A DNA stretch of 64,000 nucleotides from Squalus acanthias. Lineage: Eukaryota. The notes beneath the pieces were generated by a model, which was not told the origin of the DNA, searched no databases, and saw only the letters and a program-made list of their open reading frames with translations. The translations under genes were made by a program, and so were the position numbers. Location of the stretch: assembly GCA_030390025.1 (NCBI GenBank), contig CM059432.1, forward strand, positions 66,962,001 to 67,026,000. Reading direction: 5' to 3'. The stretch's first letter is position 1. Every line of letters starts with the position of its first letter. Positions 1 to 64,000 of the stretch are shown here, piece after piece.

Positions 1-171
1 GATAAGACAGATTTTTGAATTATAGGGGAGTCAAGGGTTATGGGGAACGGGCAGGAAAGTGGAGTTGAGGCCAAGATCAGATCAGCCATGATCTTATTGA
101 ATGGCGGAGCAGGCTCGAGGGGCCAAATGGCCTACTCCTGCTCCTATTTCTTATGTTCTTATGTTCTTATG
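1..171 (+). mobile_element. CR1 LINE 3' end (HER1-like tail)
   Basis: 3'UTR ...gcaggctcgaggggccaaatggcctactcctgctcc followed by (TTCTTATG)3; closely similar to the tail at 34400-34493. Confidence 0.9.
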
Positions 172-1439
172 AAAGAGTCATGACAGCTGCCAGGGAATCT
201 GGCGCACACATGCATGATGATCTTTTTATGGTTGCAGACGAGCTGCACATTGAGGGAGTGGAAGCCCTTGCAGTTCACAAACACTCCTGGGTGATGATGG
301 GGTGCCTTCATGGCCACATGTGTGCTGTCGATGATGCCCTGCACCTGTGGGAAGCCAGCCAGTGCTGCAACATCGTGTGCCCGCTCAGTAACACTGGCTT
401 CATCAGTAGCAAAGTTGACATAATTGGCTGACTTGTGAAACATCGCATCGGTCACCTGGGTGATGCATCTGTGGGTGGCCGACTGCGAGATCCTGCAAAT
501 TTCTGCTGCAGATCCCTGAAAGGAGCCTAAGGCGAAGAAGTTGAGGGCGGTGGTGACTTTAAGGCATGTCCATCAGGACCTCTGGGCAGCAGGTCTTGTT
601 CCAGCAAGCTACAAATACCTGCGACGACCTGGCACGATAGCCTGAGCCTCCTTTGGCACTGCTGCTCAGTCATGTTGAGAAAGCTCATCCTCTGCCTGTA
701 TACCCTGTGTTGGGGGTATCACCTCTGATGCATTGCAGCCCTGTGGTGCCCCCCTCTCCTGTAGAACATCAGGTCATTGAGGAGAAGGCTGCTGTTGTGG
801 TTGCTGCTGCTGCTGGTGTGGCTGGTGTTGTTGGTGCTGCGGCTCATCTTGGTCTGATTCTGAGGTCCAAGGTGAGACAGCATAAGCAGCACCCATGCTG
901 ATGTAATTGATGGCAGGTAAAGTGGAGATCAAAGGCCCAATCCCTCAATATTGTGATAGTGAGTAGCAATGATGTGAGAGTGGCTTCTAAGGTTGCAAAA
1001 ATAGCACTGCAAACTCCTGACAGCTAAATCTCTGCTCAAGTAAGCAACAGCCTTTCCATTAGCCAACTAAGCAGGTGTAATGTGTGAGTATTTACATGTT
1101 TTTCCCAGCTGTCAATTAATGAACTCGCAAAATGACCACTGAGTTTCTGCCTCCCCTTCACAGGCGAGGTTCCCAAGGTGCATGCATCCCATGCTCCAGT
1201 AGTTAAAGTCCCAACCTGCTGTTAAAAGCCTCTTAAGGGTCTCTCAATAAGCATTTAAGTACTTCAATGAGGTCGCACGCCTCTGCCGAGCGGGTCCGTG
1301 TCGTACTGGGAAACGTGCCTGAGTTAAATGCGGAATTCGCGGGATGACAGCGGGTTCCTGACGCGCGGCCATTTTGGCGATTTTTTTCTGCTCACCCGCC
1401 TCCAAACCCGCTCACTCGGGCCTGGGAAAATTCCGGGCC
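172..1439 (-). mobile_element. PIF/Harbinger transposon, right part with decayed transposase 5' half
   Basis: Minus-strand HARBI1-like peptide ([15 protein letters not shown]...[13 protein letters not shown]...[10 protein letters not shown]); N-terminus MGAAYAVSPWTS starts near 896; terminus ggaaaattccgggcc followed by TAA; interrupted on the left by the CR1 tail. Confidence 0.85.
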
Positions 1440-2130
1440 TAAAGTCCCTTCGGGATCTGGGTTAGGTCGGTTGCTCTTCACTATTAATGATCTGGATGAT
1501 TAATATGCAAAAATGACGGACAGGAAAAGATCAGCTGTTCTATCAAGCTTGTCCCATACTGTTATAATGCAATGTAACGCCGTGAGCCTCATCGCTCCCC
1601 ACCCACCAGCACCAGGTAATCTGGGAGTCAATAAAACAGGAAAAACCATAAGCTAATTTGGGGGAGAGGGAAGAATCTGAGAAATTCTTCTCCAATCTCT
1701 GAAGGCTATCAAAACAAGTTACAGAAGACAAAGTCATTGGGAGACACATTGCCCAATACGCCATCTATCGTTTGTGCACTGATTTCAGCGATAGTTTGGA
1801 TTGTCCTCACAATGCATCCTAATACTGTGGTTTTTTTGCTACAGCCTTGCAGCAGTGGTCATAAATTTCAAGAGATTCATGTACTATAACAACTAGGTCT
1901 TTCTCCCATTCAACAGTCTTAAATTCATAGCCCTGCAAGGTATAAACATATTTGGTGTCAGCCCTACCCACATGCATAACACTGCATTTATCTTTATTAA
2001 ATTACGTCTGCCAAGTGTGGGCACATTTCCTCATTGTATTTTTCTCATCTAAGGTCCTGACACATGCACAAATATTTGTATCATCTGCAAACTTGCCTTC
2101 ATCCAGATCATTAATAAAGATTATAAAGAA

Positions 2131-3175
2131 TGTAGTAAAAATACATATGATAAATGAAAGATTTATATAAAAGGATAAAATCGGCTCTAGGGAGGTTGAA
2201 GCAAAAGGACTGCTGAGGTACACCTCAAGAGTGCAACAGAAGAACAGATCACCATAGGAACAACGGCAGCAGGTGCATGGGAACACCACCACCTCCAAGT
2301 TCCCCTCCAAGTCACACACCATCCTGACTTAGAAGTATATCGCCGATCCTTCATCACTGGGTCAAAATCATGGAACTCCCTCCCTAACAGCACTGTGGGA
2401 GTATCTTCACCGCACGGACTGCAGCGGTTCAAGAAGGCGGCTCACCACCACCTTCTCAAGGGCAATTAGGGATGGGCAATAAATGCTGGCCTTGCCAGCG
2501 ACGCCCACATCCCATGAACGAATAAGAAAAAAATGCTGAATCTGACTCCGGACCGGCTAAAGACCTACATAACTTGGCTGTATTAAAGAAATTGAAAGAA
2601 AAAAATGGCATGTCAATTAATCCTGGGGGCGTACTTGAAGAAGCCTATTGTTGGCAAACAACTGCCCCAGATGTGTGGTTCAAAAATAAAAGGACTATAA
2701 AAACCCAACCATGTGGGGAATAGGGGTTCTCTACCTCACTGCTCCCTCTACCTTTCTGCTTCTTTCAGATTGCTTCTGGCATGGCTGACTAGAACAGGAG
2801 ATAAAACCATGTGCTATACCACAACCCGTGCCCATCACGATATTTAGGGGACCTCGGCAAGCCTAAACCATAAATGAATATATATAAACTTTTGTTAAAG
2901 GGTTAGTCTAGGGTAGACTAGACTTTTGTTTTCCAAAAGGAAGTCAGAAGGAAGTCTTTCTTTTATTGTCAAAGCAATTCTAAATCGTGCATGAACGGAA
3001 GATGTTGTTTAATTCTAAGGGTTTTTTTGCAGTACATGATAAACCATTGTTTTCTTTACAAAGCTGTGGTTTATGTCTGGAGTTTCTTTAGGAAAAAAGC
3101 CCTCTAAGTTAAATATAAAATTAATTGTTTGGGGATAAAAAGGCACTTCCCCAAATTAAAGAATAAAATCCTACA
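2131..3175 (+). mobile_element. Solo LTR (TGTAG...CTACA)
   Basis: 5-bp inverted termini; flanks agaa (2127-2130) and agag (3176-3179) form a 4-bp TSD with one mismatch; removing it restores VLGPLLFIIFIND in the host RT; TATA-like actataaaaa near 2694. Confidence 0.75.
2257..2533 (+). mobile_element. 3' fragment of LINE family B inserted in the solo LTR
   Basis: Tail ...ctcaagggcaattagggatgggcaataaatgctggcc...catcccatgaacgaataagaaaaaaa, shared with 14345-14600 (minus) and 28030-28270. Confidence 0.85.
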
Positions 3176-3903
3176 AGAGCAATGGTCCTAACACCAATCC
3201 CTGTGGGACTCCACTAGGAACCGATTCCCACGCAGAACCACTATCATTAATAATAACCTTCTGCTTGCAAGAATGGAACCAAGTCATTATCCAACCCAAG
3301 ATCTTCCCACCAATCCCACCGAACGCTATCTTATTAAGTAGCCAATTGTGTGGCACCTTGTCAAAAGATTTTTTTAAATCCAGGATACTATGTCAACATC
3401 CACCGACCTGGAAGCTGCCTCAAAAAATTTAACCAGGTTGGTATTCTATAAGTCATATCTTTAATAGTTCCTCTTTCAAGGAGGTCATTTAAAGTATCTT
3501 CAAAATCCCTCTAGCAACTTGCCTATAACCAAAGGTAAGCTAATGGGCTTGTAATTTCCTGATTCTGACTTGTTGCCTTTTTTGAATATTGGCACCACAT
3601 AGGCCTCTCTCCAGTCCATGGGAACAATCCTACACCAGGGAGAGATGTTAAATACATAAGCAAAGGGCTCGTTGAGCACGGCTCCCAATTCTTTGAGCAC
3701 CCTTGGAAGAATGCCGTCAGAACCCAATCTGTTTTGAGACCCTTTATCCTAGCCAGGACTATATCCATATCCTTTCAATTTTAGAGTCCATTGTACAATG
3801 CATTATTGGTAGCTGTGATGCGGAGATCCCGGTGTTGGACTGGGGTGGACAAAAGTGAGAAGTCGCACAACACCAGGTTATAGTCCAACAGCTTTATTTG
3901 AAA

Positions 3904-3941
3904 TCACAAGCTTTCGGAGCGGCTGCTCCTTCGTCAGGTGA
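3904..3941 (-). ncRNA. Minimal hammerhead ribozyme motif (mirror copy)
   Basis: Exact reverse complement of 3949-3986. Confidence 0.75.
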
Positions 3942-3948
3942 AGTAACT

Positions 3949-3986
3949 TCACCTGACGAAGGAGCAGCCGCTCCGAAAGCTTGTGA
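3949..3986 (+). ncRNA. Minimal type I hammerhead ribozyme motif
   Basis: tcac-CTGACGA-a-ggagc(agcc)gctcc-GAAA-gc-TT-gtga: stem I, catalytic core, stem II and palindromic AAGCTT stem III. Confidence 0.75.
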
Positions 3987-4269
3987 TTTCAAATAAAGCT
4001 GTTGGACTATAACCTGGTGTTGTGCGACTTCTCATTATTGGTAGCTGACCATTGTGTTCTGGAGATCACTTGAATCTGCTCCAAAGAATCCTTCAACTGC
4101 CTGATATAATCCTTAATGGTCCTCTGACTTCGAACGTAGCCAAAACAAATTTGTCATTGCTACTAGTTATTCACTGTTTTCTTCTCCACTGACCTTTCGG
4201 CTGCTCCGACAGCAGCTTTTGTTGTCTTAAGCTGAGCTTGACATTATCCCTGTTCTCCTGAGAACTGTT

Positions 4270-4658
4270 CAAGGGAAGAGTCCAGAAATTTGCTGATAGC
4301 ACAAAGTTTTGTGTGGGAGTTAGGTTAGTTGATGAAATAAATAGTCTGCAGGCGGATCAGGACGCATTGAGGAATGGACCCATGTGCTGTAGATTTATTT
4401 CAATGTGGATCAGTGCAGCGTAATGCATGTGGCCTGGGATAATTCCAGACATGTATACAGCATGTAGGATCATTCACTCAACACTGCTGAGCAGGAGGAC
4501 CTACGAGTTATAGTTCATGAAATATTTAAGGTACATATGAGGCTGTTATGAAAGAGAACAGGGTGTTAGAGTGTTTATCTAGGAGAATTAAATATAAAAC
4601 TGGAAGAACAATTCTTACCTTGTGCCAAGGCTTAGGTTCGGTCACATGTCAAATACTG
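4270..4658 (+). mobile_element. Highly decayed CR1 RT fragment
   Basis: Remnants such as KFADSTK and FNVDQCSVMH. Confidence 0.6.
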
Positions 4659-5272
4659 AATCATAGAGTCATAGAATAGTACAGCACAGAAGGAGGCCTT
4701 TCGGCCCAACGAGTCTGCGCTGGCTCTTTTGAAGAGCAATCCAGTTAGTACCACTCCCCCGCTTTTTCCCCATATCCCTGCAACTTTTTCTCCTTCAAGT
4801 ATTTATCCAATTCCCTTTTGAAGGCTACTATTGAATCTGTATCCACCACCCTAGCAGGCAGTGCATTCCAAATCCTAACCACTCGCTGCATAAAAAAAAA
4901 AATCCTCATGTCGTCTCTGGTTCTTTTGCCAATCACCTTAAATCTGTCACTTCTCATTATCGACCCTTCAGCCATTGGAAACAGTTTCTCTTGATTTACT
5001 CTATCTAAATCCTTCATGATTTTAAACACCACTATCAAATCTCCTCTTAGCCTTCTCTGCTCTGAGGAGAACAACCCCAGCTTCTGAAGTCTATCCATGT
5101 AACTGTAATCCCTCATCCCTGGAATCTTTCTAGTAAATCTCTTCTGTACCCTCTCCAAAGCCTTCATGTCCTTCCTAAAGTGTGGTGCCCAGAATTGGAC
5201 ACAATACTCCAGCTGGGGCTGAACTAGTTTTTTATATAGGTTTGGCATAACTTCCTGGCTTTTGTACTCTAA
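4659..5272 (-). mobile_element. CR1 LINE 3' part (continues at 11629-12165)
   Basis: RT C-terminus LVQPQLEYCVQFWAPHFRKD plus CR1 tail; sequence gtactct|atgcctct resumes after the Harbinger insertion. Confidence 0.9.
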
Positions 5273-6094
5273 GGGAGAAAAATTTGTCCCACTAGCACCT
5301 CCTGTTAGCGCCAGTAGATGGCGGTAATGGGGCACCAGACCAGTATCGCCGGGGAGAGGCGAATCCAGTGGCACACGCCAAATCCGGCTCCCCGTAGCGC
5401 TGCCGGTAAGTGGTATCACCGGGAACATCAACGCAACGCTCACTGACTGTCCAATTTGCTAAATTGATTCTTGCCACCCAGCTCAGCGCCTGGAGTAAAC
5501 ACCGACAGGGAAAGTTGGTGTGCAGCACCAGGAAGCCGGCTCCAGGGACGTTATTTAAAGGGATCATCAGTAATCACTTGCAGCTGTCAGGTTAGTGCAG
5601 TTTCAGTATTTTTTGTTAGTTTCATGAACTGCAACAGTTTCATTCAGTAATTTCAAGGTTCTTTTGTAGCAGGAGTCTTCTGGAAACTAAAAAGTAGCTA
5701 CAGTTATTCTTCAAAGATTCAAACTGCTACACTTGGTAATATTAATGGGGGCTGTACTGGCATGCCAGCTCACCCTCCAGGATCTATGGCAGAGGGAGCG
5801 TAGGCAGCGAGAAATATGGGAACATGTGCACATAGAGGTGAGGAGGGATATCAGGGCTCTCACCAGGAGGTCTTACCCTCCGAGGGTATTCCGAGAGCAC
5901 TTCTCCTACCTTCAATAAAGTGTATTAAATGGCACCGCCTCACCAAGGAGGTGGTCACAGAACTCTGCCACCTCCTCCAAGAGAACTCTAGCCTCACACC
6001 AAGATGAATTAAATCACAGATCCCTATTGCTCACCACATCACCATCATTACATCCCTCTCACAGGCCATATCACGCCGCAAAGCTGAAATAACA

Positions 6095-9000
6095 GACAAC
6101 AGGAATAGGAGGTTAGAGCAGATGAATGCGTGGCTAAAGAGTTGGTGCAGGAGGGAGGGCTTTAGTTTCCTGGATCACTGGGTCTGCTTCTGGGGAAGGT
6201 GGGACCTGTACAAGTCGGACGGGTTGCACCTGAACCGGAACGGGACTAACATCCTTGTGGGGAGGTTTGCTAGTACTATTGGGGGGGGTTTAAACTAACT
6301 TGGCAGGGGGATGGGATACAGAGTGGAGCTATAGTAGGGGGTGATGCACAGCAAAATATAGAGGAAAAAACAAGTCAGCCTGGAAGGCAGAGCAAATATG
6401 TAATGGCACAAGGGAGTATGGCAAGGCTGGATGGCATTTATTTTAATGCAAGGAGTCTTACGAGTAAGGCAGATGAATTGAAGGTGTTGATGAACACATG
6501 GGAGTATGATATTGTTGCTATCACAGAGACATGGTTGAGGGAAGGGCAGGACTAGCAGCTCAATATTCCAGGGTATAGAATCTTCAGGCGAGACAGAGGG
6601 GGGTGTAAAAGAGGAGGGGGTGTCGCAATATTAATCAAGGAGTCAATTACTGCTGTAAGGAGGGATGATATCTTAGCAGGTTCCTCTAATGAGGCCATAT
6701 GGATAGAACTTAAAAACAAAAAGGGGGCAAGCACTTTGCTGGGAGTGTACTATAGGCCCCCAAACAGTCACGGGGAGATAAAGGAACAGATATGTAGGCA
6801 AATCTCAGAGAAGTGTAGAAATAATAGGGTAATAATAGTAGGGGATTTCAACTTCCCCAATATTAACTGGGATAGTCAGAGTGTGAAAGGCTTAGAGGGT
6901 GCGGAATTCTTAAAGTGCATCCAGGAGAGCTTTTTGAGCCAGCATGTAGGAAGTCCTACAAGAGAGGGGGCGGTACTGGACCTAATTCTAGGGAATGTAG
7001 CCAGGGCAAGTGATAGAAGTGTCAGTAGGAGAGCATTTTGGTGACAGTGACCATAATTCGGTGAGATTTAAGGTAGTCATGGAAAAGGACAAAGATGGAC
7101 TGGAAATAAAGGTTCTAAATTGAGGGAAGGCCGATTTTAATATGATAAGGCAGGATCTGGCCAAAGTGGACTGGGATCAGCTACTTGTAGGAAAATCCAC
7201 ATCAGAGCAGTGGGAGTCTTTCAGAAAGGAAATAGAGAGAGTACAATGCCAACATGTTCCCGTAAAGGTCAAGGGTGGCACCAACAAACCCAGGGAACCC
7301 TGGATGTCAAGGTATATACAAGAATGGATTAGGAAAAAAAGGGAGGCTTTTGGCAGATACAAAGGACTAAAAACAGTGGAAGCCCTAGAGGAGTATACAA
7401 AGTGCAGGGTGGTACTTAAAAAAGAAATTAGGAGAGCGAAGAGGGGGCATGAAAAAACACTGGTGGGCAAAATAAAGGAAAATCCCAAGGTGTTTTATAA
7501 GTGTATTAAGGGCAAGAGGATAACCAGGGAAAGAGTAGGGCCCATTAAGGACCAAAGTGGCAATCTGGGTGTAGAGCCGGAAGATGCAGGTGAGGTTTTA
7601 AATTAATATTTTGCATCTGTGTTCACTATGGAGACGGATGATGCAGGCATAGAAATCAAGCAGGGGGATTGTGATATACTTGAACAAATTAGTACTGAGA
7701 GGGAGGAGGTACTAGCGGTTTTAACGGGCTTAAAAGTGAATAAATCCCCAGGCCCTGATGAGATGTATCCCAGGCTGCGGTGTGAGGCAAGGGAGGACAT
7801 TGCAGGGGTTCTGACACAAATTTTCAGAATCCAGAGGACAGGAGAACAGCTAACATAGTACCCTTATTCAAGAAGGGTAGTAGGGATAAACCAGGGAATT
7901 ACAGGCCAGTGAGCCAACAACAGTGGTAGGGAAATTATTGGAAAAGATTCTGAGGGACAGAATTAGTCTCCACTTGGAGAGGCAAGGATTAATCAAGAAT
8001 AGTCAGCATGGCTTTGTCAGGGGGAGATCATGTCTAACCAATTTGATTGAATTTTTCGAGGGGGTGACTAGGTGTGTGGATGAGGGTAGTGCAGTTGATG
8101 TAGTCTACATGGACTTCAGTAAGGCTTTTGACAAAGTCCCGCATGGGAGACTGGTCAAGAAGTTAAGAGCCCATGGGATCCAGGGCAATTTGGCACATTG
8201 GATCCAAAATTGGCTTAGTGGCAGGAGGCAGAGGGTGATGGTCGAAGGTTGTTTTTGTGACTGGAAGCCTGTGTCCAGTGGCGTACCGCAGGGATTGGTG
8301 CTGGGTCCTTTGCTGTTTGTAGTGTACATTAATGATTTAGATATGAATGTAGGAGGTTTGATCAGTAAGTTCGCAGATGACACGAAAATTTGTGGAGTGG
8401 TAAATAGCGAGGAGGGAAGCCTCAGGCTACAGGACGATATAGATGGGTTGGTTAGATGGGCAGAACAGTGGCAAATGGAATTTAACCCTGAAAAGTGTGA
8501 GGTGATGCATTTTGGGAGGACTAACAAGGCAACGGAATACACAATGAATGGTAGGATCCTAGGAAGGACAGAGGATCAGAGGGACCGTGGTGTGCATGTA
8601 CATAGATCCCTGAAGGCAGCAGGACAGGTAGATAAGGTGGTTAAAAAGGCATATGGGATACTTGCCTTCATTAGCCGAGGCATAGAATATAATAGCAGGG
8701 AGGTTATGATGGAGCTGTACAAAACGTTAGTTAGGCCACAGCTGGAATACTGTATACCGTTCTGGTCGCCACACTATAGGAAGGATGTGATTGCATTGGA
8801 GAGGGTGCAGAGGAGATTCACCAGGATGTTACCTGGGCTGGAGCGCTTCAGCTATGAAGAGAGACTGGACAGGCTGGGGTTGTTTTCCTTAGAGCAGAGA
8901 AGGCTGAGGAGGGACCTGATTGAGGTGTACAAAATTATGAGGGTCACAGATAGGGTAGATAGAAAGGAACTTTTCCCTTAGTAGAGGGGTCAATAACCAG

Positions 9001-9289
9001 GGGGCATAGTTTCAAGGTAAGGGGCAGGAGGTTTAGAGGGGATTTGAGGAAAAACTTTTCCACCCAGAGGGTGGTTGGAATCTGGAACTCACTGTCTGAA
9101 AGGGTGGTAGAGGCAGGAACCCTCACAACATTCAAGAAGCATTTAGATGAGCACTTGAAATGCCATAGCATACAAGGCTATGGACCAAGTGCTGGAAAAT
9201 GGGATTAGAATAGACAGGGCTTGATGGCCGGCGCGGACACGATGGGCCGAAGGGCCTCTTTCTGTGCTGTATAAATCTATGACTATGAC
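6095..9289 (+). mobile_element. 5'-truncated CR1 LINE (ORF1 end, endonuclease, RT), frameshifted
   Basis: APE motifs YRPPNS and GDFNFPNINW; RT ORF 7923-8981 with QHGF, DFSKAFD, GVPQG and FADD; ctatgactatgac tail. Confidence 0.95.
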
Positions 9290-9389
9290 CACAAAAGAAT
9301 GCTAAGTGAATTAATAAATTTATCAAAAATCAGTGAACACATATTTGCACCATAAATATTAACTATTCACCCTTGTGCAATCCCTTAGT

Positions 9390-11269
9390 GCCTCTCGTTA
9401 CTGAGCCTTTGCCTACTCTCGTGCTCTGACGAAGTGTTGGCCCAGTGGCTGCAGCATGGTGGGTGGAAGGCTGCTGAATGTCCATGCGGGAGACTTCAGA
9501 TGGCCTTGCAGTACACCCTCAACCAGCTCTGGGCCTGGAAAGCCTGGTTGTAGACTGCATCACCTCAGCATGAGTGGCAGCAGTCTGAGCTGGCTAGATG
9601 ACAGGCAGCAACAAGGGCAATGGCAGAGTGCCAGTGGTGGGAGCAGGAATGCTGTCATCCTGAGAGAGGACAGCAGATTCCAGCTCCACTGACCCACTGC
9701 CACTCCCCCGGGGCAACACCTCAGCATCACTAGCAATCTGATGGAGCACAGATTGCTGGCCTGCTGCCACACCGTGAAAGCCCCGGTCGATGGTGGTAGA
9801 CTCAGCCACGATGGCAGCAGTCAGAGTTTGCGTGGCATCAAGCTGAGACTGCATGAGAGCGGTCTGAGATTGGATGCCACCAAGCATTGACTGCATTACA
9901 GCACTAAGGCATTTCGTCACTTCCGCCTGTGCTGCAATGGAAGCTGCCAGATCGCCAATCACACGTGGCATCAGGTCTGGGTCGCCACGTTCTCTCTGGG
10001 AGTCTACCATCCTTTGCAGACTGGAAATTATGGGCTCCATGGTGTGCACAGAGCCTTGTGCAATGTTGGAGGCGGACTCCTCCACGCTCCTTACCATTGG
10101 CGAGAGGCTCTCGGGCACCCTTGCCATTGCACCTATCATTTCCGTTTGCATGCCCATCACCCTTCTTTTAAACGCCTCCCCATCGAGGTCCTCATCAGAG
10201 TCCTGTGCAGCAGAACTCACGCGCAAACTCGCTCTCCGAGGAGTTGGCCCCTGAGCTACCCTTTCCCCCTGGCCTTGCTGCAGCCCACTCCTCCCCGGTG
10301 CCTCACCCTGTGCAGATCCTGCTACTATACTAGCCTCTAAAGAACCCTTAATGCCAGTATCTGAGCTGTTGTCTGCAGGTGAGAAATGTAATGATGTGGT
10401 GTTTTCTTCCTCCTCCTCTTCTCCTGCCTCGCTCTCTACAGTGCCCTCAGGGACAGGCTGCTCAGGTGCTTGCTGATTATCTGAAAGCATAAAGGCACAA
10501 GAGTCAGGTTAAGGTGAGGGGAGAGGTACAGAAAGGGAGAAATGCATGCATACAGCATGATTAGCTGGAAAGTGCGAAACGCTTGTGTGGTGAGGGGGAA
10601 GTGGGATGTGAGAAGAAGGAGTAGGGATGAACATACCATTGTTGTAACCAAGGGGTTCAACGTCACCGTTGGCCAGGGTGCCCACCACCTGGCACCCAAT
10701 GATTTGCAGCACTCGATTCTCCAGCGCAGACAGTGGTTGGGTGTTGGCTTGTCCCCGGCTTGTGCGCTCCTGCTCCCTCCTGTTGTGAGCCACCTTGGCC
10801 TGCAAGAGAAAAGAAAGTGTGTGAGTGAGTGTGGAGCAATGTGTTTGGGTGATGTACCTGCCATAGTTGAATAGCTGTCATTGTGTGCAAGGTGTGAGAT
10901 GTGGGTGTAAGTGTTGGTAGGTAGAGATTGTTGGTGAGTGAGTGCTGGGGGTGTGGTGCATTGAGCAGTTTGTAAAGATTGTGGTACAGATGGTGGTATG
11001 TAGCATTTGTTGAACCATTCACTGACCCTGACCACCCGAGTGAAGTCATTAAATTTCTTCCTGCACTGTGTGCGGGTCCTGGGGACCACAGTGCTGCCTG
11101 AGACGTGCTGTGTTACCTCACTCTACATTGTACGGAAGACTTGTGGTGAGGGCCTCCTCTCACTTGCTGGGTAGAGCACCGCCCTCTATCTCCCCACAGC
11201 GAAAACCAATGCCTCCAATGCTTCATCGGAGAATCTGCGGGCTCTCTCCCTGGGGCATGGACCTACCAT
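9390..11269 (-). pseudogene. Harbinger Myb/SANT-like DNA-binding protein gene, 3 exons
   Basis: Exon 1 11269-11027 (RERARRFSDEALEALV...RTRTQCRKKFNDFTRVVR), exon 2 10799-10637, exon 3 from 10480; GT-AG introns; premature stops at about 11186 and 9594; 3' end approximate. Confidence 0.8.
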
Positions 11270-11628
11270 GAGCAGACCTGGTTCAGTCCTCCAGCTCCTT
11301 CTCCTTGTTCTGCTTCTGCTTGCTGAGGCAGCTGCACAGCCAGTATTGCTGAGAATGAGGTGCTGCAGCATCAATGAACCTCCCCTTTAAGTAGTGATAA
11401 AAGCTTGTGGCAATGATAATTTGCGATTAGACTGCACCCGATATTGGTCCATTCTTTGAGTCTAACGTCAATGAGCTTGGGTTTTAAGACTTGATTTAGG
11501 ACTCCAATCATTTTATTGAGCAGTGAGCACGAATTTTGCGTGCAGTCTAGAGCATTTGCACCTGACGCTAATTCTCCAACTTTTGTACTGTCACTGCCCA
11601 TTCCTTGGTTATAACGAATTTCTAGCCC

Positions 11629-12165
11629 ATGCCTCTATTTATAATGTCCAGGATCCCATATGCTTTATTAGCTGTTTTGTTAACCTGTGCTGCCACCTTC
11701 AAAGATTTGTGAACAAGCACCCCCAGGTCTCTCTGTTCTTGCACTCCCTTTAAAATTGTATCATTTAACATGTATTGTGTTTCCTCATTCTTCCTACCAA
11801 AATGAATCACCTCACACTTGTTTGCATTGAATTTCATCTGCCATGTGACTGCCCATTCCACCAGCCTGTCTATATCCTCTTCAAGTCTATTACTATCTTC
11901 CTCAGTGTTTGCTACACTTCCAAGTTTTGTGACATTTGCAAATTTTAAAATTGCGCCCCGTACCATCAAGTCCACGTCATTAATGGACATCAAAAACAGC
12001 TGTGATCCTAGTACTGAACCTTGGGGAACTCTGCTGTATACCTCCCTCCAGTCCAAAAAACAGCCATTCACCACAGCTCTCTGTGTTCTATCCCTTAGCC
12101 AATTTTGTATCCGTGCTGCTACTGCCCATTTTATCCCATGGGCTTCAATTTTGCTAACAAGCCGA
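11629..12165 (-). mobile_element. CR1 RT fragment (5' continuation of 4659-5272)
   Basis: ORF 11622-12182 with VPQGSVLG and QMKFNANKCEVIHFG. Confidence 0.9.
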
Positions 12166-12861
12166 ACGTCGTACTTTAACAAATGATGATAAAGGATGTC
12201 AAGTAAATTATGAAGTATAAAGTCTTTGCTGAACTCATCAATTCTTTATAAAATGTTTAAACATACCTGGCATAATTTAAAAAACACACATCCTTTTGCA
12301 GCTCTCCTTGATATTGAATTTTATAACCACCCCACCTATGGCAAAAATAAATCCGCCATTCCTCTAGGTATTTTTAAAAATGACTGTTCTGGCAGCGCCT
12401 GGAGTGCTGTATACTGCACCATGCTAAAGAGGAGCCATCCTGGCATGGAGAGAACACAATGAAGCTTAGATTAAATTGATGCATTTCCATCATGGGAATT
12501 GGGTGAGCAACCTGGAGCATTGAGAGCCATTGTTATAGGGGGAGAGGCAGCCCTGGAACATCCAGAGCTGGCAGCAAGAGGGAGAGTGGTCCTGAAGTTT
12601 TTGGAGCTGGTATGCAGGGAGAGGAGCAAAGTGTGCACATACACTCCCACACAAATTCTTTCACGCAATAGGACAAGAGAGAGCCACAGGACAGAGAACA
12701 AAGCACAGACATACTCAAGGTCACAGAGAGTGAACCATGGATCTACCCGCTGAAAGACAGAAAACCACAGCTCTACATTGAGACAGAGAGGGAAAAAAAC
12801 ATAGCTAGACACTGCGACAGAGATCTGCATTTTGCATCAACAAAATTAGCTATTCCTACCC

Positions 12862-13028
12862 TTGAAGGGAATTGGATAGTTGCTTCCAAAAGAAGAATAT
12901 TAAAAGATATGGGAAGTGATCAGGAGAGTAAGATTAGACTTGGGTGTCTTATCTGAAAAAAAACACTGGTGCAGCCTTAATGGGCCACATTTCTTGTTTC
13001 TGTGCTGTAACATTCTATGATTCTGTGA
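12862..13028 (+). mobile_element. Old CR1 3' tail
   Basis: Ends in cattctatgattctgtga, the CR1 octamer tail. Confidence 0.65.
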
Positions 13029-37952: not shown

Positions 37953-40400
37953 CCATCTGTTATATTTCTTGCTAGTTCACTCTCATTCTATTTTCTCCCT
38001 TTTTATCAAGTTTTTGGTCATCCTTTGCTAGTTTCTAAAGCTTTCCCAATCCTTAGGCATACTACTATTCTTTGCAACATTATAAGTCACTTGTTTTAAT
38101 CTAATACTATCCTTAACTTCTTTAGTTAGCCACGGATGGATCACTTTTCCCACGGAGTTTATATTTCTCAATGGAATGTATATTCATTGAGAATTTTGGA
38201 ATATTTCTTTAAATGTTTGCCACTGCTTATCCACCGTCATACCTTTTAATCTAATTTCCCAATCTACCTTAGCCAACTTGCCCCTCATACCGATGTAATT
38301 GGCTTTATTTAAGTTTAAGACTCTAGTTTTGGATTTAAGTATTTCACTCAAACTCAATGCGAAATTCTATCATATTATGATCACTCGCCCAGAGGATCCT
38401 TTACTATGAGATTACCAATTAACCCTGTCTTATTATACAATACAAGATCTATAATAGCCCGTTCCCTGGTTGGTTCCATAATGTATTATTCTAGGAAACT
38501 GTCTCGAATACTTTCCATGAACTTGTCCTCCAGACTACATTTGCCAATTTGATTTGCCCAGCCTATATAAAGATTGAAATCCCCCACAATAATTGCATTG
38601 CCTTTGTTACAAGCACCGATTATTTGTTGATTAATATTCTGTCCAACAGTATAGCTACTGTTGAGGGCCTATAAGCTACCCCCACCAGTGTTTTCTGCCC
38701 CTTGTTATTTCTTATCTCCACCCATACTGATTCTACTTCCTGATCTTCTGAGCCAATAACCTTTCTCACTACTGTCCTTATGTCATCTTTTATTATCAGA
38801 GCTGCCCCCACCTTCTTTTCCATTCGCCCTGTCTTTTCAAAACGTCAAGTGCCCCGAAATATTTAGTTCCCAACCTTGGTCACCTTGCAACCACGTCTCT
38901 GTAATGGCTATTAGATCAAAGCCATTTATCTCTATTTGTGCCACTAACTCATCTATCTTGTTACAAATGTTTTGTGCATTCAGATAAAGAGCCTTTAATT
39001 TAAAATTTTTAACATTATTCCCTGCTTTCACCTTATTCGTTGATGCACTTTTACCATTAAACTCTCTGTCCCTTCTTGTCACACTCTACTTATCTTTACC
39101 AAAATTGCTACACTGTTCCATTGCGTTGACTTTTCTCCTCACCTGACACCCCCCCCCCCCCCCCCCGATTTTTAATTTAAAGCCCAATCTACAGCCCTAG
39201 TTATTTGATTCGCCCGGTTTAAGTGGAGCCCTTCCCAATGAAACAGTTCCCTCTTTCCCCAATACTAGTGCCAGTGCTCCATGAATCGAAACCCCTTTCT
39301 TCCACACCATTCTTTGAGCCACACATTTAACTCTCTGATCTGCTTGTTTGCCAATTTGCACGTGGCTCAGGTAACAATCCAGAGATTATTACATTTGAGG
39401 TTCTGCATTTTAATTTGGACCCTAGCTCCTCAAAATCTCTCAGCAGAACCTCATTCCTAGTTCTACCTATATCGTTGATTCCTACGTGGACCACGATAAC
39501 TGGATCCTCCACCTCCCACAGCAAATTATTCCCTAGCCGTGAGGAGATATCCTTAATCCTGGCAGCGGGAAGGCAACACAGCCTTCGGAACTCCCAGTCG
39601 TGGCTGCAGAGAACAGTATCTATCTCCCTGACTAGACTGTCCCCTACCAGTGCAATATTCCTTTTCACTTCCCCCACTTGAATGACCTCCTGCATCATGG
39701 TGCCATGGTCATTTTGCTCATCCACCCTGCAGACTCTGCCCTCATCCAAACAGACAGCAAGAACCTCATACGTGTAGGATAAGGGCAAAGGCGGAGGCTC
39801 CTCCAGCACTGCGCCTGGGGTCTCCTTAGCTGCCTGAGTCGCAGTCACACCCTCCTGTCCCTGACCACTAACCGGACCTGTACCACCACTTAACCTCCAT
39901 CGTGTTGTGTGGCACTACCACCGTGCTAAATGGGATAGATTCAGAACAGATCTAGCAGCTCAAAACTGGGCATCCATGAGGTGTTGTGGGCCATCAGCAG
40001 CAGCAGAATTGTATTCCACCACAATCTGTAACATCATGGCCCAGCATATCCCTCACTCTACCATTACCATCAAGCCAGGTGACCAACCCTAGTTCAATGA
40101 AGAGTGCAGAAGACCATGCCAGGAGAAGCGATGCTCTCCACAAACTCCCACATGCTGCAGTTGCGGCACACCACCTGCACTGCATCCCTATATAACCTTG
40201 TTTTATTTATTTAATTAATTCGATTTTATGTATTTAATTAACTTAACTTATAGTTTACTTTTTTAACTAATTACTTGATCTAGTTTAAGTTACAGGTAGA
40301 TTAAATTAAATATTTACATGTAACACAAAGCACTACAATATTGGAGCATACATAGTGAATAAGCTTTGTTATTACAGAGGCTTTTCTCTGAATAGACCAA
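37953..40400 (-). mobile_element. CR1 5' half (5'UTR, ORF1, endonuclease) with a family B LINE piece at about 39893-40127
   Basis: ALVGDSLVR..VHVGINDIG esterase motifs; LYLNAQ..IAITETWL endonuclease motifs. Confidence 0.85.
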
Positions 40401-40409
40401 GAGATGTCT

Positions 40410-40773
40410 GCATCATAACTAAGACCGCCTATTTCCACTTCCGTAATATTGCTCGTCTTCTCCCCTGACTCAGCTTATCTGAAACCCTCATCCATGCTTT
40501 TGTTACCTCTAGATGTGACTATTCCAATGCACTCCTGGCTGGCCTCCCACATTCTACCCTACGTAAACTTGAGATCATCCAAAACTCAGCTGCCCGTGTC
40601 CTAACTCGCACCAAGTCCCGTTCACCCATCACCCCTGTGCTCGCTGACTTACTTTGGCTCCCAGTTGAGCAACACCTCGATTTTAAAATTTTCATCCTTG
40701 TTTTTAAATCTCTCAATGGCCTCGCCCCACCCAATTTTGTAATCTCGTCTAGCCCACAATCCCGTGAGATATC
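40410..40773 (+). mobile_element. L2 fragment
   Basis: Colinear with the L2 pieces at 28690-28793, 30397-30443 and 34494-34720. Confidence 0.85.
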
Positions 40774-41078
40774 AATGAACAGTTATTGAACACTGGAGGT
40801 AGCGCAAAATCAGAGGAAGAGAAACTTCAGAAAACAGAACACAGCAAGACCGCATTGCAGTCACTGGGCACTCTACTGGGGTTTCAAGGAACAGATTGCG
40901 ACTATCATCTTGTTAAGTATTACTTCTTTGTACTGGATGTAAAGTGCTTAATAAATTTGTTATACTTATACACAATATACCTGTACCAGGAGTGTTCTGT
41001 TATAGTCATGGACAAGTTAAATCTAAATTACGGATCTTGTACATGTTACAAATCTTACACGTCTCACGATCTTACAAT

Positions 41079-41096
41079 TGGCGACCCAGATGGCAC
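41079..41096 (+). promoter_or_regulatory. Primer-binding site (tRNA-Arg type) after an LTR-like CA end
   Basis: ...cttaCA-at-TGGCGACCCAGATGGCAC; 17/18 match to the complement of the vertebrate tRNA-Arg(CCG) 3' end as recalled (TGGCGACCCAGATGGGAC). Confidence 0.75.
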
Positions 41097-41205
41097 GTTG
41101 ACTATTAACTAAAACCAGGTATTATTGTGGATAAGGCAGAAGACACTTGGGTTATCATCTGGCCAACGGTGAATCCGGGTGGAGAGTTAGGTTATCTGAC
41201 AGATA

Positions 41206-41964
41206 GGGCTGGATTTTATGAATGGAGACATGTTGGAGGCGGGACTGCTGCTTGCCCGGTTTCAATCCCGCCTCCATCAGCTTCTGGCCAACCAGCGGGA
41301 TTTTCCCGTGATTGACCTTGTTAAGCCCGCCCAATGGGCTCAGCAGGCCAATTAGGGGAAGTCAGTGACAGAGCAAAGAATTTTTGAAAGAAGAAATGTC
41401 ATCGTTTGACAGCTCTGTGAAGCCTTGTGTTCAGGACTCATCAAACCTTTCTACTTTGCAGAAATCAGCTGGCTGTTGGATCGGAGGATGCAACAGCCAG
41501 TCTGTGATCTCTACAATGGAGATGTCAGGGATTATGGCTCCACAGCGGCTGAAGGCTGTAGGAGAAACAAAGGTAAGCTAACATTTTCTAACACTTTACA
41601 CTCACCTCACATACTTACCACTCCACACTTGCACCCATCACTCACCTCTACATCGCACTTTCAGACCCCTCCGACCCCCGCAGACCTCCTACTCGCCTCT
41701 TACACCCTGGTGGGGTTCCCCCAGGTTGGGAAGCCCGTACTTCAGCACGAAAAATGGGGATAATCCTATTTTCTGCCTGTTAACTACCTGTTAACAGGCG
41801 GTTAATAGGCTTTAATCCCTTCCCGCCTCCAAGGAGACAGGACCCAGGGCAGGACGGCTTCCCGCCTCCTGGCAAGAGGGCACGGAGGCGGGTTTGCCAC
41901 CTGCCCCCAAATTCTGCAGTCCCACCTCCAGACCCGCCTCCTTGGGGCTGAGAAAATCCAGCCC
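41206..41964. mobile_element. Harbinger non-autonomous element
   Basis: Perfect 12-bp TIR gggctggatttt / aaaatccagccc; ATA TSD at 41203-41205 and 41965-41967. Confidence 0.9.
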
Positions 41965-41967
41965 ATA

Positions 41968-44494
41968 GGAGGCGATTTTTTCACTGGAGGTGAGATGGAG
42001 GCGGGTTTCAGCTTGGGTGTGTCAGAAACTCACCTCCACTGATAGTTTTCAAAAAATTGAGATTTTCCCATGATTGTCCACTTGATTTCAGAGGTGCCTT
42101 GTTCAATTAGTGTTTTGGGACTGAAACTCACCTCTGTTGGCAGCACTTTTCCAGTCTGATTTTATGGCTTCTTGCTCCCTTGGCTCATTCCACAGCATTT
42201 CTGCTTCTCCTGCACCACCTCCAACATCTTTTGAGATACGAATATCCAATTCCAAGGCAAGGACCTACCCGAGGCTCTCAGATGAGGCGCTGCAACTGTT
42301 GTTTGAGGGGGTGAGAACTAGCATGGAGGTGCTCTTCCACTCATCTCGGAGGAAGAGGCCTGCCAACAAAACCAAGGCTGTTTGGGTACAGCTGGCAAGG
42401 GATATAACCTCCAGATCTGTGTGTAGTTTGGGAGACTGCTTCTGTGTATTGATGAAATGCCATCCTTGTTGGAAAGCATTAACATGATTTGATGCCAAAA
42501 TGTTGGCGTTATGCCATCTGTTACTTAGCCTTAGGCAGCTCCACATTGCGGGCAACGCCACACTTGCGTTGTCAGGTTGGTGGCCTGACTGAAAGGAGGC
42601 CAGAGAGTCAAGTCCATTGTCAATGAAGTCCTAGCATGGAGCTAAGGACATGTGCCAACTTGGCCAACCTATACAAATCTGGCCATGATAAGTTCATCCC
42701 TTGCATTCCTGGCAGCCATGTGCTCGCGTGCTGCCACTGCCGCTGGTCGATACACCGGCACTCTGACCTCCTCCTGCTGCTCCTCCTCCTGCTGCTCCTC
42801 CTCCTGCTCCTCCTCCTCCAGATCCTCCTCCTCCTCCTTAGCTTCCTCCTCCTCCTCCTCCTCATCTGAGGAGGGCTGGAACTGAGCCACTTGCTCATCA
42901 GGAAGCTGCAAGCCACGACGCTGTGCGATGTTGTGCAGTTGCACAGCAGACCACAACAATTCTGGAGACCCTGAATGGTGTATACTGCAGGGCTCCACCT
43001 GATCGGTCAAGGCAACGGAAGCGCATCTTCAACAACCCAATGGTCTGCTCTAGGATGGACCTGATCGAAGTGTGGCTGGCATTGTAGCGCTCTTCAGCCT
43101 CGTTAGCTGGCCTCCTGATCGGTGTCATTAGCCACTTCTTCAGGGGATAGCCTTTGTCACCAAGGAGCCATCTATTAAGTTGGTTTGGTGGATTGAAAAG
43201 CGGAGGAACATTAGAGTGCCGCAGGATGAAAAAGTCATGGCAACTGCCAGGGTACATGACGCAAACATGCAAGAACTCCTTCTTGTGGTTACACACCAGC
43301 TGTACGTTGAGGGAGTGGAAGCCCTTTCGGTTGACAAAGATAGCTGGGTTGTGATGGGGCGCCCTAAGGGCCACATGTGTGCCGTCTATGACGCACTGCA
43401 CCATTGGCATGCCTGCCATATTTGCAAATCCAATCAAATGGGCGGTTATACTTGCTTGATCCCTTGTGAACTGGATGTAATTGTGGGACTTAGCAAAAAG
43501 GGCATCGGAAACTTGGGTGATGCACCTGTGGGTCGCTGACTGGGAGATGCCGCTGATGTCTGCTAATGATCCCTGGAAGGAGCCTGAGGCAAAGAAGTTG
43601 AGTGCGGTGGTGACTTTGACAGCCACTGGTAAGTGGTGTCCACCCGTTCCTCTGGGCACCAGGTCTTGCTGCAGCAGGCCGCAGATCTCTCGGACAACCT
43701 CTCGCGAAAGTCTCAACCTCCTTTGGCACTGCTGCTCACTCATGTTGAGGTAGCTCATCCTTTGTCTGTAAACCATCTGTGGGGGGTATCTCCTGCGGTG
43801 TGGTGCCTCAATACGCTGGCGCCTTCTGCCCTGCGCAGCATCAGGTGGCTGAGCAGGAGGTTGGGGCTCCTGCTGATGTTGCTGCTGAGCTGCCTGGTTC
43901 TGCTGCTGCCCTGGATGGTCCTCATCCTCATCTGAGGTCCAAGGTGAAAGGAAATGAATGTTTCCCATTCTGCTTGCAGATGCCTCTCTGGGGAAGCGCT
44001 CATTGTAAGCGGGGTGAGGGTCTTCACAGGAGGTCCCACAGTTGATGGAGTCAAGCTGTAGCACCTCCGACTTCAGAAGGCCTTCTAAAAGTGCTCAGAG
44101 ACCTTTTAAAGCCAAGGTCTGGCACCTGCAAGTAATCCTTGCTGCAATAAACGCTGTCTTGTTAGACCTGCAGCAGTGAGGAGGCCACCCACGAGTCAAC
44201 CCACCAAGTTTACCTGGCGTGGTTCAGGAGTTGCGTGAAGCACGCCGAAATGATGGGAAATTCACGAGGGCCTCTCAAAATAAGATTAGAGAGGCCCTTA
44301 ACAATCATTTGCAGGTGTTAATTAACGCAATGACCAGCTGGAGGCGGCAGCGTTTCCCGACCTCCAAAACCGGCACCGGCAAAATCCCATGGAGGCGGGT
44401 TGGAGCCGGGTTTCTGACCCGACCTCAGTAATTTGAATTTTCCCGCCTTTCCTGACTCCAAACCTGCCTCCTCCAGTGTCAGAAAATTGCCCCC
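41968..44494. mobile_element. Harbinger element with near-intact transposase and truncated Myb gene
   Basis: TIR ggaggcgatttt / aaaattgccccc; ATA TSD; Myb stub PRLSDEALQLLFEGVR at about 42260-42420 on +. Confidence 0.9.
42669..43968 (-). pseudogene. PIF/Harbinger (HARBI1-like) DDE transposase, one frameshift near 42940
   Basis: [12 protein letters not shown]...IDGTH...LLGDKGY...[21 protein letters not shown] and the acidic tail lie in the 42669 frame. Confidence 0.9.
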
Positions 44495-44519
44495 ATAGTG
44501 TCTCTTTAAGTACACCAAG

Positions 44520-45030
44520 ATGCCGAGAGGAGATCTTTGGAAAGAATATAGAGCAAAGTTAGAGAAGAAGTGTGATGACACACAGGTACAGACACTAGTG
44601 ATAGAGTGTCTATCGAAGTACCCGAGAGTACCTTTTGAGGATGCGGTCGCATTCATCGAAAGGCAGGTTAAGACTAAGAAATGGTAGCCAGATAAAGCAA
44701 TGAGTTTGATTGCATATGCAGCTTCGTACTGTGCGGAGCAAGATGATGATGTTATCCTAACGCAGGATGATAAAATGTTAGAACAACAGAGTCAGATTGA
44801 AATTCTCCAAAGTCAAGTTGCCGCATCTACCACAATCATGCAGCAGCAGAGTGGAAATGCGGTTCAGGCAGGATCCGCCATACAGAATCTTGAGGAAGCC
44901 AGGTGTCAGATAGGCACCCTAACAAAAGATCTAATTTTCAGGCTATCCAAACTGAAAACTCAACAAAGAAAGGGAAAAAACAGTCATTTGGAAAGCCAGG
45001 GAAAGCTGCTTCTACGCCGATTTAAAAAAA
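44520..45030 (+). pseudogene. Putative gag N-terminal ORF of the LTR retroelement
   Basis: ATG at 44520 lies about 130 bp after the PBS once the two Harbingers are removed; MPRGDLWKEYRAKLE...; single in-frame TAG at 44685; Q/L-rich coiled-coil-like stretch; called from position only. Confidence 0.5.
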
Positions 45031-45053
45031 GAAAAAAAAAAGAGAGAAACCTC

Positions 45054-45781
45054 GGGCTAAAAATTCAGTAGCGCCACCTTTGGGGTGCTAACTTCGCCGG
45101 GGTACTACTTTTAGCGCCACGGAAAAATTAGCGCCGCCATGACGGAAATTGAGTGGTAGTGCCCCAAGAGGGAAGCAGGGCGCTACTGGAAGCGCCCCGC
45201 CTCCCTCTTGGGGCGCTGCGAGGGAATATCGCAGCGCTACGTGCCGCGGTATTGCAGGCCTTCCTCCCCTTCTTAAAGGGGAGGGGCCTTGCGCAGCGTG
45301 ACCCAGGGCCCAGTTGGGTGCCCGGGGATTGGGAGTGCCGGCAAAAGAGCCTGGCACTCAAGAGAAGTGCTGGGCTCAGGAAGCGCAGCTGGCACTCCGC
45401 CGGGGGGGGGAGGGGGGGGGGGCAGGTAAGGAGGGCAAGGACGGGAGTGGAGGCAGGTGCTGGCAGGCGGCTGCAACAAAAATGGCCGCCCCGCACCTCA
45501 CCTTTAAATAGCGCCTCCCCGCCCGCAGGTAGGCCCCCCTGACCCCGTCGGACATAGCATCCGGCGGTAAGTCAGGAGGTGCTCCCGAAGATCGCGGCCG
45601 GGGCGCTGCACACGGCAATGACGTCATCACCAGCAGCGCAGCACCGCGGGGCACTACCGGATATTGCCGCCGCTAACCTCCCGCTGAAATTCGCGGGAGG
45701 CGTTGGCGGCGCCACGCCTGGGCGCTAATTGCTTTGCACCCCGGGCGCTAACGAGGCGCAAAGCAACCAAATTTTTCCCCC
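45054..45781. mobile_element. GC-rich Harbinger MITE
   Basis: TIR gggctaaaaatt / aatttttccccc; flanks ctc/cta; homologue at 50341-50976. Confidence 0.85.
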
Positions 45782-47209
45782 CTAAAGTTTTACCGACATG
45801 GAAATTATTAACGTATGTGCCGAGACAAATAAAACAGAAGATTGCTGAGTGAAAGGAACCATAAAAAAATGCTGGAATTTCCGCTTGTGTGTAAGCGTGT
45901 GTTAAGCTTTGAAAGTTTTCCTGACTATGAATGTTTAAGAAGTTACAGTATTCCTTTTGTCTGAAGGTCTGTCTTTAAAAAAAAAGAAAATGTCTGTTGT
46001 GTGTGTTTTAGCTCCACCCACTTCTCTGTGTTAAAAAAGCGTTTAACCATTTTGTCTTGTCTTGGATTTTGGAAGTTTTAAGAATGTGCAAATAAGATTG
46101 TGCACTCAGAATTGGAAAAAAAAAGTTTGAACTACAATTTAAGTTAAGCTGGTGTAGAAAAACTGAGACAAACAAAACATTTGTTTCACAAAAGATTAAG
46201 TTTCAGTCTAAGATTTAACCTTGGAGTCACGATTGCTATGGTGAAATCTTCCAAAGCAGTTTGATTTGATTTGTTTAAATGTGAAAAACTAATTTTTCTC
46301 CAGTTGTATTCAATGTTTTTACAGTCATTTGGAAAGGCATCTGAAGAAAGGACAATAAGAAATATGACGTAATTTACTGTTTTCTGCAAGCATGTGCTAT
46401 TTTGTTTTGTTTTATCTGTTCTGTTCGTGTTTAGTTAAATTGTGAAAACACAACTGTCTTTTTTGATCGGGAAAGTTTTTTTTTAAATTTACGTGAAGTG
46501 ACGCAATTGTGTGCACCTGACAATGTTTCGCTCCACCTTCTTAAAAACCTGCAAAGGAGTTAACCCTTTCCACTGACAGCTGTTTAAGTTCAGCAAGCAA
46601 CAACTTTAGTATTACTGAATGAAATTTAAAGATATTGGATATTATTAAATTTAAGTTTCTTAATTTTAAGTTAATATTTCCCCACAGTGACAGAAGGAAA
46701 ATTATGATTTGATAAATTAACCCCTTGGGCTCTTAAGCAGAGCCACAATGGACTCTCTTTCTTTTGTTATATGGAAGTTACCTTGTAAACTAATTGTAGC
46801 ACTTCTGTCTCTAATGTTAAAACACCGTGTAAACCACCTAGCCTGGGAATCACTTGTTTCTGAAATTGGAATTGTTAAGATAAATTGATAGAAATGAAAT
46901 TGAACATTGACAAAACCTGTCAGTTCAACAGTACTGCTGTTTGGATTTTGGGATAATTTTGAAATGACAAAATGGACTCAGGCACTATATATTGGGTTAC
47001 TTTTGGGAAAATAAAAGATCCTCTAAAATAATGATAAATAAAAAGTGTTAATAATCTTAAATATTGTACTGGGCAGTAAAGTTCCTCTAGGGCTCATGAA
47101 TGAGATATGAATGGTAATTAATGGGATGTGTAAAATGGAGAGGGGAAGTGATTGAGGGTGTGAGATAGAAACAGGAAAATTATACTACCAAATGAGAATT
47201 TTCCTAACT

Positions 47210-47807
47210 TAGACTTAGACTTTCCCCGGGTGCCCAGCTTAGACCTGTCAAAAGTATGAATGGGGATCACTCAAAAAACACATTAAACATTAAATATTTT
47301 TTTTTAAAAGCATGTTTTTAAAATTAGTTAAAATTACATTAAATTAAAGATTTTAAACAAATTTAAAATTTTTTAAACATTTTTACGGGGCTAAAAATAA
47401 ACTTACCTTTTTTAAAAGTATTTTTAAATTATAAATAAGTGGGAAAAATATTATTTTTTTACTTTTTTAAATTTACCAAGCGTAGGATTTTTAAGGGATT
47501 TCAGCGGGCAGAGGTTCTGCAGAAAGCGGAACTCTCCACCCGCAGAGGCCCTTCTCCAGGGCAGGGGTCCGATCTGTCAAGAGGATTCTTGCCAGATCGG
47601 AAGTGCCGGTTTTCAGCGCATGCGCTTCGCATGCCTGAAACTGGCACTTGCGAGGTCCCTACGGGTGTGTACACAGCTCGTACACACCCGTAAGGATCGG
47701 AAAATATGGGCCATTGACTTCAATGGAAATAAAAATTGGGAGAGAATTGAAACGATCTGCCATCTCACTTTCACCCATTTTATACTATCGCACAAAGTCA
47801 AGATCTA
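47210..47807. mobile_element. MITE related internally to 23877-24619
   Basis: Termini tagacttagacttt / aaagtcaagatcta; shares taaaaataaacttacct and gccggttttcagcgcatgcgc with the other copy. Confidence 0.7.
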
Positions 47808-50340
47808 CTGCACAGTCTTTAGAGAGTATTGATGCCTTAATTAGCATGAAATTCAGAACCAAAATTACAACTTTCACAGTATATGGATGAGAACTATCCC
47901 AAATTTTTTTTCATTCAAAATTATTTGAATTTGGCCATTTCGTATTTATTCATAAATCTTCATTTGTCACGTAGTCAGTATCCCCAGTAATGGGATATTT
48001 TCAACAGTGCCTGTGGTTGGCTTGAACAAAGCTTTTTGTTCTGTTTTAAATATTTTCTGATCCAGTGGTTTGGCTATTGTATCATATATGGAAAGACTAG
48101 TGGTTATTCACAACTATAATAAGCACTTGGGTAGCATGACAAATATAACTTGAGACTAGTCAATTAGACAGGCTCAGTTTAGACCAGAACAGAAACAATC
48201 TGTAGCATCTGCCATTTTCTCACTTAGCCAGCAGCCTTACTTAATGTTTGGATGAGATCCATTAATCTGGCTGCTCTTGAAGCTGGTGATCTGATTATAA
48301 CAAATCTCACCAGATGATTGCACTATATGAACTCACCTCTAAATAGGGATGAGGGTTCAATCAATTGCCAAACCAAATGAACCAACTAGAATTCATGTAG
48401 TTTGAGGTAAATTAATCAAATATCTGAATTTATAGAATCATAGAATGGTTAGCGCACAGAAGGAGGCCATTCGGCCCGTTGAGCCCGTGCCGGCTCTCTG
48501 CAAGAACAGTTAAGCTAGTCCCACTCCACCACCCTTTCCCTGTAGCCCTGCAAATTTTTTTCCTTCAGGTACTTATCCAATTCCCTTTTGAAAGCCACGA
48601 TTGAGTCTGCCTCCACCACCCTTTCAGGCAGTGCATTCAGATTCTAACAATTCGCTGCGTAAAAAAGTTTTTCCTCATGTCACCTTTGGTTCTTTTGCCA
48701 ACTACCTTAAATCTGTTTCACCACGTCAACCACATTGCCCTCATGAACCCTCTCTGTTACCTCATCAAAAAACTCGATCAAGTTAGTTAAACATGATTTG
48801 CCTTTAACAAATCCATGCTGGCTTTCCTTAATTAATCCACACTTGTCCAAGTGACTGTTAATTTTGTCCCTAATTAACATTTCTAAAAGCTTCCCCACTA
48901 CCGAGGTTAAACTGACTGGTCTGTAGTTGCTGGGTTTCTCCTTACACCCCTTTTTGACCAAGAGTGTAACATTTCCAATCCTCCAGTCCTCTCGCACCAC
49001 TCCTGTATCTAAGGAGGATTGGAAAATTATGGCCAGTACCTCCGCAATTTACACCTTAACTTCCCTTAGCATCCTAGTACAGCCAGCCTTTCTAGTACCT
49101 CCTCTTTATCAATGTTTATCCCATCCAGAATCTCAACTACCTTCTCTTTCCCTATGACTTTGGCAGCATCTTCTTCCTTGGTAAAGACAGATGCAAAGTA
49201 CTCATTTAGTACCTCAGCCATGCCCTCTGCCTCCTTGCGTAGGTCTCCTTTTTGGTCCCTAATCAGCCCCACCCCTCCTCTTACTACCCGTTTACTATTT
49301 ATATGCTTATAGAAGACTTTTGAATTCCCTTTTATGTTAGCTGCCAATCTATTCTCCTAATTTCTCATTGCTCTTATTTTCTTTTTCACTTCCCCTCTGA
49401 ACTTTATATATTCAGCCTGATTCTCACTTGTATTCTCAACTTGACATCTGTCATATGTGCTCTTTTTCTGCTTCATCTTACTCTCTATCTCTTTCGTCAT
49501 CCCTGGAGCTCTGACTTTGGTTGCCCTACCTTTCCCCCTCGTGGGAATGTACCTCGACTGTACCCAAACCAGCTCCTCTTTAAAGGCAGCCCATTGTTTG
49601 ATTACAGTTTTGCCTGCCAATCTTTGATTCCAATTTACCCGGGCCAGATCTGCTCTCAACCCACTGAAATTGGCCTTCCTCCAATTAAATATTTTTAATC
49701 TAGATTGCTCCCTGTCCTTTTCCATAGCTAATCTAAACCTTATGATACTATGATCACTGTTTCCTAAATGTTCACCTACTGACACTTGCTCCACTTGCCC
49801 CATCTCATTCCCCAGAACCAGTTGGGCCGGAAACGTATTGATCAAGAAAGTTCTCCTGAATACAGTTCAGAAATTCTTTCCCCTCTCTGCCCTTTACACT
49901 ATTACTATCCCAGTCTATATTAGGATAGTTGAAGTCCCCCATTATCACTACTCTATAGTTCTTGCACCTCTCTGTAATTTCCTGGCAAATTTGCTCCTCT
50001 ATATCCTTCCCACGAGTTGGCGACCTATAGAATACACCTAGTAGTGTAATGGCACCTCTATGATTTCTTATCTCTAACCAAATAGATTCTGTCCTTGACC
50101 CCTCCAGGACACCCTCTCTCTCCATCACTGTAATATTCTCCTTAACCAAACCGCCACACCACCTCCTATCTTTCCTTCCCTATCTTTCCTAAACATCTTA
50201 TATCCAGGAATATTTAATACCCATTCCTGCCCTTTTTTGAGCCAGGTCTCTGTTATCGCCACGACATCGTATTCCCATGTGGATATTTGCGCCTGCAGCT
50301 CACCAAGCCTATTTACCATGCTTCCTGCGTTTAGACACAT

Positions 50341-50976
50341 GGGGGAAAAATTGAGTCGTGACCCCTTTGGGGCGCTAACTTTGCCGGGGCGCTACTTTTA
50401 GCGCCCCGAAAAAATTAGCAACCCCGCAGCCGAAATTTATCGGTAGCACCCCAAGAGGGAAGCGGGTGCTACTGGAAGCGCCTCGCCTCCCTCTTGGGGC
50501 GTTGCGAGGGAAATACTGCAGGCCTTCCTCCCCTTCTGGGTCACCAGGGATCAGACTGCCGGCAAAAGAGCTCGGCATTCAAGAGAAGTGCCGAGCTCAC
50601 GGAGCGCAGCCGGCACTCCGCGGAGGGGCTGAAGAGGAGGCCGGAGACGGCAACGAGGGCAGGCGGCCAGCAACAAAAATGGCTGCCCGGCACCTCGCCC
50701 TGGCCACAGGTAGGCCCCCCTGACCCCGTCGGACATAGCGTCCAGTGGTAAGTCAGGGGGCGCTATCGAAGATCGTGGCCAGGGCGCGAGTGGGGCGCTG
50801 CGCATGGTGATGACGTCATCACTGGCGGCGCAACGCCGCGGGGTGCTAATGGTTACTGCCACCGCTAACCTCCTGCTGAATTTCACCGGAGATGTTGGCG
50901 GTGCCGCACCCGGGCGCTAGTTGCTTTGCGCCCCGTTAGCGCCCTAAGAGGCGCAAATCAACCTAATTTTTCCCCC
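50341..50976. mobile_element. GC-rich Harbinger MITE
   Basis: TIR gggggaaaaatt / aatttttccccc; host CR1 sequence gacacatacac is restored on removal. Confidence 0.9.
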
Positions 50977-52163
50977 ATACACTGTAAACATATCTTAGAC
51001 CTTCTTGCATTCTCTCTTAGTCTGATCCCACCTAATACTGTACTATTTCTTACTCTAGTGCTATCTGTCTCTCCCAATCCATTGTGCACTTTGTTTCTCC
51101 CTTCTAATGCTACATCCTGGTGCCCATCCCCCTGCCAAATTAGTTTAACCCCTCTCCAACAGCACTAATAAACATCCCCGCGAGGATATTAGGCCCGGCG
51201 CTGTTGAGGTACAAACCGTCCGGCCTGTACAGGTCCCACTCTCCCCCAGAACCGGTCCCAATGTCCCAGGAATCTTAAGCTCTCCCTCCTGCACCATCTC
51301 TCCAGCCACGCATTCATCTGCTCTATCCTCCTATTTCTATACTCACTAGCTTGTGGCACCGGGAATAATCCAGAGATTACAACCTTTGAGGTCCTGCTTT
51401 TTAATCTCTTTCCTAACTCCCTAAAATCTGCCTGCAGGACCTAATACTTCTTTCTACCTATGTGGTTGATACCAATATGGAACATGACTTCTGACTGTAC
51501 ACCCACCCCCCTCAGAATGTTCTGCAGCCGCTCAGTGACATCCTTGACCCTGGCACCAGGGAGGCAACATACCATCCTGGAATCATGTCTGTGGCCGCAG
51601 AAACGCCTAACTGTTCCCCTAACTATCGAATTCCTTACCAGTTTTGGTTTCCTGATCTTCCTCCTCCCCACCTCCCCACCCCCCACCCCGCCCCGTATAG
51701 CTGAGCCACCCGTGGTGCCGTGGACTTGGCTCTGGCTGTACTCCCTAGAGGAGCCATTGCCCTCACCAGTATTCAGTACTGAAAACTGGTTAGAGAGTGA
51801 GATGCACTCAGGGGACTCCTGCTCTACCTGCCTGGTCCTCCTTGTCTGTCTGGCGGTCACCCATTCCGTCTCTGTCTACACACTCTTAAGCTGCGGTGTG
51901 ACCACCTCCTGAAATGTGCTATCCATGAAGCTCTCAGCCTCACGGATGCACCGCAGTGACGCCAGCTGCTGCTCAAGTGCTGAAACCCGGAGCCCGAGCT
52001 CCTCCAGCCGACAACACTTCCTGCACACATGGCTGTCCAGGACACTGGAAGCGTCCTAGAGTTCCCACATGGCACAGGATGTGCATTCCATGGGACTGAG
52101 GTGCCTGTCATGCCTCTATTTAATAGACTATTAACTAACTTACAGAAATAAACTTAAGACTAA

Positions 52164-55010
52164 GGGTGAGAAATTCATTATAGCCCAGGAATTGGCACTA
52201 ACTTTAGAAAATTCATTGTCATCGCTCAAAGAAAGGATGGGAGCGCTAAATCAAGCACTAACGGCCTAGCTCAGTGGCGTTAGACTCAAAGCGCTAACCA
52301 ATATCAGGTTCAGCCTAATCATAAGTCATCATTGCCACAGGCTCTTTCCAGTTCTTAAAAGGAAGGTTCATTCATGCTGCAGAACCTCATTCTCAGCATT
52401 GCTGCCTGTGAACCTGTGTCAGCAAGCAGGAGCAGGCCAAGTCCAAGGAGCCGGACGACTCAACCAGCTGTACTCATGGCAGATCCACGCCCCAGGGAGA
52501 GAGCCCGCAGTGTTTCAGACCAAGCACTGGAGGAGTTGGTGTCCGCTGTGGAGAGACGGAGGGCGGTGCTCTACTCGGCAAGTGGCAGGAGGCTCTCGCC
52601 GCAAGTCTTCGTGCCATGTGGAGCGAGGTTGCCCATCAGGTCTCGGGCAGCACTGTGGTCCCCAGGACCCACACACAGTGCAGGTAGAAATTTAATGACC
52701 TCACTCGGGTGGTCAGGGTGAGTCAATGCCTCAACAAATGCTACATACCACCGTCTGAACCACAGTCTGCACACACTGCCCAAAGCACCACACTCCTGGC
52801 ACTCACCCACCAACAATCTCTACCTACCAACACTCACATTCACATCTCACACCTTGTACATAATGACAGCTATTCAACTATGGCAGGCACATCACCCAAG
52901 CACATTGCTCCACACTCACTCACACACTTTCCTTTCTCTTACAGGCCAAGGTGACTCACAACAGGAGGGAGCAGGAGCGCACAGGCGGGGGACAAGCCAA
53001 CACCCAACCACTGTCTGCGCTGGAGAATCGAGTGCTGCAGATTATTGGGCGTCAGGTGGTGGGCGCCGTGACCACCAGCGACGTTGACCCCCTTGGGGAG
53101 AACAACGGTATGTTCATCCCTACTCCTTCTTCTCACATCCCACTACCCCCTCACCCCACAAGCCTTTCGCACTTTCCAGCTAATCATGCTGCATGCATGC
53201 ATTTCTCCCTTCCTGCCCCCCTCCCCTCATCTTAACCCGTCTCTTGTGCCTTTATTCTTTCAGATAATGAGCAAGCAGCTGAGCAGCCTGTCCCTGAGGG
53301 CACCGCAGAGAGTGAGGTGGGAGAGAGGAGGAGGAAGAAGACACCGCGTCACTGCATCACTCACCCGCAGGCACCAGCTCAGATACTGGCACTACACGTT
53401 CTTTAGAGGCTAGTATAGTAGTGGGATCTGCACAGGGTGATGCACCGGGAACGAGTGGGCTGCAGCAAGGCCAGGGGGAAAGGGTAGCTCGGGAGTCAAC
53501 TCCCCGGAGGGCGAGTATGCGTGCGAGTTCTGCTGTACAGGACTCAGATGAGGACCTTGATGGGGAGGGCTTTAGAAGAAGGGTGATGGGCATGCACACG
53601 GAGATGATAGGGGCAATGGCAAGGGTGCCCGAGAGCCTGTCGGCAATGGTAAGGAGCGGGGAGGAGTCCGCCTCCAACATTGCACAGAGCTCTGCACACA
53701 CCATGGAGCCCATCATTTCCAGTCTGCAAAGGACAGTAGACTTCCAGAGAGACCGTGGCGACCCAGACCTGATGCCACATGTGATGGGCGATCTGGCAGC
53801 TTCCATTGCAGCACAGGTCGAAGCGACGCAACGTCTTAGTGCTGTAATGCAGTCTATGCTTGATGGCATCCAATCTCAGAGACTGCTCTCATGCAGTCTC
53901 AGCTTGATGCAATGCAAGCTCTGAGTGCTGCCATCGTGGGTGGGTCTACCACCATCGACCGTAGCTTTCACCGTGTCGCAGCAGGCCAGCAATCTGTGCT
54001 GCATCAGATTGCTAGGGATGCTGAGGTGCTGCCCCGGGGGAGTGGCAGTGGGTCAGTGGAGCTGGAATCTGCTGTCCTCTCTCAGGATGACAGCATTCCT
54101 GCTCCCACCGCTGGCACTCTGCCATTGCCCTTGTCGCTGCCTGTCATCCAGCCAGCCCAGACTGCTGCCACCCATGCTGAGGTGGTGCAGTCTACAGCCA
54201 GGTCTACAGACCCAGAGCTAGTCGAGGGCGTCCTGCAAGGCCATCTGAAATCTCCCACGTGAACACTCAGCAGCCTTCCACCAGCCCTGCTGCAGCCACT
54301 GGGCCAACACTTCGTAGGAGCACTAGAGTAGGCAAAGGCACAGTAACAAAAGGCACTAAGGTAGGAGAAGTGCTGTCGGAATACCCTCGGAGTATAAGGC
54401 ATCCTGTTGAGAACCCTCTGGCCCTCCTCCTCCCTCTGGCCACATGTTCCAATCTTTCTCGCTGCCTCCGCTCCCTCCACCGTAGATCCTGGAGGGCGAG
54501 GTCGACTGCCAGTACAGCCCCCATTATTGTAACGAAGTGCAGCAGTTTGATATGTTGTGAGAATAAATGTAATTAATTTTTAGTTGCCACAGCACTCCGG
54601 AGACTAAACAACCTTTAAATGACTGATTGAAACTGTCGCACAATGTCAAACTAACAAGGAAGCAATGAAACAGCACTAACCTGACAGCTACGACTCAGTA
54701 CTCATGATCCCTTTAAGTAGCGTCCCTGGAGCCGGCTACCAACTGCTTCAGGCCTCCTCTCCCTGTCGCTGTCAGAGCGAGGCGCTAAGGCAGGGGGCAA
54801 TACTCAATTTGCATACAGCATGCTCACTGACGTCACGATCTGCCTGGCGCTGAAGTCCCCGGCGCCAACTCGTAGCGGCGGCACTACAGGGGGGCCGAAT
54901 TTGGCGTGCACCGCTGGATTCACCTCGCTGCGGCACTACTCTCTCAGCGCCTCGTTAGCACCCCCCGCTAGGCGCTAACTGGAGGCGCTAAGGTACCGAA
55001 TTTCTCCCCC
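52164..55010. mobile_element. Harbinger family A element (Myb gene on +, transposase stub on -)
   Basis: TIR gggtgagaaattc / gaatttctccccc (12/13); TAA TSD at 52161-52163 and 55011-55013; transposase stub 54524 to about 54362. Confidence 0.92.
52476..54360 (+). pseudogene. Harbinger Myb/SANT-like gene, 3 exons
   Basis: Exons 52476-52717, 52945-53107 and 53264 onward; GT-AG introns at the same positions as in the 11269 copy; frameshifts in exons 1 and 3. Confidence 0.82.
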
Positions 55011-55618
55011 TAAGAGTCTTAAAAGTCAGGCCTACCTTTATCTCCGGCCGCTTCTCTCGCTCTCTTAATTAAAGTCTTTATTCAAACAATTATTTGTAGT
55101 TTTTAAAATTTGTTTATCTAGTTAAGTTAGAGAGAAAAAAAACATTAATACTCACCCACCAATCACCCACCTGCTGTCCTGTGACGTCACTCCTTGTTTT
55201 TTTTGCTGTTCTTTTGGAATTCGCCAGATTTGTACTGCCGCCTCTGATGCTGACTCCTTCCAAGTCCCAAAGGTCAAATATTTATTTGGACTATCTTGTT
55301 ACCTTTAAGAAAATAATGACACCAATGTAAACAACTAAAGTAAATGGGGCCAAAATTCATAGTTTTTCCATACGCATTCCCAAGTTAAGTTTAGGGGGAG
55401 TGTGATAGAACATTTGGGAAATAGGCCAGAACCCAGATATTCTGGCCTCTGCTGGCAGTTTTCATGGGGGCCTTTTTTTCAACCTCTGTTCACGCCCTGA
55501 TTTTAACTGGCCCCTCCTGGTAGAACCCGGGCCAGGGCTGTTAAAATGAGGCCAGTCACTTAGCTCTTCTGATCCTGCTACCATCCTGCCGTGTCCTGAT
55601 CATAGCCGGCTCTGTTGA

Positions 55619-55883
55619 TAGGGTTGCCAACTCTGGTTGAACATATTCCTGAAGGTTTCATCACATGACCTCCCACCTTCAACCGCCCTGCACAGTCAGT
55701 CTTTTTCCCCCATCTGTAATATTTTTATAACTAATAAAGGTAAGTGTTCAAAGAAAATGAAAAACACACAATTTATTTTAATGCCACAATTATATTTCTC
55801 CCGGGTTGCTCGCAGCAGTGTCCATGAGATTAATCTTTAATTCCTGGAGACTCCAGGATAATTCTGGAGGGTTGGCGACCTTA
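55619..55883. mobile_element. hAT-type MITE
   Basis: TIR tagggttgccaac / gttggcgacctta; 8-bp TSD tctgttga / tcttttga (7/8). Confidence 0.8.
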
Positions 55884-58242
55884 TCTTTTGAGCAAGCAAC
55901 CTGAACACGTGCAGGAAGGCTGTGGAGTCCTTCTTTAAATATGCAGATTGGGTTCCATGACGTTATCGGGATCTAATCTGAAATTTTAGTTAAGGCCTGA
56001 GCATGGGAGCAATGAAAGCTTTCCCATCAGGCCAACTCTGTTGGGAGCTGGATTGTGGGCAAGGTAATTGAAACATTTTGCTTTTAGATTTCCTTTGGGG
56101 CCAGGAGAAGCAGGAGTGCTGCTGTGAGCCCCACAAGGGAACCTTAGCTTCCCTTGTACCAGGCTCCCCCAACGACAACCACCCGATCATGTCCAGATGG
56201 CTTCAACCTTGATGGTGTGTGCACTATAGACCTTGTCCTTATTAATTTCTCAATAAAAAAATGATTAAGCTCCCAGTTACATTTAATTCATACATAACCA
56301 CTAATCTCTTAATGAAGCATCTCCAGAGCCCCCACTCCGGTCGCAGTCAGAGCTCCCACCTCTACCCCCACCACTTACTTGAATGCCGGGGAACGATCCT
56401 GTGGGTCCCTGATCCTGCCTCATGAATTCCTTGCTCCCACCTGCTGGCCAGGAAATGGTTCTGGTTGGGTTTGGTAGTCAGTTGGAGTGAAGCAATGGCA
56501 ATAAGCCCCTGTCCGTTAAGATCGGCCAGATCTCCACAACCCTGGACTCCCCAGGTTTGCCACCCACTGGGGCTCATTCACACCATACCCGTTTCTCCTT
56601 TCAAATCAGGGCCCATACATCAGTGGGGATTTGATCAGGTGAGGGGGCTCCCAGGCCAGGAGGGTCCTTGTCCCCAGCCCAGCAGGACAGTGGTGGGCCG
56701 GTACAGCAGATTAAGAGAAGGTGTACTGACTTGCCGCCTGGCAGAAATGGAACCCACCTGCGGTTTTGGGCCTGGGCCATGTTCTGAACCCCTAAAGAAA
56801 TGTATTTCCCGCTTTACTTTTTCAACCACTTTACAGAGCAGCCAGGCTTTGCAAGAATTATTAGCTTCCCCAGTCAGACAGGTACCTGAGATGTGTCGCC
56901 ACGGGTGCTGGCACCCACTAGCAATATTGAAAGGAGGTGAATGCCCCCAGAGTTTGTATCCACTGGTGGCAACATAAAAGGTGTATCCTCTGGAGGACTC
57001 AGGAGAGATCACCGGCAGGCGCATCCTGGCACGTACGCTGATATGTTGGATCTACAAATTTTCGATTTTAAGCTGAAACTAAACAAAATGACTTCTTGTG
57101 GGGCTGAGGCCGACCTGAGTCCTGCCTGATTGAATAGGCTACTGATCCTCAATAGTCAATGGGGAGACATTTTGATGACTATTAGCTTTATGGTAGTCTA
57201 ATGAAAAGAGGATTGGATATCAATGATGCATCTGCACTGTATGCAAAAGGGTTACAGTTCTTAGCTATACTGCAATGAGCGGGACAAGAATTGTAGCTAT
57301 TGTTACTTGTGAATTGCGGTTTTCAAATTCAGATTTTGATTTCTGATAATCCAAATTTCAGACCCTTCAAACTCCAACTTACTCCAGATAAGCTCAGAAA
57401 CGGGTTATACCTATAAATCGACATTTGCGACAAGAAACCGATCACCTTATGGTATCTACATATTATATACATGATCTACTAGACAATAAGGAATAGTCTG
57501 TCACTCTTCTACACTGATTTAACGTGAAATATGAGAGACAGGCATGTTGATCAACTTTCCTGAGATGATTCAAGCACACTACATATGATTGGAAAGCACT
57601 TTTCACAGAACCTACACCAACACGAAAGAAAAGTTCTGTTAGTGGGAGGTATGAGACAAGTTAATGTTCCACTGTCTATTACATCCCTCTATGTCTAAAC
57701 TGTATATTGTAATATGATAAGTTAATGGCAAAATGTACTGTGCTTCCTCTAATAATGTGTGCTTGGCTGGATGGCTGCCATTGAATCTTTACACCTGTAA
57801 TTTTATTAAGTTTGAATTCAACTTCCGATTAATATCATATATCAGCAGAAATATTTCACATCCCACATTCATACTGTAATTGTTTCCATGAGATTACCTC
57901 ATTTGTTCAGTATTTTAATGTTAGTAAATTATGTATTCTGCAGTGTGTAAATCAGAATGAAAGGTTCATTATCAAAAATAGAAAAGTAGTGAATACAATC
58001 TGCATTGCAATTGCTTAGTCAGATCAGACAGTTATTTTCAACTCAGACATTACTAACATTAAATACTGAACAAATAAGGGAATCTATGGAAACGTTGACA
58101 GCTACTATATAAAGGTCAGGCATACACGAGATATATACCGGATATATTTACATAGTGACATAGACTAATACGAAGCAGACTGTCCAACTTGAGTGGGAGG
58201 AAATGCATATTTCACATCATGTGCACAGAGGCTGCACTTTGT

Positions 58243-59477
58243 TGTAGGGGGTAGTGTTTTTGTGTCAGCTTTACCTCTGACTTCTGAGCAGTTCGAATCG
58301 CTCCCACTCCCTTGGTTCTAGACCCTGGACTTATTTGGGGGTTGTGATACAAAGGTGCAGCAGACAACTGAGTTTGATGAAAGAACTTCGATCTTTATTC
58401 AAGAAAATAAAACACAACACAAACACTCTTAACACTCTAAAGGTGGGGGACACTTTGGTACAAGCGAGGGAAATAACATTAGAAGAATACTTCACCCCTC
58501 CTAATCCCACTTCACTAGCTAGGTTGGACTCTGGAGAACCAGGGATAATGCTCACCAAACGAATCCTTGACAGTTGAGAGTTAGGGTTTAGAGTCTTTTG
58601 AGTAAAAAGTTTCGTAAGGCCCTTGTTGCCGCGAGGTGTCCGATGGTCACTGAGGCGGTCGCTCTGGTCTCATCTTGCGTGTCGGCCTACTTCTGGAGCT
58701 GTTGGCCTTCTTTGTTGAACTTCTTTCTGTTGAACTCTGCCTCTGTTTAAACTGTCTTCTTCCGAGCTGTGGAACTGCCTTCTTGCAGAACTGTAACTGT
58801 CTTCTTGCAGAACTGTGGAACTGCCTTCTGTTGAACTTGAACTGTTGTAACTGCTTTCTGTTGAACTGCTTGATGGGCCTTCAATTATACTAAATTGAAG
58901 TGGCCTTATCAAAACCAAATCAAATCCCGCTCATTGTAAGGCCTCGTTAACAGTAACGACTTTACTAGCGTGTTAACTGGTTTTGTAAATGTGTGAAGTG
59001 GTTTCAGGATAGCTCCATCCTGTCGATCTGTTGTTTAATCTTAGTTTGAATTGTCCTCATGTTTTGGGTTTCTTGACTGGGTCTAGGACTTCTATAGAAT
59101 ATTTGCTTTATGCATGTCTTTAATGGGTTCTGTAAACGGTTTTGATGGGACCTGTTGTTTTGGGTGGGACTGTCTTCTCCTAGGGTCTATTGTCAAAATG
59201 TTAATGCGTGCTGGGGCTTTTTGAGTGAGGTCATCCCAATTCCCCAGACAATGCAATTAACTGCAATACCCAAAACTGCTTTTACAGAGGTTGAACCCAA
59301 CTTCCTTCACAGCCTTTTCTCCCTTTACAGGCCCAGACATGTTTTTAAAATGCCAAAACTTGGTTTTTGGTCTTAAATTTCTTATGTTAGGCCCAAATGC
59401 ATTTTTATCACTTTGAGGTAGTTCCAAAGTCCTTTTTCCTTAGGTTTTGGGGATCTACAAATTTTGGAAACCTTACA
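58243..59477 (-). mobile_element. Solo LTR, 1235 bp
   Basis: TGTA...TACA termini; 4-bp TSD ttgt at 58239-58242 and 59478-59481; minus-strand TATA-like near 58885 and AATAAA near 58395; short internal repeats (ctgttgaact, cttcttgcagaactgt) at 58710-58870. Confidence 0.75.
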
Positions 59478-59504
59478 TTGTGGAAAAGAATTTTTTTTTG
59501 AGTG

Positions 59505-59647
59505 GGAATGAATTTTCTTGGGGCTTCTCCCACTGCACTGCTGGAAGTTTGGTGGAAAACCCACTGACACGAGCAAACGGGGTTTCCACTGAACTTGTGC
59601 CGAAGTTACAGTGACGCAGTGGGAGAAGCCCCCAGGAATTTCACCCC
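59505..59647. mobile_element. Small hairpin MITE with Harbinger-like ends
   Basis: About 30-bp imperfect TIR including ggggcttctcccactgc / gcagtgggagaagcccc. Confidence 0.7.
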
Positions 59648-60439
59648 TTACCAATCCATGCAATACATAACTTTCCAGCCACATGGCTCTGGGGAGGAAA
59701 GTTATCTGAAATATATTCTTATTTTACCCAGGAAGCAAAAAATGTATACAGTTAAATAATGGGTGTATGATGCAGCCTGTAACTTGTTTCAGTATGCCCA
59801 GCAACATTAAACTTGATGAATCCAGATGTATATAGTTGGTTTTCTACATAAAATGTTAGAGAAATGTTGGGGAGAAGCTCAAATAAGGATTACAGACAAA
59901 AAGCTGCAGATGCTGGAAATTAAAACAAAAGTAGAAAATGCTCAAAACACACAGCAGGTAAGTCAGTATCACAATTACATAATTAAGTCATACTTGCATG
60001 TTTCACCAACACAAGATCCTGCACAACTTAAGGTAATGATTTTCCTTCCTGTTAACTTTCTCAGATCATTGCCATTAAAGACAAGTTCAAATGGAGATTT
60101 AACATTGCTGTTGAAGAATGCACTAAATGAAAGGACTTCCCCACTGGTATCTTGGTACAATTTTTCCAAATATGTCTTCTCTGCTATCCTGTTGTTATAT
60201 GATCTTGGATACAAAATCAGGCCACTTTGGCTTTATTATTAGCTTCCTTTCATTGGCAACAGATAGTACTCTTCTCTAAATAAGTAGCCAATTATTTTGG
60301 AGCCTCAGGTTAAATTATCTGTATCTTCCTCAGTTAGCTATTGTTGGTCATACAATTCAGTGCTTTTATTTTCTTAGTTGCATTACAATATTTGTGATCT
60401 CTTCAAAAAAATATCCATATAAATGTATACAATGCTAAT

Positions 60440-61160
60440 TATAGAATCATAGAAGCATACAACTCAGAAGGAGGCCATTTGGCCCATCGTGCTTGTGCCG
60501 GCCAGCTATGCAATTAGTCCCACTCCCCTGCTTTTTCACTTTAGCCCTGCAAATTATTCCTTGTCAAGTATATATCCAATTCCTTTTTAAAAGTTACTAT
60601 TGAATCTGCTTCCACCACCATTTCAAGCAGTGTGTTCCAGATCACAACAACTCGCTGCATTAAAAAAATCTCCTCATCTCCCCTCTGGTTCTTTTGCCAA
60701 TTACTTTAAATCTGTGTCCTCTGGTTACAGACCCTCTTGCTAATGGAAACTGTTTCTCCTTATTTACTCATTCTAAACCAATTATAATTTTGAAGAACTC
60801 TATTAAATCTCCCCTTAACCTTTTCTGCTCTGAGGAGAACAAACCCAGCTTCTCTAGTCTCTCCTCATCCCTGGTATCATTCTAGTAAATCTCCTCTGTA
60901 CCCTCTCCAAGGCCTTGACATCCTTCCTAAAGTGTGGTGTCCAGAGTTGGACACAATACTCCAGCTGATGCCTAACCAGTGATTTATAAAGGTTCCACAT
61001 AACGTTCTTGCTTTTATACTCTATGCACCCATATGCCTTTTTAACAGTTTCATTAACTTGTCCTGCCACCTTTAAAGATTTGTGTATGTGAACACTCAGG
61101 TTTCTTTGCTCCTGCACTCCCTTTAAAATTATACCATTTATTTTATATTGCCTCTCCTCC
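60440..61160 (-). mobile_element. CR1 3' fragment
   Basis: LVRHQLEYCVQLWTPHFRKD and ttctatgattctat tail. Confidence 0.9.
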
Positions 61161-61493
61161 TTCTTTATACTACAAAATATTTTCCATTGTCACTTCACTA
61201 AGTAATTCCGGGAAAATAATCATTTTGGGCTCTTATTACAGAATCTGTTTTCCATTCTGAGTTCAAAAATTTCTGCTCCACATTTCAAACTTCATTGAAG
61301 AACACGTCTTTTAAAAAATGTTCCATGCATATTTGTAAAGGATATGTTTATAAGAACTTGACTCATAAATTCAGATTACATTCCTATGATACACAAAAAT
61401 ACATACTTAGCATATCCTCAAGGAAAGGCTTCTGCCTCCTGCTCTTCATCAAAACTAAATTAACACCAGTATCAGAATTTGCAAGACACTTTA

Positions 61494-63430
61494 GGGATGA
61501 TTAACCCTACCAGTGCGCTGGAAACCGGGCAACTGAGGAGTTAAAATTGCTCAGGTTATTTTTTCGCCAGAAAGCTGCCGGGGTTCTGCCGATCGCAATT
61601 TTAATCTGCTTTCCTGGGAAAGTGACAATAGCACCCGCCCAAAGCTGGCAGGGTCCTTCTTTACATATAGGAATATAAGAACAGGAGTAGGCCATTCAGC
61701 CCCTCGAGTCTGTTCTGCCATTCAATTAGATCAGGGCTGATCTGTACCTCAACTCCATTTACCGGAAGTTGTTCCATAGCCCTTGATTGCTTTACCCAAC
61801 AAAAATCTATCAATCTCAGTCTTGAAAATTTCAATCCACAGTCTTCTGGTCCAGAGTTCCAGATTTCCACTATGCCCCATCTTCATCTTCCTTCTCTTTC
61901 TCCTCCTTCTTCTCTCCATTGGAATCTTCATCAGATGATGAGTGCTGAGCAGCTTGTTCCTCTTCTACCTCTAGTCCTTGCTGCTGCGCTATGTTGTGCA
62001 GAACACAAGGATTATCCTAGAAACCCTTGCTGTCGAGTACTGAAGGGCGCCTCCAGGCCTGACCAGGCACCTGAAGACATCTTTAGCATGCCGATGGCTT
62101 GGTCAATGATACATCTGGTTGTCATATGGCTCACGTTGTAATGCTCTTGATGATCATTGGTGGGTTCCTCAGATGTGCTATCAGCCAGGTTAGAAGAGGA
62201 TATCCTTTGTTGCCTAGCAGCCACCACTTAAGGCTGGTTCCAGGTGCGAACAGGTCGGGGATGTTGGACTGCCACAGTATGAAAGCATCATGGCAGCTGG
62301 CGCATACCTACAGGAACCTTTTGTTGTGGTTGCGCACCAGCAGAACCTTGATGGAATGAAATCCCTTGCGGTTGCCAAATGCTCCTGGTTGATCTGGTGG
62401 TGTTCGGATTACCATGTGTGTAATCGATGGTATCCTGCACCTGTGGGAAACCAGCCAGAGGCCCAGTCTGACTATTGTCATCACAGATGAAGTTTACATA
62501 CCTCCCAGCCCTGGCAAACAATCCATCAGTCACCTGCCGTATGCATTTATGTGCAGCTGACTGCAAGACCCTTGATATGTCTCCGGTATCACTGTGGAAG
62601 GAACCAGAGGCAAAAAAATTGAGGACAGTGGTGACTCTTACTGCCATTGGTAATGCATGACCACCAGATCTGCGGAAGCACTGCTCTTCTGAGAGGTCAA
62701 GGAAGCGGAGTCTCTGTCTGTACACCCTGTTACGTGGGTAGTGCCTCCTGCAAACGTGACCCCTCTGTTGCCGCCCCCCCACCCACGTTGCTCCCCCCTC
62801 TGTTGTCCACTTGCAGCTCCCACCTCTGTTACTACCCCAATTCCTCTCCCCTCTGTTGCTCCCCTCTGTTGTCCATCTGAAGCTCCCTCCACAACATGCC
62901 CTTGCTGCTGTGGATGCTGATTGTCTTCCTCATCTGAAGTTCAATCAAAAGTAGCCATGACGCCACCCATCTTGATTTTTTCTGTGCCAACACCTTCAAA
63001 CTGTCAAATAAGTTTCTCACAAGTACTCTCACCAAACCATTTCTCAAAGGAAACTGAGAAAGCAGTAGTGAGCACTGAGCCTTTTTCATATCGGAACTCC
63101 TGACCTTCAATCATCCCCATGAAGTGCTGTTCAATCTCGCCTCTGTTTCACTGACAAGTTTCTCGAACCCCAGGAGACCAGTGCAGGAGCTGTTAATTTA
63201 AAATCGCTGCTAAAATCTCTGGAAAGGAGCCTTACTTAAATATTATAATTAAGAACCTGCCTCTTCAGAGCGAGTTACTTGAATGCCCCGATATTTGCTG
63301 CAGGTTAAAAAAGAAACATACGCATTTGCAGCGGGTTGGGGTTGGGTTTTGTTATTTTAAGATTTAACCCCACCTCAGATCTCTCTTGCCCATCGCAGGG
63401 GGAGGGGCGTGAGGGTTAAACTTCCCCCCC
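61494..63430 (-). mobile_element. Harbinger element with decayed transposase; CR1 tail fragment at about 61662-61870
   Basis: [27 protein letters not shown] and IIDQAIGMLKM; termini gggatgattaaccct / agggttaaacttccc. Confidence 0.8.
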
Positions 63431-63463
63431 AATATTTCAGATCGATGACCTTTCCTCAGAACT
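63431..63463 (-). ncRNA. Degenerate hammerhead motif (second PLE family)
   Basis: agtt-CTGAGGA-a-aggtc(atc)gatct-GAAA-ta-TT; the 3' strand of stem I is lost at the Harbinger junction. Confidence 0.45.
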
Positions 63464-63482
63464 GGAAGATGTTAGAGATTAA

Positions 63483-64000
63483 GGGAGCGATTTTCTCCCA
63501 ATACTTTAGGTGCTAAAGAGGCTCCGAGGTGGCCAAGATAGGGTCTTGAGCTGCAACGTCGCTTTAGCCCACCTTTAGTGCAAGATGCCATCTTGGTAAA
63601 GGAGTTGAAGCAGTGCTAGGAACGGCCGCCACAAGGATCGTTGAGGCTCTGATTACCAATTAAATTGGCTGCTAGTGCTAATTAAAGAGGCTACATGCCA
63701 TTTTGCTGGCTAACACTGCAATTAATGACCTCTCCCAACAGCGACCAGTTGAACAGGAGTAAAGAAGTTGTTGCTGAGGATTTTGAGTGCTACTTAAAGC
63801 CTTGCTCAGCTTTCACTGTTCACTTGCTGCTGGAAATCGACTGGCCAGACTGAGTTTGAAGAGGACTTTTGAGACACATCGAGAGACTTTCTGGGACATT
63901 TTATCAAGGCTTCACCAACACTCTAGCAACATTTTTCCCAAAAATTCTCTGAGGACTTCATCTAAAGAGAGTGAGTGCAGGAATGCTGTCATCCAGAGAG
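63483..64000. mobile_element. Left end of a further Harbinger-like element
   Basis: taa-gggagcgattttc terminus similar to 41968; runs off the end of the window. Confidence 0.5.

Follow-up and report, generated by a model that had tools for sequence, protein, structure and literature searches.

A 5'-truncated, head-to-head insertion of a probable Penelope-like retrotransposon with opposed hammerhead motifs in Squalus acanthias

Anatomy of the insertion and its surroundings

In a 64,000-nucleotide stretch of the Squalus acanthias genome (contig CM059432.1; hereafter the window), a palindromic insertion occupies positions 3801–4047 and carries one minimal hammerhead motif on each strand (Table 1). 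Exact checks confirmed two features reported in a first-pass annotation of this DNA, namely that the two 89-nt arms are perfect reverse complements around a single centre nucleotide, A3945, and that the insertion is flanked by a target-site duplication (TSD) in the form of identical 15-mers. The insert between these repeats measures 217–219 nt and the duplication is strictly 13–15 bp long, because positions 4033–4034 double as the last two nucleotides of the right arm. The annotation had taken the insert to be the palindrome alone, which did not hold, as the left arm only is continued by a 40-nt one-sided extension that reaches the duplication and corresponds to the 'tail' of Penelope-like elements (PLEs). 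Since this extension is identical at 36 of 40 positions to the tail (18876–18915) within another insertion of the same family, it is element sequence. Loose ends of contigs from other family copies extend upstream of the arm with letters that differ from A3945, and because these copies run upstream of 3946, both arms are truncated. A3945 itself may be non-templated, or may be subfamily sequence with a 1-nt overlap. At the other end, the loose-end consensus before 3816 closes with the same final four letters in all four runs mapped, at an agreement of only 0.40–0.46, and the tail may extend a few further bases in many copies.

Table 1. Features of the insertion, its neighbor and the related copy in the window.
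Feature	Positions	Strand	Basis
Target-site duplication, left copy, 13–15 bp	3801–3815	.	Exact repeat
40-nt PLE 'tail', this arm only	3816–3855	−	Match to second copy; tail definition from available text of PMC8557442 and PMC11167929
Left arm: 5'-truncated pLTR end, continuous with tail (129 nt in total)	3856–3944	− (sense)	
Minimal type I hammerhead motif, C3 3937, H17 3908	3904–3941	−	Descriptor
Single unpaired A, head-to-head junction	3945	.	Exact check
Right arm: tail-less 5'-truncated pLTR end, 89 nt, last 2 nt within duplication	3946–4034	+ (sense)	
Minimal type I hammerhead motif, predicted cut after U3982	3949–3986	+	Descriptor
Target-site duplication, right copy	4033–4047	.	Exact repeat
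Decayed LINE reverse-transcriptase fragment adjoining the insertion	3198–3724	−	44–55% identity to window LINE ORF at 31411
Second family insertion, equal layout	18464–18924	.	Window comparison and descriptor

The second family insertion within these 64 kb has a duplication of its own (18464–18477 and 18911–18924, 9–14 bp). Its inverted, tail-less arm contains a hammerhead (18479–18569) and ends at the same family position, its tailed arm (18840–18915, 76 nt) has a 40-nt tail and no hammerhead, and the 36 nt common to both arms are identical. The arms are separated by a 270-nt spacer (18570–18839) that has no other match within the window and may be either upstream pLTR sequence belonging to the inverted arm or captured sequence. 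Both insertions, then, are made of a tailed end and an inverted tail-less end, with both end points repeated and each with its own TSD.

The Pfam matches among the 26 of 30 long open reading frames (ORFs) of the window that were scanned are to transposon-type domains. Continuity of the adjoining LINE across the insertion was not found, as the left flank matches and the right flank (4033–4360) gave a best E of only 0.069. In a well-preserved LINE at 30470–34044 (+), an 877-aa endonuclease–reverse transcriptase (RT) frame comes after a GDSL esterase-like ORF, and a Myb/SANT-like ORF (35905–36486, +) and a DDE_Tnp_4 ORF (42898–44094, −) are presumably the usual Harbinger-type pair. Nested inverted repeats of 80–90 nt with 81–93% identity at 24656–25626 are probably two SINE-like copies in opposite orientation.

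Hammerhead motifs and the predicted fold of the RNA

A descriptor for the minimal type I hammerhead found one motif per strand, with C3 at 3953 (+) and 3937 (−), and gave four matches in the 64-kb window versus none in any of 100 first-order Markov resamples. The plus-strand motif contains the core CUGANGA / GAAA / NUH together with stems I and II. Stem I has 4 bp (3949–3952/3983–3986), the core begins at 3953, and an unpaired A3960 precedes a 5-bp stem II (3961–3965/3970–3974) that includes the pair G3961–C3974; GAAA follows at 3975–3978, the palindromic AGCT at 3978–3981, and H17 at U3982 (3908 in the mirror motif). The descriptor thus predicts the same cut after 3982 as the annotation had, and the AATAAA that it placed 3' of the hammerhead is present at 3992–3997. 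Among the four distinct motif sequences, stem I reads TCAC/GTGA, TTAC/GTAA, AGTT/AACT or TTCAC/GTGAA, paired in every case, and the stem III palindrome is AGCT or ACGT. This variation fits a conserved fold, and is no independent test of it because the descriptor itself selects for pairing. An Rfam covariance-model scan of 3500–4400, which had been put forward as a check, returned 10 matches at E ≤ 10, none of them to a hammerhead family and all below gathering score. Matches to miRNA and sRNA families reflect the hairpin and were set aside, being likewise below gathering score (36.4 versus 80 bits for the miRNA).

The literature is cited here and below for what the available text of each source states. 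The minimal hammerheads of PLEs are described as having a conserved unpaired base at 9/10.1 and a palindromic 15.2–16.2 (PMC4209133), so that the 'extra A' after CUGACGA, which the annotation had singled out, is a standard published feature. The present motifs share both, along with the type I core, the pair G10.1–C11.1, a 4-bp stem I, and occurrence mostly as solo truncated copies and in opposite-strand pairs. Stem II is shorter, with 5 bp here compared with 7–8 bp in the Schistosoma consensus. Dual minimal hammerheads on opposite strands are mentioned at distances of 100–700 bp (PMC4209133), whereas the present pair is complementary throughout and just 16 nt separate one C3 from the other. 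The same source reports minimal hammerheads to have no activity as monomers and weak activity as dimers. Elsewhere in the window, a minimal hammerhead of a different family is found at 37660–37780 (−), with C3 at 37762, stem II AGGTC/GACCT, the palindrome ACGT and H17 at 37734; the inverted repeats detected in the window include no inverted partner for it. A decayed relative occupies 63435–63463.

Because the two motifs lie on opposite strands, the two back-to-back ribozymes that had been proposed stand as one motif per strand, but any single transcript would contain one sense hammerhead and its full antisense, and with only one sense hammerhead in each read-through RNA a dimer in cis is impossible. 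Folding predictions for the read-through RNA of either strand give stems I and II a pair probability of 0.0. The 247-nt RNA is predicted to fold at −195.1 kcal/mol (z −27.7), and forcing stems I and II would cost about 67 kcal/mol (−128.5 versus −195.1), which agrees with the earlier proposal that the ribozyme is masked in read-through RNA. The predicted probability of the two stems is 0.86–1.0 in an isolated 50-mer, 0.02–0.07 in the 89-nt right arm and 0.50–0.89 in the tailed arm. With its hammerheads predicted to be zipped into an 89-bp duplex, the locus is most probably a relic with no activity.

Abundance of the family and its relation to Penelope-like elements

Contigs from four of 24 listed sequencing runs were mapped on 3400–4450, including X1 and X5, which are from two studies of the same organism (organism A) and one of which may have supplied the assembly itself. 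Contig depth summed across the insert in X1 was 6.5 × 10^5 to 4.2 × 10^6, compared with 11–25 in unique flank bins, a ratio of about 10^5 that is not a copy number, and the family was present in all four runs mapped, as a dispersed, multi-copy sequence. In X8, a run guessed to be of RNA, pieces of the family were present and depth was slight or nil over the flanks adjacent to the insert, a pattern uninformative on expression.

Both junctions of the insertion with its flanks were recovered in each of the two studies, the left one by flank-to-tail contigs (X1 record 2, 3599–3843; X5 record 10, 3599–3841) and the right one by arm-to-flank contigs (X1 record 8, 4009–4450; X5 record 16, 4004–4450), at depths of 10.6–16.9 that are comparable with those of flank-only contigs. 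As these two junctions fix opposite orientations of the element, the inversion is real. The contigs run unbroken through both copies of the duplication, which suggests that the X1 and X5 samples have no empty allele. At least 15 of the 114 joints reported link the left arm, or its tail, to the right arm. Among the 15 joints listed, no empty site was found, and a ribozyme-defined truncation was rejected, as they do not clearly cluster at the cut site. A contig of organism B that starts at 4033 (X6 record 24, depth 2) was considered as evidence of an empty site and is uninformative.

PLE insertions are described as highly 5'-truncated, often with an adjacent inverted truncated copy and a tail of 30–40 bp at one end (Craig et al. 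2021, PMC8557442), and palindromes at head-to-head junctions have been reported in a layout of direct and inverted pLTRs with a tail of 31 bp and a TSD of 9 bp (Arkhipova et al. 2013, PMC3846280). The complex insertions of endonuclease-bearing (EN+) PLEs in these two sources resemble the present locus in their head-to-head inverted 5'-truncated pLTRs, the palindrome at the junction, the 30–40-nt tail at one end only and the target duplication. The locus differs from these insertions in that its arms are only 89–129 nt long, contain no ORF and have an exactly symmetric centre, and its TSD of 13–15 bp is longer than the 8–10 bp of the rotifer examples (PMC3846280).

A search of metagenome contigs with a degenerate hammerhead pattern gave two loci, L001 and L002, which, with 677 nt in common at 99.6%, amount to roughly a single observation. 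Their DNA match to the arm (87.5%) is confined to the 40-nt hammerhead region, which was chosen by the search pattern, and includes stem I bases outside that pattern. Remnants of retroelement proteins are encoded on both contigs. In L001 this is a match to RVT_1 (E 1.5 × 10^−5, below the curated cut-off). In L002 it is an ORF of 177 aa, for which the Atlas gives eukaryotic GIY-YIG proteins as the best clusters (0.97; PF01541 on 23–34% of members) and in which a Cys-rich stretch, such as is described for Neptune/Nematis (PMC8557442), stands ahead of the GIY-YIG-like domain. The ORF gave no Pfam match, and its assignment is by the Atlas and visible motifs. On L002, positions 1–1470 comprise this ORF (+), a 109-nt inverted duplication (1–109 versus 983–1091) and then the hammerhead (+).

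Because the sequences of L001 and L002 have other origins and have been rearranged, they link the family to PLE proteins only indirectly. Their proteins had no match in the 64-kb window at E ≤ 1, and no ORF with RT and GIY-YIG domains tied to this exact pLTR family was found in the window. Exact-pattern scans that included the post-hammerhead segment gave no match in the metagenome contigs and none in prokaryote genomes, and two matches of this segment to viral contigs were dismissed as chance, with no similarity past the 17-mer.

Taken with the published PLE layout of inverted arm, one-sided tail and TSD, the hammerhead features and the contigs with RT and GIY-YIG remnants support the relationship to PLEs that the annotation had suggested. 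We suggest, with a probability of about 0.9, that an endonuclease-bearing Penelope-like retrotransposon of very high abundance gave rise to the locus as a non-coding insertion with severe 5' truncation; two priming events, considered below, are the slightly likelier route. Such an insertion is real but ordinary, as a tailed pLTR end placed head-to-head with an inverted, tail-less pLTR end is the usual form in this class.

Two primings, fold-back and other readings

The likeliest course of events would begin with a GIY-YIG/RT protein, supplied in trans, that nicks both strands of an AT-rich site 13–15 nt apart. Each 3' end would then prime reverse transcription of element RNA, one at the tail end and the other 40 nt upstream, both cDNAs would halt just 5' of the hammerhead and be joined head-to-head, and repair would fill in the palindrome, with the hammerheads as passengers of the pLTR. 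Read 5' to 3', the duplication passes on each strand into element sequence in antisense, which begins with the end of the tail on the top strand and with the pre-tail site on the bottom one. This arrangement would be expected if both strands, once nicked, had primed cDNA at the published pair of start sites.

In vitro, both strands are cut and extended by the Poseidon protein with a preference for ATT, and RT starts at two sites that bound the tail, at +111–118 from a start codon at stem II; the hammerhead of the element is assisted by the protein, and insertion in vitro can do without it (PMC11167929). As in the Poseidon element PAc of Anolis carolinensis (Frangieh et al. 2024, PMC11167929), the hammerhead here is followed by an AC-rich region and two tail-bounding ends. 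The tailed end is at +116 from A3959, which on our own reading of that paper is taken as the equivalent of the PAc start codon, and this falls within the PAc window of +111–118; ATT motifs occur at the target. The position of the PAc start codon reads AAG here and the frame, followed by eye, stops after 17 codons. At the tail-less junctions of both insertions (4033–4039 and 18472–18478), the A-rich target end resembles the element's own tail-boundary sequence, hinting at microhomology in priming. We tentatively propose, at somewhat less than even odds, that bilateral target-primed reverse transcription is recorded genome-wide in such stubs, each strand having primed its own cDNA at one of two internal RT starts. 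No paper stating such a model for PLEs was found in literature searches, from which subscription papers were mostly beyond reach.

The chief alternative concerns the mechanism only and keeps the same PLE origin. One cDNA, or an antisense template, may have snapped back at the centre and copied itself, as in the model of PMC3846280, where junction palindromes are read as self-priming, with the tail-less end produced by endonuclease resolution. This route is a serious possibility, if also short of an even chance. It accounts more simply than two independent stops for the perfectly symmetric centre, in which every variant is common to both arms, and two of the 15 listed joints (of 114) in other copies are likewise symmetric within 1 nt. 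The remaining 13 of these 15 are asymmetric by 8–66 nt, although the joints are short contig pieces, some of them at the edge of the reference. In the second insertion, moreover, only the tail-less arm has the hammerhead and only the tailed arm has the tail, so that, if it arose in one event, neither arm was copied from the other, and this favors two separate primings. On these sequence comparisons we place two primings slightly ahead of fold-back, and both routes may occur.

That the palindrome is maintained, or used, as a source of hairpin RNA for small-RNA silencing of the family is improbable. The strong predicted fold and wholly masked ribozyme would suit such a role, as would junctions seen in two studies at depths like those of unique flanks, but folding strength is a consequence of the palindrome itself, and perfect arms need no selection. 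The absence of mismatches (0 of 89) bounds arm divergence at less than 3.3%, and the 36 nt shared by the arms of the second copy and the copies of the TSD are identical too, so the homogenisation invoked in the annotation is not needed. If the rate of 7 × 10^−10 per base per generation of the epaulette shark (PMC10587355) is comparable, this bound allows an age of up to about 2 × 10^7 generations, and the four intact CpGs per arm would point to the younger side of that range. Many similar junctions occur genome-wide, so the locus is not special in this respect, and no host gene was found among the 26 of 30 long ORFs scanned. Were small RNAs nevertheless made from such hairpins, each insertion would bring with it a trigger for silencing the element itself.

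Still less probable is that the locus is a MITE-like or retrozyme-like palindromic mini-element able to propagate itself as a unit of 217 nt. The terminal inverted repeats of MITEs and other non-autonomous DNA transposons abut the TSD on both sides. Here the 40-nt one-sided tail separates the left arm from the TSD, so the inverted arms are not both terminal, which does not fit a MITE. The unit is compact and TSD-flanked, and a similar centre is crossed in X1 record 7, X6 record 22 and five X1 contigs with an extra base at 3944, but junction positions vary widely among copies and the second copy differs in its arm lengths. Non-LTR retrozymes, reported from one chondrichthyan genome, are like the locus in being non-coding and PLE-derived with a type I hammerhead, but they are head-to-tail tandem units (bioRxiv 10.64898/2026.07.22.740005, as far as its available text goes). 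The present stub is head-to-head with its units on opposite strands, so no same-strand hammerhead pair is possible, which does not fit a retrozyme either. Least credible is that the perfect palindrome is an assembly artefact: inverted PLE structures do trouble assemblies (PMC8557442) and none of the 32 contig pieces listed, of about 28,900, spans the centre identically, but the junction contigs of both studies fix the opposite orientations and the TSD frames the whole unit.

The locus itself is minor, being one of very many PLE stubs, and its value is as a clean example of how inverted pLTRs and tails arise in PLE transposition, a step that still lacks an explanation and has been called an open mechanistic question (PMC8557442). 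If bilateral priming is correct, the inverted pLTR and the one-sided tail would be explained in one step, replacing the self-priming model. A genome so rich in short, TSD-bounded copies could separate two primings from fold-back by counting.
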